DNA from: a virus
Lineage: Duplodnaviria > Caudoviricetes
Virus record (IMG/VR): IMGVR_UViG_3300017716_001697
Span: 224,001-288,000 of that record
Direction: 5' to 3' (one strand)
Length of the DNA stretch: 64,000 bases
Position numbers and translations under genes: made by a program. A model generated the notes under the pieces. That model was not told the origin of the DNA. It ran no database searches and saw nothing but the letters and a program-made list of their open reading frames with translations. How positions within the stretch are numbered: the stretch's first letter is position 1; the number at the start of each line of letters is the position of its first letter. Positions 1 to 64,000 of the stretch are shown in pieces.

Positions 1-5
1 CTGGT

Positions 6-1202
6 TTGCCGTTTCCTGCATTCGCTACATTTGCTAATGAACTGATCGCTCGCAACCTAACGGGCGGTGCTGCGATTACTGCAATCGAGCAGCTCATGGC
101 TATCGCAACCAATGACGAGTGGAATGGCTGGTATCGTCCGATTCTTATTAAGGACTTAGGCTCTGGATTCAGTGAGTCCACTGTTAACAAGGCGGTTAAG
201 GGCGTTAATCCGGCATACATTATCCCTGTTACTCCTTACATGCGGTGTAGTCTGCCACCTAAGTCCAACATGGACACATGGGACTACTCTGAAGGTGTGT
301 ATTCACAAATCAAAGCAGACGGAATGTTTGCTTATGTGAATGTAAGCAAGGATGGTTTCGTGCAGATTACTTCACGTGGCGGTACAGTGATGCCACAGGG
401 CGTACTCGGTATCGAGGATGCTGCGTCAAAGACTTTCCGACACGGTACAAGCACACACGGCGAGCTGACAGTGTATCGTAACGGTGTGATGCTGGAACGT
501 CAGGTCGGTAATGGTATTCTGAATTCTGTATCCAAGGGCGGTGAGTTTGGCCCTGGTGAAGTTGTTGTATTTGATTGCTGGGATCAGATCCCACTGGAAC
601 ACTTTGTTTCTAAAGGCAAGTACAAGGTTACATACCATAATCGTTTCGTCGATCTGGAAGCACAACTAGCTGCCAGTGCATCCGATCAAATCAAAATGAT
701 CGAAACAAAGATTGTGTACAGTCCAGATGAATTGCTGGCACACTATCGTGATGCTCGTAAGCGTAAGCTGGAAGGCACTGTAGGCAAATGGCGTCACGGT
801 GAATGGAAGGACGGCACAAGTAAGGACCAAGTAAAGCAGAAGGAAGTGATCGATGTTGAGCTTGAAATCAAAGGTTTTACCGTTGGTAAAAACAAGTTTG
901 CACACTTGTTTGGCTCGCTCATCTGCCGTAGTAGCTGCGACCTGCTAGAAGTCAACGCTTCGGGTATCCCGGATGATTTACGAATTGAAATTAGCAACAA
1001 CCGCGACAAGTACATGAATAGTATTGCTACCATTCGCTCGAACGGTATCATGTATTCCACTAAGGAAGGTAAGTTGCATTCGCTGTTCCTGCCACGCCTA
1101 ATTGAACTGCGTGATGACAAAACGGTTGCTGACTCGTTCGAATACATTGAAGAGCAATTTGCTGCTGCAATGGGCACTGAAGAAGTAGAGGTCGAAGAAT
1201 GA
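6..1202 (+). CDS. lig: ATP-dependent DNA ligase (T4 gp30-like), 5' truncated by window edge
   Basis: Motif I KxDG (SQIKADGMF), motif III GELT, VFDC, motif IV EGTVGK, motif V KQK, C-terminal OB fold ending LFLPRLIELRDDK. Confidence 0.93.
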   Translation: MPFPAFATFANELIARNLTGGAAITAIEQLMAIATNDEWNGWYRPILIKDLGSGFSESTVNKAVKGVNPAYIIPVTPYMRCSLPPKSNMDTWDYSEGVYSQIKADGMFAYVNVSKDGFVQITSRGGTVMPQGVLGIEDAASKTFRHGTSTHGELTVYRNGVMLERQVGNGILNSVSKGGEFGPGEVVVFDCWDQIPLEHFVSKGKYKVTYHNRFVDLEAQLAASASDQIKMIETKIVYSPDELLAHYRDARKRKLEGTVGKWRHGEWKDGTSKDQVKQKEVIDVELEIKGFTVGKNKFAHLFGSLICRSSCDLLEVNASGIPDDLRIEISNNRDKYMNSIATIRSNGIMYSTKEGKLHSLFLPRLIELRDDKTVADSFEYIEEQFAAAMGTEEVEVEE

Positions 1203-1357
1203 GCTTTACAGAACAGACACCATATCGCAGAGGATATGAGGATGCGCAGAACGGTAAGGAGTTCTATGAGAATCCATTCTTCCCCGGTACACCGGATCAC
1301 AACCAATATCGTGACGGTTGGGAAGATGTTGCAGGCGAAATAGGGGAAGAAGAATGA
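1199..1357 (+). CDS. Rmf (ribosome modulation factor)-like small protein, 52 aa
   Basis: Translated by hand: MSFTEQTPYRRGYEDAQNGKEFYENPFFPGTPDHNQYRDGWEDVAGEIGEEE; Y.RGY...G.....NP......Y..GW pattern; ATGA overlaps at both ends. Confidence 0.55.
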   Translation: MSFTEQTPYRRGYEDAQNGKEFYENPFFPGTPDHNQYRDGWEDVAGEIGEEE

Positions 1358-1740
1358 AATCGCATGAATTAGCTGCTTTATTGTTGTCTCAACCTGACGT
1401 AGAGGTGGTAGCAAAAGGCGAGTGGGGATCAGAAATCATCACAGGGACAGTAATGGTAAAGCCTGCAGATGGTAATGCGGTGTATACCGATGCTGAATTG
1501 CAATCAATACGTGATGCTGTTGTTGAGTTCGATACAAAAGACTTTGCCGGCGAATACAATACAATGATTGAAGACATTAACGCAACGGCTGATCCGAAAC
1601 ATATCAAAGAACAGTTAGAGTATTGGGGTTCTCTGGAAAAATATACAGAAGTGTTTGCACGTGGCAGGGTGTACAATATGGAAATTCTAAATGCGTGTGA
1701 CACCGCTGAATATCAACTATTGCTGGTAGTGGAGACATGA
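1354..1740 (+). CDS. hypothetical protein
   Basis: ATG at 1354 overlaps the previous stop (ATGA); MKSHELAALL. Confidence 0.8.
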   Translation: MKSHELAALLLSQPDVEVVAKGEWGSEIITGTVMVKPADGNAVYTDAELQSIRDAVVEFDTKDFAGEYNTMIEDINATADPKHIKEQLEYWGSLEKYTEVFARGRVYNMEILNACDTAEYQLLLVVET

Positions 1741-2063
1741 AACAAGAAACTGCTATAACCCGTGTGTGGGCTCTTATCAGCACACGAAAGTATGTTGAAG
1801 CTGATGCGCTGATGCGTAAGTATAGACGCAAGTTTGGTAATCGCAAATTCGATTATTGGATGCGTCTTAACATCTTAAATGGACTTTGGGAACTGGAGTG
1901 CGAAATGATACAAAAATATCCATCAGCGTATTACTGCCACATAGGCACTGAACACTACATGATGTGCGAAGGAATTCGTAGCAGACATGTGACAAAGGAA
2001 GAAGTGATTGGATTGTGCAAGAAATACAATGCAGAACATAATCTGCCGAATGTAACATTATGA
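1737..2063 (+). CDS. hypothetical protein
   Basis: ATGA-coupled ORF in the operon. Confidence 0.75.
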   Translation: MKQETAITRVWALISTRKYVEADALMRKYRRKFGNRKFDYWMRLNILNGLWELECEMIQKYPSAYYCHIGTEHYMMCEGIRSRHVTKEEVIGLCKKYNAEHNLPNVTL

Positions 2064-2371
2064 ACTTCGTATTTGTTAGACTGTGTGATAACGACTTTCA
2101 GAGTCTTGCTGAAGCAACAGAATACGTCTGGAAGAACAAAGAGCATCCGCTTACTGAAGCAGAGTTTAAGCACTTTGTGGTAAACTATGTTGTGTTCCAG
2201 AATAGCGTAAGAAGAATTGGTAAAAACTTCATGAACAAGGACCATGAACACACACGCAAATATTTAGAAGGTCGCATCAAGGTCGAATACGTTGATATCA
2301 AACCAAACGTCGATCACGATGGTGGTAGCGTTATTCTGGATGTAAATACAGGATATACCTGGAGAACATAA
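2060..2371 (+). CDS. hypothetical protein
   Basis: ATGA-coupled ORF. Confidence 0.8.
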   Translation: MNFVFVRLCDNDFQSLAEATEYVWKNKEHPLTEAEFKHFVVNYVVFQNSVRRIGKNFMNKDHEHTRKYLEGRIKVEYVDIKPNVDHDGGSVILDVNTGYTWRT

Positions 2372-3189
2372 TGGCGCAGCACGCACACTACTGGTCGTGT
2401 TCCACATTTGCAGATTGGCTGCGTGGTACACCAAAATTGAAGTCAGGAACAAGCAAACAGTGGTCTGAGTGGAAAAAGGCTGCACGTAAGGCGCATCCGC
2501 ATCGGTATTGGATGGCCGAAGAAGCATTGGGTAAGATTCAGGATGCAGTAACTTGGCCTGTGCGATCACTCTACGACATCAAATATTATTGCGTTAATAG
2601 ATGGGTTACCAAATCACATGCTCTTACTGCTCATTCAACAGACATTAAACCCGGCGCGTGGTGCGATCTGAGCAACAGATTCCTGTTCTGCATGTTCAAC
2701 GAGTTGGTTGACTTTGTAGAAATCGAGACTGCATGGAGTCACATTGCATGGGGCGACAAAGAGCTACGTGAAAAATATGACGCACCGTGGAATGCAACAG
2801 GATGGTTCCGCACACGTAAATGGCGTAGTGCCGAAGCTGGATTAGACCATCTCAAATGGGCAAGTGAACTAACGTGGCCAGAGGACAACACAGGCGAACC
2901 CACGTCCCAAGCACTCACTGCTATTAAAATTCGAATGCTGTATGATTGGTGGAAAAATGTTCGACCTGCCAGGCCTGATCCTTACGATGCAAGTGGATGG
3001 AGTGAAATTTGCGATGCACGCCGTGAGCGTGACGGTGATAGCATCTTCGGCGAAGATCGTTCAGACGAAGAGCGTGCCCAAAGTAAGGTAGCATTAGACA
3101 AGCTGCACGAAATCGAAGAGCGGTACGAAGACGAAGACGAAACTATGATGATCCAGCTTATTAAGATAAGAAAAGGATTGTGGACATAA
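2371..3189 (+). CDS. Trp-rich hypothetical phage protein, 272 aa
   Basis: TAATG coupling; long ORF with normal codon usage. Confidence 0.85.
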   Translation: MAQHAHYWSCSTFADWLRGTPKLKSGTSKQWSEWKKAARKAHPHRYWMAEEALGKIQDAVTWPVRSLYDIKYYCVNRWVTKSHALTAHSTDIKPGAWCDLSNRFLFCMFNELVDFVEIETAWSHIAWGDKELREKYDAPWNATGWFRTRKWRSAEAGLDHLKWASELTWPEDNTGEPTSQALTAIKIRMLYDWWKNVRPARPDPYDASGWSEICDARRERDGDSIFGEDRSDEERAQSKVALDKLHEIEERYEDEDETMMIQLIKIRKGLWT

Positions 3190-3308
3190 TTAATTTCTGA
3201 AATGGGGATGCGCTGGATGTAATATGTCATCGGGCCCTACAAGTATGCCTTCGTGACCATTCAGTGGCTGGTTCAAGACCAGCGCAGGAATTTTAAAGGA
3301 TAAAATAT

Positions 3309-3509
3309 ATGGAAGATACAGTTCAAATAACTATTACCTCGTGTGATAAATGTCCACAGGTAGCAATTAGACGCCACTACACTGCTGATTCGTTTGAGCA
3401 TGTTATGGCATGGGAGTGTAGGAAAAGCGACATGAAGCACATCACATTCAACGAGTGGAATGATCCAAAACCGCCTATACCGAAGTGGTGTTTGCTTCGT
3501 AAGGGTTAA
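3309..3509 (+). CDS. small Cys-containing hypothetical protein
   Basis: CDKC...C...WC; AGGA upstream. Confidence 0.7.
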   Translation: MEDTVQITITSCDKCPQVAIRRHYTADSFEHVMAWECRKSDMKHITFNEWNDPKPPIPKWCLLRKG

Positions 3510-3511
3510 GA

Positions 3512-3850
3512 ATGGGAGTATCTACAAATTTTTACACAATATACGGAGTACGCACTGAGTGGGACAGCGATTTCTCAGAGGCGTATGACGAAGTATACAA
3601 AGATCCCGATGTACCATTTGTGTTGATGGATAGCATGGGTGGCGAATATTTTATATTTGGTATTGTGTTATTCAACTCTGGCGATATGCGCTGGGGATTC
3701 GAAAATGGTGATGCATTCAAAGAAATTGATTTAGGCGCGCTATCGGGATTAGAAACAGAATATCGTCAGAAATTTATTCCTAAATTTCCGCAATTTGCAT
3801 CATTGATTGACCAACCATTTAAACTAATGACTCTTGCCCATTACGGATGA
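3512..3850 (+). CDS. hypothetical protein
   Basis: ORF adjacent to the previous gene. Confidence 0.8.
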   Translation: MGVSTNFYTIYGVRTEWDSDFSEAYDEVYKDPDVPFVLMDSMGGEYFIFGIVLFNSGDMRWGFENGDAFKEIDLGALSGLETEYRQKFIPKFPQFASLIDQPFKLMTLAHYG

Positions 3851-3871
3851 ATTCATCCGATTTACAAGCTG

Positions 3872-3879
3872 TATAAATA
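3872..3879 (+). promoter_or_regulatory. T4-like late promoter TATAAATA
   Basis: Exact TATAAATA in an intergenic gap 16 nt upstream of ATG 3895. Confidence 0.6.
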
Positions 3880-3894
3880 GCATTATAATTAGAT

Positions 3895-4068
3895 ATGAAC
3901 AAAAGAGGACGGCGAGAAGCATTGATGGAAAGGCGGCGAGGCCCTAAGCCACTAAAGACTCGCGAACAATGGATAGCAGAAATGCAAGAACAGTGGAATC
4001 AGATAAAGGAATATAAAGAAATAAATCCCGAAAGTGTAAGGATTGCTAAAGAATTAGGTTTGAAGTAA
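3895..4068 (+). CDS. basic 57-aa hypothetical protein, probably late
   Basis: MNKRGRREALMERRRGPKPLKTREQWIAEMQEQWNQIKEYKEINPESVRIAKELGLK; translated by hand. Confidence 0.65.
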   Translation: MNKRGRREALMERRRGPKPLKTREQWIAEMQEQWNQIKEYKEINPESVRIAKELGLK

Positions 4069-4070
4069 AT

Positions 4071-4228
4071 CACAACTGATGAGCCTGTAAGGGCGAAATC
4101 ACAGAACTTGTAGAACTGTTTGGGAACCTTTTAACTCGGTGTATACAACATCCGAAAGGATGCCCGTAAGGAAACGAAGGGAACTGCCTGAGACTAGGAT
4201 ATAGGACTTCTCGTTCTGTGATATTGTG
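4071..4228 (+). ncRNA. type I hammerhead ribozyme with about 105-nt insertion in loop III
   Basis: Stem I CACAA(4071-75)/TTGTG(4224-28); core CTGATGA 4076-82; stem II GCCT-GTAA-GGGC; GAAA 4095-98; 10-bp stem III ATCACAGAAC(4098-4107)/GTTCTGTGAT(4213-22); cleavage triplet AUA, cut after 4223. Confidence 0.85.
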
Positions 4229-4510
4229 TTAGAAAGGTTGATCCACTGGCTTTCACTGCCCACTGGCTTGCTGCTTAAAATTGGCCGCCATGGATTTGTA
4301 CTAAGGATCAAAGGTAACTTGCGCTCATCCAAACGCAGAAGGAGATATATCCAAAGGATCTTTAACCAACTCTAATAGACGATGATAGTAGGGCAAAATA
4401 TTAACGCCCGAGCCACTTACTCGTACCGATAGCCGGGGTGTAATGCATATAGATTATAAATGTAGTATAGATAGAGTTAGGAAGGTAGTAATACTGAAAC
4501 TAACAGGAGT

Positions 4511-4538
4511 AAGCCCATGTAACAGTGGGCTTTCTTTT
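4511..4538 (+). terminator. rho-independent terminator
   Basis: AAGCCCA-TGTAACAG-TGGGCTT followed by TCTTTT. Confidence 0.75.
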
Positions 4539-4553
4539 GACTTAAAATAGCAG

Positions 4554-4582
4554 TTGACAAGATTGACAAACTACGTTACAAT
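4554..4582 (+). promoter_or_regulatory. sigma70-type early promoter
   Basis: TTGACA 4554-59, 17 nt, TACAAT 4577-82; AAGGAG RBS before ATG 4605. Confidence 0.75.
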
Positions 4583-4604
4583 ATAAGCATACAAAGGAGA
4601 TAGT

Positions 4605-4940
4605 ATGAACAATTCTGTAAAAGGCTGGTTGGGTGGTGTGGGTTTTATCGCAACAGGTATTGCCGTTGTGTTCGGTATGGCGTATGGCAGTTTCGCACTG
4701 TATTCATACTTCAATCCAAAGTACACCGCCGTGAATAACCAAACATTCAAGGAATCGCAACAGTACAACGACGGTATGGTTCGTGATCTGGAAAACCTGC
4801 AGATGGAATACATCAATGGCGACCAGGGTAAGAAAGACGCTATACGTGCCATTGTGTTGCATCGCTTCTCCGTCTACCCAATGGACAAGATGCCTATCAA
4901 TCTCCGCAATTTTTACAACTCTCTTAAGTCTGGAAACTAA
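4605..4940 (+). CDS. membrane-anchored hypothetical protein
   Basis: N-terminal TM helix; RBS AAGGAG. Confidence 0.85.
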   Translation: MNNSVKGWLGGVGFIATGIAVVFGMAYGSFALYSYFNPKYTAVNNQTFKESQQYNDGMVRDLENLQMEYINGDQGKKDAIRAIVLHRFSVYPMDKMPINLRNFYNSLKSGN

Positions 4941-4942
4941 AA

Positions 4943-5407
4943 ATGAAATACACACTAATCCTTGCTATTCTCTCTGTTGCAGCATTGTCTGCTTGCAATG
5001 AAACGAGCACTGAAATTCAGCAGCGACAACAAGAACAAGTCAGTCTGCAAGGAGCTCAATCGGTTGGCATGCCGGCTATCACAAATTTTGCTGAAAAGCG
5101 GATGATGAAGGACATCATCGAGATGCGTGACCAGAGCGTTGCTACCATTACTTATATCGTTGGCATGAACAATGAATATAAGAAACTGTGCAACAGTGTT
5201 GGTTTTGGTCTTCCGTATGCTACGCAATACACGAACCCAATGCGGTCACAGCAATACGGACCGATTCCACAGGCTGATCCAAATGGTTTGTTTAGCCCAT
5301 CTTCGGCTGAAGGTACATGGATTCTGTGTGTGAATCCGGAGACAAAGAAAGCGGTCCCAATCTATGTGGAACCACGTGTCATCATTAGTCAATTCGAACT
5401 GAAGTGA
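4943..5407 (+). CDS. lipoprotein
   Basis: Signal peptide with lipobox LSA-C (MKYTLILAILSVAALSAC). Confidence 0.8.
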   Translation: MKYTLILAILSVAALSACNETSTEIQQRQQEQVSLQGAQSVGMPAITNFAEKRMMKDIIEMRDQSVATITYIVGMNNEYKKLCNSVGFGLPYATQYTNPMRSQQYGPIPQADPNGLFSPSSAEGTWILCVNPETKKAVPIYVEPRVIISQFELK

Positions 5408-5414
5408 GTTTAGC

Positions 5415-5870
5415 ATGAAAAAGGGCGAAGAACTTTCCACAATGATCTTGTTGGCCGTAAATGGTCACTCGGGTCAATTTGATAGGGGCGGTAATCCATA
5501 CATCTTGCATACACTGAAAGTGATGCATTATCTGAAATCAGACGACGAAGCATTGCAGGCAATGGCTGTAGGGCATGACCTTATCGAAGATACAAAAACG
5601 ACATACAAAGATCTCCGTGACGCAGGAATTAGCGAGCGTGTAATCGACGGTATCCGTGCACTGACTAAAGTGCCTGGTCAGACTCTGGAAGAATACAAGG
5701 AAGCTGTATTCGCTAATGTTGATGCGATGCGTGTGAAACTAGCTGACCTGCGTCACAACAGTGACATTAGACGCCTCAAAGGTGTCACTGAAAAAGACAT
5801 CGCAAGGATTGCAAAATATATGCAATTCTATACTGAAATTCAGGCAAGGCTTGACCAACCGAAAGGCTAA
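5415..5870 (+). CDS. HD-domain hydrolase, RelA/SpoT (p)ppGpp hydrolase / Mesh1-like
   Basis: GQ.DRGG.PYILH, HDLIEDT and VKLADLRHN motifs. Confidence 0.8.
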   Translation: MKKGEELSTMILLAVNGHSGQFDRGGNPYILHTLKVMHYLKSDDEALQAMAVGHDLIEDTKTTYKDLRDAGISERVIDGIRALTKVPGQTLEEYKEAVFANVDAMRVKLADLRHNSDIRRLKGVTEKDIARIAKYMQFYTEIQARLDQPKG

Positions 5871-5871
5871 C

Positions 5872-6303
5872 ATGAAAGTGCATATTGAAGCTAACACAAA
5901 CGGTAAAGGTGCGCATTCAGAAGAAGCCCGCAAAGTCCTAATCACAGAAGTTAAGATCGGATATTCAAACCAAGAGTATTATCCGGAATCTGACTTTGCT
6001 GGCGAATTGCGTGCGTATTTTGACCCCACAGGATTGTCGCCCGGTGCGTGGAATGTGGATGCATATGGGTTCATCTGCACCGACAAGCAATGGTTGAGAG
6101 AATTCAAGGGTGGATTGCGAGCACTGGGAATCAGTATCAAGGGTGCGCAAAATATCAAATACGGCGAACAGAGCCTCCAGCGCCACAATTATGTGTCAAT
6201 GGATATCGGGCCTGTGTTTTATGCATCGTGGAAACGGGTTAACAGGGAAAAGGCAAAAGAAGATGAAATCAACTCTGCTCTATCTTCTATCACTGCCGGG
6301 TAG
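5872..6303 (+). CDS. hypothetical protein, paralogue of 44365-44760
   Basis: Shared T.G.G, GELR.YF, W....G.I.TD and Y.EQ..Q..NYVS.D motifs. Confidence 0.8.
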   Translation: MKVHIEANTNGKGAHSEEARKVLITEVKIGYSNQEYYPESDFAGELRAYFDPTGLSPGAWNVDAYGFICTDKQWLREFKGGLRALGISIKGAQNIKYGEQSLQRHNYVSMDIGPVFYASWKRVNREKAKEDEINSALSSITAG

Positions 6304-6481
6304 GCTTATTGGCCTTGCGGTAGTGTTATGTATCATGTGTTATTATATGGTTAAGCACATGAGACACAACAAACGAACCATAGGAGTATATTGGAATGAT
6401 ATCGACTAAAGTAGTGTTATTAGTATGCCTTGTGGTGTTCGTTGGACTGATCCTGGTTTACGCATATCACCACATCAATAA

Positions 6482-6772
6482 ATGAATAATTTAAAATTGG
6501 TGCAGCAGGTAAACGAAGCGGTATACGGGACACATAACTATCGCTTCTTTACAGACGAAACTGGCAGCACATATGTGAAACGTACACCAAATAACGATGG
6601 CCCTATTCTGTGGAATCATGGTGTCATTGTCGAATCAATTAGCGTCGAGGAAGACGACTTCGACTGTATGATTCGGTGCGGAATGTTGCGCAAATGGTCT
6701 ACGTTGCAAGAGGCAATTACTTTCGTTGAGGGCAGGTTCTATGCCAGTTACGAATGTAAAGACGGCCTGTAA
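6482..6772 (+). CDS. hypothetical protein
   Basis: ORF track; plausible composition. Confidence 0.65.
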   Translation: MNNLKLVQQVNEAVYGTHNYRFFTDETGSTYVKRTPNNDGPILWNHGVIVESISVEEDDFDCMIRCGMLRKWSTLQEAITFVEGRFYASYECKDGL

Positions 6773-6784
6773 TTCACAAAGTTG

Positions 6785-6835
6785 TTGACATATAGTGCAT
6801 CCTGCGTTATAATAAACACATGGCAACAAAGGATC
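6785..6835 (+). promoter_or_regulatory. early promoter-leader-RBS cassette
   Basis: TTGACA 6785, TATAAT 6808, AAACACATGGCAACAAAGGA leader. Confidence 0.85.
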
Positions 6836-6838
6836 ATC

Positions 6839-7147
6839 ATGAAGACATCAGAAATATTCCGTAAGGCAAAGAAACTTGTGACATATAAACCCGATAATGT
6901 CCATCGCAGATACATCTGCTTCGGCATTGAGGATTCGGATATTTCGTACAAAGATTCAGATAGGGCAAGGAAAATTATTAATCAGCGGCTTGGCCGTGGT
7001 TGCAACTCGCTGGAAGAGTGGCTGAATAAGAAAGGGTATGCACCCAGGCATTTTGGATTAACTAGGGCACATCGTATCAAAATGCAGAAGACACGGCATG
7101 CATGGTTGGATTCATTAATCAAAGAATTCGAAGCAAAAGGGGATTGA
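6839..7147 (+). CDS. hypothetical protein, family with 32517 and 32824
   Basis: YIC..I...ARKII..RL...LE.WL...WLDSLI.EF..KGD shared; true start 6839 after the RBS. Confidence 0.85.
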   Translation: MKTSEIFRKAKKLVTYKPDNVHRRYICFGIEDSDISYKDSDRARKIINQRLGRGCNSLEEWLNKKGYAPRHFGLTRAHRIKMQKTRHAWLDSLIKEFEAKGD

Positions 7148-7148
7148 T

Positions 7149-7562
7149 ATGCATCCACTATTTCAAGAATGGAAAGACGCAGTCAACATACTATCGCTTG
7201 TTGAAATTGATCTTGAGAATGCAATCAGGGCACAATTTGCAGTAGAGAAGATGGCGTTCTTTGAAGTGTTCGGTAAAGACACTACACGTCGTGGCGCAGA
7301 ACTGTACGACGATCGACATATCAATTATTACGATATTGATGATGACGGTTGTCTGGAAGCGTGGATTTACGGATCGTATGGTGGCGAAAACTATATGAAG
7401 TGGGAGCGCAGCTTAATTGACAAGACAGGTGATGAACTGTATTACCACTTTATCAGCGTGTTCACAACGCTCAAAGAACATGAAGAAAACGAAGCTCGTA
7501 AATCAAAAGATGCTAAACGGGCACAACTGATAGCAGAACTTGCTGAACTCGATAAAGTATAA
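7149..7562 (+). CDS. hypothetical protein
   Basis: Coupled ORF. Confidence 0.8.
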   Translation: MHPLFQEWKDAVNILSLVEIDLENAIRAQFAVEKMAFFEVFGKDTTRRGAELYDDRHINYYDIDDDGCLEAWIYGSYGGENYMKWERSLIDKTGDELYYHFISVFTTLKEHEENEARKSKDAKRAQLIAELAELDKV

Positions 7563-7563
7563 C

Positions 7564-7710
7564 ATGACGAACAACGAATTACTGGCAGTCACATCTAAAC
7601 TCGCGTACGAGTGGGTGAAAACTGGTCATTGGAATTATGTGCAGTTTAGGCTATGGCTCGACGCAAAAATGGAAGAATGCGCTGAGCAAGCCTGGGCGCA
7701 AAGGGAATAA
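7564..7710 (+). CDS. small hypothetical protein, 48 aa
   Basis: Hand-translated MTNNELLAVTSKLAYEWVKTGHWN; fills the operon gap. Confidence 0.6.
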   Translation: MTNNELLAVTSKLAYEWVKTGHWNYVQFRLWLDAKMEECAEQAWAQRE

Positions 7711-7712
7711 TC

Positions 7713-8090
7713 ATGAAACCAATAAACGTATTCCCGCGTCGTATCTATGCTCGACAAATGCCGGGTTGGGTAGATTCCCCAAATCTTGCAAAGACAGTTT
7801 GGCTACGGATAAAAACAGGTTTAATCTGGTATGCTGTTGACTACGAAATCCTTTCACCAACATCTATCAGACTGTTTGTTTATGACATGGCTGATAGCTG
7901 CCACGGTGGCATTGGTAAGCAAATTTACACAACGGTGGTTACTGACCTGGAACCTGCTGAACAGGCTATGCTCGATGCTGTTGTGTTGCAAATTTATCAC
8001 GATGCTGCAGAACGAGTGATAAATGAACGCGCAGCGGCAAAATACGAAAAAGAAATTAGCAAAGTTCGAAAAGAACTATTTGGGGTATAA
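7713..8090 (+). CDS. hypothetical protein
   Basis: Coupled ORF. Confidence 0.8.
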   Translation: MKPINVFPRRIYARQMPGWVDSPNLAKTVWLRIKTGLIWYAVDYEILSPTSIRLFVYDMADSCHGGIGKQIYTTVVTDLEPAEQAMLDAVVLQIYHDAAERVINERAAAKYEKEISKVRKELFGV

Positions 8091-8092
8091 AC

Positions 8093-8251
8093 ATGAATTT
8101 TAGTTTTCGTGGTCGTCTAATCTTTATATCTTGTTTCACATCATTATTTTTCGGCCTATGGATGTCTAGCATATGGGCAGGATTCTTTATGATGGAACTA
8201 CTGTTGTTTGTTGCCGCCTGTTTAGATTACATGAAAGCCACGAATGATTAA
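8093..8251 (+). CDS. small membrane protein
   Basis: Hand-translated hydrophobic 52 aa filling the gap. Confidence 0.55.
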   Translation: MNFSFRGRLIFISCFTSLFFGLWMSSIWAGFFMMELLLFVAACLDYMKATND

Positions 8252-8498
8252 AGTGTCAATGATCAAGGTCATTCAAATCCGCCATACTTACATATATGAT
8301 GGTAAGGAACAAGGCTACAATAATAAATTTCAGAGACCTGGTGCCGCTGCCAAAGATTGGGCAACGTGGAAACGGGTTGAATGGGATCGTAGGTTCTTCG
8401 AGATAACATCCCGGAATCCTACTTCTGCCGAATCAAGGAGACAAGAAGCCCGCTATTACAACAAATCACTACCAATTTTTAAAAGGATGCTAGCATGA
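8244..8498 (+). CDS. hypothetical protein
   Basis: ORF in the operon. Confidence 0.7.
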   Translation: MIKVSMIKVIQIRHTYIYDGKEQGYNNKFQRPGAAAKDWATWKRVEWDRRFFEITSRNPTSAESRRQEARYYNKSLPIFKRMLA

Positions 8499-8761
8499 GT
8501 ACGTCGAAGACAAAATATATCATTGTGGACAGCTTCGGTGTACAGCTACCGGTTGTATTTCCTGAATTAATGGTCCACCAGGAGGTTGCCCAGGCGCTGG
8601 GTTTCGGCGACCGGGTGGTGGGCGCTGGCTTCTGTGAAGTAGGTGCAAATCACGATGGTACCGCCGATTACAACTGCTTCGGCGAAAGCATATCACTCCG
8701 CGTAATGAGCAGGCGCAGGCAGGATGCAGAGATTCTAAATAAATGGTGCAGAGGCTATTAA
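8495..8761 (+). CDS. hypothetical phage protein
   Basis: ATGA coupling; P.VFP...H..V....SAGF-like..C.GES.SL pattern. Confidence 0.8.
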   Translation: MSTSKTKYIIVDSFGVQLPVVFPELMVHQEVAQALGFGDRVVGAGFCEVGANHDGTADYNCFGESISLRVMSRRRQDAEILNKWCRGY

Positions 8762-8765
8762 GTTG

Positions 8766-8820
8766 TTGACATAGGACCCAACCTGCGCTATAATTAACAC
8801 ATAGCAAGCAACAAGGAGCA
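8766..8820 (+). promoter_or_regulatory. early promoter-leader-RBS cassette
   Basis: TTGACA 8766, TATAAT 8789, ACACATAGCAAGCAACAAGGAG. Confidence 0.85.
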
Positions 8821-8824
8821 TACA

Positions 8825-9142
8825 ATGTCTTATGTAATCGTAAATGTTGATACAAATAAAGCGTTTAGTCTGAGATCATATCCTAAGAATGTGTATCCGA
8901 CCGAGCGTGGTGCCAAGGGTATGTGTACACGTCTGAATACAACAGTGTCAATGGATCATGCCACTGGTGAAAAACTCAGGATGTATACCGAGCAATGGAA
9001 AGTAATGCCATTGGCAGAATATAACGCAATACCTGTCAAGATGGTTGAACGCATTAACATGATGTCTGGCTTGCCGTATATGGAAGCGGAAGACACTCCG
9101 AACTACTGCTCGCCTGCTTCCGAAACGTACTGGAGCACATGA
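8825..9142 (+). CDS. hypothetical phage protein
   Basis: Cassette RBS; C-terminal TP.YCSP.SETYWS. Confidence 0.85.
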   Translation: MSYVIVNVDTNKAFSLRSYPKNVYPTERGAKGMCTRLNTTVSMDHATGEKLRMYTEQWKVMPLAEYNAIPVKMVERINMMSGLPYMEAEDTPNYCSPASETYWST

Positions 9143-9360
9143 TGGCTACAAAGTATTTCTGGAAAAAAGCAAAAGGCCTGAATGCCGACCTTGAACGGCA
9201 CCGTGCTGAAGAGTTCAAGTTAACCACGAAGATTGCAGAACTTGAGGCAGGAGAGCAAACCGAGTGGACTGATGGGTATCTACGAACCTATCGTAACTTT
9301 CTCTACCAGCTTGAGCTAAGTAAGGTAGGAGTTGTAACATTGATTGGAAAGAAGAAATGA
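9139..9360 (+). CDS. hypothetical protein
   Basis: ATGA coupling. Confidence 0.75.
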   Translation: MMATKYFWKKAKGLNADLERHRAEEFKLTTKIAELEAGEQTEWTDGYLRTYRNFLYQLELSKVGVVTLIGKKK

Positions 9361-9545
9361 ATACTGCGGTAATTGTATGGATCATGATGGTGCAGACAAG
9401 CGGTGGGGCGTGGATCCCTACACTGGAATTTAAGACTGATGCGAAGTGTAATGCCGCCGTTAAAGTCATTTCTGATTTTGGCGACACACATAAATTGTTA
9501 GGTCGCAAGCCGTCTGTTCCTGTTTGCATCAAAATCGAAAAGTAA
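9357..9545 (+). CDS. small hydrophobic-N-terminus two-Cys protein (family with 13955, 16370, 19872)
   Basis: Hydrophobic N-terminus, F.T...C..A, C-terminal C..I.K. Confidence 0.7.
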   Translation: MNTAVIVWIMMVQTSGGAWIPTLEFKTDAKCNAAVKVISDFGDTHKLLGRKPSVPVCIKIEK

Positions 9546-9551
9546 ATCACA

Positions 9552-9962
9552 ATGGATACAGCATTGCAATCGAAGGTAGCGGCTATTGCTAAACGAGTGC
9601 GAATTTGGACAACGGATCGCGCTAAGAAAGCAAACTATAACCCACGCGACTTAACCGGTTGGTGCGCTATCTCTGCTGCATACTTGTTTCGTGAATTGCA
9701 GAAGGAAGGAATTAAGTCTGCAATTCACGTAAAGGATTACTACAACTGCCACTGTTTCGTTGTAGTGGATGATCATGTAGTGGATGTTACCGCAACTCAG
9801 TTTGCTGAATTTAGAAACAAGCCTATTGTGATTATGCACATCAAGGAAGCCGAAGCGTATAGTTTCTACACAACTGAAAAAGTATTTAAGTTACCTGATG
9901 AGCTTCGTGCACATCAGCTTCGTACCAAATGGCCTAAACGCCAAATTGCTGACACAAGGTGA
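9552..9962 (+). CDS. putative papain/transglutaminase-fold Cys hydrolase
   Basis: GWCA (Cys), HCF (His), VDVTATQF (Asp) in triad order. Confidence 0.5.
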   Translation: MDTALQSKVAAIAKRVRIWTTDRAKKANYNPRDLTGWCAISAAYLFRELQKEGIKSAIHVKDYYNCHCFVVVDDHVVDVTATQFAEFRNKPIVIMHIKEAEAYSFYTTEKVFKLPDELRAHQLRTKWPKRQIADTR

Positions 9963-9963
9963 T

Positions 9964-10191
9964 ATGCCGGGCACATATATGGTGGATATGAGCAGCGACG
10001 ATGGGCTGCTATGTGGTGACATCGAGTGTGTGGCGACATCTATATCCATAAGTTATATAGTCCGGTTGTATAAGACTAGACCACAGTGGAACACTATCGA
10101 TATTAAGGTATTCGGTAATGGTGTAGACGCGGAGGACTTTCTGATAGCCAAACTGGAATGCCCTTTATTTACTTTGTTAGGACGAATATGA
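9964..10191 (+). CDS. hypothetical protein, paralogue of 10351
   Basis: C-terminal L(E/D)CPLFTLL shared. Confidence 0.65.
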   Translation: MPGTYMVDMSSDDGLLCGDIECVATSISISYIVRLYKTRPQWNTIDIKVFGNGVDAEDFLIAKLECPLFTLLGRI

Positions 10192-10349
10192 TATTCTGGA
10201 TTTTGCTTTACCTGGTATATGCTGTTGTGCAGGCTGCGTGGGTCGCTGCGCATAGCGACGAATTCACGTTTGAAGCATCGCTGACTACAGTTGTGATCGC
10301 AGCACCGCTATACACAGTCCTGATCATCATTAGATACTTCAAAAAATAA
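10188..10349 (+). CDS. small membrane protein
   Basis: Two hydrophobic segments; ATGA coupling. Confidence 0.65.
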   Translation: MIFWILLYLVYAVVQAAWVAAHSDEFTFEASLTTVVIAAPLYTVLIIIRYFKK

Positions 10350-10350
10350 T

Positions 10351-10593
10351 ATGTCTTACAAATCAAGACCAGATCCCATTCTATATCACTTCTCAAAAGA
10401 TAAGAGGATTCGTGGCAGAATAGTTAACACCACCACGGCTGTTGTGGTGTACATCATTGACAACAAGAAAGAGTCCATATTAATAAAGCAAGTATTTAAG
10501 CTCAAAGAAGTACGCGAAGCCAATGTATGGATGTATGAGCACTTGGACTGCCCGCTCTTCACATTGTTGCAATCTTTACCTAAACAAGCATAA
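10351..10593 (+). CDS. hypothetical protein, paralogue of 9964
   Basis: HLDCPLFTLL. Confidence 0.7.
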   Translation: MSYKSRPDPILYHFSKDKRIRGRIVNTTTAVVVYIIDNKKESILIKQVFKLKEVREANVWMYEHLDCPLFTLLQSLPKQA

Positions 10594-10599
10594 TAAGTG

Positions 10600-10660
10600 T
10601 TGACAGATAGTGCTTCCTGCGTTATAATAAACACATAGCAAGTAAACAACCAAGGAGCCT
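10600..10660 (+). promoter_or_regulatory. early promoter-leader-RBS cassette
   Basis: TTGACA 10600, TATAAT 10623, AAACACATAGCAAG...AAGGAG. Confidence 0.85.
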
Positions 10661-10663
10661 ATT

Positions 10664-10912
10664 ATGGCAAGTCTTAAGAAATGCGTAGAATTAAAGTGCA
10701 AGGACTGCACCTATGATCAATACGTCCCGGGTTCCTGGCGCCAACAGGTCGAAGAATGCCGCGTGAAGTCTTGCGCACTGTGGGAAGTGCGTCCGGTCAC
10801 AATGGAGACCGTGCTGCTGCGCCGCAAGGACAAAGGTGTGGCTGGTGTAGATATTGACTCACTAGTTGACGGGCTGGAAGACGACGAAGATGAGCCTGTG
10901 GTGGCAGTATGA
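10664..10912 (+). CDS. Zn-binding hypothetical protein with acidic tail
   Basis: KCKDC...EC...C.LW..RP. Confidence 0.8.
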   Translation: MASLKKCVELKCKDCTYDQYVPGSWRQQVEECRVKSCALWEVRPVTMETVLLRRKDKGVAGVDIDSLVDGLEDDEDEPVVAV

Positions 10913-11106
10913 ATTTTCTTACGTTAGAGCTCAAGCATGCAGAGCAAACAGTTATCCAGGTAGAACATATTGTACGCATGTCGCCGGCAATTGCTACAGG
11001 CACCAGAATTCGGTTTGTAGATGGCAGCGAAATAGATGTAGTTGAATCTATTGCCTGGATACTGAAATGTATTAACGCACCGAAAGATAATCATGCGAGT
11101 AACTAA
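10909..11106 (+). CDS. FlbD-like small beta protein (tentative)
   Basis: I.V.HIV......T.I.F.DG..I.V.ES...I pattern. Confidence 0.55.
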   Translation: MNFLTLELKHAEQTVIQVEHIVRMSPAIATGTRIRFVDGSEIDVVESIAWILKCINAPKDNHASN

Positions 11107-11467
11107 AGACAGACTGAGAAGCCGTATTGGTGGGTTGAACATGATGCTGGAACGACCGATGGCGCTGTTTACGCCCGGCGAGACCAAACCTAACACTGGT
11201 CATCTATCACTTGATATCAACTCGACGGGTTTCCGTCTTGTCGAACAGTTGGACACCGGTGGCGAACGCGACTGGTCGCAACGGATGACTGGCAAAGAAA
11301 TGGACAATTTTATTGACGGCATTGTGCGCGGACTTGCACTGCGCAATGAGCACATAGGTGCCATTCTGGTCAAAAATAAGTTGGAAAAGGCTGGATTAAC
11401 CGCCGCTGCATTGCTTTACAGCGACGACAATGTACTCAAATTAACTGCACAGACAGAGACTGTATGA
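11093..11467 (+). CDS. hypothetical protein
   Basis: Coupled ORF. Confidence 0.8.
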   Translation: MRVTKDRLRSRIGGLNMMLERPMALFTPGETKPNTGHLSLDINSTGFRLVEQLDTGGERDWSQRMTGKEMDNFIDGIVRGLALRNEHIGAILVKNKLEKAGLTAAALLYSDDNVLKLTAQTETV

Positions 11468-11715
11468 CATTCCTAGGTAAAAACATTCGGTTGAAGGGTA
11501 AGACACAAAAGGGCAAGAACCGCATCAGGGAACACGGTGAGTTCTGGTTTGTGTTTGCTGAGACCGATCATGTATTGTTTGCAAAGGACAAGGCTGGACC
11601 GTGGCTATTTGTTGCGCCAGCCGAAAAGAATCAGAACGACAAATCATCACGCTGGATTCACAGCACAAATGATTTGGATTTTGATGTATTTATTCAGGTT
11701 GACATTATCCCTTAA
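11464..11715 (+). CDS. hypothetical phage protein
   Basis: L.GKTQKGKNRI.EHG..W motif; ATGA coupling. Confidence 0.8.
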   Translation: MTFLGKNIRLKGKTQKGKNRIREHGEFWFVFAETDHVLFAKDKAGPWLFVAPAEKNQNDKSSRWIHSTNDLDFDVFIQVDIIP

Positions 11716-11791
11716 AGCCTGCATAATACATACAAGTTGATAGGGATTATCCTACTAACTTTAAATTTAACACACACAAAGGAAATTTAAA

Positions 11792-12277
11792 ATGACCACT
11801 ATCGATACCACTGTTACTACTCCTGCTGACACCACTGTTGCTGTTGCTGTTGCAACTGTTAAGGCCCCAAAGGCACCTAAGGCTGTCAAGCCCGTGGTTG
11901 TGAAGGCTCCATCCAAGACATCTTTGGCTGCTGTGATTTTTGCTGCTGCAATGGCTGATCGCACTGCTGGCGTGTACGCTACCAACAAGGCATTCCGTGC
12001 CGCTGTGTTGGGTAAGATCGAAACCGACTTGGGCGTGTCCACTGCATCTGCTGCTACCATGTTCAATGCATGCAAGATCAAGGCCGAAGCTGCTGCTACT
12101 GCTGCCGGTACTACCGTCGGTCTGGGCCGTGATCCTAAGACTGTGAAAGTCAAGGTCGAAGGTGCCAAGCGCGGGCGCCCAGCTAAGGCAAAGACTGAAG
12201 TCGCCACAGTGATTGTGGTTACCGAGCCAGTCGCTGAAGCTGTCGAAGCTGCTCCTGCAGAAGCTGTTGCTGCTTAA
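11792..12277 (+). CDS. Ala/Lys-rich putative DNA-binding protein with AT-hook (family with 13423, 40612, 47795)
   Basis: FR..V.......GVS.ASAAT.FN..K...GLGR and KRGRPAK; own promoter (TTGACA 11699); strong codon bias. Confidence 0.85.
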   Translation: MTTIDTTVTTPADTTVAVAVATVKAPKAPKAVKPVVVKAPSKTSLAAVIFAAAMADRTAGVYATNKAFRAAVLGKIETDLGVSTASAATMFNACKIKAEAAATAAGTTVGLGRDPKTVKVKVEGAKRGRPAKAKTEVATVIVVTEPVAEAVEAAPAEAVAA

Positions 12278-12302
12278 TCAACCAACTAACTTGGTTTAAG
12301 GA

Positions 12303-12330
12303 TCGGGCCCTAGTGGCCCTATTCTTTCTT
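12303..12330 (+). terminator. probable intrinsic terminator
   Basis: GGGCC-CTAGT-GGCCC followed by TATTCTTTCTT. Confidence 0.55.
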
Positions 12331-12336
12331 AAAAAT

Positions 12337-12846
12337 ATGATCAAATATCCAAAACAACTCTATGTGGTTGCTAAGAGCCAAGGGAAAGGTGTTGCACCAC
12401 TCGGCTTCTTCCATGTGTACGAGCCCGGTAAGGCTGCGTTTGAAAAGAAGCGCGAAACTCAAATCAAGTGGGCGTACAACAACTACAGCAATATCTACGA
12501 TTTCGAATTTGTAGAGCGGCACGGACAATGGTGTGCCAAAGGATTTAGGTCGGAACGAGACCCTAATTCCCAATGGGGTACAATTAAGGTAGCAGTCTGT
12601 GAACCAGTTGAATATCAACCTGTTGTGTGGGACAATGAACCACTGGCAGGATTTAAGATTGAGAAATCTGTTAGCCGCTATTCTACATCCAACAAGCTGT
12701 GGCGCATCTTGGATCCACACGGCGTTGAGTTCGAAGTGTCGACTGATGTCATGGAAGATATCATTGATACCGCAACCATTACCAAAGGTCTCATCGAGAA
12801 CCGCTGCGTCTGGACTAAGGCAAAGGTACTCGAAGTTTTTGATTGA
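12337..12846 (+). CDS. hypothetical large-phage protein
   Basis: ATG 12337; WRI.DP.G.E.EV...I..G.I...CVW. Confidence 0.8.
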   Translation: MIKYPKQLYVVAKSQGKGVAPLGFFHVYEPGKAAFEKKRETQIKWAYNNYSNIYDFEFVERHGQWCAKGFRSERDPNSQWGTIKVAVCEPVEYQPVVWDNEPLAGFKIEKSVSRYSTSNKLWRILDPHGVEFEVSTDVMEDIIDTATITKGLIENRCVWTKAKVLEVFD

Positions 12847-12893
12847 CACCCGATGCTCTAAGTGCTATAATGAATACTTTACAAGGAGTCATT

Positions 12894-13352
12894 ATGGACT
12901 TAGAGCAAATGGTAAAGGATGCTAAGGCTGCTGTCAGGAAGACAATTAATGCTTCAGCAAAGAAACATGTCAAGGCAATGGCAGCAGAATACAAATCTGC
13001 CCGTGAACGGCTTAAAGTTGATGAACCCTTATATGAAGAGTTCAAAGTTATTCGCGAAAGAATGGGAATTCCGGTAGCAGACCCTGTTGCTAATCCGTAC
13101 GGGTCTCAATCCAGAATCACAAAAATCAAATTAGATCAAGGTGTAATCACACACGTCGAATTAGATGGAATTAGATTAGTGAGCAAAGAAGAAGCAGTGA
13201 CCATTATTAAGAGTGGTGGTCGCATATTCACAGTATCACCAGATACAGGCGAACAATTAGTAGTGGTCGCAAATAGGCTGAGTGGTGAATACATAAGAGC
13301 AAGTCGCGATAAAGAGTCAAACGATAATTTACTAAGTCTGCCAAGATTGTAA
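12894..13352 (+). CDS. helical N-terminus fused to DUF3892-like domain
   Basis: C-terminal ITHV...SKEEAV..I..G....V......YIR...D....DNLLSLP; promoter TTGACA 12843 and RBS AAGGAG. Confidence 0.7.
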   Translation: MDLEQMVKDAKAAVRKTINASAKKHVKAMAAEYKSARERLKVDEPLYEEFKVIRERMGIPVADPVANPYGSQSRITKIKLDQGVITHVELDGIRLVSKEEAVTIIKSGGRIFTVSPDTGEQLVVVANRLSGEYIRASRDKESNDNLLSLPRL

Positions 13353-13422
13353 ATTTCAAATAGTTGTTGACTTCGTCCGTGTTGTGTTATATAATACATA
13401 CATACATAAACAGGAGTAGATC

Positions 13423-13953
13423 ATGAGCAACATCAAAGAACGAGCATTGGAAATTTACAATCAACATATCGCGTTGGCAGCAACCGATGGTCGGTTGTTT
13501 CGCAAGACAGTGCTCGATCAACTCCGGGCAGAAACCGGCTGTACGCTAGCTGGTGCAGCAACTCACTACAACAATTCCAAGAAAGCATCCGCACCAGTCG
13601 AAGGCCTGGGTCGTGCTCCTGTTTCAAAGAATGTACGCCGCCCCGGTGCCAACAAAGGTAAGCCGGAAGAACTGCAAGACGAAGACGAATGCTTCACAGT
13701 TATTGAATTGTTGAAGCACAATGATGGTGTCACCGTAGGCCGTTGCCGCTCACACTTGTTACAAGGTGATGCAAGCGAAGAATTCGACGATCGTGTGCAG
13801 TACAAACCGCGTAATGAATGGGTGATGATTAAAGGCATTGGTCCCAACCACGGCGACACCTTCAAGCTCAGCTCATCCGAAGTTGAAATCAAACGCTATA
13901 CGCCTGCGGTAGTAGCGGTTGTGGAACACGAAGAACCACTGTTGGTTGATTAA
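13423..13953 (+). CDS. putative DNA-binding protein, AATHYN-GLGR family
   Basis: FRKTVL...GCTLAGAATHYNN.KK...EGLGR; own promoter and AGGAG. Confidence 0.85.
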   Translation: MSNIKERALEIYNQHIALAATDGRLFRKTVLDQLRAETGCTLAGAATHYNNSKKASAPVEGLGRAPVSKNVRRPGANKGKPEELQDEDECFTVIELLKHNDGVTVGRCRSHLLQGDASEEFDDRVQYKPRNEWVMIKGIGPNHGDTFKLSSSEVEIKRYTPAVVAVVEHEEPLLVD

Positions 13954-13954
13954 T

Positions 13955-14143
13955 ATGATTGCCACATACATTTTGGTTGTGCTTCAGCAGGTGGCCAGTG
14001 GTGGGGCAACATGGCACACAATTGGCGAATTTACATCCTTCGAAACCTGTCAGAAGGCAAGTGTGCAGATATCGGCTTCTACATCTGCACACTTTAATGG
14101 CAGTTATTCGTATGTCAAGAAATTTGAATGTCTGAAGAAGTAA
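13955..14143 (+). CDS. small hydrophobic two-Cys protein
   Basis: EFTSFETCQKA...ECLKK. Confidence 0.65.
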   Translation: MIATYILVVLQQVASGGATWHTIGEFTSFETCQKASVQISASTSAHFNGSYSYVKKFECLKK

Positions 14144-14144
14144 C

Positions 14145-14402
14145 ATGCCTAAGTCAACAATCATCGATGGTGAAATGTATCGCACACGTCGCGGTAAACT
14201 TGTAAAAATCCCCGATGAATGGGTGGGTAACTTTACAACACGGCAAACCATCCGCAAGCGTGATAGTAAGTTAACGAATAAGCTGGCACGCGATACGAAA
14301 TGGAACAGGAACAGGGCAGGATCAACCGGCCCTCTATACATTAAGTACAGGGACGCAAAGGAACTCGGCAATCAATACATTGAGGATGTTTATGGCGAAT
14401 AA
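14145..14402 (+). CDS. basic hypothetical phage protein
   Basis: YRTRRGKLVKIP.EWVG. Confidence 0.75.
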   Translation: MPKSTIIDGEMYRTRRGKLVKIPDEWVGNFTTRQTIRKRDSKLTNKLARDTKWNRNRAGSTGPLYIKYRDAKELGNQYIEDVYGE

Positions 14403-14526
14403 GAAACAGGGCAACCTAACACCAAGTCCGCAATGGTGGAAGCACTTGCAGGATTGGAAGCGCGTGTTCTGGAAGAGTGAGCGTCAAGCACAGAACAAAG
14501 ACATCAAGGAACGGAGCAAAGAATGA
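14392..14526 (+). CDS. small basic protein, 44 aa
   Basis: Hand-translated MANKKQGNLTPSPQWWKHLQDWKRVFWKSERQAQ. Confidence 0.65.
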   Translation: MANKKQGNLTPSPQWWKHLQDWKRVFWKSERQAQNKDIKERSKE

Positions 14527-14792
14527 ACGAACAATTCAAAGAACTTGCGAAACAGTCCGGACTAAACATTGATGGGTTTGGCGACCCGATCTGGGGTTGT
14601 CTGGATAGTGCTGATGCTAAGACACAGTTTCTGGAAAAATTCGCTGAATCGATTGTTGCTGAGTGTGTGAAATCATATGAGACGGAAGTAGATACCTGGA
14701 TAGAAATGGCCTCGAAGCGAGGTGCAATTAAACGAGTGGGTGTCAGGGCAATTAAACGACCTTTTGGAATCGATGAACGGAGCAAAGAATGA
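14523..14792 (+). CDS. MNERIxEL/KFAELI family hypothetical protein
   Basis: MNEQFKELAKQSG...LEKFAESIVAEC. Confidence 0.8.
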   Translation: MNEQFKELAKQSGLNIDGFGDPIWGCLDSADAKTQFLEKFAESIVAECVKSYETEVDTWIEMASKRGAIKRVGVRAIKRPFGIDERSKE

Positions 14793-15052
14793 ACAAACGG
14801 ATTGAGGAACTCATTGAGAAGGCAGGTTTGGACTGCGATGAATGTGCAAACCTAGACCCAAACCTGCAAGAATTTGCCGCACTGGTCATTAAAGAAACAC
14901 TCGGTGTCATATTTGATGGTCGCCAACATGCAATTGCTGAATTTGAAATATCTAGCCGTGCTAATATCCAAAAATTCATTCTGGATACAAGTTGCGCAGC
15001 AATGGGTGATACAGTTAAAGAACATTTCGGGATCAAAGAATGGTCCTGCTAG
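14789..15052 (+). CDS. MNERIxEL/KFAELI family hypothetical protein
   Basis: MNKRIEELIEKAG...EFAALVIKE...KEHFGI. Confidence 0.8.
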   Translation: MNKRIEELIEKAGLDCDECANLDPNLQEFAALVIKETLGVIFDGRQHAIAEFEISSRANIQKFILDTSCAAMGDTVKEHFGIKEWSC

Positions 15053-15198
15053 ATAAAACATACTATGGTGAAAACATTCACGAAGCCGAACAAGACATAA
15101 GTGAAATGTTCGATACCAATCAGGTGCCGCAGGATGAACACGGGTTTCATCTTGGCACATTTAAAGTTACAGTAGAGTGGATTCCACAGGAGAATTAA
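15040..15198 (+). CDS. small acidic protein
   Basis: Hand-translated MVLLDKTYYGENIHEAEQD...GTFKVTVEW. Confidence 0.6.
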   Translation: MVLLDKTYYGENIHEAEQDISEMFDTNQVPQDEHGFHLGTFKVTVEWIPQEN

Positions 15199-15199
15199 T

Positions 15200-15568
15200 A
15201 TGCCATGTAGAGATTATTACGACGACCATCCTGACCAGTTCTTTAAGGATCATACTGAGCCTGCACTGAAAAAGCAAATCAGCTTTGCTGAGTCAGCCCT
15301 GTGTCAGACGCTTGCTGCATTTGAGAAGGTGTTAGCAAGTGTTAAACACGACTACGATGACACAGTAGATACCGATGTAAATCATTACATTGATTTTAAA
15401 GCTGCGGGCATTACGATGAAAGAGCTTAACACGTGGTGGAAAGAACACAAAGCAATTGATGAAAAGCTTCGTGCAGAAGAAGCTGCCAAGAAGAATGCCA
15501 AACAGCTACGCAAGTCAGCATTAGCGAAACTGACAGACGAAGAAAAACTTGTTTTAGGAATCAAATGA
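15200..15568 (+). CDS. hypothetical phage protein
   Basis: MPCRD...LC...WW.EHK..D...ALAKLTDEEK..LGI. Confidence 0.85.
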   Translation: MPCRDYYDDHPDQFFKDHTEPALKKQISFAESALCQTLAAFEKVLASVKHDYDDTVDTDVNHYIDFKAAGITMKELNTWWKEHKAIDEKLRAEEAAKKNAKQLRKSALAKLTDEEKLVLGIK

Positions 15569-16080
15569 ATAGTGCTATCTTTAATCCTTCTGTGCTCACA
15601 TTTCGTGTAGCAAAGAAAACAAAAGGCTTGCGAGCCAAACCGATGGTCAACCTGCTGGTTGATAAAACAGTGATGTCAAAGTTCCTTGTTGACACGCTGG
15701 AGGCAAAGGAACCAGTACATGCCGATGCAATGTTTTGCATTGGTGAAAGTAATGATGCGTGGCAGCAATCTGCAAAGAACCTGCTAAAGAAATATACAGT
15801 GGACGCAATTGATGCCGAAGGATGGTTGGTATGTAATCCTAAGGCAGAGAATAGCGTTGAGTTTGCAGAAATTACTGACGCTGGGTTGGACCTAGATACT
15901 TCATTCGGCACAGCCGGTTCTGGATGGATCGTTGGGCAATGGGGCGAAACAATTAACGGTGTGCAAAATCTACAACGATTCAAAATGGATGACTTCGTAG
16001 TGCGTAACCGCGAAGATCACAGCGATGTGTGGATTGTTGCACGTAAGATCTTCCTCAACACATATACGGAGTTGGCATAA
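15565..16080 (+). CDS. hypothetical protein (PGDYG-like, tentative)
   Basis: WG...Q....DD.VV......W.V...IF.NTY. Confidence 0.75.
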   Translation: MNSAIFNPSVLTFRVAKKTKGLRAKPMVNLLVDKTVMSKFLVDTLEAKEPVHADAMFCIGESNDAWQQSAKNLLKKYTVDAIDAEGWLVCNPKAENSVEFAEITDAGLDLDTSFGTAGSGWIVGQWGETINGVQNLQRFKMDDFVVRNREDHSDVWIVARKIFLNTYTELA

Positions 16081-16373
16081 TGAAATATCTATTACCATTG
16101 TTTGTAATTGCGTTAGTCGGGTGTTCGCCTACACCTCTAGAGAAAGAGGCTGCTAAAGTCGAAGCTGAAAAGGAAAAGCCGGCTGTAACAACAATTCTGG
16201 GTAAGCACGAAGATTGTACAATCTATCAAACCCACAAACCTTACACCGATAGAGTGAATTGGGTACGTTGCAAAAAAGAACCCAAGGTGACCGAAACTGA
16301 AACAACCGAGTATTGCGGCAAAAGCTGCACCAGAAAGGTTATCACAACAACAATTGACGAGGAAGCAAAATGA
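16080..16373 (+). CDS. lipoprotein
   Basis: Lipobox LVG-C; four further Cys. Confidence 0.8.
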   Translation: MKYLLPLFVIALVGCSPTPLEKEAAKVEAEKEKPAVTTILGKHEDCTIYQTHKPYTDRVNWVRCKKEPKVTETETTEYCGKSCTRKVITTTIDEEAK

Positions 16374-16549
16374 ATGTGACTACTGCTCTGGTATGGGTGT
16401 TAATGTCAGTGAATCCTTTGGGTAATGCGGCTGTGACCTATTCCCCACCTGCTGCCACCATGGAAGATTGCAAACGAATGCAAGAATTCACTATACGCAA
16501 TCGGGTGCCATCGCAATGTGTCCAAATCACCATGGTGGTGTCAAAATGA
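16370..16549 (+). CDS. small hydrophobic two-Cys protein
   Basis: Hand-translated MNVTTALVWVLM...TMEDCKRMQ...QCVQI. Confidence 0.6.
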   Translation: MNVTTALVWVLMSVNPLGNAAVTYSPPAATMEDCKRMQEFTIRNRVPSQCVQITMVVSK

Positions 16550-16737
16550 ATGGTGTGCAATATTACAGTCACTTCCTTATGAAAAATTCTACAGCGTATG
16601 AGCTGTATGAAGCAATGAAGAAGGATCCGTCAATCAAGACCAAACTTGATGCACATCTTAAGGAAGTGAATAAGAGTTATATTCCATTACCTGCTCATCT
16701 TGTTAACTTTAAAATTGGTAATGTCGTTGACACATAA
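16546..16737 (+). CDS. hypothetical protein
   Basis: ATGA coupling at 16546. Confidence 0.65.
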   Translation: MNGVQYYSHFLMKNSTAYELYEAMKKDPSIKTKLDAHLKEVNKSYIPLPAHLVNFKIGNVVDT

Positions 16738-16813
16738 CCCGTAACCTGCTATAATACATTAAGCAGTTAGTGGCATACTGCATCTTATGCCACAGAGAAG
16801 AAAGAGTTAATTT

Positions 16814-17074
16814 ATGGAATCACGTGCATTTATTGTCGAAGCTCAAGCATTGATTGGCGACATCAAAACATTCCAGGTTGCATACCTGTCACCCGAAGAC
16901 GAAATGGCTCAAGGAACTGCATTGCAGCGCCGTCTGAATCAATCGTTTGCTGGATTGCAAAATCCTACCTTGCCATCGGCTTACAAACTGCGTGATGCAG
17001 CAATGGGTGCCGGTTTCAGTATCGACCCAAAGCGCCTGCATTGGTTGTCACAATTCGAAACCATTAGGGGTTAA
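16814..17074 (+). CDS. hypothetical protein
   Basis: Own promoter; 5' UTR hairpin GTGGCATA/TATGCCAC. Confidence 0.75.
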   Translation: MESRAFIVEAQALIGDIKTFQVAYLSPEDEMAQGTALQRRLNQSFAGLQNPTLPSAYKLRDAAMGAGFSIDPKRLHWLSQFETIRG

Positions 17075-17076
17075 TC

Positions 17077-17322
17077 ATGCCACCCGGATTATTCACAGCC
17101 CTTGTCATCTGGGCAATCTTCCTTGGACTAATCTACATAGGGATCTTTGGATCAACATGGAAGATCGGTAAGCGGCTTCGCAATGCTACTAGTCCGTGGG
17201 AGAAGTTTTGGTTGTGGATAGTCCGGATCCTGTATATTATTGCGTTGCCTATCATCTTAGTGATGTGTGTGCTTGGTGCAAAGTTTATGTGGGATGATTT
17301 CGTTAATTTGTTTAAAGGCTAG
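17077..17322 (+). CDS. two-TM membrane protein
   Basis: Two hydrophobic helices. Confidence 0.75.
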   Translation: MPPGLFTALVIWAIFLGLIYIGIFGSTWKIGKRLRNATSPWEKFWLWIVRILYIIALPIILVMCVLGAKFMWDDFVNLFKG

Positions 17323-17373
17323 ACAATAGGTTCTTTCTGTAGTATAATCAATGTATTGCAACAAGGAGATATA

Positions 17374-17853
17374 ATGCTCACTAAAGAATCTATTGTTACC
17401 CTGTTACAGAATGACAAACGTGCAGTGGCAAGGGCGCTTGTTGTGCTCACTGCACGTCAAACCGCAGATGAGCAGGCCACTGAGCACACTCGTCATTTGA
17501 ACGGTCGCGGCTTCCGGCCATGTCATGCGCGTATGGGTACAAACATGGCACAATTCTTCCAGCGGCAGGGCTATCTCACTGACAAGCAGATTGCATACTG
17601 GCGCATGAAGGACAAATCCGGCGCGATGCGTATTGGTATCTACGCAGGCCAATTGCTTGAAGAAGCAGAACTCAAACAAAAACAGGCAGAGGCATATGCA
17701 CTCCAAGGTCTTACACTGTTAGGTGAGATTGCCACGCAAAGAATGCTCGAGAATGAACTCGGCATGGTGTTGGATAGCGAAGATCCAACATTAATCAAAC
17801 CAGCCAAAGATGCGCTGGATAACTTTATGGCTCAGTGCCGAAACAAAACTTAA
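17374..17853 (+). CDS. hypothetical phage protein
   Basis: Cassette RBS; RAL.....QTADEQ....T...NG.GF. Confidence 0.85.
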   Translation: MLTKESIVTLLQNDKRAVARALVVLTARQTADEQATEHTRHLNGRGFRPCHARMGTNMAQFFQRQGYLTDKQIAYWRMKDKSGAMRIGIYAGQLLEEAELKQKQAEAYALQGLTLLGEIATQRMLENELGMVLDSEDPTLIKPAKDALDNFMAQCRNKT

Positions 17854-17863
17854 GGAAATAGAA

Positions 17864-18070
17864 ATGAGTACAATCTTGCAATTGGCTGTCGTATTGGTGG
17901 TAATCGCTGTCATTCTGGCCATTGGGCCATGGTGCTTCATCTGGGCTATCAACACATTGGTTGCCGCTGGCGGAGTTACAACATTCGTTATCCCATTCAC
18001 GTTCTGGACTTGGCTGGCTGCTGCTATCATCGGTGGTATGGCTATCATCCCTAGCATGCGTCGCGGTTGA
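17864..18070 (+). CDS. membrane protein
   Basis: Hydrophobic; AAGGA RBS. Confidence 0.75.
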   Translation: MSTILQLAVVLVVIAVILAIGPWCFIWAINTLVAAGGVTTFVIPFTFWTWLAAAIIGGMAIIPSMRRG

Positions 18071-18127
18071 CAATAATGTTGGGTGGTGTTATAATAAGAC
18101 ATCACCCAACATGTTACAAAGAAATAA

Positions 18128-18508
18128 ATGACTACCTTAGCTGCAATTCCCGAAATAGTTGTCGTGTCTATCCCCGGTGGATACAGTCCTGGTCAGAATA
18201 AAATCGAGGTGATTAAGGCTCTCCGAAATCTCTCATATATGGGATTGAAGGAGGCAAAGGATTTGTCCGAGACGGCTGGCCAGCACACACTTCCCGTCAA
18301 CATGCGACTGACAGTAGATGCCGGCCGCGCCTTCGAGGATTACTGCCGCATATTGCGAAATAACGGGTGCGAAGTAGGCCCATCTATTCACAAGGTGCTT
18401 CAATCATTGCGCGAGCTCGGTGCAGAAGCATTGAGGTTGGGCGAAGACGATATCGCAAACGAAATCTTGCAAATGGTGTTAGCCGAGAAACTTAGAAAGG
18501 GGTTCTAG
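18128..18508 (+). CDS. ribosomal protein bL12 (L7/L12) C-terminal-domain-like protein
   Basis: NKIEVIKALRNLSYMGLKEAKDLSE matches the K..VIK.VR..TGLGLKEAK.LVE signature. Confidence 0.75.
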   Translation: MTTLAAIPEIVVVSIPGGYSPGQNKIEVIKALRNLSYMGLKEAKDLSETAGQHTLPVNMRLTVDAGRAFEDYCRILRNNGCEVGPSIHKVLQSLRELGAEALRLGEDDIANEILQMVLAEKLRKGF

Positions 18509-18509
18509 T

Positions 18510-18665
18510 ATGAACGACAAACAACCACTCTATACCATTGTGTATCAAACACAGGCTTGGCCCGAATGGGAAAAGCAACGAGAATCATTTGAAGAAGTGT
18601 TGCTGGAACACAGCGAACTTACAGAAGCCAATGAAGTGCTTCGCAAAATCATGGATATGAAATGA
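18510..18665 (+). CDS. small hypothetical protein
   Basis: Hand-translated; fills the operon. Confidence 0.55.
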   Translation: MNDKQPLYTIVYQTQAWPEWEKQRESFEEVLLEHSELTEANEVLRKIMDMK

Positions 18666-18802
18666 CTGACGAAGAGTTGACTGCTATCTACAAAGATGCA
18701 AACAACATTCCTGAAGGGAAGAATCCTTCGATCAGCACAAAATTCATCTTCGCGGCAATGCGAAAGTGCTACGAACTTGGCAAAGCCGAAAAGGAAAAGT
18801 AG
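18662..18802 (+). CDS. small hypothetical protein ending YELGKAEKE
   Basis: ATGA coupling; 3' end duplicated in the next gene. Confidence 0.6.
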   Translation: MTDEELTAIYKDANNIPEGKNPSISTKFIFAAMRKCYELGKAEKEK

Positions 18803-18993
18803 AATGAAGAAGTCTGACAGAGAGCTATTGCTGCGTGCAAAATTCGAATCGGCTGTCCGATCTTCGTGGGGCTGGACAATATTAGAGCGTGATGGTGAAA
18901 GTTATGTTGCAACTATTGTCGCGACAGCATGGAAAGCATTTAAATACGGTTACGAACTTGGCAAAGCCGAAAAGGAAACACAGAATGAAGAAG
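18770..18993 (+). repeat. direct repeat at gene junctions
   Basis: TACGAACTTGGCAAAGCCGAAAAGGAAA identical at 18770-97 and 18951-78, both followed by NNNAGAATGAAGAAG. Confidence 0.9.
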
Positions 18994-19004
18994 ATCACAG
19001 TTAA
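18804..19004 (+). CDS. small hypothetical protein containing YELGKAEKE
   Basis: ATG 18804. Confidence 0.65.
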   Translation: MKKSDRELLLRAKFESAVRSSWGWTILERDGESYVATIVATAWKAFKYGYELGKAEKETQNEEDHS

Positions 19005-19458
19005 CAGTGGACGCGAAGATGCCTTCTGCGATATCGCTAAGGTAGAAGAAAAATACAACGCAAAGTTTGTCGGTCAGTTCTGCCTGAAGACCAGGGACGG
19101 CCAGTGGGCTAACAGTCCTGCTGATGTGTACTGGCAAGCCACGCCACCTGTAGCTGGTTATTCCAACTATTTTGGACTCATTATCCAAGGCGGCACACTG
19201 TACATTACGAGCGGTGCAGCTGGTGTCGAGCCAATCATCACTGCCGCTGTAGCAAAGGATGGCGAGATTATCTATAGTCGTTACAGGCACGATTATCGCA
19301 CATCCAAAGATGGATCAGTGTTCATCGACGGCGGTCGCGATTACACCAAGGGTGGTAACGGCAAGTACATCAATATCAAAGTCGTTGACGGCGAGTTCTA
19401 CGAAGTGGAAGATAGCGACTTAGCTGTTGCTACTGAAAAAGGTTGGATTGAGCCGTGA
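18985..19458 (+). CDS. hypothetical phage protein with SR.RHD...DGG.DY domain
   Basis: IYSRYRHDYRTSKDGSVFIDGGRDY. Confidence 0.85.
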   Translation: MKKITVNSGREDAFCDIAKVEEKYNAKFVGQFCLKTRDGQWANSPADVYWQATPPVAGYSNYFGLIIQGGTLYITSGAAGVEPIITAAVAKDGEIIYSRYRHDYRTSKDGSVFIDGGRDYTKGGNGKYINIKVVDGEFYEVEDSDLAVATEKGWIEP

Positions 19459-19739
19459 GAGACTATGCACAGGCAATTGAAGAAGTCGTGAGTGGCAGGA
19501 CTGCTGCTAGTTACAATGACTATCGATCTATGTATGACAGCATCTCAGCACATATGATTGCATATATTTTCAAGATCGACATTAGCATTGTATTCAGCGA
19601 TATAAGAACTGCTAAGGAAGAAATTGAAATTGCTAAGAAAGCTGCTCGTAAGGCAGCATCACAGGTAGGAAACGAGGAGCGCCGATTGGCAAATTTAGCC
19701 AGGCGCCGTAACGATGATGCAAATAGATCCACAGATTAA
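19455..19739 (+). CDS. hypothetical protein
   Basis: GTGA coupling. Confidence 0.7.
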   Translation: MRDYAQAIEEVVSGRTAASYNDYRSMYDSISAHMIAYIFKIDISIVFSDIRTAKEEIEIAKKAARKAASQVGNEERRLANLARRRNDDANRSTD

Positions 19740-19871
19740 AGAAGACCTCATTAAGATATCTAAGTTCGATATGAAGACTAAGATTAGTTTGTTGTGGATG
19801 GTTCCGTGGCTTGTCAGCGTCATTGCATTTGAAACATTTATAGCGTGGGCAACCACAAAGAAAGATACAAA

Positions 19872-20045
19872 ATGATTACCTGGACATTAGTATTCTATAT
19901 CAGCCATGGATTCGGCCTTGGCGCGACCGGTGGGCCTGCTGTCATCGACGGGTTTACTTCTGAGGAGAAATGCTTGGCGGCAAAGGCACAGGTGGAGAAA
20001 TTAAAAGGTTTTGATTATGCATATTGTTTAAGGATTGAAAAATGA
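19872..20045 (+). CDS. small hydrophobic two-Cys protein
   Basis: GFTSEEKCLAA...YCLRIEK. Confidence 0.7.
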   Translation: MITWTLVFYISHGFGLGATGGPAVIDGFTSEEKCLAAKAQVEKLKGFDYAYCLRIEK

Positions 20046-20251
20046 AAAAGATAGAAGGACTTATTATTCCAATGGAAGTTGGTGATATGATTGTTGTTGC
20101 TAGCCTTAAGGAACAGATTGGTTACCTTAAGAAGGATAACAAGAAGATTCGAAAGCTTGATGACATTCCTGACTTCAAGATGCAAGATCTGATAGCAAAC
20201 GAACAATTTATTAAGCATGCCGAATATGTAATTCAATACTACGGCGGTTGA
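20042..20251 (+). CDS. hypothetical protein
   Basis: ATGA coupling. Confidence 0.7.
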   Translation: MKKIEGLIIPMEVGDMIVVASLKEQIGYLKKDNKKIRKLDDIPDFKMQDLIANEQFIKHAEYVIQYYGG

Positions 20252-20252
20252 T

Positions 20253-20852
20253 ATGAATGCATTCGAAATTTTAGCAGACGCGGCCATACGTTACTATCAA
20301 TTCAATCAACATGGCAGGCCTTACCACAATTATGCACATGCCATGCATGTACTGAATCATGTCGGTCAGGATGCAAGTCTTTCAGTAAGGATTGCTGCCG
20401 TGTGGCACGATGCAGTCTATATTCCACGTGGCCATGTTAACGAGCAGGCTTCGTCTGACGCGCTGACGTACGAATGGATTGAGAATAAAATCGCTGAGAA
20501 CATTCCTGTGCTTCATGCTGCCAACAAATTGATCGAAGGTACAGTGGTTGCTAATCATCTGCGTACTACCGCACTGGATGCTGATTCCGATATGGCATTG
20601 CTGTTGGATGCCGACCTTGCTAGTCTCGGTGCACCATACGATGTGTTTGTAGGTAATCAAGCCAACATCATTCTGGAAAATGGTGGAGATCCGGATAAGA
20701 AAGAATCCCGTATCCTATGCGGTAACTTCCTGAATGCATTTCTTACATGCAGGCCGTATATCTATCACACTGCGGCGTTTCGTGAAAAATATGAATCTGC
20801 CGCAAAAGATAATATTCGAAAATACGTTAAGTCACATGGTAGTGCAGAGTAA
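20253..20852 (+). CDS. HD-superfamily metal-dependent phosphohydrolase
   Basis: RPYHNYAH, WHDAVY, NEQASS, LLDADLASLG. Confidence 0.85.
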   Translation: MNAFEILADAAIRYYQFNQHGRPYHNYAHAMHVLNHVGQDASLSVRIAAVWHDAVYIPRGHVNEQASSDALTYEWIENKIAENIPVLHAANKLIEGTVVANHLRTTALDADSDMALLLDADLASLGAPYDVFVGNQANIILENGGDPDKKESRILCGNFLNAFLTCRPYIYHTAAFREKYESAAKDNIRKYVKSHGSAE

Positions 20853-20894
20853 AATCTGTGCTATAATACACAGTAACACAGCACAAGGTATATC

Positions 20895-21080
20895 ATGAAG
20901 ATTAACGATTCTGCACTGAAAGATTTGTTGGAGAAGATGGTTAAAGATATTAAGACCGGCTTCCACGATAGCGAAACTGCATGCATTGCTAACTTCAACG
21001 GTGTGCAGATTCATGTGAAAGTGACTGTTGATGCTGAAGAATTCATTGACAGCACCGCAGACAAGATCATCACAGGCTAA
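20895..21080 (+). CDS. small hypothetical protein
   Basis: TGCTATAAT promoter and leader upstream. Confidence 0.75.
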   Translation: MKINDSALKDLLEKMVKDIKTGFHDSETACIANFNGVQIHVKVTVDAEEFIDSTADKIITG

Positions 21081-21081
21081 T

Positions 21082-21840
21082 ATGAAAACAGTAACTCAAA
21101 AGGTAGCATTCGCACGTGGTCTACCAAAGTGGCCACAATTGCTCATCACAGGGAAGAATGTAACGGCCACGCAGGCCAAAGACATTATCTTCCATACCGA
21201 TTCGTTCATGAGTGCAAATCACTATGGTGGTAACAACCACGAGTGGAACGAATGGGTTAATGCTGCGTTAGGTAGAGCAGAATTGGAGAACATAAAGGAC
21301 TTTAACCGCAGTTGGCGTATTAAAGACAAACTCAACGAAGAATTAAAGTTTGTAAGTACAGAATACTTACACAATGACTGGATGTCTAGCTCATATATCT
21401 ATGGCCCACACGGCTGGTGCTCGCCGGATGGCATCATCTCTCATGTTGACAACGTAGGTAAATGGCCGGGTGTTGAAGAAGTGTATAACGACTTGGTCAC
21501 CATTGCTGCGGCATTTCCGTATCTCGTCATGACTGCCACTCTGTATGATCAGGAACACTGCGAAGACGAGGTCGAGAAGAAACCGGTAATCACGTTTGTC
21601 GTTAAGAAAGGCAAGGTGAAACTTACTGACGAACACACCGAACATCACTTCGATGTACCAAAGCCTGATCGAAGCGACGGTGCTATGCTTCGCAGATTTA
21701 GTTTGGCCAGCACCGAACAAGGTGTACCAGATAGCTGGATTCTAGACTGGGAGGGCGAATATAGTGCCGCGGTGAAACGTGCGCTTGCTCGCCAGGACGA
21801 AGAAGACCGTACAACACCAGCAGAAGAAGAGACTATGTAA
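21082..21840 (+). CDS. hypothetical large-phage protein, 252 aa
   Basis: ATG 21082; LPKWPQLLITG...HGWCSPDG...KWP. Confidence 0.85.
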   Translation: MKTVTQKVAFARGLPKWPQLLITGKNVTATQAKDIIFHTDSFMSANHYGGNNHEWNEWVNAALGRAELENIKDFNRSWRIKDKLNEELKFVSTEYLHNDWMSSSYIYGPHGWCSPDGIISHVDNVGKWPGVEEVYNDLVTIAAAFPYLVMTATLYDQEHCEDEVEKKPVITFVVKKGKVKLTDEHTEHHFDVPKPDRSDGAMLRRFSLASTEQGVPDSWILDWEGEYSAAVKRALARQDEEDRTTPAEEETM

Positions 21841-21882
21841 ATAGTCGTTGACCTTATTGTCCACCTGTTGTATAATATGTGT

Positions 21883-22152
21883 ATGCAAAAGACAAAATAC
21901 ACAGTTTACTGGACATATGGTGGACAACATCCACATTCATTGTCCACGTTTAATATGGGCGAAGCAATGGCCCACATGGAATCGTTGCGAAAGAATGCAA
22001 AAGAAGTCGGCAATTCCGCAATCGTATTAGCATGTGAGAACGCTGACCGGGTGGGCGAGGACGGTGTTGATGAAGTGAAGGACGGAAAGACACCAGACGG
22101 TGTGGACTACACCTGGAACAAGAGTTCACGCATTGGAGCAACACGCAAATGA
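21883..22152 (+). CDS. hypothetical phage protein
   Basis: Promoter TATAAT 21871; G.D.V.DGK.PDG..Y.W.K. Confidence 0.75.
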   Translation: MQKTKYTVYWTYGGQHPHSLSTFNMGEAMAHMESLRKNAKEVGNSAIVLACENADRVGEDGVDEVKDGKTPDGVDYTWNKSSRIGATRK

Positions 22153-22367
22153 CCACCCCAATTTCAGCTAACGGTGTGAACGGTATGTTGATACAGGTAG
22201 GTTTTGGCGTACTAATGTTCCGCGTCTACAACGCAGATCACACATTCACTGACTACGATATTCATCACGCTGACTTGTCAGTAACTATCAACGATACGGA
22301 TGCATTCTTCTATCGTGATGGCACAAATCGTATCGACCATTCTCCTGCAACCTTAGGATTAAAATGA
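22149..22367 (+). CDS. hypothetical phage protein
   Basis: FRVY..DH.F.DY.I.H.DL.V.I. Confidence 0.8.
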   Translation: MTTPISANGVNGMLIQVGFGVLMFRVYNADHTFTDYDIHHADLSVTINDTDAFFYRDGTNRIDHSPATLGLK

Positions 22368-22525
22368 GCCAACTTGCCGATCTTACACATATTGTGAAAA
22401 TGCATACCGAGACCGATGACAAGGCTGGTGCATTGTTTTGGGATATCCTAAACGCACTAGGATGGGATATCGAAGGTGTATGCAGTGCAGAAGATGCTGC
22501 CGTATATTTAACACTGGTCAGATAA
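22364..22525 (+). CDS. small hypothetical protein
   Basis: Hand-translated; ATGA coupling. Confidence 0.55.
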   Translation: MSQLADLTHIVKMHTETDDKAGALFWDILNALGWDIEGVCSAEDAAVYLTLVR

Positions 22526-22527
22526 TC

Positions 22528-22698
22528 ATGCATCACTTTATTACATTTCTAATGCTTGTTATTGGATTGCTTGCAGGTCATGCTGTAGGAAACTACATGC
22601 GGAATGCACCACAGCGTGAAGCTATCGAAAAGTGCGAACAACCATTGCCGCGAGAGCAACATTGTAAATTGATATTTACGGCAGAAGTGGTGAAATAA
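22528..22698 (+). CDS. small membrane protein, CE..LPR.QHC family
   Basis: TM helix then CEQPLPREQHC. Confidence 0.7.
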   Translation: MHHFITFLMLVIGLLAGHAVGNYMRNAPQREAIEKCEQPLPREQHCKLIFTAEVVK

Positions 22699-22699
22699 G

Positions 22700-22876
22700 A
22701 TGGAACAGTTTTTAACAGGAATACTAGCTGGTTGGGCCATAGCTGCTGTATTAGTTATACTGGTGCCAGGTTCGTATAACGAACTAGCACGGAATGCTAT
22801 TGCCGAATGCGAAAAGAACTTACCACGTGATCAACATTGCACTGTCATCGGTGTAAAGAAGGAAGACTCGAAGTGA
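22700..22876 (+). CDS. small membrane protein, CE..LPR.QHC family
   Basis: Hand-translated TM helix then CEKNLPRDQHC; tandem paralogue. Confidence 0.7.
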   Translation: MEQFLTGILAGWAIAAVLVILVPGSYNELARNAIAECEKNLPRDQHCTVIGVKKEDSK

Positions 22877-23109
22877 GTAACATCAACACACGTACATATG
22901 TTGAAAATTTTGTCAGGACGCCCACGAAAGGATTACGTACTAAACTACGAACCGAGCTTCGCGCACGTGGGGTAACTGGTAAATTTGGCACTGATGAAAT
23001 GCGTGACGGAAGATTGCGCGTTAAGGGCAATGTTAGCGATACCTCATTGACGATGTTTGATGGGCATCCAGTTTATTATGTTTTGGAGAAAAAGAATGAC
23101 ATTATTTGA
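22873..23109 (+). CDS. basic hypothetical protein
   Basis: GTG start overlapping the previous stop. Confidence 0.6.
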   Translation: MSNINTRTYVENFVRTPTKGLRTKLRTELRARGVTGKFGTDEMRDGRLRVKGNVSDTSLTMFDGHPVYYVLEKKNDII

Positions 23110-23524
23110 ACGAATTAAGGCAGACCAATTGGCTTCACGTAAGGCACACAATGCACTGGCATCATCCCTGTTGACTACGTTAATTGGTGAAGCAGCAGCC
23201 ATTGGCAAGAACGCGGGCAATCGAGATGTCACGGATGCCGAAGTGGTTGCACTAGTGAAGAAGTTCACTAAGGGTATGGACGACACGCTAGGCTTCTTGG
23301 GTGGCACCAATCCAGAGGCTACTGCGGTAGTAGTGGCAGAAAAGGGTATTTTGGCTAAGTATCTGCCACTACAGTTGACAGAACTTGCATTGCGCCATGC
23401 TGTTACGAGCATTATTGCAACAGAAGGCAACAACATGGGTAAGGTGATGGCTGCATTGAAATCTCGTTACGACGGTCAGTACGATGGGAAGATGGCATCA
23501 GCCATTGTTAAGGAATTGATTTAA
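23096..23524 (+). CDS. GatB/YqeY-domain protein
   Basis: L.ERIK.D...SRK...L..LIGE...D.EVV...KK...NMGKVM..LK....G..DGK..S..VKELI. Confidence 0.85.
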   Translation: MTLFERIKADQLASRKAHNALASSLLTTLIGEAAAIGKNAGNRDVTDAEVVALVKKFTKGMDDTLGFLGGTNPEATAVVVAEKGILAKYLPLQLTELALRHAVTSIIATEGNNMGKVMAALKSRYDGQYDGKMASAIVKELI

Positions 23525-23525
23525 C

Positions 23526-23741
23526 ATGTTAACAATCTATATCGTATCAGTCTTGTTTAGCTGGAGTGTATCGGGACTCCTGTTTTATTTACAAGGTGAT
23601 GTCACGGTGTCCGATATAATCTGCTCAGTTGTTGTGGGCCTGGTCCCTGTTATAAATGTAGGCATTGCAACTTCTATGATAGTGTTTATTTTTGAGCAAA
23701 CCGACATAATGAATAAGGTAGTATTCAGGAGAAAGAAATGA
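23526..23741 (+). CDS. membrane protein
   Basis: Two hydrophobic segments. Confidence 0.7.
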   Translation: MLTIYIVSVLFSWSVSGLLFYLQGDVTVSDIICSVVVGLVPVINVGIATSMIVFIFEQTDIMNKVVFRRKK

Positions 23742-24214
23742 AACAAATGTATGTAATTACCGCGGCTGGTGGCCGCTACGACAGTGCATGGGAACGTGCA
23801 GAATTTGTCACAGACGACGAAACAAAGGGCGAAGAATTTGTTGCCGCACGGAATAAACTTTCACAAGAAGTTATTGCTGCCAACGAGCAGACAGAAATGG
23901 CCATGCAACATTGGCGCAAAGTAAATCCGTGTCCACCACAGTTACCATATACAGAATTGGCTGTGCCTAGTTTCGAAGGTATTAAACAGAAAAACATTAC
24001 TAAGGAAATGCGCGACGAACGCGATACTATCCGTGCTCACAACAATACGATGTTGTCTGTTTCAATTAAACCAGTAGGCGACTGGTATCGTAAACAAGAC
24101 GAAGCGTTGGTAGCATATAGAGCGGCAACATTCAAACCCGAAGTAGTCAAGGGTATTGAACACGGTTATCACGATACCAGCTGGACTATCGACCCTATTG
24201 CGTGGCTAGAATGA
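23738..24214 (+). CDS. hypothetical protein
   Basis: ATGA coupling. Confidence 0.8.
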   Translation: MKQMYVITAAGGRYDSAWERAEFVTDDETKGEEFVAARNKLSQEVIAANEQTEMAMQHWRKVNPCPPQLPYTELAVPSFEGIKQKNITKEMRDERDTIRAHNNTMLSVSIKPVGDWYRKQDEALVAYRAATFKPEVVKGIEHGYHDTSWTIDPIAWLE

Positions 24215-24423
24215 ACGAACGAATCGAAGAATTCCGCAAACAATGTGATATGTACGACCGCGAATTCGGTACTTCATGGTTTGACCATAAAAAGTTTGCG
24301 GAATTGCTAATTAACGAATGCATCAAGGTCGCGAAGCAGCAACACGACCCGCACATTCTAAACTACAAACCAAGCGAACGGTTTGTAGAAGATTTACGAC
24401 AGCATTTTGGAGTCGCAGAATGA
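24211..24423 (+). CDS. MNERIxEL/KFAELI family hypothetical protein
   Basis: MNERIEE...KFAELLINEC...HFGV. Confidence 0.8.
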   Translation: MNERIEEFRKQCDMYDREFGTSWFDHKKFAELLINECIKVAKQQHDPHILNYKPSERFVEDLRQHFGVAE

Positions 24424-24683
24424 ATGAACGAATTGAAGAAATTAGGAGCATATGCTACATACCGAATAGCCAGGATCGGTATGACATGGACAAGTTTGCA
24501 GAGTTGCTCATCGAAGAATCTCTTAAGGTAATGCAACAAGAGTGGTACGACCTGAACAACGCGCCTGCAGTTGAAAACGAATCTTCCCGCGACGTTGGTC
24601 TCAGGGTAGGACAGAAAAGCGAAGTTATTATGCTGATGGCAAAAATTCGCAATCACTTTGATTTTGGAGTAAAGAATGACTGA
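24420..24683 (+). CDS. MNERIxEL/KFAELI family hypothetical protein
   Basis: MNERIEE...KFAELLIEE...HFDFGV. Confidence 0.8.
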   Translation: MNERIEEIRSICYIPNSQDRYDMDKFAELLIEESLKVMQQEWYDLNNAPAVENESSRDVGLRVGQKSEVIMLMAKIRNHFDFGVKND

Positions 24684-24915
24684 TGTAGTATATCTAACTG
24701 AACGTAATTTGCGTACATTGCTTTCTAAGCTAGAACGTAAAGCCAAGGGTGATACAACTATGTGTACCCTGATTAAGTACAAGCAAAAGACACCGGAATA
24801 CGCACAATCTATGGACGAATTAATGGTGGTTGCTGTAGCAGATGACATCTACTATGCTGCACAGAATCGCGTGGCGGGCGATGTTCATCCTCTCGATGCC
24901 CCAAACACAAAATGA
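24676..24915 (+). CDS. hypothetical phage protein
   Basis: VYL.ERNL.TLL.KL.R...Y...R..G..H. Confidence 0.8.
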   Translation: MTDVVYLTERNLRTLLSKLERKAKGDTTMCTLIKYKQKTPEYAQSMDELMVVAVADDIYYAAQNRVAGDVHPLDAPNTK

Positions 24916-25786
24916 CTATACTGGATGTCTTACGATACCCAGTCACGGATATCTATAACCTAGGAGAGATAGATGCGCTGCCTGCGAATCTGTTCATTGA
25001 TTGGGCAACAGAATGTTCCGGACAGCCACGAGAACGTATTGCAAAAGCAGAAGCATCGGCTGGCCTCACTCGCAAATCAATCACCCATGCAATGGTGTTA
25101 GCAAAAGTGCAGACTGAAACACGTAGACAGCACCGAAACTCTGGTTGGACAGATCTATACAAAGCACAGTTTCTGAAACGGTTAAAAGAAATGATAGCAG
25201 AGTATGAGCCTATTTGATGTACTTAGATACCAAATCAGCGTGCCACCTACTGAAGCAGAGTTAGAAGCACTTCCTAAGGGTATACTTAAAAAGTGGCTCG
25301 TAGAGATAGGAGCACTCGGCTGGCATTCTTACGACGACGCATCCCATTTGCCGGGGGTTATAGCCGAATACTATCAACGAAATAATCGAAGGGATGACCT
25401 TTTCGATATACCTACATTAAAAAGAATAATCAAGGAGCACGACAATGAGTCTCTTTGACTTAATCCGATATCCGATTACCGATATATACGATCAGAGACA
25501 ACTAGATCATGTTCCACAATTTATAATTGACACATGGGTAGAGTTGTGTGCTGTTGATGCACGACTCGACTTAAAGGAATTTTTATCATTTAATGCGATA
25601 ACATCGTTGACTGGGTTGAATACCACAGTAAACATTATCAAGGTGTGTGTGAAGCAAAAGATACTTGCCCACAATCTGCGATCAATGCAGACGTCTGATA
25701 TGCTAACCGGGTTTGAAATAAAAGCACAATATACAAGGATGCTTCGAGAGCTTGTATATGAGAATGAGTACTACGGTGAGGTATGA
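24912..25786 (+). CDS. three tandem paralogues with N-terminal (I/L)(L/F)D(V/L)(L/I)RY motif: 24912-25217, 25204-25458, 25445-25786
   Basis: MTILDVLRYPVTDIY / MSLFDVLRYQISVPP / MSLFDLIRYPITDIY. Confidence 0.8.
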
Positions 25787-27114
25787 GAGCTCGTGAATTT
25801 ATCGTAGAAATACAATGGTTCCATATCCTACGGGAAGCACATAAGAATATCACTATATTACCGTACACAAAAGATTTCTCCGGGGCAGTGTATATATCCA
25901 TACCAGACATAACAAACGAAGATCTATTATACATGAAGTTAATGCATCCTAATTTTAAATATAGAGAAGTATGACTGTAACATCGCATCAACCGAAATAT
26001 AAGTTCCAGTATGTAACAATCCTGTATAGCGATCTTCAAGAGCTACATAATTACATGAATGCATTGCCGAAGAGTTATGTTGTGTGCAGTCCAAAAGTGG
26101 TACCATCCGAGTTTACAACAGTCAAGACTCCGTGTAAACTACTGTTAGATATCACAGACGAAGAACTCTTATTCCTTAAACTAAAATTTAAAACATACGA
26201 TGTCGACGAACATAAAAGTAGCAAATGAACAGATACGATCATTGTTTGATACAGTGAAAATGTCTTGCGGCGAACCATTAGTGAAATACCTGCAATACAG
26301 AAATTCAAAGGATGGCGTATCCACATTTGCATTTACTAATGCAGCTGATAAGGAATCAGTAAACTTCATTACATTAAAATTCGATCAACCGGCAAACAAC
26401 CATGGCAATTCATAAGATATCAATCAGGGCAAGTGATTACACAAGGCTGGAAGATCTCATTCTAACCATGCCCGGGCGTGATGTAACGATAATGAGAGCC
26501 GACGAATACCCTGACGGCGATGCTCCATATACTGTAGTATATCTACGTCTAGAACAGACAGAAGATCTTTCATATATCTTGTTAATGGTGGGTGGTACAC
26601 AACTGCGACATCCATGACAAACATATATTCGGTACGTTTCGATCCCGAAACATCTGCCAACGAATATAGAGAAATAAGAATCTTCTTACGTCAAATCGAT
26701 GTTCCATTCAAACGGTATCTGCAACATGCACCGGATAATGCACAGATACGAATTACCTACGATCTGTATACAACTCCAGACAACATAAGTTTTCTATCAC
26801 TAAAATATAACAAATTTGAAGTGTTATCGACTATCAAAGGGTTCAATGGATAAATATCCTAAACGGGTATTATCATGGTCAATCATTACGAAGTTACAGT
26901 AAGCACAAAAGACAAAGATAAATTTCTGAATGACTTCTACGAAATAATTGATGCATATATCTTGTATCATACCATGGTTAGTATAGACACGGATAAGATT
27001 ACAATATCAATCAACGATGAGGATCTTGCATTCCTTGCGTTGCGTTATAAAATCGCCCCTTGTAGAATTAATAATGCTCTAACCTTGTTGACAGACTTCA
27101 ACATACTGCACTAA
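25783..27114 (+). CDS. array A, six small paralogues with C-terminal T(D/N)E(D/E)L..(L/M)KL motif: 25783-25974, 25971-26228, 26200-26415, 26402-26617, 26614-26853, 26875-27114
   Basis: ITNEDLLYMKL, ITDEELLFLKL, ADKESVNFITLKF, QTEDLSYILL, TPDNISFLSLKY, NDEDLAFLALRY; overlapping start/stop codons. Confidence 0.75.
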
Positions 27115-27152
27115 CCAATTTACACGGCCAGACCCGCATGTTATAATGTAAC

Positions 27153-27718
27153 ATGACTGAAGACGACACATTCAACAAGCTACGCAAACCCACATTCGAC
27201 GCAATGTATAACAATTATATCGGGTGGTTGAATAATGAATTTTCATTCAATGGGCTAACATTAACCCTCTGGCTCGATAAAAACAATTGGGACTATGTTG
27301 AATTTGCCAATGCATGCATAAAACAAGCAGAAGATCATTAAAATGACTGAAGATGATACATTCGGTGCCTTGCAGAGGGAAGACTTCCATAGTGTATATT
27401 CTCGATATCTACGAGCTAGTGATTACACACCCATATCGGACGAAGATCTAAAAGGCACGGGCTGGACATTGGTAGAATTTCAGATTGCATTTAATAAATG
27501 GTTGATATCAAATGCCAGCCAAGATGAATAAACAATACACAGAAGAAGATACATTCAATGCTCTTAGGCAAACAAAACTCGAACGAGTGCAAATAGCTGT
27601 CGCTGAAGCACAAGGTAGTAATTACCGATTAGAACATGCTGATCTGATTAAGGTATTAAAGGAACATAATTGGAAAGTATCCGAATACTGGAAACAAGTC
27701 AAGGCAGCATCAAAGTGA
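27153..27718 (+). CDS. three TEDDTFNxLR-family paralogues: 27153-27341, 27343-27531, 27524-27718
   Basis: MTEDDTFNKLRK, MTEDDTFGALQR, YTEEDTFNALRQ; C-terminal L...(N/G)W...E(F/Y). Confidence 0.85.
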
Positions 27719-28175
27719 GAACATATCTCCTTCGTGTGAGTGACATAGATAAGAGTAAGTTAAATACCATTCTTTCTCTAGATCAGCGTATGAACATAAA
27801 CTCGGATTTGGACGAGTATGGATTTCAATTTAAACAATTTAATTTAACAGACGAAGAGCTTCTTGTGATTAAACTTATATTTCCATGGTGCATCCCGATG
27901 CTGCTAAAATGAAAACATTTCTACTCGAATTCAATGTTCACGCACCATTCTACAGTTACAGTCAAGATATTAAACGTATCGAGAAAGTAATAGGGACTAA
28001 GCTAATTCAGGTCGGTACATCCTATTCGCGGTTGCGCAGATTCGAATTGGACGACACCAGTGCCATTATTATACTCAAATTTGCATGCGATGATATTATC
28101 TTAAGCCTCAAACAAGTTGAAAAAATGGATAGTATGTTCGTCGATGATTACCGTGTGGTAGCAAATATATGTTAA
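27715..28175 (+). CDS. two array-A paralogues: 27715-27912 (GTG start), 27909-28175
   Basis: LTDEELLVIKLIF; LDDTSAIIILKF. Confidence 0.7.
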
Positions 28176-28762
28176 CAGAAGAAGATACATTCAATGCACT
28201 TCGCAGAATACCGCTGCGGAAGATGCATATACTATTGAAACCGCTTTTGATGCATGACGCACCAGGCGAAGTAATAGATAACCTATTGCACGCCAATGGA
28301 TGGACACTCGACGAGTATTACACAGAAAGGGATGCCACAGCAATGGCACGTATCAATGCATACTGCTGAAGATACGTTCAACACGTTAAGACGCATACCA
28401 TTTGACATGGTAAGACAGACACTTATTACTATCGCTATCGGAACCAATGTAAAGACCTTCCTGGAAAGTAATGGCTGGACAGAAAAAGAATACAGTGATA
28501 TGTGGCATCACAAATACAATAATGGCGTGCTCTTGGTTGGGCGCACCAGATAACAATAATGACTGAAGACGACACATTTAACACCCTACGGAGGCCATCT
28601 GTTACGGAGATGTATGCTATTCTGCATAATCATTCATATAGCATAACCTTAAATAATCCTGTACTAGAACAGCACGGCTGGACACGAGAAGAATATGATA
28701 AAGCAAAGTCCGGGATAGATATGGGTATATTCAAAGAGATACGACGTAGGTTGAACAAATGA
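28169..28762 (+). CDS. three TEDDTFNxLR-family paralogues: 28169-28369, 28356-28553, 28559-28762
   Basis: LTEEDTFNALRR, HTAEDTFNTLRR, MTEDDTFNTLRR; L..(N/H)GWT..EY. Confidence 0.85.
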
Positions 28763-30721
28763 AAAGCTATAAGATAGCAGTGCATGAGGATGAAGTAGTC
28801 GCGTTTATCAAAGAAACTGGTGCAACCTGCGACACAGCATGGGATGAACAAACCAGAACAACGAAACGATTCTTCGTGTTTGGTACTAATGGCATCCCAT
28901 ACTTCCTACACCACTTGACAACAGAAGAAGAACATGTAACAATGATACTAATGAAATACAAATCCATCCGTTATAGCAGACCTATGCACGGGATGCTGTA
29001 TTGGTGTAACGCGGGTGAGGAAATATGAAAGATCACTACCGTGTCTGGATTAATTTACACGATAAAAAGAAGTTTGAAGCACTGCTGCGTATCAACGGTA
29101 TCTACATTACATGCAGCCCTGATGCATACTTTAGATCTGAGTACGTACCAGTTTGTTATGATACACTAATGAGTGGAGAAGATGAACTAATGCTCCAACT
29201 CTCAATCGATTGTGTAATACTAAACAGGAAAGACGATGCTACAGATCTTCGAACTAAGGCATTAGAAAAAGTAAGAGCAATGGTATGAAAACTTATATCA
29301 TAGACTTTGGCGACCACACACTAGATCAATTCAATAGTATTGTGGAGCCATCACGCAGACTTAAGGATGAGAATACAGGCTGGGTAAGACGCTGGCGTGC
29401 AGTAAAGCTAACAGACGAAGAAGCCACAGTAGTGTGTCTCATCTTCAAACATATCAGAGTAAATGAAGGAGAAGGCGTCCAACTTCTCACCAAGCACTTT
29501 AGCGATCCAAAATGAACAATACACGCGAAATAGAAATAACAGTACAAACCGAAAGGTGTAACGAGCTTGCCGATGTATTGTCAACCCTGAGGCTGACATA
29601 CTATGCCTCAGATCAAGCAACCGGTACAATCACATCCACATTCAGTATCAGAGCAACCCCAGAAGACCTAGTATTGCTGAAACTTAGTATTAGCGATATA
29701 GTATTAACTGATGTATCACTTAGTATTAATGATGCAGGATATAAGGCAAGGATGACAGGCGAAGTGATAGCTCTCCGCCACAAGTATGTAGGTAAATGGC
29801 TGGGATTGAAACTGTGATAGATTGTCTTATATACTTAGATGAAACAACTGTGTCTCGCTTTAATGAACTTGTCGCACCATGTCACAGACATAAAACTTCG
29901 ATAAGCGATGTTCCACAATGGTATAGAGTTGTGCTGTATGACGAAGAAGCTACCGCAGTGTTTCTAGTATTCAAACACTTAGCAGCACAAAGAATGCCTC
30001 CATATTTCCGGGAAATGTTAGGGGATATCCATGAGTATTAAAATGCATAAGATATTTCTTGACCATAATTCCGCACAAGGATTCAATAATGTAGTGTGCG
30101 AAGAGCATCAAGTACACCACAACTTAATAGATTACTTCCCACACGGTGCCTGGTTTAATGTACTACTATCAGACGAGGAATTGACCATAATTACGCTAAA
30201 ATTCGAACCTAATCTCATTAATACATATAGACCCACCCAATAGCTCATCAATCATATTTGTGCTATAGTATTGTTATGAGTAAACTCCACTATTTGGCAT
30301 TCCTTAGTAATGATGAAATCCCCGAGTTCAACAAGATAGTATCCAACGAATCACAACTCACAATGTGCAGCCACGGCCTATCAGCTCAGTGGTTTTATAT
30401 CACACTATCACCCGAAGAATCGACCATAATTAAGCTAAAATTCAGATATGTAGAGCGAGACACACATCAACGCAATGTCACCGCTTATTCTGAATAAAGA
30501 GAACGAAAATGAATGATATTACAAAGAACTATAGTGTATTCATACATAGGAAAGATGTAGATAGATTCTATACTATAGTGAGTAACTTCGATCACAACAG
30601 CGGCCTAATGGAAACACTCTTCAATAAGCTACATGCAGGCTATCGCTTAAAAATGCATGATCATGAAACAATTATACTAAGACTTAGTATAGAAGACATA
30701 TCGATCACAGAATCCCACTAA
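28759..30721 (+). CDS. array A, eight small paralogues: 28759-29028, 29025-29288, 29285-29515, 29512-29817, 29814-30041, 30031-30243, 30276-30497, 30509-30721
   Basis: C-terminal motifs TTEEEHVTMILMKY, SGEDELMLQL, LTDEEATVVCLIF, TPEDLVLLKL, YDEEATAVFLVF, LSDEELTIITLKF, LSPEESTIIKLKF, HDHETIILRL. Confidence 0.8.
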
Positions 30722-31970
30722 GGAAAAATACACTGTGTACGAAACATGTACAGTAAAGAACCTTAGCATAATATTGCTTGAATAGTGAGAATGATAGCAT
30801 AGTATGCTATAGAAAAAGACTTAATTGGACGTAGCGGTTTAAAGGTTATTTGCAGAGGCCTCTCTCCAGGAAATAGAATGAAAAAGGGAAAGCCCCCATA
30901 GGTCTAAGATAGGAATCCTGTGTGAATTTCACGGTCAGATTTGGAAATCAGATTTGGAATCCTAGGTGCCCTTTTCAAATAGGAATCCTACGGGAGGTTT
31001 TGGCGGCAGATTCCTGCCTATGCGCCTAAAGGGCGGTCTAGGTGCCAATATGCGGCGCAATGCCCACATCAGTGCGCCGTGGCGTATGCGTATATGTGAA
31101 ATCCTTTCCACTTTAATTCACTTTGGCTTATGGTTATCGATTCGATGCCCTATAGCTTTTCACTGTGGAATCCTTATGTGCGCAATATTATGCTAAGATT
31201 TCCACGATTCGAAGCATAGAATCAAGATCTTGCACTGTGTGAATCTAAACTTTTCACTACGATCAAAGCTTTTCTTAGCATACTATGCTATGCATACCAC
31301 ATTGGAAACCTTAGTTAAACCACTAGACTGTGCTTATGCCAACAGTTATAATGGTAGGGCACGCTAGCGGGAGCAGAACAGTCACTGTAAAAGATTACAT
31401 ACAGTAAGGCCTGTACACCGGTCCGTCTCTGTTCGCCGCTAGCAACTTTATACTATAGTAGAGATCATGAACTTCTTTACTATACGTTTCTTTACTACAT
31501 AGAGTTTCTATGAATTTCACACTGTGGTTTTCTGTGAATTTCGATAAAGAGTTTCGGATTTCATAAGAATTTCACAGTGCGGATTTCGATCGGTTAGTAA
31601 GTGCTTACCAACATAGTGTGGTTTTCTTGCTACTGTGAGTTTCATGCAACGAAACGTGGAATCGGTTCCGCTTCGGTGTGGCGTATGGCCAACAGCGTTT
31701 GATCTGGTGGTTGGTGGCTTTCAACCTCGGAGGGCTGGTCTTGTGATCGTAGTACGGCCACGTGGGTTAATGCGAGGATTGTGCCCTAAGGTGTCTAAGG
31801 TATCGTTTAGCCTCGGCAGTAAAATCTTAGGTATCGTGCTCTTATCCGAGGTGGGCCGTAAGAGCATTGATTCTTATAGTGATTCTGTCTAACCTAAGCA
31901 CTAAGCCTCGCAAACGGTTCTTAAGACTCTGCAGACAGATTGCGAGGCTGTAGATATCGCTTTACTTTGA
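30722..31970. other. about 1.25-kb non-coding, repeat- and palindrome-rich junction (candidate terminus, origin or injection signal)
   Basis: No credible ORF; GGAATCCT x4 (30912, 30956, 30982, 31167); 16-bp inverted pair 30762-77/31182-97; palindrome ATAGCATAGTATGCTAT 30794-810 with complementary copy 31276-91. Confidence 0.6.
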
Positions 31971-32016
31971 GTGTGTGCTATGCTATAATAAGGTATCAAC
32001 CGCTTTAGAGACTATC

Positions 32017-32508
32017 ATGGCGATCATAGATATATACCACGAGCAGCATAGCGTACCCGATGGGTTAAAACTGTTTAAGCGATCGAAGAGCACTAGTGAG
32101 CTTTTAAAGCTGGTCATACATTACCTATCGCAAGGTAGGGCGTTGCGCTGCTGGTGCTGCCAACGTGAAGTCAACGCTGTTATTACTATGCAGGCTAAGA
32201 AAGATCCTGCTGTGTTTAATACATTTGCACATATGGATGGTTGTACAGTGGAAAGGTACAGTGTAGATCACATCATCCCTAAGGCCTTTGGTGGTGTTGA
32301 CAGGATGGAGAACTACAGGCTTTCATGCATTAAGTGTAATCACACACGCGACATCAATATGTCTGATGCTGAGATCATGTTTCTTTCTAGTAATCAACAT
32401 CTATGCAAAGACGGAAAAAAAGTATATAATAACGTAAGGCACAAGATTAGCCCGCATTACTTTAGCACAACGGTTCAGCACTATGATCAGTCACACTACA
32501 CATATTAA
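32017..32508 (+). CDS. HNH endonuclease
   Basis: CWCC...SVDHIIPKAFGGVDRMENYRLSCIKCN. Confidence 0.85.
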   Translation: MAIIDIYHEQHSVPDGLKLFKRSKSTSELLKLVIHYLSQGRALRCWCCQREVNAVITMQAKKDPAVFNTFAHMDGCTVERYSVDHIIPKAFGGVDRMENYRLSCIKCNHTRDINMSDAEIMFLSSNQHLCKDGKKVYNNVRHKISPHYFSTTVQHYDQSHYTY

Positions 32509-32516
32509 GGATTAAC

Positions 32517-32822
32517 ATGCGTACATCAACAATTTTGCGTGCAGTAAAGCGGCGTCTACCAAAGGATGCTGATACCCGTGGAACATCACCGTTTATCTGT
32601 GATCAGGTGCGGGAGGTTTGTGAGGATATGGGTAAGCGACTCACAGGTGTGCGCATCAGGAACATGATCAGCAAACGGATCAATGGGCGGTTTGATATTG
32701 AAGCCTGGCTCATCCACGAAGCAGGAGTTCATCCTGCTGCTATTGATGATATCAATATTCAAGAGTATCGCCAACGCTGGCTGGACTCAATGATTGTTGA
32801 ATTTACGGCTAAGGGAGATTGA
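32517..32822 (+). CDS. hypothetical protein, family with 6839 and 32824
   Basis: FIC...I..RI....IEAWL...RQRWLDSMI.EF.AKGD. Confidence 0.85.
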   Translation: MRTSTILRAVKRRLPKDADTRGTSPFICDQVREVCEDMGKRLTGVRIRNMISKRINGRFDIEAWLIHEAGVHPAAIDDINIQEYRQRWLDSMIVEFTAKGD

Positions 32823-32823
32823 C

Positions 32824-33156
32824 ATGAAGGTTACACGCAAAGATATAGCGCGAGCATTCACAGATGCGAAGAAGTATCTCTCTGATACACACATTGACAG
32901 CCATGGCCAGTTTGAATACATCTGCTGGGCATTGAATCACACTACTTGCAATCACTTTGTGATAAGGGAGTGCCGCAAGATCATTAATGCTCGCCTCGAG
33001 CGCCACACAACATTCAGGGACTGGATGGAAGCTGAGTATCCAGAATTGCGTGATGCAATTGATGCAGACTACCGCTACAACAAGGGCCGCAAGATGCAGA
33101 AGGCTCGCAGTGCTTGGTTGGACTCGATGATTAAAGAGCACAGCAAAAAGGTGTAG
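32824..33156 (+). CDS. hypothetical protein, family with 6839 and 32517
   Basis: YICWAL...RKIINARL...F.DWM...KMQKAR.AWLDSMIKE. Confidence 0.85.
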   Translation: MKVTRKDIARAFTDAKKYLSDTHIDSHGQFEYICWALNHTTCNHFVIRECRKIINARLERHTTFRDWMEAEYPELRDAIDADYRYNKGRKMQKARSAWLDSMIKEHSKKV

Positions 33157-33208
33157 ACCTGGAATCACTATTGCGCTATAATACATATATCGCAACAAGG
33201 AGTACATC

Positions 33209-33379
33209 ATGGCAAGTAAGGAACAGTTCTGTACAGACGTAGGCAAGCGTGCTGAAATCTACGGCGTGGAAGATGGCAGCGACCTGTGTTTCAATCTCAT
33301 CGAGATGGGTGTTATCGTTCCGACTGACGGCATTGAAGAAGCTGCTCGCATTGTTGCACAGCACGTTCTGCAAGCATAA
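33209..33379 (+). CDS. small acidic protein
   Basis: Hand-translated; follows the cassette RBS. Confidence 0.75.
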   Translation: MASKEQFCTDVGKRAEIYGVEDGSDLCFNLIEMGVIVPTDGIEEAARIVAQHVLQA

Positions 33380-33388
33380 GGAGTCATC

Positions 33389-33610
33389 ATGAGCCGCAAG
33401 TACACAAACAAACTGTTGGAAATGGTTGACGAAGGATCCTATGATCCTAAGGAGATCATGACTATGGCTCTCAACGCTTTAAGCGAAGACGATGTCGAAG
33501 AGATGTGTCGTGCAAACGATCTTGTTGATGGAATGGGGCTCGACGATGAAGATGATGATGGTCAACCCGATGAAGCTCAGGAATGGCATGACTTTGATCC
33601 CGACTGTTAA
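33389..33610 (+). CDS. highly acidic small protein
   Basis: AAGGAG RBS; ends DDEDDDGQPDEAQEWHDFDPDC. Confidence 0.85.
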   Translation: MSRKYTNKLLEMVDEGSYDPKEIMTMALNALSEDDVEEMCRANDLVDGMGLDDEDDDGQPDEAQEWHDFDPDC

Positions 33611-33875
33611 ATAATGCTCGCTATCACGTTAATGATAGTTTGAGCTTAGTAGGGTCTAGTTCAGGTGTTGACGTTAGGTTCTGTATCTGACACGTTGATG
33701 CTGAGGTGGTTGGCCCTACCGGACACGCATGTTAAATCACCCCACTCCTAACTAGATTGCGGCTAGTAATACAGATGACATGCAATGCTGATAGGCAAGC
33801 TATCATAAATTTCTATTAATGGTTGCTCAATGATAGCTATGTGTTATAATACATACATCGCAACAAGGAGTACAT

Positions 33876-34067
33876 ATGCAAGTTCCACAAGTAGGTGACA
33901 AGTGCTGTGCAGACCCAGAGTTTGATGGCACATTCCTATACGGTGTGATCACTAAGATCGTAGACGGACTTGCGTGGTCTAACTTGCAGAAGGGTTTCTT
34001 CGGGGAGTTCTGTGGCGACATTCCTACACACAAACGTGATGGTGTGTGGGTTTATGATTCCTTCTAA
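33876..34067 (+). CDS. hypothetical protein
   Basis: Cassette RBS. Confidence 0.8.
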   Translation: MQVPQVGDKCCADPEFDGTFLYGVITKIVDGLAWSNLQKGFFGEFCGDIPTHKRDGVWVYDSF

Positions 34068-34074
34068 GGTGCAT

Positions 34075-34254
34075 ATGAACAACGAAGCAGTAGCAAAGAT
34101 CGTTAAGGGTATCAATCAATGGATGGCCCATGTGCGAGCTGCTGGTGACATCGCTGACATTGAGGATGCCCTCGGCGAGTACAGCGACACGATGCAACGT
34201 GCCGGTGTCACACGTAACGAGGTGTATGCGGCGTTTCGGAAACAATTTGAATAA
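34075..34254 (+). CDS. hypothetical protein
   Basis: ATG 34075 after AAGG. Confidence 0.7.
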   Translation: MNNEAVAKIVKGINQWMAHVRAAGDIADIEDALGEYSDTMQRAGVTRNEVYAAFRKQFE

Positions 34255-34312
34255 TGAGTTGACTTGGTGCCATCCTAGTGTTATAATAAACACATAGCAA
34301 CAAAGGATCATC

Positions 34313-34771
34313 ATGAAGTACTCCAAGCACATACACGTATTGCAACTGTTGTCGACAATTCCGCCTAACCCGGTTCGTGCGTATGTGAACAAACACAACC
34401 AGCCGTACCCAGCAGAATGGCTTCAACAATGCAATGATGCGTGGGATCACTTGTTCACGTACATCCATGCGAACTGGGCACGTCCTGACACAGCGATGGC
34501 TGACGGTGACATAGTCTGTAGCTACCCCACAATTACTTCTGTTCAGGGCAAGGTCGACGTGTTTGATTGTCGAGTTATGCTTGCAATGGGGCGAGACGAT
34601 CTCGAGGCTAAACTAGCGTCATTGCCTCCCTACTTCAGCGAGACGATCTTTCCGGTAGCGGTTGCTCGCTATATGCTAGGTGGCATTCATCTGAACCTTC
34701 CGATTCAGCACCGCGAGCTTACAACCTTCCACGAGTTTCACAATCGTTACGGGCGCATCATCTTGTCGTAA
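34313..34771 (+). CDS. hypothetical protein
   Basis: Cassette RBS. Confidence 0.8.
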   Translation: MKYSKHIHVLQLLSTIPPNPVRAYVNKHNQPYPAEWLQQCNDAWDHLFTYIHANWARPDTAMADGDIVCSYPTITSVQGKVDVFDCRVMLAMGRDDLEAKLASLPPYFSETIFPVAVARYMLGGIHLNLPIQHRELTTFHEFHNRYGRIILS

Positions 34772-34808
34772 TAATTTGTGCTATAATAAGCACAACAAGG
34801 AGCAATGC

Positions 34809-35243
34809 ATGCGTACAGTAAACGGTAATTGGAGTGCAGTGGTTAAAGAACTGCGCAGGATCGTTGTAAAGCACACTCAGTTCGAGATGCAAGAGCATGC
34901 TCACGCTTTCAGTGATGTGATGTTTACTACAGACACATTCCACCCATTTGACTGTGAAGGTGAGCGTTTGATGGAGCGTGTACTGCGTGGTATGCCAGTG
35001 CGCTGCGACTATCGCAACTGTGAGTCACTTGCTACGTGGAAGGACTTCAAGGAACAGCTCATTGATGCAGTGTACATATGGTGTGTAGAGACAGAGTATC
35101 TCATTACTGATCACTACAACGATTCGTGGAACTTCGCACCCGGTTATGTGCGCCCAGCATCCATTAAGCATGATGATTGGTTGTGGGTAGCTAACAAGGT
35201 ATTCGCTCGTGTACATCGGGCAGCATTGAAAGGTATGAAATGA
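34809..35243 (+). CDS. hypothetical protein
   Basis: Cassette RBS; start corrected to 34809. Confidence 0.8.
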   Translation: MRTVNGNWSAVVKELRRIVVKHTQFEMQEHAHAFSDVMFTTDTFHPFDCEGERLMERVLRGMPVRCDYRNCESLATWKDFKEQLIDAVYIWCVETEYLITDHYNDSWNFAPGYVRPASIKHDDWLWVANKVFARVHRAALKGMK

Positions 35244-35422
35244 ACAAGTATATGTGTTTCTACAACGGCAAGACTTGGGAAGTTACTGCCGACTCACTGT
35301 ATGCTGCAAAGCTGGCAGCAATTAAGATCATTTGTGCACCTCGCAAGAAAGAGCACATGATCTCAGTGGTCCTATACGAGAAGGAAGGCACGCCAGTAGT
35401 AGTTTCAACAGCATCACTTTAA
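35240..35422 (+). CDS. hypothetical phage protein
   Basis: Y.CFYNGK..EV.A.SLY.AK. Confidence 0.8.
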   Translation: MNKYMCFYNGKTWEVTADSLYAAKLAAIKIICAPRKKEHMISVVLYEKEGTPVVVSTASL

Positions 35423-35479
35423 TTGTTGACTTGGCTTCAGTTCTGCCATATAATACATACAAGTAACAAGGAGTAGCAG

Positions 35480-35803
35480 ATGACACAAGTAATTTTGCAC
35501 ATGTTGAAGCCAGAACTGATGATTAACATGTACACAGGCGGCATGGATAATCAGCTCGAGCAAGCCCGCAAGATGATTGCTGAAGGTGGCTACGAGGCAG
35601 TTGTTGTAGACGGCATCGGGGAAGGCAAAACACACACAGTGGAAATTATTGCCGACGAGATGTTCGATCTCACTAACAATCCAAATCGGCAGGATGAGCG
35701 CGAAGAAGCTTACGGACGTGGTCGGTCTCTTAGCGTAGGGGACATTGTTGAAGCCAACGGCGCGAAACTGTTGTGCTGCTCCTTTGGTTGGAAGGCGGTC
35801 TAG
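35480..35803 (+). CDS. YodL-like domain protein (tentative)
   Basis: RSLSVGDIV......L.C.SFGW. Confidence 0.65.
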   Translation: MTQVILHMLKPELMINMYTGGMDNQLEQARKMIAEGGYEAVVVDGIGEGKTHTVEIIADEMFDLTNNPNRQDEREEAYGRGRSLSVGDIVEANGAKLLCCSFGWKAV

Positions 35804-35804
35804 T

Positions 35805-36146
35805 ATGCAAGTCACTACATCCACTATCACACGTATTGCAGACGCAGACATCCCCGCAGGGCGTTGCCGTTGCCCGGTTTGTGATGGTACGATGGAAGTA
35901 GGTGCTAATGAGTACCAGAAGAAGTACAAGAATGTGATTGCAGGCTACAACCTCGCTAACGATACTGTGCGATGCAACAATTGTGGAGGCCAATACATGT
36001 TTGGCTCGCCTAAGGGGCATGTTAAGCCTAATGCTGCAGGAGATGGCTGCTGGCACGACTATGCTGGCACAAACGCAGGGCGCTGCCGCACTGACTACAA
36101 GTGTACGCATTGTGGCGACACATATCAGATCGATTCTGGCGATTAA
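35805..36146 (+). CDS. Zn-ribbon protein
   Basis: CPVC, CNNC, C.H, C...Y.C.HC. Confidence 0.8.
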   Translation: MQVTTSTITRIADADIPAGRCRCPVCDGTMEVGANEYQKKYKNVIAGYNLANDTVRCNNCGGQYMFGSPKGHVKPNAAGDGCWHDYAGTNAGRCRTDYKCTHCGDTYQIDSGD

Positions 36147-36204
36147 AGGTAGACAAGGAACCTTTTCCTTGTTATAATCAATACATCGCAACAAGGAGTA
36201 CATT

Positions 36205-36585
36205 ATGGAACTACAGTTTAACCCTAACGCTATCGCAAGCAAAGCAATTGAGAATCATTTCAATGCTTGTATATCCTCAGGCATTGACGTATGCATTACG
36301 GCAGCAGATGACAACAGTGTCACACTTGCACCATGGCGGTTCGGCAATCCACTGCCAAAGGAGTTCACACTCCGGCAGCGCGTAGCAGGCATGGGTGCAT
36401 GTGTTGGTGGATACCTGAAGATTGAGCACACAGTGAAACACGACTTGAAAGGCAAGAAGTGCTTTATCACGCTCGGTGGCACTATGAAGCAACCCACAAT
36501 CAAGATACGGTTGGATAGTGCTGCGAACCGTGGACCTAGTAAGGATGTTGCGTTGATTAGTTTCGACCCAAAGTACACCCCTTAA
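36205..36585 (+). CDS. hypothetical protein
   Basis: Cassette RBS. Confidence 0.8.
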   Translation: MELQFNPNAIASKAIENHFNACISSGIDVCITAADDNSVTLAPWRFGNPLPKEFTLRQRVAGMGACVGGYLKIEHTVKHDLKGKKCFITLGGTMKQPTIKIRLDSAANRGPSKDVALISFDPKYTP

Positions 36586-36646
36586 TAAAGGTTGGCAGGG
36601 AGGTAACTCCCTGTTATAATAAACACTTAGCAACAAGGAACACATC

Positions 36647-36877
36647 ATGACAACACCCACAGTTGATCAAATTGCCGACGCAGCAGAGCAGGCATGCTTC
36701 TACGTCACTCCTGCTGGGCTATGGCTCCGCATGGACTTCTGCGATATGGATGCAGGTTGCTTCCAAGCACACGACGAAGACTCCGGCGAGGAGTATCGCT
36801 TCGAGTTCGAAGAAATCAAGCTCGAGGGCAAGGAAGAGTTTCACAAACTCGTAAAAATGGAGGTACCTGCTGCTTAA
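36647..36877 (+). CDS. acidic small protein
   Basis: Cassette RBS. Confidence 0.8.
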   Translation: MTTPTVDQIADAAEQACFYVTPAGLWLRMDFCDMDAGCFQAHDEDSGEEYRFEFEEIKLEGKEEFHKLVKMEVPAA

Positions 36878-36915
36878 CTGTGTTATAATAAACACTTAGC
36901 AACAAGGAGTAGGTT

Positions 36916-37224
36916 ATGACTGTAGTGGAAAAGGATTGGCACGGTAACTGGCGTGCTGAAGATCGCATTGCACTCGCCGATGGTCGCACTGCAGAAGTTG
37001 TTACACACAAGGTGTATAGCGGCTGTGTAGTCACATCTGTGCAAGTGGGCAAGCGTAGTGGGCCTGTGTTTGAGTTTACGAATGTAGACTTTCGCACTAA
37101 CCTGAAGAACACAGTGCCTAGTCGTGCAACGTCTAAGTATGTTGCAGCTCAGCATCAAGAGGTGTTGCAGGGCATCGGCCAACTGAAGCTGCAGATTGCT
37201 GCATACTACCTGACACACGCCTAA
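36916..37224 (+). CDS. hypothetical phage protein
   Basis: Cassette RBS. Confidence 0.8.
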   Translation: MTVVEKDWHGNWRAEDRIALADGRTAEVVTHKVYSGCVVTSVQVGKRSGPVFEFTNVDFRTNLKNTVPSRATSKYVAAQHQEVLQGIGQLKLQIAAYYLTHA

Positions 37225-37225
37225 C

Positions 37226-37423
37226 ATGTTACTAACAGGGATACAACTCAAGGATGTCATTGTGCTGGAAGAGCATCATGCTGTCCTCACAGAGTCTGGC
37301 TGGGTTATCCCCGAGTGGTTGGTTTACCTCCGAGAAGAAGTAACCAAGCGTGATCTCGGTCCTGCTTTACTTGATCGATTTGTTCATATAGACCAAATAA
37401 CAGTAGACCAAAAGACTGTTTGA
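37226..37423 (+). CDS. hypothetical protein
   Basis: Coupled ORF. Confidence 0.6.
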   Translation: MLLTGIQLKDVIVLEEHHAVLTESGWVIPEWLVYLREEVTKRDLGPALLDRFVHIDQITVDQKTV

Positions 37424-37465
37424 CCTTATAATACATACATCGCAACACACTAAGGAAGTTTACAG

Positions 37466-38605
37466 ATGTCCCATATCCAAGTCAGCATTACAAAAGGCGT
37501 TTATCGTGGCAAAGTTATCAGCGGCGTGTATCCGTTGGTTAAGGGATTTGTTGATGGTGCCCGTGGCGGCTTTGTTACAATCAAGAACATCAATCACGAC
37601 GCAGGCACTCCAATGGTGCAACGTGTGCAAGTTGAAGCAGACGCATTCAAGCTGCTGGATGCCACAGGTGCAGACTTGCCAGCGCACATCGTTGTGCCGG
37701 GCGCAGTTGCAGCAGTAGATGCTCCAGAGACGGACTTCGAAGCAGTGTTCATGGAGTCTGAAACAGAAGACGAAGCTATGGAGCGTATTGCTTCTACGTT
37801 CGACATGCTGGATAAGATCACGGATGCGGCATCCAGCGGCATTGTGCGTGGACTCGTTGTTAGCGGCCCACCCGGCATTGGCAAAAGCTTTGGAGTTGAA
37901 AAGCAACTCGCAGCAGCTAACATGTTCCGCACGCTGGAAGGCAAGGATCCACTGTTCGAAGTTGTAAGCGGCGGCGTTAGCAGCATCGGGCTGTATCAGA
38001 AGCTGTACCACAACCGCTCTGCAAAGCAGGTGCTGGTGTTCGATGACTGCGACGGCGTGTTGTTTGAAGAAGAATGCCTTAACTTGCTGAAAGCTGCATT
38101 GAACAGCGGAGACAAGCGTCGCATTTGCTGGAACAAGGAATCGCGTGTATTGGCTGTCGAAGACATCCCTGAAGCGTTCGACTTCGAAGGCAGCATCTTG
38201 TTCTTGTCCAACATTGACTTTGATCGCAGCATTGCTAAGGGCTCGCGTATCGCTGCACACTTGTCAGCTATCATGTCACGCTGCCATTACTTGGACTTGG
38301 AGATTGGTAGCCTGCGTGACAAGCTGTTGCGTATCAAGCAGATCGTGCGCGATGGTATGTTGACACAGTTCGACTTCAGTGCACAGCAGGAAGCAGACAT
38401 TGTGGCTTTTACTACAGACAATGCAGAGTATCTGCGGGAAGTGTCACTGCGTATGGTTAAGAAGATCGCAGACTTCATGAAAGCGGACCCTGTGGGCTGG
38501 TATGAAATGGCGGAAGCTACGTGTTTGACTAAGGAAGCTAAGTTCAAGCGTCTGTTGCAACGTAAGCAGCAGGAAGCCGAGCGTCGCGGGATTGCACTAG
38601 CATAA
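37466..38605 (+). CDS. AAA+ ATPase with extra N-terminal domain
   Basis: Walker A GPPGIGKS, Walker B VLVFDDCD, sensor-1 LFLSN, Arg finger IMSRC. Confidence 0.9.
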   Translation: MSHIQVSITKGVYRGKVISGVYPLVKGFVDGARGGFVTIKNINHDAGTPMVQRVQVEADAFKLLDATGADLPAHIVVPGAVAAVDAPETDFEAVFMESETEDEAMERIASTFDMLDKITDAASSGIVRGLVVSGPPGIGKSFGVEKQLAAANMFRTLEGKDPLFEVVSGGVSSIGLYQKLYHNRSAKQVLVFDDCDGVLFEEECLNLLKAALNSGDKRRICWNKESRVLAVEDIPEAFDFEGSILFLSNIDFDRSIAKGSRIAAHLSAIMSRCHYLDLEIGSLRDKLLRIKQIVRDGMLTQFDFSAQQEADIVAFTTDNAEYLREVSLRMVKKIADFMKADPVGWYEMAEATCLTKEAKFKRLLQRKQQEAERRGIALA

Positions 38606-38620
38606 CGCATGCATGTACTA

Positions 38621-38650
38621 AATAATAGGCCCTTCGGGGCCTATTATTTT
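38621..38650 (+). terminator. strong, possibly bidirectional, intrinsic terminator
   Basis: AATAATAGGCCC-TTCG-GGGCCTATTATT-TT. Confidence 0.85.
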
Positions 38651-38711
38651 GATTGACACGGTAGATTGACAGTGTTATAATCTAAATGTTAGTAACAAAC
38701 CAGGAGTAATC

Positions 38712-40082
38712 ATGAAAGTTAGTCTTTTATCGGTAGTCCTTGTAGCATCTAGTATGCTACTTGGATGTGGTGGCGCTATGGAAGCCACTATCGTTGCAGC
38801 ACCGGAAGCTGTGACTCTTGCAGAAGCAGAAGAAGTGGGCGCGGAGCCATTTGGTAGTGTTGAAAGTACAGTGCTCTATATGACGCCTGCACAAGTTCGC
38901 ACACGATATGGATTCGACAGTTTGCCCAATACACCCGCTGCACAAGGCAGTGGCCAGCTGATTGCAATCATCAGCGCCTACAATAACCCGGACTTGGCTG
39001 CAAATTTGCAGGCATTCTCGGCCAAATACAACCTACCACAATGCACCACAGTGCCTACAGTATATACCCAGTTGCCTACAGGCTACACGGGGACGACTGT
39101 ATCGCATCCACCTACAGGCCGCGGGTGTACATTGCAAGTCATTAACGTGGATAGTTTTGGTCGGGTGACTAAGATGGTTCCACAAGGTGGGCCGGCAACA
39201 GCACCATGGATGATGGAATCCACTATGGACATTGAGTGGGCGCACGCAATTGCACCACAAGCAAGCATATTGGTAATTCAAGCACCCAGCATCTTTGTTG
39301 GTGCACTCGGTAATGCGGCAAAGTATGCAAGTAGCGTGGGAGCCGACGTTGTTTCAATGTCGTGGGGTGTCAATGAGACTTCACAACAATGTACACGCAA
39401 GCCCGGACAACCTACTGTGAAGTATGTTTCTACATGCGACGATGCGGCAACAGCAGCAAAATATTGGCAAACCGTGGACACTATGTTCGCTGGTTCGGCA
39501 ACATTTGTAGCGGCATCCGGCGACCGTGCAGTTCTACAGTGGCCATCCATTAGCCCTAAGGTAATGGCAGTCGGCGGCACGAATGCATATGGTCCAGCTG
39601 GCAAAGACACTGCATGGCCATTGTCAGGAGGCGGAGTTTCTAAATCGTTTCCTGCACCTAGTTGGCAAGCAAACCACATGAAGGCTGCAAACAGGAATGT
39701 ACCAGACGTATCACTTGTTGCTGGAACACCGGTGGCAGTCTACATCAAGCCAAATGCTAAGACTGGATTTGACGACTCAACTTGCGTAGCAGCGAAGGGT
39801 GAAAGTGGCTGTGGATGGTATGGTGGTGGTGGTACTAGTGCAGCGGCACCTATGTGGGCAGGCATTGTGGCAATCACTAATGCTATGCGTATTGCGGGCA
39901 GCATGAAGAGTACAGAGTTCGTTTCATCGTTATACACCAACGTCGCTAGTGTGCGCGGCACCTATGCATCTTCATTAGATGATGTTATAGTTGGAGCACA
40001 TGCTAATGAAGGATATGACATTTCGACAGGATTGGGTGTACCTAATGCCAACAACCTAATCAACTACATGGCATCACGATAG
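38712..40082 (+). CDS. lipoprotein S53 (sedolisin/kumamolisin-like) serine protease
   Basis: Lipobox LLG-C; ESTMDIEWAHAIAP (Glu/Asp), VVSMSWG, ASGD oxyanion Asp, GGTSAAAP nucleophile, GYD..TGLG.P Ca site. Confidence 0.88.
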   Translation: MKVSLLSVVLVASSMLLGCGGAMEATIVAAPEAVTLAEAEEVGAEPFGSVESTVLYMTPAQVRTRYGFDSLPNTPAAQGSGQLIAIISAYNNPDLAANLQAFSAKYNLPQCTTVPTVYTQLPTGYTGTTVSHPPTGRGCTLQVINVDSFGRVTKMVPQGGPATAPWMMESTMDIEWAHAIAPQASILVIQAPSIFVGALGNAAKYASSVGADVVSMSWGVNETSQQCTRKPGQPTVKYVSTCDDAATAAKYWQTVDTMFAGSATFVAASGDRAVLQWPSISPKVMAVGGTNAYGPAGKDTAWPLSGGGVSKSFPAPSWQANHMKAANRNVPDVSLVAGTPVAVYIKPNAKTGFDDSTCVAAKGESGCGWYGGGGTSAAAPMWAGIVAITNAMRIAGSMKSTEFVSSLYTNVASVRGTYASSLDDVIVGAHANEGYDISTGLGVPNANNLINYMASR

Positions 40083-40100
40083 TCTAAGCAACTATCTAAC

Positions 40101-40127
40101 AAGGGCGGTCTTCGGACCGCTTTTTCT
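40101..40127 (+). terminator. intrinsic terminator
   Basis: GCGGTC-TTCG-GACCGC-TTTTT. Confidence 0.85.
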
Positions 40128-40185
40128 TGACTATTCGTTGCGAGGCTGCTATAATGAATGCATAACTTAAACAGGAGACACATTT

Positions 40186-40431
40186 ATGTCATTCACAACC
40201 CTTACCTCTACCCAAAAGTCCTTCGTCGAGCAACATCTGCGAGGCACAGGTCGGGCATTGTCCGAAGCTCAAGCCCGCGAAACCTACGGCATCATGAATC
40301 TACGTGCTGTCGTTAGTTCAATGCGTGACTCGGGCTTAGTAGTACGCAAGCAAAAAAACACAGCTGGCCGTACTGCATATGCTATTAGCCGTAGAGACGT
40401 TGCAGGTGTTCAAAGCAAGATCTTTGCTTAA
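40186..40431 (+). CDS. winged helix-turn-helix protein
   Basis: HL...G..LS..QA...YGI.NL.A.VS.MR..G..V; own promoter and terminator. Confidence 0.75.
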   Translation: MSFTTLTSTQKSFVEQHLRGTGRALSEAQARETYGIMNLRAVVSSMRDSGLVVRKQKNTAGRTAYAISRRDVAGVQSKIFA

Positions 40432-40451
40432 CATCCAAAACGGGTAATAAG

Positions 40452-40477
40452 AAGCCACCTTAGGGTGGTTTTCTTTT
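40452..40477 (+). terminator. intrinsic terminator
   Basis: AAGCCACC-TTAG-GGTGGTTTT-CTTTT. Confidence 0.75.
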
Positions 40478-40611
40478 GGCTAAAATATCTGCAGAAATCT
40501 GTAGACAAGCAACTCTTCCTGCGTTATAATCAATACATGGACAGCAAGCAGTAACAAACAAGCAAGCTGCACATAAGTTAGTTTACTTTATTATCAACTT
40601 AGGAGTCTATT

Positions 40612-41061
40612 ATGACACAAGGTATCCGTGCTTTCACTATCGCTACTTTCAACGCAACCCTGCCACGTTTGGCTGAACTGGGCAACATCGCATTCCGTCG
40701 GGAAGTGATGGACCAGGCGATCATGGGTTTTGGTATCAGCGTTGCATCCGCTGCAACCCATTACAACCACGCACTGAAGACCGTGCGTGAAGCAAGCCCA
40801 GAAGCTGTGAAGGGCCTGGGTCGCCCCGAAGACAAGAAGGGCGGACGCAAGCCCATCCACTTGGTTGACGTGGTGAAGGCCAAGTCCGGCGATGTGGTTG
40901 CAACTGGTCTGAGCAAGGCTGCTGCTGAAGCAATGATTGCTGAAGCTGCTGCCAAGGGCAAGGTCAAGCTGGCTATCAAGGTAGTGGTTGACATGCCAGT
41001 CGCAGCTACCACTGAAGTGGCTACCACTGAAGCTGCACCTGCAGAAGCTGTTACTGCGTAA
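40612..41061 (+). CDS. Ala/Lys-rich putative DNA-binding protein, AATHYN-GLGR family
   Basis: FRREVM...GISVASAATHYNHALK...GLGRPEDKKGGRKP; strong codon bias. Confidence 0.88.
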   Translation: MTQGIRAFTIATFNATLPRLAELGNIAFRREVMDQAIMGFGISVASAATHYNHALKTVREASPEAVKGLGRPEDKKGGRKPIHLVDVVKAKSGDVVATGLSKAAAEAMIAEAAAKGKVKLAIKVVVDMPVAATTEVATTEAAPAEAVTA

Positions 41062-41077
41062 GCCGTAGCGGTAAGTA

Positions 41078-41232
41078 CAAACAAGGCTCCCAAGCCTTGT
41101 TTGGGAATTGTGCCTGTATACTGAAGTCGGTCGTGAACAGCCACTAGGAAGAGTGTATCGTAGCAGATACGCGAAGAAGACTAGGCGGACTGTCGGAGAA
41201 GGCAAGCAGATGGCAGCGCAATTCCCAAACAA
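41078..41232 (+). ncRNA. structured non-coding element upstream of the tRNA-like RNA
   Basis: 11-bp hairpin 41078-41103 mutually exclusive with 14-bp helix 41097-41110/41219-41232; inner hairpin GTGTATC/GATACGC. Confidence 0.55.
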
Positions 41233-41238
41233 AGTTTA

Positions 41239-41400
41239 GCCCCTTTAGTTCAGCGGTCTAGAACGTCAGGCGAGGTGTTGATATACTAGTCAATACGCAT
41301 CAATGACATTGGGATTAACATTGCAGTGATCGGCCGGTTGCTGTGGTGCCTAGTGTGGTAAAGCTTGAAGACACTGGTTCGAATCCAGGGTGGGGTACCA
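41239..41400 (+). tRNA. tRNA-like RNA with about 90-nt insertion replacing the anticodon loop
   Basis: Acceptor GCCCCTT/GTGGGGT-A-CCA; T8A9; D-arm GTTC-AGCGGTCTA-GAAC; anticodon stem TCAGGC/GCTTGA; T-arm CTGG-TTCGAAT-CCAG; encoded CCA ends 41400. Confidence 0.75.
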
Positions 41401-41438
41401 ATTGATAAATATGAACATACAGCTACACAGGAGTTCGT

Positions 41439-41660
41439 ATGTTACATATCATAGCAACTATCATAATCGGATTGATTTTCTGGCGTGCAGTCTTCTGGAC
41501 ACAAGAGAAATTGATGGTTTGGTTAGAAGAATCAGAGACAAAGGTCGTGGCAGGTAACGATAGAGTCCGAGAGTGTGCATGGTGGGCTGCAATTGGAGTT
41601 ATAGGTGTGTTTACAGTAGTGGCACACATGCTAACACAGTTGCTCATTTTTGCCTTATAA
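41439..41660 (+). CDS. two-TM membrane protein
   Basis: AGGAG RBS; hydrophobic helices. Confidence 0.75.
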   Translation: MLHIIATIIIGLIFWRAVFWTQEKLMVWLEESETKVVAGNDRVRECAWWAAIGVIGVFTVVAHMLTQLLIFAL

Positions 41661-41825
41661 ATCCACCTGATTTCGGTCTAAAAACAACTATACCAGACGA
41701 GTATAGTACACAAACATCTCACCTGAATTCACATAGCAAAATAACAAAGATAATTCTGAAAGATGGATTGACCTTTGTGCGTAAGTAATGTACACTATAC
41801 GCATATACACAAACAAGAGCCTAAC

Positions 41826-42062
41826 ATGCTTATTACGAAAACAATGGTGGAAACAGCGATGTGTCTACTTCCGCAAACTATCATTAACGCTTTCACCCGT
41901 AGTGGTTATTACGGTGAAATCATCCTTACTGCACAATTTAAGGGCATGACTACTACCGGTAAATTTGCGTACTGGGTAACATTCGGTGGCGACGATAACT
42001 GCGAGCCTGTTATGTGTTATGTATGTTTCAATGATGCAGGGGAATTTCTGGCAGACTATTGA
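41826..42062 (+). CDS. hypothetical protein
   Basis: Promoter TTGACC..TACACT; ATG 41826. Confidence 0.7.
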   Translation: MLITKTMVETAMCLLPQTIINAFTRSGYYGEIILTAQFKGMTTTGKFAYWVTFGGDDNCEPVMCYVCFNDAGEFLADY

Positions 42063-42112
42063 CAGGTTCCATCCTACACAGTATAATACATTAACGCAAC
42101 AAGGAGCACACA

Positions 42113-42505
42113 ATGCCCGCAAAACGTGATTTGTCAGACGTGTTAGCACAGTACATGGATGAGAACAAGATGCATTGTATGGAAGGCGTGCGGGGTGTTA
42201 ACGCCTTCGAGAAATTAGCACGCGCATTAGGCTACGACGGCAGCTGGAGCGCCAGCACATTGCACGCATTCCTGGAAGACAATTCTGGATGCATTGAAGC
42301 AATGATTGAATGGATTGGAAGCCGAAACAACCCGGATTGGAAGGCAGCTCTCGAATCCCAGATCTCGGATCCCGCCGCAGAGGAGCCCGAGAACGATGAC
42401 ACCTCGGAAGGGCCTGTGACTGACATCGACGGTGAACTCGAGGATGGGGAGATCGTTCTCGAGAATTTCGCAGGGAACACCCTGACTTTCAACAAGGCAC
42501 GATAA
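42113..42505 (+). CDS. hypothetical protein with acidic C-terminus
   Basis: Cassette RBS. Confidence 0.85.
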   Translation: MPAKRDLSDVLAQYMDENKMHCMEGVRGVNAFEKLARALGYDGSWSASTLHAFLEDNSGCIEAMIEWIGSRNNPDWKAALESQISDPAAEEPENDDTSEGPVTDIDGELEDGEIVLENFAGNTLTFNKAR

Positions 42506-42877
42506 CAGTAGACAACTGGTTCCAACTGCGTTATAATAGCACATCGCAACAAGGAGTACACAATGATTAAGTCTCAAAGTGATTCGGGCAAGTTTCGCAC
42601 AGCACTAAAGCGTGCAGGCTTTAATAATGATGGCCAAATCTTCAGCGACCCGCGCAAGAATACGCGCCGGTTGAAGATGTGGTTTGCTTCAGTTGTATTC
42701 GAATCCTCACCAAAGCAGCAACAGGTGCTGGAAAAATCCCTGAAGGAACTGTTCGGCGATCGCTACCTCACTGGGTACTTTATCCAACGCAGGTACTGGA
42801 CAGGCAACGGCAAGGCACTTTGCATCCGCCTGGCAAAGAAATAACAGTAGACAACTGGTTCCAACTGCGTTATAATT
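42503..42877 (+). repeat. identical cassette heads flanking one gene
   Basis: TAACAGTAGACAACTGGTTCCAACTGCGTTATAAT at about 42503 and 42842. Confidence 0.9.
42563..42844 (+). CDS. basic hypothetical protein
   Basis: Cassette RBS. Confidence 0.8.
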   Translation: MIKSQSDSGKFRTALKRAGFNNDGQIFSDPRKNTRRLKMWFASVVFESSPKQQQVLEKSLKELFGDRYLTGYFIQRRYWTGNGKALCIRLAKK

Positions 42878-43018
42878 AACGCTTAACAACAAGGAGTAGA
42901 TGATGAGTCAACGTAAGAACAAGCGCCGGATCTGTAACGCTGTCTGGGACATCAAGGTTGTCCCACAGTGGTTCAAGACAGGCTGCGGCCTCTAATCCCA
43001 CAACTACAGGAGTATAGC

Positions 43019-43222
43019 ATGACACTTGCAGCATCTGGCTACGCAACGAAGAAGGACCTCAAGGCTAGCGTTGGCAAGCCCTTGGGCTACAACGAGACAA
43101 GCTTGTTCGGTGCCGAGTACAAGCGGGACGGCGAGTTCTGCGTTGTGGGCCCCAGTGCAACCCAGCGTAAGTGGTTCGCAACTGTGAAGATGGTTGACGG
43201 CAAGATTGCGAAAGTTTCGTAA
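43019..43222 (+). CDS. hypothetical phage protein
   Basis: AGGAG RBS; Y.TKK.LK.SVGK.L.Y.ETS.FG.EY. Confidence 0.8.
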   Translation: MTLAASGYATKKDLKASVGKPLGYNETSLFGAEYKRDGEFCVVGPSATQRKWFATVKMVDGKIAKVS

Positions 43223-43287
43223 AGTGGATTGACAGGGACTAACCTCCCTGTTACAATATACACATCGCAACAGACAAAGGGACACAA

Positions 43288-43584
43288 ATGCAAGCAGGCA
43301 ATACATTGCAGGTTCGTGCAGCAATCAATGCAGCATTCGACGAACTGAAGCACCACAAGCGGCGCACATGGACTGACCAGGTTAAGTGGGGTCGATTTGA
43401 TGGACCCTCGCGTGTTGTCACATACCAGACAGTCTATGCATCCGAGATTGCTGCTGTAGCCCAAAAGAATTTGCAGCTGGCCGGATTCGACAATGAAGTC
43501 CGTGTTACTGATACTGATGCTTGCTTGCCAGGGCGGTGCGGGCCCGGTGGGCCATATATTCGAGTCAATACTTTTATAGCATAA
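43288..43584 (+). CDS. hypothetical protein
   Basis: Cassette. Confidence 0.8.
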   Translation: MQAGNTLQVRAAINAAFDELKHHKRRTWTDQVKWGRFDGPSRVVTYQTVYASEIAAVAQKNLQLAGFDNEVRVTDTDACLPGRCGPGGPYIRVNTFIA

Positions 43585-43644
43585 ATGGGTTGACAGGCCG
43601 GTTCCTGTGCGTTATAATAAACATATAGCAACAAAGGAAGTATT

Positions 43645-43947
43645 ATGTTACTTACAACGCACACTGTCAAGACTAACGTGTTCACACACGACAAGGCAAT
43701 CAAGCGGTTCGTAGCGGAGATGAGCGACCTGGGTCACATCAACTTCCTCCCACTGTACGACGATGCATGTGACGTAGGACTTGCGCTGGTTAGCTCAAAG
43801 ACCCTCGCTACTAGCCGCTGGCACTTGGTAGAGACATCCCGAGACAACGATCAAGACATCACTGCGTGGGTATTGCATCCCACAGCCGGTACACTGCGCT
43901 ATTTCCCCAAGCTGGCAGGTTATCAAATGTTTATTCTTAATGATTGA
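43645..43947 (+). CDS. hypothetical phage protein
   Basis: Cassette; Y.DACDVG..L.S. Confidence 0.8.
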   Translation: MLLTTHTVKTNVFTHDKAIKRFVAEMSDLGHINFLPLYDDACDVGLALVSSKTLATSRWHLVETSRDNDQDITAWVLHPTAGTLRYFPKLAGYQMFILND

Positions 43948-43997
43948 CTAGGTAGTCTTTCATTGTTATAATACATACAAGCAACAAAGGAATCAAC

Positions 43998-44216
43998 ATG
44001 CGTACAGAGATGGGCGAAGTGGTGCAACACGTTAACAAGAAGTGGAGCGTAAGCTTTACCACATACCGTGGTGTGCCGGGTAACGAGTACATTGCTAACA
44101 CCTGCACCAGTGCCCCTGTGTGGTCCACAGAAGACCTTGCGTACAACGCAGGGGAACGTGCACTGAACATCCTCGAAGCTACTGACAAGTGGCCCAACAT
44201 GTGTGAGGTGTGGTAA
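43998..44216 (+). CDS. hypothetical protein
   Basis: Cassette. Confidence 0.8.
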   Translation: MRTEMGEVVQHVNKKWSVSFTTYRGVPGNEYIANTCTSAPVWSTEDLAYNAGERALNILEATDKWPNMCEVW

Positions 44217-44364
44217 TGAAGGGGCTCTGTCTGTTCATTGCAGGTATTCAGATTGCGCAAACAGGGCATCCTGTATTTGGAATTATTTGCGTACTGATTG
44301 CTATACTGGGTTGACAATCGGTTCCAACTGCGCTATAATAAACACATAGCAACAAAGGAAGTAT

Positions 44365-44760
44365 ATGACACTGCTGAACGACATGCACACAGATTGGAAC
44401 GTTAAGGACAACGACACCCGGCCTGCTATTACTACATTGCACACAAGCGGGCAAGGATACTGGTCAGACATTGCTAAGCCTGTGGGTATTACAGAGCTCA
44501 AATTGGGCTATGTCAACGACGAAGCTACATTCGGAGAGCTGTGCGTACACTTTAACACAGACACGTGGCGCCCAGACCGCGACGGATTGATCTACACTGA
44601 CAAGGGATTCGATGTTGGGCTTAATGCGTATCTGGGAAGCCTCGGACTCCCCTTTGCAGACGTTGACTACAGCGAGCAAGGCATGCAAGGCGACAACTAT
44701 GTTAGCTTTGATGTAGGGGAAGAATTCCTTACTGCATGGTACGCAAAATATCCCAAATAA
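44365..44760 (+). CDS. hypothetical protein, paralogue of 5872
   Basis: GELCVHF...GLIYTD...YSEQGMQGDNYVSFDV. Confidence 0.85.
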   Translation: MTLLNDMHTDWNVKDNDTRPAITTLHTSGQGYWSDIAKPVGITELKLGYVNDEATFGELCVHFNTDTWRPDRDGLIYTDKGFDVGLNAYLGSLGLPFADVDYSEQGMQGDNYVSFDVGEEFLTAWYAKYPK

Positions 44761-44822
44761 AGGGATTGACAGGATGGTTCCTATGCGTTATAATACACGC
44801 ATAGGAACACAAAGGACACATC

Positions 44823-45119
44823 ATGCTTAATCCAATTATTACTGCAATCAGCGGCCAGGTTCGTCATCCCTTTGCAGGCGGTAAGAAGAAAGCGACTGTT
44901 ACTAAGAAGCACCGCAAGCTCATTTGGGAATGCATGCTGGGTACCGTGTATGCTGCAGACCCCACAGACAAGGGTAACACTGAGGGCAAGTACTTTGACT
45001 ACGACTACAGTGCCGCACACGCCCACGCTAAGGTAGCACAATGCACTGATCTGCGTATCTGCAAGCCACGTGGCTATCGCAAGGTTGCACTGTACGGAAT
45101 TCCACCTGCTGCGAAATAG
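44823..45119 (+). CDS. hypothetical protein
   Basis: Cassette. Confidence 0.75.
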   Translation: MLNPIITAISGQVRHPFAGGKKKATVTKKHRKLIWECMLGTVYAADPTDKGNTEGKYFDYDYSAAHAHAKVAQCTDLRICKPRGYRKVALYGIPPAAK

Positions 45120-45184
45120 TAGTAGACAGCGGAACCGGTTTGCGTTATAATCAATACATAGCAACAAACAGTAGAAAGCAGCAA

Positions 45185-46021
45185 ATGACTACACCGCAGC
45201 AACAAGTTTTGGATAAGTGCAAAGCAGTACTAGCAACTGCAAGTGCATTGTACAGCATGGATCTGTCCCATGTGTCAATCCGCTTCGATCTTAAAGGTCG
45301 TGCAGCAGGTATGGCATGCCAGCGTGGTGCACAAATGTACATGCGCTTCAACCGCGACATGCTTACACGTGAGGCATTCGACCACGTAATCAACAACACT
45401 GTGCCGCATGAAATTGCACACATTGTCTGCTTCAAGAACCCCTCGCTGGGTCGCGGACACGACAGCGGCTGGGAGCGTGTTTGTGTGAGGCTTGGCGGCA
45501 GTGGTGCTACACGGCACAAAGAAGATGTGGTGTACGGTAAGGGTACCACATACGAATACACAACCACAACGGGTCACAAGGTTCGGTTGTCTGAGCAGCG
45601 TCACAGGGGAATCCAAAGCGGCAATGCTATCCGTTGGAAACACGGTATGGGTATCACCAACCAGACATGTGCATACAGCATCGTCGGCATTCAAGGTCGC
45701 ACATTGGCAACACCAATTGTTAAGAAGGAAGCCAACCACCCTGCAGTAATCGAAGCAGCGGTCCGTGCACCAGTAGCACCCATTGTGCAGCAAGCACGCA
45801 CCAGTTTCACAATCGGCACAGCACCCGTGACACCCAAGCCAACGTTTGCTGCAGGTGTAAGCAAAGCGGCTGTGGCACGTGCGATCATGCTTGCAGGACG
45901 TACACAAGGGCAGACACATGACGCAATGATTGCAGCGATCATGCTTGCAACAGGGCATGACAGGCAGTTGGCACGTGCTACGTTTAAAGCCAACGCTGCC
46001 AAAGTGGGTATCACACTGTAA
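45185..46021 (+). CDS. SprT-like Zn metalloprotease with C-terminal helical domain
   Basis: L.GR.AG.A, TVPHEIAHIV (HExxH), GH..GW..VC..LG, Y.Y. Confidence 0.85.
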   Translation: MTTPQQQVLDKCKAVLATASALYSMDLSHVSIRFDLKGRAAGMACQRGAQMYMRFNRDMLTREAFDHVINNTVPHEIAHIVCFKNPSLGRGHDSGWERVCVRLGGSGATRHKEDVVYGKGTTYEYTTTTGHKVRLSEQRHRGIQSGNAIRWKHGMGITNQTCAYSIVGIQGRTLATPIVKKEANHPAVIEAAVRAPVAPIVQQARTSFTIGTAPVTPKPTFAAGVSKAAVARAIMLAGRTQGQTHDAMIAAIMLATGHDRQLARATFKANAAKVGITL

Positions 46022-46096
46022 ACAAGAATGCAAAATAAAGGGGCCATGTGCCCCTTTCCTGTGTTATAATCAATACATCGCAACAAGGAGTATAGC

Positions 46097-46306
46097 ATGC
46101 AATGGGACTTGGCAGGACTGCATATTGAAGCAACTTACCTTGAGCATGCTGTAGCGGGCAAGGTGGAGTCTAGTCGTGTAGCATACGGAGGACGTGTTAT
46201 GCACACGGTTGTGCTGGACAAACCATTGTTGTTTGTGTGGAGTACAGAGCCGCGTGCTCGCTGCATTGTAGAGCATCAAGAGGTCACTAAAGTAAGTTCT
46301 TCATAG
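46097..46306 (+). CDS. small SH3-like beta protein
   Basis: Cassette; G.V..SRV.YGG.V.H.V.LD.P. Confidence 0.75.
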   Translation: MQWDLAGLHIEATYLEHAVAGKVESSRVAYGGRVMHTVVLDKPLLFVWSTEPRARCIVEHQEVTKVSSS

Positions 46307-46313
46307 GTGCATT

Positions 46314-46517
46314 ATGTACATACTACGATTTCAATCACTTGTCAATAGCGGCCGTGGCTTCACATTCGATTGTGATAAGGATGGAGTAGTAGATGTAGAC
46401 AGCATGTCCGAGCAACTGTATAACAGCTATGTGGCAGTATGGCGTGCCGTGGGCATCGATTATGCTATGCCAATTATTGAACAGACTGGTTGTCCTTTGG
46501 AAGTAAATCGGGTATAA
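46314..46517 (+). CDS. hypothetical protein
   Basis: L.F.SL...GRG..F.CD..G.V.V. Confidence 0.75.
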   Translation: MYILRFQSLVNSGRGFTFDCDKDGVVDVDSMSEQLYNSYVAVWRAVGIDYAMPIIEQTGCPLEVNRV

Positions 46518-46523
46518 TACATT

Positions 46524-46772
46524 ATGATTACACATACATTACACAAAGACATTGTATATTCTGACAACAGTCGCATCCCTGTTGTAGTTGAGCCATGCCT
46601 TGTTGGCTGCGAAGTACGCGCCATGGGGCAGGAGTATCGCGTGGCGTGGGACGATATCCCAGACATGGAGAAACTGGCAACAATCTTCGAAGACAGCACA
46701 GTGCGAGTCTTCAAGGTTATCGTAGAACTGCTGGGTCATGCTTATCGCAACAAAGAGTTGTACGTCGAATGA
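46524..46772 (+). CDS. hypothetical protein
   Basis: Promoter immediately upstream (near-leaderless). Confidence 0.65.
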   Translation: MITHTLHKDIVYSDNSRIPVVVEPCLVGCEVRAMGQEYRVAWDDIPDMEKLATIFEDSTVRVFKVIVELLGHAYRNKELYVE

Positions 46773-47014
46773 AATTCATACTGGCTATCTACGCTATCCT
46801 AGGTATTGCAGGGCTGTTCACTGCACACCTAGGTGTCTCTTTGCTGTGTGTACTGTGCATGGCATTCTTCTATTGGGCTGACAAGGAGATGGATAAGCAA
46901 CCTAGGCCTCCAATGACATTGAAGAGCACATTGGATGCATTGGATGAGTATTGCTGCGAGTGTTGCAATCCTAATTCTCCAAGACAGGTTTCCTTTTCAG
47001 ATTCCAAATTCTAA
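46769..47014 (+). CDS. membrane protein
   Basis: ATGA coupling; two TM segments. Confidence 0.65.
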   Translation: MKFILAIYAILGIAGLFTAHLGVSLLCVLCMAFFYWADKEMDKQPRPPMTLKSTLDALDEYCCECCNPNSPRQVSFSDSKF

Positions 47015-47094
47015 ATTACATTCCTACGGCAGGTTCTCGGTTAGTATGCTGATCGATCGTTGACTTCTGTGCCGAGGTGTGCTATACTACGACT

Positions 47095-47274
47095 ATGGAT
47101 TATTACGCAATCGTCTTATCGCCTGAACAGAAAGAACTCGTAGTGCGAGCAGTTGAAGTCTTCTCGCAGTTAACAGTCGGGCAGACTTTTGATCAACGCG
47201 AGGACGCCCGTAAGCTGGCACCGTTGCTACACAAGATGCATCAGCACGGCACTAACGATTTAAGCAAGCAATGA
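47095..47274 (+). CDS. hypothetical protein
   Basis: Promoter TTGACT..TATACT. Confidence 0.65.
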   Translation: MDYYAIVLSPEQKELVVRAVEVFSQLTVGQTFDQREDARKLAPLLHKMHQHGTNDLSKQ

Positions 47275-47309
47275 TATACTCTACGCGGGGTTTGTGAAGG
47301 TAGGGTCAC

Positions 47310-47531
47310 TATAAATACAGAACACATTCAACGGTATGCTACCGCGCCTCCGGTCGCCGAGTAGCCGCTACGGTCGTTGAAGAGTGGCAGCAAGTCTATT
47401 ATGCGTAACATATGGTTAGTACCAGCGCCCACTAATAGCGTTGCTTTATAGATAATCTGATATGCTTTCACGCCGACGCATTGGCATGCAATCCCGACTA
47501 TCAGATTACCTTTTCAGATTAGGATCTGAAA
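47310..47531 (+). ncRNA. candidate late-promoter-driven structured ncRNA
   Basis: TATAAATA 47310 followed by no ORF; helices TTCAACG/CGTTGAA, TAATCTGATA/TATCAGATTA, TTTCAGAT/ATCTGAAA. Confidence 0.45.
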
Positions 47532-47540
47532 TTGACCTTC

Positions 47541-47735
47541 CTAGAGCCCGGTTGAATCTAAAAGACGCGACATACGCAGCATTTCCTGATTGTCTCGGGT
47601 GTTCAGGGCCCAGTTCAGCTCTGTGGCCTGCACGGTGTGCCCCATCTCGGATAGCTTCTCCCTGACCGCATGGCCCCACGCCGAGGATGGTAAATGCACA
47701 TGCGTATTGCCGTCGACTAAGTAAACTGTGACCAT
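47541..47735 (-). CDS. hypothetical protein, 64 aa
   Basis: Minus-strand RBS AACAGGAGGGTTTATG. Confidence 0.75.
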   Translation of the reverse strand: MVTVYLVDGNTHVHLPSSAWGHAVREKLSEMGHTVQATELNWALNTRDNQEMLRMSRLLDSTGL

Positions 47736-47794
47736 AAACCCTCCTGTTTCCGTGGCACAAGGGGCCTAAGCCCCTGTGTAGTGCATTGTAGCAC

Positions 47795-48217
47795 TTATTT
47801 CCAGTACAGTGTTGCCTTTTTTGCGGCTTTTGCACGAGCAACCAGCGCAGTTGCATCTTCAAAGCTCATGTTCTCTGCGACAACAGTGCCGTCTGCTTTC
47901 TTGCACACGGTAAACACTGTCTGCTCCGGCACAACAACTTCGGCAGCAGCAACAGCAGCTACCTTGGGCTTGCGTCCGCCCTTCTTGTCTTCTGCACGAC
48001 CCAAGCCTTCCAACTGTGCAGCAAGCACGGGGTCCTTCTTGGCTTCCTTGAACGCATGGTTGTAATGCGTTGCGGCTGATGCAAGGCTAATGTCAAATTC
48101 AGTCATTGCGTAGCCGATAACTTCTGCACGGAAGCGTGTGTTGCCAAGCTCTGCACGCTTTGGCATGAGAGTGACGAACTGGTGATTGACGTTAACGCGG
48201 ATGCCTTTGTCTGCCAT
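47795..48217 (-). CDS. putative DNA-binding protein, AATHYN-GLGR family
   Basis: FRAEVI...DISLASAATHYNHAFK...GLGRAEDKKGGRKP; TAAGGAG RBS; tandem minus-strand sigma70 promoters near 48255-48370. Confidence 0.88.
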   Translation of the reverse strand: MADKGIRVNVNHQFVTLMPKRAELGNTRFRAEVIGYAMTEFDISLASAATHYNHAFKEAKKDPVLAAQLEGLGRAEDKKGGRKPKVAAVAAAEVVVPEQTVFTVCKKADGTVVAENMSFEDATALVARAKAAKKATLYWK

Positions 48218-48523
48218 GATAAACTCCTTAGTGTGTTGCGGTAAGTGTATTGTACTGCGAAACAGTTCCAATGTCAACAACTTTTGCAACTTTATTTTGC
48301 TTTGTTGTTGATGTTGTAGTGTTCTGCATGTATTGATTATATGACGGAATTGTGCTCCAGTCAACAACTATTTCAACTGTTACATCTTGTTACATCTCCG
48401 ACCCTCTGTACAGTCTCGGACCTGTTAATCAGTGGCCTTGATCATGCCTTGCGAGGCTTAAAATAAAGGTAGACACAGGAACCGTTCTTCGTTATAATTA
48501 ATACATCGCAACAAGGAACTAAT

Positions 48524-48697
48524 ATGCTTACAAGGTCAGAACGCAAATCGATGGCAAGTGACATTATCTCGGCCATGCGTGACGCATATGAACAGGAAGG
48601 CGTAGAGGGGGACTTTGACGACGGATATCGCCATCTCTCGGAGGATGCCACCGACGGCGAGTTGCAAGCAGACTACGACAAGTGGTGTACAAAATAA
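48524..48697 (+). CDS. small acidic protein
   Basis: Hand-translated MLTRSERKSMASDII...EGDFDDGYRHLSEDATDGELQADYDKWCTK. Confidence 0.75.
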   Translation: MLTRSERKSMASDIISAMRDAYEQEGVEGDFDDGYRHLSEDATDGELQADYDKWCTK

Positions 48698-48754
48698 CAG
48701 TAGACAGCAGCATCCAATGCTGCTACAATAACACATCGCAACAAGGAGCACACG

Positions 48755-48952
48755 ATGGCCCGCACACCAGCAGAACGTATGGCAGAAGCAGCACGCTACA
48801 AACAGCTCACGGAGGAGGCTACAAAGCCCGCACAGCCGTCGCAGCAGCATCCTGCAGGGTACTACAGCAACCAGCGCATTACGCAGCGTAACGGTGGTGT
48901 ACGCCCTCTGTTCGTACGTGATATCGGCGGGTGCAGCGACAACTATCGCTGA
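48755..48952 (+). CDS. hypothetical protein
   Basis: Cassette RBS. Confidence 0.75.
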   Translation: MARTPAERMAEAARYKQLTEEATKPAQPSQQHPAGYYSNQRITQRNGGVRPLFVRDIGGCSDNYR

Positions 48953-49025
48953 GGCTTAGGCCAAATAAGTGTTGACATTCTGTTTCTTTAACGTTATAAT
49001 AAACACATAGCAACAAAGGAACTGT

Positions 49026-49235
49026 ATGTCACAACCGACAACTATTGCACAATTCGCAGAAGCTTGCAAGACGCTAACAAGTGATGAAGTGTTTGAATTC
49101 TTCGAATTCGAAATCAGTGATGCACTTCGCGATGAGATCTATAGCATGTCTCGCACATCTAGTCACGAACCATGTCGTGATGCACTCGAACAAATCGGTA
49201 AGCAGTTCAACGTTCAAAGTTTAATTGATTATTGA
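49026..49235 (+). CDS. acidic small protein, tandem paralogue of 49299
   Basis: FA.ACK.LTSDE....FEF.IS..LRD.IY. Confidence 0.85.
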   Translation: MSQPTTIAQFAEACKTLTSDEVFEFFEFEISDALRDEIYSMSRTSSHEPCRDALEQIGKQFNVQSLIDY

Positions 49236-49298
49236 AAATAATTGTTGACACAGTGTTTCGTTGTCGTTATAATAAACACATAGCAACAAAGGAACATC

Positions 49299-49499
49299 AT
49301 GCAAACTGTACAAGATTTCGCACTAGCTTGCAAGCATCTGACAAGCGATGAGATCTACGACTTGTTCGAGTTTGATATCTCGCAGGAGTTGCGTGACACA
49401 ATCTACGCAGAAGCCGAGATTGACAGTGCAGAACCTGTGCGTGACGCATTCAACAAGATTGGCGTGCGCTACAGTGTGCAAACGCTTGCAGATTATTGA
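49299..49499 (+). CDS. acidic small protein, tandem paralogue of 49026
   Basis: Same motif and duplicated cassette. Confidence 0.85.
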   Translation: MQTVQDFALACKHLTSDEIYDLFEFDISQELRDTIYAEAEIDSAEPVRDAFNKIGVRYSVQTLADY

Positions 49500-49559
49500 A
49501 AATAATTGTAGCACAGCTTCAAAACTGTGCTATAATTGTTGCAACAGAAGGAGTATACA

Positions 49560-49838
49560 ATGGCTAGCATCACAAAGGTAGACAAGTTGCGCATTGCAAC
49601 AGCGCTCAATAGCGAATTGATTGCGTTCGTTAATGACGGCGTGACGGCTGGTGACGGTGCACGCATTACCGTCACCAGCAATAAACTACAGCATCCTCGT
49701 GTAGATAAGAGCTGGGCGCGCAGTGCACTCGAGAGCCGGGCACTCGAACGCATCACAACTATCCGGCAGATATATGGAAGTTCTGGCGGCACCAAGCTAG
49801 GCCCGCGCCCGAAACTGCGAGATTACGTATCAAAATAA
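49560..49838 (+). CDS. hypothetical protein
   Basis: AAGGAG RBS. Confidence 0.75.
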   Translation: MASITKVDKLRIATALNSELIAFVNDGVTAGDGARITVTSNKLQHPRVDKSWARSALESRALERITTIRQIYGSSGGTKLGPRPKLRDYVSK

Positions 49839-49884
49839 GATGTAACAGTGGTTGCATTAAGTTGAAATCACTGTTACAATAACT

Positions 49885-50242
49885 ACATAGCAAATTAACA
49901 AGGACACTTGTTTCTAATTCTACAGCTAGTTCCGCATCGTTTTGGGGCTGTTCAAATAATGAAAACTATGCAAGCAGGGTACTGCCGATAGTGTAGCACG
50001 TTACTGGTGCTGATGCTATCGAGAGTGCGCTGGAGTAGGTGAAGGCCTACTGTAACATCGGCCATAGAAGAGACCGTGTTACATTGACAAATCGTGGTCG
50101 CCAGCAAACTCTCCATGTAAGTGCTGTGCGCTTTGTGGGGCATGCGGATAGTGGAGAAAGCGAGTAAGGGCTGCATTAACTTTTGTCTGCCTGAGGACTA
50201 CGCTAAAGCCACCTAGCAAAAAGATCGGTGCCCCACTTTTTT
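49885..50242 (+). ncRNA. candidate early-promoter-driven structured ncRNA (about 350 nt)
   Basis: Cassette promoter (TACAAT 49875) with no ORF; nested helices; GTGGGGCA(50135-42)/TGCCCCAC(50229-36) then T6. Confidence 0.5.
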
Positions 50243-50254
50243 ATTGAGGATAAG

Positions 50255-50473
50255 ATGGCTACGTATTCTTGCAAATGCTGTAAAGAACCCTTTGAAGCAC
50301 GTGAGGCTGATCGCAAACGCGGCTGGGCAAAGTTCTGCAGCAAGTCCTGCAAAGCAAAGAAACAGGAAGCACGTACCGGGCAGTATAAGGCATACCTCGA
50401 ACGGAAAGATACCGACTTTGACGTCGATGCCTACCACGCCGAGGATCCTGGATGGGATGCCCACAAGTTTTAG
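50255..50473 (+). CDS. Zn-finger protein
   Basis: CKCC..PF.AR.AD.KRGW.KFCSKSCKA. Confidence 0.85.
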   Translation: MATYSCKCCKEPFEAREADRKRGWAKFCSKSCKAKKQEARTGQYKAYLERKDTDFDVDAYHAEDPGWDAHKF

Positions 50474-50528
50474 TTGACATCAGCTTCCATCTGCGCTATA
50501 ATAAACACATAGCAACAAAGGATACAGA

Positions 50529-50831
50529 ATGAATTGGTTACCAGCCAAAGGCGAATTGTTTTATGTGCGTCACAAGCCACGTAAGATGCCTGTACGTGAT
50601 GTCGATGGCGAAGTGGTTGCAGCCGTGGACCACCAGGATGGCTCGTACCGCAACGATATCTTCCGCCTCAAGGGCAGCGATGACACAATGATTGTAGCAT
50701 ACTTCGCGTATGTGAGTGGAAGCACGTACGGTATGGAGAAGCCTCAGATGTTCCGACGCGATGAGTGGACAATCAGCCCTGTGGGACCCGAGGTGGCAGC
50801 AGCACTCAATCTGAAAGTGTCGGTTGACTGA
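50529..50831 (+). CDS. hypothetical protein
   Basis: Cassette. Confidence 0.8.
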   Translation: MNWLPAKGELFYVRHKPRKMPVRDVDGEVVAAVDHQDGSYRNDIFRLKGSDDTMIVAYFAYVSGSTYGMEKPQMFRRDEWTISPVGPEVAAALNLKVSVD

Positions 50832-50858
50832 TTAACCCAACTACGCTATAATAAGCAT

Positions 50859-51074
50859 ATGACAAACAAACAAAAACGCATTGTAGCATTCATTTTAATG
50901 ATTGTTACGTTGATTTGCATAGCAATCCTTAGCCTCCCGTTCTACCAGACCTTAATGATGTGTTTCGGTGGCTGGCAAGTAGGGCGATGGGCTGGCGACT
51001 GGGGTCGTGCAGCGTGGCCTGATCCTGTGCCTCAGCCTACACCGTCCGACGATGACAACACGTTCGAGGGGTAG
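50859..51074 (+). CDS. membrane protein
   Basis: Hydrophobic; promoter immediately upstream. Confidence 0.7.
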   Translation: MTNKQKRIVAFILMIVTLICIAILSLPFYQTLMMCFGGWQVGRWAGDWGRAAWPDPVPQPTPSDDDNTFEG

Positions 51075-51076
51075 TC

Positions 51077-51316
51077 ATGTTTGGTGCACAACTGCGATGC
51101 CCTACGTGCAATCAGTACAAACCTGATCGTTGCACCTGCAACAAAGACCCCTCGCTGAAGGGTGTGAAGGGCGGTAATTGCAATCGTACGGCTTGCCAGA
51201 AGCCTGGAGCACTTTGGTATAACAGTGGATCCTGGGCCTACTACTGCCGTGCATGTGCTCGTGATATCAACAAGTGCTGCCCCAAGGATGAACCGCTCTG
51301 CACAAATACTGAATAA
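51077..51316 (+). CDS. Cys-rich Zn-binding protein
   Basis: CPTC, KG..GG.CNRTACQ.PGA.WYN......YC..CA..IN. Confidence 0.85.
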   Translation: MFGAQLRCPTCNQYKPDRCTCNKDPSLKGVKGGNCNRTACQKPGALWYNSGSWAYYCRACARDINKCCPKDEPLCTNTE

Positions 51317-51376
51317 AGCTGTAGACAGGATCCATTTTCGGTGCTATAATTAACACATAGCAAACAGGAGCACAGC

Positions 51377-51556
51377 ATGGAACTTACCGAATTGCAGAAG
51401 ACACGCATAGCATACGCCCACTTCACGTTGGATGAGTGGAAGCTGATTGCGCGGTGCATTAGTCACACCCGTGCCGATTTGTATGGCACCAAGCAAGCAA
51501 TTGACCCGGATAAGTTGCGGGATATACTTGTAAAATTCCCATCAGCTGTGCTATAA
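51377..51556 (+). CDS. hypothetical protein
   Basis: Hand-translated after cassette RBS AGGAG. Confidence 0.7.
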   Translation: MELTELQKTRIAYAHFTLDEWKLIARCISHTRADLYGTKQAIDPDKLRDILVKFPSAVL

Positions 51557-51583
51557 TACAGCATAGCAACAAAGGACACTGCA

Positions 51584-51733
51584 ATGGAATTCCTAATAGG
51601 ATTGTTTATCTTCTGCATAGGGTTAGGGTTCTATACAGCCAGCATCCCAGTTGCAGCAATGGCGTTTGGCGGCGCACTAGCAGTGGTAGCGTTGTTCCAG
51701 TCCCTGCTTAACTATCTCAACAGAAGGCGTTAA
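51584..51733 (+). CDS. small two-TM membrane protein
   Basis: Hand-translated after cassette. Confidence 0.7.
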   Translation: MEFLIGLFIFCIGLGFYTASIPVAAMAFGGALAVVALFQSLLNYLNRRR

Positions 51734-51734
51734 C

Positions 51735-51923
51735 ATGCAAAAAGGTTTCACAATCATCGAGCTGCTGATCGTAATTGCCATCATTGGCATTATAGCAGCA
51801 GTTGGCGCAGCGGCAATCAACGGGCCTCAGACGCAGTGCATCGGTGGCTACATGTTCACCAAGAACGTTCGCACGCCTGTGCAAGTGATGGATGACAAGG
51901 GCCACGGCATTCCCTGCAAATAG
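51735..51923 (+). CDS. mini type IV pilin-like protein (62 aa)
   Basis: MQKG|FTIIELLIVIAIIGIIAA: prepilin-peptidase site, Phe1, Glu5, hydrophobic helix; two C-terminal Cys. Confidence 0.85.
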   Translation: MQKGFTIIELLIVIAIIGIIAAVGAAAINGPQTQCIGGYMFTKNVRTPVQVMDDKGHGIPCK

Positions 51924-52244
51924 TTGTTGACAGTTGGCAGAATCCTGCTATAATTAACACATAGCAAGCAAACACACAAAGGAGTTAGTTATGTTACTAG
52001 TCAGAGCTTATAATGAGCATTGCGACAAGGCAGCAGCAGAAGGATTCAAGCCCTTGCCCCGGTCGCGCTTTCTGGATGTGTTGTGGGCAATCTTTAAAGC
52101 ACGCAACGCCTAGTAACAACAAGCCCAACGTGACAGGCCGATTGCACGTTGATCCTCAACTCTTAAACATTCTTAATTAGTCCCTTAGCGAGGTGGGGCA
52201 ATAATGCAATAAGTCAAGCATATATAGAAACACATTTATAAGAG

Positions 52245-52266
52245 AAAGGGGCCCACATGCCCCTTT
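52245..52266 (+). terminator. probable terminator hairpin
   Basis: AAAGGGGC-CCACAT-GCCCCTTT. Confidence 0.55.
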
Positions 52267-52338
52267 CGTCACGGCAAATATCTGTTGACACTTGGTTCCT
52301 TTGGTGCTATAATTAACACATAGCAAACAGGAGTACAC

Positions 52339-52629
52339 ATGCAAGTAGATGCAATTCTAGCAGGTTTGGCAAAGGCTCGTCAACGCTTAATGTGCATCGA
52401 TGGTGCATACACAGCAGATCAAGCGCAGCACCGCCTTAGCATTATCTCCGTCATGCGGGACTACGCACTCGAGGAAGACGGTACAGGCTTCGCTAGCTTC
52501 TGTCAACGCACCCTCGCAGGAACTGATGGCGACATCATGGTCGACCTGCTAGAGGAGTTGTACGAAGAATTGGGCAAGGACCCGGAAGTTTGTATGTGGG
52601 ATGAATTTGAAATGGAATTCCTTCAATAA
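52339..52629 (+). CDS. acidic hypothetical protein
   Basis: Cassette RBS. Confidence 0.8.
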   Translation: MQVDAILAGLAKARQRLMCIDGAYTADQAQHRLSIISVMRDYALEEDGTGFASFCQRTLAGTDGDIMVDLLEELYEELGKDPEVCMWDEFEMEFLQ

Positions 52630-52682
52630 CAGTTGACAACTGCATCCAACAGTGCTATAATCATTGTAACACAAAGGCACAC

Positions 52683-52862
52683 ATGCAAACCACAAAGATC
52701 AAGAAGAAGGACCAAGAAGGAATGATTAGCTCCTTCTGGGCAATGCTCCAGGAGTTGGAGAATCAGGCAGAGAACACGCTCGACAAGCACTTCGTGGAAA
52801 AATACTACGAGCAGTGGAATCGAATCACAGGCGACAACAAGGTTGCACGTTGGAATCGATAA
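52683..52862 (+). CDS. hypothetical protein
   Basis: Hand-translated after promoter. Confidence 0.65.
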   Translation: MQTTKIKKKDQEGMISSFWAMLQELENQAENTLDKHFVEKYYEQWNRITGDNKVARWNR

Positions 52863-52904
52863 AGGCAGTTTAACAGATATTAGCGGCTAAGGCCGCTTTT
52901 ATTT

Positions 52905-53330
52905 TGGCCATATAGTTCTCGCATAAGAGCGCGATCCTTCTTATAATCGTTGCCGAGAACTATAGCCTTAGGTGTCGCGATTCGCCGCCTAAAGAATCGC
53001 CTTAACCACAGATCCTCGGAGTTAGGGCACGCACCTAGCTGATAGCGTGCAACCTTGCCGAGGCTAATTTCATGCCACAGCCGTAGGTGTATTACACAGT
53101 GTTTATGAGCTAATTTTAGCAGGTTTAGGCAAAGGTTGCGACGATTCTTTAAGACAGATTCATTAAAGTTCTCGCAACTACTATACCGACGGCTAAGGTT
53201 GCGTGCAATAACTCCGAGACTATGTCGACAAAGGTGATGACAGATTACTCAGCGATCATACAAGCCTCGGCCAGGCGGATCAAGGCCACTGATGAGTAAG
53301 TCCACGAACCGCTGAGTGTAACAAGATGTA
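52905..53330. other. non-coding palindrome-rich element (structured RNA or DNA signal)
   Basis: 11-bp, 9-bp, 8-bp and 8-bp perfect inverted repeats; no ORF. Confidence 0.55.
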
Positions 53331-53413
53331 ACAGTCTAAATATCGCTTGCCCAATGCTTCATCCTGCCATATAATTACTACATAGCAACACAATAGTAAC
53401 GCAAAGGTACACT

Positions 53414-54025
53414 ATGAAGCACATCACACAAGCAGAAGCTAACACAGCCTGCGCACTCCACGCTAACAACAACACACTGACTGTTGCACAATTGCAACAA
53501 CTGTTGGGCAACGTAAGCGTCACGTTTGCCACAATTGAATACGTTACAGCCGTGCAAACAGCGGCAGCGCACAAGGGCCAGAACATCAAGAAGGTGACGA
53601 AGGCCAATGTTATCCTGTGCAGCAACATCGCAGCGCATACAAGCGTGTACGCTAACATGGTGAAGAAGACTGCCGCTACCATTGCTGACAATGATCAAGC
53701 TGCTGTAGCTGCATTTACACCCCAAGCTAACTACTTTGAGCACACTGACTGCCACAGTATTGTGCAGCACAAGGTGCATACTGACAAGTTTTATTTGTAT
53801 GTAATTTACAACGCCGCATCCAGTATCTACTTGCACAATGGTACCCCTGTTACGAAAGTGGACATTATTCCATTCCTTACACCAAGTGGTGCACGTGACT
53901 TGATGGCTGGTACTGATGTCGTGGAAAACAAGACACATGGTATCAAGCACCGTGTCGCAGTACGCACGATTGCACTCAGCAACATCGTAAGCATCAAGGC
54001 TCGCAAGCAATTTGTAACAGTGTGA
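53414..54025 (+). CDS. hypothetical protein, 203 aa
   Basis: Cassette; long ORF. Confidence 0.85.
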   Translation: MKHITQAEANTACALHANNNTLTVAQLQQLLGNVSVTFATIEYVTAVQTAAAHKGQNIKKVTKANVILCSNIAAHTSVYANMVKKTAATIADNDQAAVAAFTPQANYFEHTDCHSIVQHKVHTDKFYLYVIYNAASSIYLHNGTPVTKVDIIPFLTPSGARDLMAGTDVVENKTHGIKHRVAVRTIALSNIVSIKARKQFVTV

Positions 54026-54233
54026 AATAGTTGTAGACAGGGTGGAAACATCCTGCTATAATTAACACATAGCAAACAGGAGCACTACATGGACCCCAAA
54101 GCAAAGTATACAGTAGAACAAGTTCAAGCAATGATGATGTTGGAAATGCATCGCATCACTTGCACATATGTCAACCTCATGGGACGCCTTGGCGTCAAGC
54201 AGCTGACATTGCATCGCTTCTGAGGAGTACAGC

Positions 54234-54428
54234 ATGATAAACGGCAGACTCAAAACATTGGAGAACCTGACTGAGCTCTTGTACTCTGAGCTCAAGGCGT
54301 GTGCTGATGATCCTGCCGTGACTGAGCAGACCTTTGCACTGCTCAAGGCGGCGGCAATTGTTACCATCGACTTGAAGCGCAAGATTGAACTGGCCCGCGG
54401 TTGGAACACACTAGGAGCAGCAAAATGA
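54234..54428 (+). CDS. hypothetical protein
   Basis: GAGGAG RBS. Confidence 0.75.
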   Translation: MINGRLKTLENLTELLYSELKACADDPAVTEQTFALLKAAAIVTIDLKRKIELARGWNTLGAAK

Positions 54429-54595
54429 AGTCGTGGAAGAGGGAGTGGGCAATAAGCCAGGTAGTGAATAACTGGCGCATCCGCAAGCGGCTTCCTCGTA
54501 TCACTGCCCTTGCTGTCAAGCGTGGATTGATTGCACTCAAAGGTGATGGCAGCTATCGCAATGCTGAGCGTGGCGACAACGATTACCGAAATTAG
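54425..54595 (+). CDS. basic hypothetical protein
   Basis: TAGGAGCAGCAAAATGAAG start, repeated at 54606. Confidence 0.7.
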   Translation: MKSWKREWAISQVVNNWRIRKRLPRITALAVKRGLIALKGDGSYRNAERGDNDYRN

Positions 54596-54605
54596 GAGCA
54601 GCAAA

Positions 54606-54824
54606 ATGAAGACATGGAAGAATTGGTTTGCATGGTATCCAGTGGCCTTCGGGCCTCACATCAAGTGGCTGGTTACGATACAGCGATACTACAACTCCGA
54701 GGAGAAGTCTTGGTACTATCGGAGGCTACCTTCGGAGATATGTGCTGTGCCTCGCGTGCGCAAAGAACAAGACATCGACTGGGTGGCGCGACTAAAAATA
54801 CTTCTTGCCCGCCCCTCCAAGTAG
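54606..54824 (+). CDS. hypothetical protein (W..WFAWYPV motif)
   Basis: TAGGAG RBS. Confidence 0.75.
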   Translation: MKTWKNWFAWYPVAFGPHIKWLVTIQRYYNSEEKSWYYRRLPSEICAVPRVRKEQDIDWVARLKILLARPSK

Positions 54825-54985
54825 TGCTATAATAAACACATAGCAACAAGGAATACATCATGTTAGGCCACTACAAACAGCTTCTTGCACACGTTGCACG
54901 TTCACAACGCCAGCAATTCAAGCCGCTTACACAGACGCAGTTCATTAAGATTGCAGTCAAGATTGTAACAGCTTAGGAGCACAAC

Positions 54986-55237
54986 ATGACACAGACAGTA
55001 GCTGAATGGACACGCGATTGGTACGAGCGCCGCTTCCTGGGCCGTATCCCAGTGTTCATCCGCCTGCGTGTTAGATATGGTTGGTACACCTATCGCAAGT
55101 CCGAGGGGCATCCAATCACATTGCGTCGAGCATTCTTCTCGCAGCCACCACGATTCGGATCATACGAAGAGCACGAGGTAGGTTGTCCAGACTGGGCATT
55201 GCGTGACTACAAACTGGTTGCAATACAATCCAAGTAG
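54986..55237 (+). CDS. hypothetical protein
   Basis: TAGGAG RBS. Confidence 0.75.
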   Translation: MTQTVAEWTRDWYERRFLGRIPVFIRLRVRYGWYTYRKSEGHPITLRRAFFSQPPRFGSYEEHEVGCPDWALRDYKLVAIQSK

Positions 55238-55273
55238 TGCTATAATAGCTGCATAGCAACGCAAAGGTACACT

Positions 55274-55639
55274 ATGACAACAGCCACATACACATTCGAC
55301 AACGACATTGCAGGCGACTTGCACAAGGATGCATACGGCTTCCGCCCACACTCCAGCTGGTGGGCTGCGTGGGCCATTATGTCGGATGCTGAGAAGCAGC
55401 AGGAGTGGGACCAGCTTGTCGAATCAATGAAGACACGTGAAGCATCTCGTATCGAATGTGAGCAGCAAGCGATAGTCCGCTTCGAGACCCTAGTGACTAA
55501 GACTGTCACAGCAGGAGCAGCGAGCCGTGCAGACGCTATCAAATGGTTGATGCAGGGTGAAGAGGTGAATGGTGACACCAACTACTTCGAGTACCTAATG
55601 GGTATCCCCTACGGTCACGTTGTTACAACTACGTGTTGA
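55274..55639 (+). CDS. hypothetical phage protein (DLHKDAYGFRP motif)
   Basis: Cassette; motif recalled from T4-superfamily early genes. Confidence 0.85.
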   Translation: MTTATYTFDNDIAGDLHKDAYGFRPHSSWWAAWAIMSDAEKQQEWDQLVESMKTREASRIECEQQAIVRFETLVTKTVTAGAASRADAIKWLMQGEEVNGDTNYFEYLMGIPYGHVVTTTC

Positions 55640-55821
55640 CAGCAGCATCCAGCTATGCTATACTAACAGCATAGCAACACAAAACATATCATGTACTACG
55701 CAAACATCGCAGCAGCTATCGGATTTGTCGTACTCGCAATCATGGAGTATCGCAAAGGATCCCGCGGCGTTGCAGCGTTTAACGCAGCCTTTGCATTAGC
55801 TAACATCGCAGCTACCACACC

Positions 55822-56160
55822 ATGACACACCCTAACCCCATAGTCCCAGCAGAAGTATCGCGTCAGCGTGTGGCACACTACACCATATGGCACGGGGAGG
55901 TACTCGTAACAGTAACGCAGCACCTAGGGGCCTATGGCTTCTACAGTGCGGCCATGGTAGTCGAGCGTATGGATGGGCCCATCGAGTGTATGCTCTACGA
56001 GGGGTACAGTGGGGACACCCCTAAGCACCTGGGCGAGCTAGTGATGCGCAACTGGGTAGCAAGTAAGCTCAACCAGCTAGCTACAGGTACTCACAACGCT
56101 GTAGGCGACTATAGCGAAATTGTGCGTGGTGCAGACACAGCCATTATTGGAACAGTATAG
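55822..56160 (+). CDS. hypothetical protein
   Basis: ORF with atypical composition. Confidence 0.5.
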   Translation: MTHPNPIVPAEVSRQRVAHYTIWHGEVLVTVTQHLGAYGFYSAAMVVERMDGPIECMLYEGYSGDTPKHLGELVMRNWVASKLNQLATGTHNAVGDYSEIVRGADTAIIGTV

Positions 56161-56300
56161 CATACATTCTCGCAAAAATCCCAGTCAGCACTATATAATT
56201 TCGAGGTGTTGTTTTTTTGCGACCGTGGGCAAGCCGCAAGCCACTTTTTTCCACAGTCCTATAGACCTGGTCATATTTTTCCACGTAGTCCTATAATGTT
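56161..56300. repeat. non-coding junction with inverted and direct repeats
   Basis: TCGCAAAAA(56170)/TTTTTGCGA(56214); TTTTTCCAC(N)AGTCCTATA x2 (about 56245, 56276). Confidence 0.65.
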
Positions 56301-56302
56301 AT

Positions 56303-56581
56303 ATGCTGTATAATGTAAATACCATTATGCCAACTTCAAGCTTATTCCCTGATTACTGTTATTGCACTATAGTGAAATGCTGGGCGCATGAAGATATAGA
56401 CCATCATTCAAAACGGTTCTACGCCGCAACAGAATGGTTACTTAAATATAATGCAGTATTAATGGAAGACTGCGAAGATGCACACGGACATTATTACACT
56501 TCAAGATACATTGTGAAGTTTGTTAGTAAAGATGATATGCTAGCGTTTATGCTTCAATTCGGTGATTTGCTAGAACGCTAA
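56303..56581 (+). CDS. array-B-type small protein
   Basis: C-terminal VKFVSKDDMLAFMLQF. Confidence 0.7.
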   Translation: MLYNVNTIMPTSSLFPDYCYCTIVKCWAHEDIDHHSKRFYAATEWLLKYNAVLMEDCEDAHGHYYTSRYIVKFVSKDDMLAFMLQFGDLLER

Positions 56582-56633
56582 AAATTTTTTAGTAAATTTT
56601 TCTTAGCCCGCTATATAGAACACAATATGACTC

Positions 56634-58046
56634 TTAGTAGTTTCTATTGTGATCACCAGTTTGATAGTTAGTGCCGTTGACTTGATTGGAGTGTGCTATA
56701 TATTCCTGTACATTAGGGGTCGGGCTTCTTATATACCCGTATGCTGAAGGATTCAACTTTACAGCCATCATCTGTAATGCTGAGTCTGGTAGAGCCATAT
56801 ACTCTATGGATGTTGGATCCATTTTTAGTGCTGCTTCAAGAGTCTTTCTATTTACTTTGAAGTCACCACGACGGAAGAACTTCAATGCAGCTTTACCATG
56901 TTTTTCTAATACACGTAATTGTAAGTCGACTGGTATTTCTATATCTTGCTCTACTAAGGAACCTGCTATTGTGGGATCATTCAATACAGCAGCATCTATA
57001 ACTGCACTAGTTGGTTCGATATCGTATTTTAATAAATTGTTTATTTCTCCACCGTCGGCTGATACTACTGCTAGTTGGACTGCTTCTGATGGATTATAAC
57101 CATTGTGTAACATGTCGGAAAGTTCGTCAGGTGCAACCCTTAATGTAACCATGCGAACCTTTTCGTTGTCGTCGGCTAGCATTGTCCATACACCTCTGGT
57201 ATCATTATCTGTTGCAGCTATTAACGCTACCTTTTCTGGATAGTTAGTTAGCTTCTTATTATCGTTAGTTTTTAATAATGCGTATATGTATCTCTTGCAT
57301 AGTTGACCATCTTCTGAATCTACAAGTTTCTTTTCTAGTTCTGGATCGCGTTGATAACCATCGAAATTTTTCATTAACTCGTATACTTGGTTTGTTAATT
57401 CTTTGCGATCTTTGCGAGTGGAATCTATTTGTCCGCTGGTCGCAGGAACATCGCCGTTTACTAACTTGCACAGTTCGTAAAGATCTAAGCCGGTTTGTTT
57501 TCTGAATTCGGTGGGTGTAATACTGTTATCGCGCTGGTCGAATATCTCTGAGTTTTCTGGTAAGTCTTTATGTGTAGCCAATGCCCACATACCACCGGTT
57601 TGTTTTTGCAAACAGTATATAAGTGTTATATTCTTATTGTGGAAGTAATCGTTAAAGTAATTTTGATCGGATTTAGTTGTGCACCAGTTACTATCCTTAC
57701 CGTGGAAACAACTAGCGTTCTTGTCTAGTGGAACTACTATAAGCCAATTGTCGTCTTCTTTTACTGTTACGGACTTGCCGGGTACTTTCTTTCTTTTAAT
57801 TTGTGTAGCGGTGTTTGTTTCGGATTTGCCGTTTACAAATTTTAAAAAGTTATCCCACCCTTGCTTACGCCAGTGATCTATGTTACGCTCGTTGCCTGCC
57901 ACTTGATTCTTTGTTACTAATGTCTTATACTTGTTAATAGCGTCGGCAGCGGTGGCTGGATCTGAAGCAGCAGAAAATTCCTGCGTTGCTTCTTTGTAGC
58001 CTTCTGTTATTGATAATGATGATGAAAATAATTCTATTAACCGCAT
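56634..58046 (-). CDS. 470-aa putative late/virion-packaged protein with C-terminal helical repeats (DUF4116-like)
   Basis: Upstream minus-strand GATAAATA; N-terminal MRLIELF..ITE; I.VP....ASC..G..S.WCTT...YF..Y; repeats such as ALQMMAVKLNPSAYGYI. Confidence 0.8.
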   Translation of the reverse strand: MRLIELFSSSLSITEGYKEATQEFSAASDPATAADAINKYKTLVTKNQVAGNERNIDHWRKQGWDNFLKFVNGKSETNTATQIKRKKVPGKSVTVKEDDNWLIVVPLDKNASCFHGKDSNWCTTKSDQNYFNDYFHNKNITLIYCLQKQTGGMWALATHKDLPENSEIFDQRDNSITPTEFRKQTGLDLYELCKLVNGDVPATSGQIDSTRKDRKELTNQVYELMKNFDGYQRDPELEKKLVDSEDGQLCKRYIYALLKTNDNKKLTNYPEKVALIAATDNDTRGVWTMLADDNEKVRMVTLRVAPDELSDMLHNGYNPSEAVQLAVVSADGGEINNLLKYDIEPTSAVIDAAVLNDPTIAGSLVEQDIEIPVDLQLRVLEKHGKAALKFFRRGDFKVNRKTLEAALKMDPTSIEYMALPDSALQMMAVKLNPSAYGYIRSPTPNVQEYIAHSNQVNGTNYQTGDHNRNY

Positions 58047-58079
58047 TTGTAAATCCTAATTTCTTGTATTTATCTTAAT

Positions 58080-60853
58080 ATGTATAGACTGCACATCCGC
58101 GATTATAAAAACAATATGCTTGATGCATGCCATTGGTGGAAGAACTTTACTGTTGTGTACAGGAAGGTCGTGCAATCTACTTATATTGAATTAGAAGATT
58201 ATATACTGGAACACCACGGTGGGGTCTATAATGGTGGAGCGTCGTGGCATATTGACTTCGATGAAAAAGAAGACGCTGCTGCATTCGTATTGAGGTATAG
58301 CTGATATGTATAAACTAGAAGTAATTAAGAACTACGAAAATAGGCCCGATGGCGAAGATTACGACGATACTTTGTGGATGAAGTTTCTTACTAATGCAGC
58401 ACATCTGGATGTAGATAATAATATATTTAAAGCAACCGATAAGGTATTAGAAGAGTACGGCGGTACTAATCCGCGGCGTACTGGGCATCTATTATTCGAA
58501 ACAGAAGAAGCCGCCCTTGCATTTAAATTGGTATGGTTGACATAATGTACTTGGTAAATTTATCGGATACACCATACAAGAACGCTTGGAAAAACTATGC
58601 ATCTGTGAAACGGTTGGCCGGGACATGGGACTTAACTAGTGGACTAGAACAAATTAATGCAGTTGATGCTCCAGAGAGTTCCAATGAAATTTATTTTCTT
58701 ACAGAAGAAGATGCCACTGCATTTGTATTAAGGTATTCGTAATATGTACCAATTAGAAGTAATTAGATCTTATATACACGACGAAGTGGAGTATCGTGAT
58801 GATACCCTGTGGCTAAATTTTATTACTAGGGTTGGCGATGAGTGCAACACTGGTCGGACCAGTAACACTGATGATATATTTGATGCGATGGATGTGATAC
58901 TTAAAGAGTATAATGGCATTAATCCGCGAAACACTAGTTACCTGATCTTTGCGACACCAGAAGATGCATTAGCATTTAAGATAGTGTGGTTGACATAATG
59001 TACACAGTAAATTTATACACTGAGAAATACAGTAATGCGTGGGATAACTATACGCTCGATTATCGAATTACCGAAGAATGGGATTTAGACGAAATGCTGA
59101 GAAACATTAATGCAGTTGATAATCCTCTTAGCCGTGAAGAGATTTATTTTAAGGCTGAAGAAGATGCACTTGCATTTCTTTTAAAGTATTCCTAATATGT
59201 ACGCATTAACTCTTACAGATCTGAAAACATGGCAGGGACATAAATGGTGGGACAATTTCTGCAGAGAAAATAAGATACTGACTATCGTGGAACCAGTAAC
59301 TAAGAAAAGCAGAGTAAACGTCTTGTTGCGTAAACACAACGGTGTGTTTACTACGGGCCCACTTTGGTCTGTTGTGTTTGACACAGAGGAAGACGCTACA
59401 GCATTTATATTGAGGTTTTCCTAATGTACACGTTAAAAATCGACTCTAAAACTACACCATGGTGGAACTTCTTAGGGAGCATTAAGGACGAAGATATTAT
59501 AGGTAAGACTGCTAATGAGCAATTAGATTTTATAAATCTATCGTTGTATGAGTATAAGGGAGAATGTTTCCTTACCACTAGATTGGATAGAATTAGTATA
59601 GTACACTTCGAAACAGAAGAAGATTATGTTGTGTTTAAGTTAAGGTTTTCCTAATATGTACAAATTAAGAATTAATGTTAGTAAGAAGTCGGACTACGAA
59701 GCGACATATTACGATTCTGCAACCTGGTGGAAGAACTTTAACGACTGGTATCATAACACATGTACAGTGGGTATGAATAAGGATGACTATATGCTACAGG
59801 TATGTGGATGTAGTTATGAAATGTCGCCTGAGTGGATACTTAAATTTAATACAGAAGAAGATGCAACTGTTTTTAAGTTAAGGTTTAGTTAATTATGGCA
59901 TACAGATACCGTATTGTAAACGCTCCGAATATCTGGGCTAACTTCTTAGTCGACTCTAGGTATAGTGACGAGATAGAACTACAGTCGTGGTGGGAATATA
60001 CCGTTTGGTGTTCTGAAAAGTTAAAACCATGGAATGCTACCTTAGTGGGATCTATTGATGGCATAGTTTTTGAAAATGACGATGATGCAGTGGCCTTTAA
60101 ACTAAAGTATTCCTGATGTACGAATTTTATATCTTTACACATAATCTCCATGTATGGGAAAACTTTGTGGCTAGCACAGCAGCAGGTGGGCAAGATGGAG
60201 ATACATATATTAGTACACTTAATGATGCATTAGAAAGATATAAAGGTGTTATTAAGCCGCATTATGTAGAATTTGCCACCGAGGAAGATTTTATAGTTTT
60301 TAGATTGAGCTTTGCGTAAATATGACACCAGTATATGCACCGATAAAGAATGATCGCGAACATGAGATCGCAGTAATGAAATGGTTAAACGAGTTACCGT
60401 CCCAGAGTTACCATTGGGACGAAGAGTATCAGGAATTGCAGTTTAGACATGAAACAGATGCAGTAGCATTTATATTAAAGTTCGGAATATGATAACAATT
60501 GCCACAGACAGTGTACCTATGGAAGTATATTATGCTATAATGAATTGGTTAGAGACTGACGATATAGAACATGAAGCACTACTGGAAGACTCGCTTGGCT
60601 ATGTTGCGGCAATACGCATGTCCGAAGAAGATGCGTTAATAATGAGATTGAAACTAGGCATATGAATAATAAACGTAAACTATGTACACAGGTATTTATT
60701 GTGCCCGATAAGCCAGTATACAGACAATGGCTTGCAGCCTTACCAAAGAAACGGTGGTTCCACCGTAGAACATCGAATTGGTGGGATGATTATATCGAAC
60801 TACACCTACAGCCAGAAGATGCCCTAGCATTTAAACTAAGATTTGAATTATGA
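58080..60853 (+). CDS. array B part 1, 13 paralogues: 58080-58304, 58306-58545, 58545-58742, 58744-58998, 58998-59195, 59197-59424, 59424-59654, 59656-59892, 59895-60116, 60116-60319, 60322-60492, 60489-60665, 60662-60853
   Basis: All end F(D/E/L/A/N)x(E/K/P)EDAxxF(K/V/I/L)L(R/K)(Y/F/W)(S) or a close variant; TAATG/ATGA junctions. Confidence 0.88.
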
Positions 60854-61185
60854 ATACAAACACTATATTAAACGAAGATTACACAGCTGGTGTATTGGCA
60901 GGTATACCATTTTTCTGTATTAACAGATTATACAGATGTAATGAAGGAAGCATGGCACTTAAGGTGCAATATGAATTTACTTTTGATAACGGGTACGGAG
61001 CCAGCATTGTCGAATTCCATGATAAGATGTATTCTGGTGGTGCGCAGTACGAATTAGCAGTACTCCGTGATGATCGGTTGGTATACGATACCTATATAAC
61101 ATCTGATGTGGAGCGTGGCAATGAAAAGTATATGCACGAATTACTAAATAAAATTGAACAGTTAAACCAACTGCCTAGTAGTTAG
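60850..61185 (+). CDS. hypothetical phage protein (not array family)
   Basis: F.F.NGYGASIV....Y.G...YELAVL. Confidence 0.85.
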   Translation: MNTNTILNEDYTAGVLAGIPFFCINRLYRCNEGSMALKVQYEFTFDNGYGASIVEFHDKMYSGGAQYELAVLRDDRLVYDTYITSDVERGNEKYMHELLNKIEQLNQLPSS

Positions 61186-61187
61186 CT

Positions 61188-63777
61188 ATGATAAGATACG
61201 ATGATACATTGGTACGTGCCCACATTGTGCGAGCATGGATTGCAGCGGAATACGACGCTTTAGATAAATGGGTGATGCAGTGCGATAATGCGGTATGGGA
61301 TTACAATGGACCACGTAGCCATTACAAAGGTAGGCTATTCTATTCTTATGTGATATTTGACTCTACTGAAGATTTACTAGCATGCAAATTAGTCTTTCCA
61401 GAAATTGATTTAGTAAGATATGCCGATTAACACTGTATATTATACATTTGATTTTTGCGTTTCGGCGCGTCCTGCAGGACACCAATACAACCCGCCTGAA
61501 CCAAATTTTGACAAATATTGACATGGCATACCTGTTTAATGTACACTATGAAGTCGAGCCTAATCTGTGGATTAACTTTCAGACTGCAGAAGGTGGGCCA
61601 GAATTTAATGCAGACGACTGCACTTTTCAAGAGAGATACACTACCTGGATAGATGCTGCACTTAAGAAATATAATGCATATAATGTAGAGGGTGGCACAT
61701 ATATCTATTTCGAAACAGAGGAAGATGCTACTGCTTTTAAACTGAGGTTTAGCTAATGATATCAATACATTTTTCTGAAGCTATAGATATACACAATACC
61801 AGGAATTATTTCGAAAATTTCTACTCAATGGTGTGGAAGGCAAATTTCGGACAGACCGTCGATGATTGGCCATTAGATAGGGCGTTAGACACAGCAATTA
61901 AAGAGTATGGCGGTATCAGCGTAGTTAGACGATATCATAATGCATACCAAGCATATAGATATGTTGCTAAATTCGAGTCCGAGGAAGACCTTGTTGTTTT
62001 TAAATTAAAGTTCAGCTAATGATATTAGTTCCACTACCACTCAACAAATTAGAAAGAATGACTCGTGAACACTGGTGTATAGAACATATAGGTGACCCGA
62101 GTCCGTCGACATGGTTCATACTAAATTCAATATACCAATTGTCAAATAAGAGTGTAAACATGGTGGAATATAACAGATATAACAATGCAGGGTTAACAAG
62201 ATGTCTAGCAATATGCAATCACGAAACTGCTAGTGCATATAAATTAAGGTTTGGTATATCATGAGTTATTCTGTACAATGTAAATATACAACTGACATTG
62301 AATATTATAAAACAATGAAGCAATGGTTGCTGGATACAGGCATGACGGCATGGCGTTGGGATGATGGGCGATATCGTATGATATTTGAAGATGAAATGGA
62401 TGCACTTACCTTCAAACTAAGATATCAGAATGATGTTGATGAGCAGAATATATGATACTCGTAGATGTTAATTCACCTAAATTTAACTATCCTGCACCGT
62501 GGGATAAATTTGTTAAGGTTGCTGATGCTCTGTGGTCGGAAAGGTTTAGACACGCAGAGTGGCGTGATTTTTTAGATGCGCAGTTACTTGATATGGGTGC
62601 AGTAAATATAATGAATACCTATTACATTGAGTTCAAAGATAGGAGTGATGCCCTTGCGTTCATACTCAAATTTGGTGGCATCTATGAAGATCGTGAATTG
62701 ACACCGGACGACGATGGCAGCGTATAAGCACAGCGAGCAATTCACAGTCGTACGCATCCCCGACGATTATGATTTCTACGAAGATGATTCAATGTACGAG
62801 TGGTGCGAAGAGCATGCCGGTGATAGAAGCTATAGTTGGGGATACGATGACAAGCAGGGGATTATCTGGTTTGCCGAATCTATTGTCGCCAACCTGTTTA
62901 AATTAACATTCGGAATATGATTTATATTAAATTTCCCAACTACGAAATTATACCAATGGTGACAGCATCTGATTTACTACGAAGCTATATGGTATGGTTA
63001 AATGAACATGCTGGTAATGGACCTACAATAAACGACGAACAGTTACTTAAAGAGTGGGACTGGGTGCGCGGTGATAGATATGCACGAGGTGTTTATATAC
63101 GCGACCCAGAGGTAGCCACTATGTTTAAATTAAAATTCACATTATGACTAATATAGTAGATACAGCAGTTAGAGATAACGAATATCTTGGTATGGTAAAG
63201 GTTGACTTAAAGTTACTCTGGGACGGACCAGCTGCTGTTAGTCCTAAAACATATAATATCTATAAGAATATGTGTCAATGGCTTAGTGAGTCTAAAATAA
63301 CACACAGATTCTTTTGGGACAATACTGGCCAGTATCTACCTAATGCAATCTATCTGGATGCGAAGAGTGACACTGCGACATATTTTATGTTAAAGTACGG
63401 TATATGCAGGTAGATTTAAGACACATATCAAACGACCTTTACAGAAGTGTGTGGTCGTATCTGTTAAGACCTGATAATAAACCCATGTGGGAATATTCAG
63501 TGGCAAGTGTTAATTTAGATGATATTATATATTTTCATAATAAAGAAGATGCCACATTTTTTAAATTAAAGTTTGGATTGTAATGTACCGTATCGTGCGT
63601 AATAGTCTAGTCGATGATGCTGAATGGGTTACGCTCGAATGTACTACACAAATCGGTTCGTGGATTAATACCCAATCATCTGACTTGTGGTACTGCCACA
63701 CAGGTATGCCACACGGGCACCTGTACTACGATATTCACGAAGAACTATTGTTGTTGATTAAGTTGAAATACGGTTAG
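61188..63777 (+). CDS. array B part 2, 11 paralogues: 61188-61430, 61481-61756, 61756-62019, 62019-62264, 62261-62455, 62452-62727, 62714-62920, 62917-63147, 63144-63413, 63404-63583, 63583-63777
   Basis: FDSTEDLLACKL, FETEEDATAFKLRFS, FESEEDLVVFKLKFS, NHETASAYKLRFG, FEDEMDALTFKLRY, FKDRSDALAFILKFG, FAESIVANLFKLTFG, RDPEVATMFKLKF, SDTATYFMLKYG, FHNKEDATFFKLKFG, HEELLLLIKLKYG. Confidence 0.85.
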
Positions 63778-63814
63778 GCATAAATATCTGAATTGGTAAT
63801 AACCAAGGAGGGTA

Positions 63815-64000
63815 ATGCAGTTTTTATTCAATACACGTGAGTTAATAGGTAACATAGATTGCGCTGAGGCACTGTTTTCGTATCACCACTATGTTAACTG
63901 GTGTATAAATAATATAGACCAAGATCAATGGGAATTGGACAACACAGACATTATTTGCGTTGGCGGCAAATCTGTGGCTGGTGCCATTCGCATTAAGAAT
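63815..64000 (+). CDS. hypothetical protein, 3' truncated (possibly array family)
   Basis: AAGGAGG RBS; VNWCINNI...QWE. Confidence 0.65.
   Translation, partial: MQFLFNTRELIGNIDCAEALFSYHHYVNWCINNIDQDQWELDNTDIICVGGKSVAGAIRIKN

Follow-up and report, generated by a model that had tools for sequence, protein, structure and literature searches.

The array of small open reading frames (ORFs) at positions 58080-63777 of the 64,000-nt window (the whole stretch of DNA analysed here) is the largest cluster in its genome of a family of small proteins without earlier description. On balance, the family is best explained by birth-and-death evolution, in which a new small domain serving as a scaffold has expanded within one lineage, and its members would probably serve as accessory factors that bind host targets. 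The source genome of the window (G000) is that of an uncultured 364,576-bp freshwater jumbo phage belonging to the Atu_ph07/Phosso lineage, and its major capsid protein (MCP) is 74% identical to that of Phosso and 64% identical to that of Atu_ph07. An iterated HMM (E ≤ 1e-3) identified 47 family ORFs in this genome, and an independent six-frame profile search (E ≤ 0.01) identified 50, while the family HMM gave no match in residue-shuffled ORFs of the genome and none on the minus strand. The members form ten clusters, all on the same strand, and make up about 6% of the crude gene calls, with a median length of 76 aa and a GC content of 0.382 versus 0.416 genome-wide. The family extends past the array described in the first-pass annotation: a further member lies at 56303-56581, a probable one at about 63815, and about 22 are found elsewhere in the genome, in nine other clusters.

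Searches with the family HMM, which the first-pass annotation had called for, covered 1.84 billion proteins and retrieved 895 metagenomic cluster representatives (E ≤ 1e-3), almost all of them 55-100 aa long. On one 4-kb contig, family members account for 17 of the 18 called genes. The relatives also include a culturable phage with dozens of copies, the 469-kb Sinorhizobium phage Phosso (37 matches); Atu_ph07 gave three weak matches, and T4 and Salicola phage SCTP-2 gave none. No recurring family was found for the members in Pfam (45 members searched), PHROGs, or NCBIfam, and PDB sequence searches gave no assignment either, in agreement with the first-pass annotation, which could not assign the proteins to any characterised family. 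When the family profile was compared with PDB sequences, NDUFS4, the 18-kDa subunit of electron transport chain complex I (PF04800), came out best, with an E value of just 0.28 over 42 profile positions. The likeness is local, comprising a W...W...hydrophobic strand followed by T-x-E-D-A-x-x-F, and is most likely a convergent strand plus helix-cap motif; membership of this family was rejected, with no Pfam match in 45 members and no NDUFS4 among the fold matches. A comparable expansion was reported in Bacillus phage G, where a zinc ribbon has expanded to about 35 copies, which was called "unprecedented" (Iyer et al. 2021, PMC7824862). In both cases one small domain occurs in dozens of copies in a jumbo phage genome, and the role of the phage G domain is at most guessed. 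In contrast to the zinc ribbon, the present family has an unrelated fold without Cys motifs and 47-50 copies, and its expansion is seen in G000, the sister phage G001, the syntenic contig L009, and Phosso, wholly re-diversified between close relatives.

In the ORF list, the array consists of 25 plus-strand ORFs of 56-111 aa in an unbroken chain, 24 of which belong to the family, as in the original count of about 24 head-to-tail paralogues. The junctions range from −14 to +2 nt and are of the ATGA, TAATG, and TAATATG types already recognised in the first reading, with a single wider spacing of 92 nt (61431-61522). Overlapping stop and start codons make coupled translation from long transcripts the most likely mode of expression of the family genes. 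The GC content of the array is 0.37-0.38 versus 0.42-0.50 across most of the window, a Shine-Dalgarno (SD) core of at least 4 nt occurs at just 8 of 26 starts, and sigma70-like sites number 34 against 32.9 ± 5.6 expected from shuffles, which bears out the AT-richness and the scarcity of SD sequences and promoters described before. The tail F-x-x-[T/S/D]-E-E-D-A-x-x-F-K-L-[R/K]-[F/W/Y] is present in 24 of the 25 ORFs, and nearly all array members also carry an N-terminal strand (Y-x-[VL]-x-[IV]) and a conserved Trp helix, whose W occurs in all 40 aligned rows.

A 92-aa member lies upstream of the array (56303..56581, plus strand; E 1.5e-12; L009 orthologue 61% identical), where E values here and below are those of the family HMM iterated within G000 and l-numbers denote orthologues on L009. 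The cluster is split by an unrelated 470-aa gene on the minus strand (56634..58046; phrog_17056 match, 2e-47), which shows 78% identity to its counterpart in L009 and 26% in SCTP-2. All following features are on the plus strand. Member 1 (58080..58304, 74 aa, E 2.1e-15; l6747, 60% identical) precedes an old two-gene tandem duplication, in which unit A (member 2, 58306..58545, 79 aa, E 6.4e-14) is 53% identical to unit A' (member 4, 58744..58998, 84 aa, E 1.2e-16), and unit B (member 3, 58533..58742, 69 aa, E 1.1e-13) is 57% identical to unit B' (member 5, 58986..59195, 69 aa, GTG start, E 6e-15; l7673, 59%). Then follow member 6 (59197..59424, 75 aa, E 4.3e-14), member 7 (59424..59654, 76 aa, E 1.9e-12; l7214, 44%), member 8, which was used for structure prediction (59656..59892, 78 aa, E 2.7e-18; l6973, 60%), member 9 (59895..60116, 73 aa, E 5.5e-12), member 10 (60116..60319, 67 aa, E 2.4e-11; l8142, 49%), member 11, a short form without the second helix (60322..60492, 56 aa, E 3.8e-12; l8350, 58%), member 12, with a divergent tail (60489..60665, 58 aa, E 1.2e-6; l8520, 74%), and member 13, which lacks an L009 orthologue (60662..60853, 63 aa, E 3.2e-10). 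The single ORF without the motif is an unrelated 111-aa gene (60850..61185; phrog_4074 match, 3.9e-9; l8908, 68%). Member 14 (61188..61430, 80 aa, E 2.2e-12; l9231, 61%) extends past the motif. Member 15 (61523..61756, E 6e-19; l9768, 78%) is counted as 77 aa from its ATG, although the mechanical ORF from TTG 61448 comprises 102 aa; l9768 starts at the same Met, and a 77-aa representative, P0003, is on record. Member 16 (61756..62019, 87 aa, E 1.7e-12; l7876, 48%) has its orthologue at another position in L009, and member 17 (62019..62264, 81 aa, E 1.6e-12; l10001, 80%) has a degenerate acidic cap. Member 18 (62261..62455, 64 aa, E 2.8e-13) has an extension past the motif, and its first 11 codons are joined in an L009 chimera to the tail of the next gene, member 19 (62452..62727, 91 aa, E 9.9e-15), which carries an acidic C-terminal extension. 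The array ends with member 20 (62714..62920, 68 aa, E 3.8e-13), member 21 (62917..63147, 76 aa, E 2.5e-15; l10407, 63%), member 22 (63144..63413, 89 aa, E 1.8e-10; l10634, 66%), member 23 (63404..63583, 59 aa, E 1.4e-12; orthologue at 10897-11076 of L009), and member 24, with a degenerate cap (63583..63777, 64 aa, E 7.8e-9). Beyond it, a probable divergent member (63815..64000), which shows the signature of the W helix and a tail reading I-S-D-A-L-N-F, falls under the HMM threshold and passes the window end; its full ORF comprises 72 aa (287815-288033 of the genome).

Comparison with L009 showed that the family ORFs are real genes under purifying selection, since orthologues of array members are 44-80% identical and the pooled dN/dS of 14 orthologue pairs is 0.20. 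The alternative that the ORFs are not genes and instead represent repetitive DNA or an array of non-coding RNAs, for which the 54-70-nt junction repeat at a spacing of 200-240 nt along the array and the few SD sequences could be cited, is effectively refuted by this codon-level conservation at saturated dS, by the frames kept in distant genomes, by strand- and frame-specific matches that vanish in shuffles, and by the lack of any Rfam match. By part, dN/dS was 0.23 for the N part and 0.13 for the tail; dS is near saturation, so that site-specific positive selection is neither shown nor excludable. Such a comparison of halves had been proposed in the first-pass annotation, and dN/dS is about 0.2 in both parts. 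The middle of the proteins, formerly said to vary freely, has diverged among old paralogues, whereas orthologues conserve it. Likewise, the notion of a "diversifying library" with ongoing hypervariation does not hold, in view of the dN/dS of about 0.2, the youngest duplicates in the array being already just 53-57% identical, and the absence of a reverse transcriptase from the genome, which also eliminates a diversity-generating retroelement as the source of variation.

The repertoire instead evolves as genes duplicate in tandem, undergo deletion or recombination with their neighbours, change order, and diverge; comparison of G000 with L009 revealed genes gained, lost, and moved, along with one chimera. 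As a result of such turnover, G000 and its sister phage G001, whose MCPs are 95% identical, have no 1:1 orthologue of any family gene in common, although G001 carries 36-41 family copies. A match of at least 50% identity in G001 was found for none of 41 G000 family genes versus 22 of 209 other small ORFs, and the median identity of core ORFs between the two genomes is 60%. Non-family small ORFs also turn over fast (23% retained), and the turnover of the family is therefore not unique in kind.

The AlphaFold2 (AF2) model of member 8 has a pLDDT of 79.4, with 91-93 over the last 20 residues, and shows a beta-alpha-alpha-beta-beta-alpha topology. From the models, the family unit is predicted to be a compact common fold, beta1-alpha1-(optional alpha)-beta2-beta3-alpha2, with a three-stranded sheet under the helices, corresponding to a ferredoxin-like arrangement minus the last strand. 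The constant motif is predicted to start with beta3, which is followed by an acidic N-cap (T/S-E-E-D) and by the last helix, amphipathic in character (A-x-x-F-K-L-R-F); this matches the first reading of the motif as a strand and helix at the beta3-alpha2 junction. The idea of a common scaffold that combines a conserved core with a variable region is likewise upheld by this model and by the spacing between the Trp helix and the tail, which ranges from 29 to 102 residues among members. In contrast, the unit is not a "half-RRM", as just one of the six elements of that fold is missing. In the model of a natural tandem fusion, which contains two such units, unit 1 matched ACT, RRM, PII-like, and DCoH structures at Z 6-7 and rmsd 2.1-2.9 Å over about 60 residues, where Z below 8 denotes a "common arrangement" by the fold-search tool's own grading; the best Z of the single-unit model was just 3.7, and good fold matches were limited to viral hypothetical proteins (TM 0.6-0.75). 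The modelled unit shares with ACT, RRM, PII-like, and DCoH proteins the beta1-alpha1-beta2-beta3-alpha2 order and packing, with the motif at the beta3-alpha2 junction, but lacks their fourth strand, RNP motifs, ACT ligand loop, and any sequence similarity.

In the proposed mechanism, the last helix and the invariant Trp of alpha1 would build the hydrophobic core, and the specific surface would come from two variable parts, the strand region at the N-terminus and the insert between alpha1 and beta2. The proteins, which have no transmembrane segment, may act as non-enzymatic accessory factors produced before or alongside replication, each with a separate macromolecular target in the host (or phage) that it would bind to aid takeover or counter-defence, and an arms race could account for the many copies and their quick turnover. 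T4-type phages contain blocks of small, fast-evolving early and accessory genes with roles in host takeover and anti-defence, and such behaviour is established for T4-type early genes and for anti-defence genes. The accessory role suggested here is read from this general behaviour rather than from homology. Like the T4-type blocks, the family genes are small, tightly packed, on one strand, AT-rich, poorly conserved, and without enzymatic signatures. Unlike in those blocks, whose genes are mostly unrelated to one another, a single fold accounts for about 6% of the genes here, and T4 itself has no member.

One alternative, taken up from the first-pass annotation, is that the proteins could be obligate homo- or heterodimers, in which a second unit completes the open sheet edge to give combinatorial pairs ("RRM-like minus beta4" in place of "half-RRM"). 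Tandem fusions with two matched stretches recur naturally (8 of the best 150 relatives, e.g., P0005, P0011, and P0018), beta1 is a free edge in the three-stranded models, and likely co-transcription with translational coupling would favour co-assembly. However, the majority of relatives are single units, stop-codon loss between adjacent paralogues would equally yield tandem fusions, and the tandem model, with a pTM of just 0.52, is silent on the packing between units. On the whole, obligate pairing is unlikely.

A role as nucleic-acid binders, in the form of small KH- or RRM-like proteins that bind phage or host RNAs, is similarly unlikely, if not slightly more so. Type I KH domains have a beta-alpha-alpha-beta-beta-alpha topology, identical to the element order of the single-unit model, and the weak top fold matches recur on the PNPase KH region and on RRMs; conserved aromatics lie on beta1 (Y) and beta3 (F), and many tRNAs are encoded in this phage lineage. 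On the other hand, those fold matches score no better than noise (Z 2.6-3.7, single unit), and the family is acidic, with a median pI of 5.2 and a pI below 6 in 34 of 47 members. KH membership was rejected, since the defining loop is missing (any GXXG in just 7 of 47 members), short members are without the second helix, and no Pfam KH match was obtained in 45 members at E ≤ 1; RRM membership was also rejected, with neither RNP1/RNP2 nor a Pfam RRM match in the same search.

It is quite improbable that the tail is a portable tag for one common partner, such as a chaperone, protease, packaging, or secretion factor, with the bodies as cargo. No other part is nearly as conserved as the tail, whose F, F, and L each occur in 38-43 of the 47 members, and the first-pass annotation had proposed a constant C-terminus for docking or targeting. 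This proposal is not supported by the motif being internal in tandem fusions, by the 5-25 residues that follow it in several members, or by the models, in which the tail appears as an integral strand and helix and as the highest-confidence part. Moreover, conservation extends to the Trp helix and the N-terminal strand, and the whole domain is therefore homologous, while the sole constant neighbour, the 470-aa gene, is absent from G001 and has its homologue in SCTP-2, which is family-free.

Even less probable is that the proteins are virion-associated or injected internal proteins packaged with DNA in the very large capsid. The conserved segment at the N-terminus of the T4-type MCP is found as a copy in one member, P0001; this architecture is shared by a 113-member viral cluster, and Phosso has a stand-alone copy of the segment. 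Nevertheless, this segment is confined to the P0001 subgroup, and the family arrays of the genome lie a long way from the capsid module (at 341 kb), with small non-structural genes around them.

The only gap in the array contains a 43-nt GC-rich non-coding block (61454..61496, plus strand) with the 12-bp palindrome GTCCTGCAGGAC. It has no match in Rfam, a fold z-score of −1.27, and a single occurrence in G000, and it was not found in G001. Between the window and L009, the block is 100% identical, although dS of the flanking genes is saturated.

The array at window positions 58080–63777 belongs to a previously undescribed protein family of an already known kind: small accessory proteins that have undergone lineage-specific expansion in jumbo phages. 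The phage genome is a complete viral genome of 364,576 bp with direct terminal repeats, recovered from a freshwater metagenome. The array comprises 25 plus-strand ORFs of 56–111 aa each, and 24 of them share a strand at the N terminus (Y-x-[VL]-x-[IV]), a helix in which a Trp is invariant, often as W-x-N-F, and the tail [IVL]-x-F-x-x-[TSD]-E-E-D-A-x-x-F-K-L-[RK]-[FWY], which bears out the approximately 24 small paralogues with a common tail recognized in the first-pass annotation. The one unrelated gene (111 aa, window 60850–61185, plus strand) matches phrog_4074, whose function is unknown, and is 68% identical, at an unchanged relative position, in L009, a 135-kb syntenic metagenomic contig in which a minus-strand gene of approximately 470 aa is likewise followed by an array.

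An HMM seeded with the 24 array proteins and iterated over the genome's complete set of 2,249 ORFs converged on 47 ORFs at E ≤ 1e-3 (49 at E ≤ 0.1), with no matches among residue-shuffled ORFs or on the minus strand, and a six-frame profile search of the genome gave 50 matches. As in other jumbo-phage lineage-specific expansions, dozens of copies of a single small domain are present: the family has 47–50, spread over ten clusters. The array and an upstream member at window 56303–56581 together form the largest cluster (n = 25). The family accounts for 41 of 639 crude gene calls, approximately one gene in 16. A 72-aa ORF crossing the window end looks like an additional degenerate member. In the second-largest cluster, L006 (genome 190,000–198,500), members alternate with unrelated genes, and further ORFs carry degenerate tails under the HMM threshold (e.g., L006:3469–3873 and 6822–7043). 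The real copy number in the genome is probably above 50. Four small plus-strand ORFs at window 25783–30243 possess a similar but distinct tail of the D-E-E-L-L-x-x-K-L-K-F type; they were not picked up by the family HMM at E ≤ 0.1 and were left out.

Within the array, the spacing between neighboring ORFs runs from −14 nt (overlap) to +2 nt, with a 92-nt gap as the single exception. As first described, the array DNA is AT-rich. Promoter-like sites do not exceed the number obtained with shuffles, sigma70 and terminator scans remain at chance level, and SD-like cores stand upstream of only 8 of 26 starts. Where present, the SD-like GAGGT or AAGG is formed by the codons for Leu-Arg in the K-L-R-F tail of the preceding gene (junctions in window 58290–63580), so that the protein motif and the ribosome-binding site of the next gene overlap. 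By-eye comparison of the sequences upstream of the ten clusters revealed no common promoter motif. The array's only gap holds a 43-nt GC-rich non-coding block (window 61454–61496) with a perfect 12-bp palindrome, GTCCTGCAGGAC. The block, which may act as an operator or a promoter or be a small RNA, is 100% identical in L009 despite saturated synonymous change in the flanking genes, occurs once in this genome and not in the sister phage genome G001, and gave no match in Rfam. The region's only minus-strand gene (window 56634–58046), which starts 33 nt from the first gene of the array, encodes a 470-aa protein of unknown function matching phrog_17056 and phrog_28193. A distant homologue is found at six places in the record of Salicola phage SCTP-2 and none is found in the sister genome. 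This neighbor was rejected as an obligatory partner of the family, because the sister genome has the family without it, and SCTP-2 has a homologue of it without the family.

A common fold was predicted for the family, as the first-pass annotation had anticipated, and Foldseek found no match for the models in the PDB. The AlphaFold2 model of the 78-aa member 8 (window 59656–59892), built with a 45-sequence alignment (pLDDT 79.4, pTM 0.64), consists of a strand (residues 2–6), two helices (23–35 and 42–49), two strands (52–56 and 60–64) and a last helix (67–77), and its confidence peaks over the conserved tail (91–93). A natural tandem protein was modeled as two strand-helix-strand-strand-helix units (pLDDT 72). 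In exhaustive structural alignment, the best Z score of the single-unit model was 3.7, and unit 1 of the tandem model reached Z 6–7 to ACT, RRM, PII-like and DCoH domains, a level that possibly reflects a mere common arrangement; its best match, 5uyy, had Z 7.0 and an rmsd of 2.1 Å over 59 residues (192 chains at Z of at least 5). Good fold matches (TM 0.6–0.75) were uncharacterized viral proteins only. Based on these comparisons, the family unit is best described as a predicted ferredoxin-like sandwich without the last strand, a fold class that, as modeled, is ordinary.

Sequence and model comparisons appear to place the family outside the domains it resembles. The RRM (PF00076) is a four-stranded sandwich with RNP1 and RNP2 motifs; the models have three strands, the chain ends at α2, and 45 members gave no Pfam RRM match at E ≤ 1. 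The β-α-α-β-β-α order of the type I KH domain (PF00013) is seen in the 78-aa model and predicted for the longer members, with fold scores of Z 2.6–3.7; the second helix is missing from short members and from the tandem model, any GXXG occurs in only 7 of 47 members, and there is no Pfam KH match. SPOR (PF05036) likewise gave no match for 45 members at E ≤ 1. NDUFS4 (PF04800), the best PDB sequence match, was discarded at E 0.28, with neither a Pfam match nor fold support. Since a fourth strand, RNP motifs and any recurring Pfam, PHROG or NCBIfam match are lacking and GXXG is rare, the family does not appear to be a member of the RRM, KH, ACT, PII-like or DCoH families. The earlier statement that the array fits no characterized family is therefore upheld; of the turn ascribed to RRM, ferredoxin-like and SPOR folds, the β3-helix element recurs in the ferredoxin-like models, and RRM and SPOR drop out.

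The conserved tail had been regarded as a constant C-terminus for docking or targeting, and a tag for a common partner is one rival, less likely explanation of the family. The tail is not a terminal tag, because it is internal in tandem fusions, several members extend past it, and its predicted structure, the β3 strand followed by an amphipathic helix with an acidic N-cap, lies within the fold. Furthermore, a family of unrelated bodies with a common C-terminal tag was rejected, as homology extends to the bodies, in which the Trp helix and β1 are conserved. The most conserved positions are the hydrophobic residues of the last helix and the Trp of helix 1, which would form the protein core. The specific surface may then lie in two parts, the variable region at the N terminus and the segment inserted between helix 1 and β2; Trp and tail are 29–102 residues apart.

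The array had also been interpreted as a diversifying library, which the comparison with L009 does not support. Old paralogues do differ (20–40% identity), and the large differences fall here, but 14 orthologue pairs between the window and L009 are 44–80% identical, with a pooled dN/dS of 0.20 at a dS of approximately 1.4, near saturation. In the N- and C-terminal parts alike, dN/dS is low (0.23 excluding the last 20 codons and 0.13 within them), and the bodies are thus conserved within each orthologue line. The youngest duplication, of a two-gene unit (window 58306 and 58533 to 58744 and 58986), shows 53–57% identity and dN/dS of 0.15–0.46. Judged from these substitution rates, the family genes are under purifying selection and are not a hypervariable library. 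Diversification by a DGR, which needs a reverse transcriptase and a template/variable repeat pair, is excluded since the genome lacks a reverse transcriptase (PF00078; control genomes were positive); indels among paralogues are spread throughout.

Turnover of whole genes is evident instead in gene gains, losses and reordering between the window and L009. A chimeric 56-aa gene (L009:10240–10410), which lacks the Trp helix, takes its first 11 codons from the orthologue of the gene at window 62261 and its last 45 or so from that of the gene at window 62452, and looks like a deletion via recombination between neighboring paralogues. The conserved tail and start region together make up a 54–70-nt DNA repeat with a period of 200–240 nt, which could provide homology for unequal crossing-over. 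In the complete sister genome (362,810 bp; core ORFs at a median identity of 60%), all family genes lie on one strand. As in lineage-specific expansions, the two genomes share no one-to-one family orthologues: none of 41 family genes has a match of at least 50% identity in the sister genome, compared with 22 of 209 other small ORFs, and the 11 family matches found there are paralogues of approximately 37% identity.

Beyond these genomes, the profile search that the first reading had called for recovered 895 representatives at E ≤ 1e-3 (clusters at 50% identity) among 1.84 billion proteins, nearly all of 55–100 aa. Two-unit tandem fusions make up 8 of the best 150 relatives, and 17 of 18 called genes on one 4-kb contig are family members. 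One hit, P0021 (5,271 aa), is a repetitive eukaryotic RanBP2-like protein with a chance strand-helix match and was set aside as a false positive. A further profile search for homologous proteins found 11, all unnamed and without Pfam domains, and a six-row alignment search for related loci returned the sister genome only. Megablast of the array region against phages gave no match; single-member tblastn against 50,697 phage records gave nothing for two queries and one weak match, to Sinorhizobium phage Phosso (469 kb). The family is lineage-restricted and variable in number, as lineage-specific expansions are, with 36–41 copies in the sister genome, 37 matches in Phosso, all annotated as hypothetical, three weak matches in the Agrobacterium phage Atu_ph07, with none in SCTP-2 or T4. 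Sinorhizobium phage AP-J-162 probably also carries copies, and the family is not mentioned in the genome papers on Atu_ph07 and AP-J-162. The major capsid protein (MCP) of the present phage (gene in L014, genome 341,179–342,351) is 95% identical to that of the sister phage, 74% to Phosso and 64% to Atu_ph07, which places it in the Atu_ph07/Phosso lineage; by this sequence relationship, the host is probably an alphaproteobacterium.

One member outside the window, the 120-aa P0001 (L006:3866–4228, genome 193,865–194,227), carries in its first 45 or so residues a copy of the conserved N-terminal segment of T4-type MCPs, the most conserved stretch of that protein. It matches Pfam Gp23 at positions 3–44 (E 2e-9), and is 45% identical to residues 59–98 of the phage's own MCP and 46% identical to residues 95–131 of T4 gp23, in which the Gol region presumably spans residues 93–122. 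The most conserved stretch of T4 gp23 is this Gol region; it binds EF-Tu and is an activator of the Lit protease (PMC3014915). In the ESM Atlas, a viral cluster of 113 members has the P0001 architecture, and a stand-alone copy of the capsid segment is present in Phosso at 182,277–182,402. These sequences suggest that the family scaffold might carry functional peptides.

No link was found between the family and a known activity. The members are mildly acidic (median pI 5.2) and Trp-rich (3.8% versus a background of 1.4%), and membrane segments and metal motifs were not found in them. Large virulent phages possess small, fast-evolving accessory genes; by analogy with these, there are roughly even odds that the proteins would bind host or phage macromolecules stoichiometrically in takeover or counter-defense. 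Among the rival explanations, each of them less likely, function as paired units would agree with the natural tandem proteins; co-folding of a member 8 homodimer with controls scored 0.37, under the mark of 0.42, and counts neither for nor against binding. Nucleic-acid binding would fit the RRM- and KH-like arrangement of the models and not the missing RNP motifs or the rarity of GXXG. Packaging in the virion is a further rival; the three weak Atu_ph07 members could not be matched by accession to the virion proteomics supplement of that phage. A DNA mimic is not favored because the net charge is only approximately −3.

Within the binding role, a modular decoy or adaptor is conceivable, though we give it little credence. 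An invariant mini-scaffold would present a bait that differs from copy to copy, and the host immune sensor neutralized or host factor hijacked would differ accordingly; P0001-type members could serve as decoys for capsid-sensing defenses or as EF-Tu modulators. These P0001-type members would present the capsid segment that T4 carries as its Gol region and that there binds EF-Tu and sets off abortive infection. In addition, tandem or neighboring units might pair via the open sheet edge to generate combinatorial specificities.

The closest phenomenon on record, a zinc-ribbon expansion of approximately 35 copies in Bacillus phage G, was called "unprecedented" in a 2021 survey of 224 jumbo phages (PMC7824862), and the present phage and its relatives exceed it. 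The family described here does not share the zinc-ribbon fold, has more copies, and has expanded in several phages that are related to each other. Expansions of this kind are usually found at the front line of conflict between phage and host, and the family is therefore a large, so far unexplored source of candidate proteins for host binding. With 37 copies in Phosso, and probably others in AP-J-162, it is open to study in a culturable, genetically tractable system. A new domain model would annotate approximately 900 orphan metagenomic protein clusters; should the family prove one more dispensable accessory gene set, annotation would be its main value.

A few kb downstream of the array, gene order is kept in three related contigs (L008:2021–2542, L009:13272–13808 and L018:4344–4859), and a NUMOD3 homing-endonuclease gene is present in L009 and missing from the present genome. 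The conserved order consists of an RNase T/Rv2179c-like exonuclease gene followed by a minus-strand block; in that block, L008 and L018 have UDP-glucose dehydrogenase and methyltransferase genes, and L009 and L018 have radical-SAM genes.
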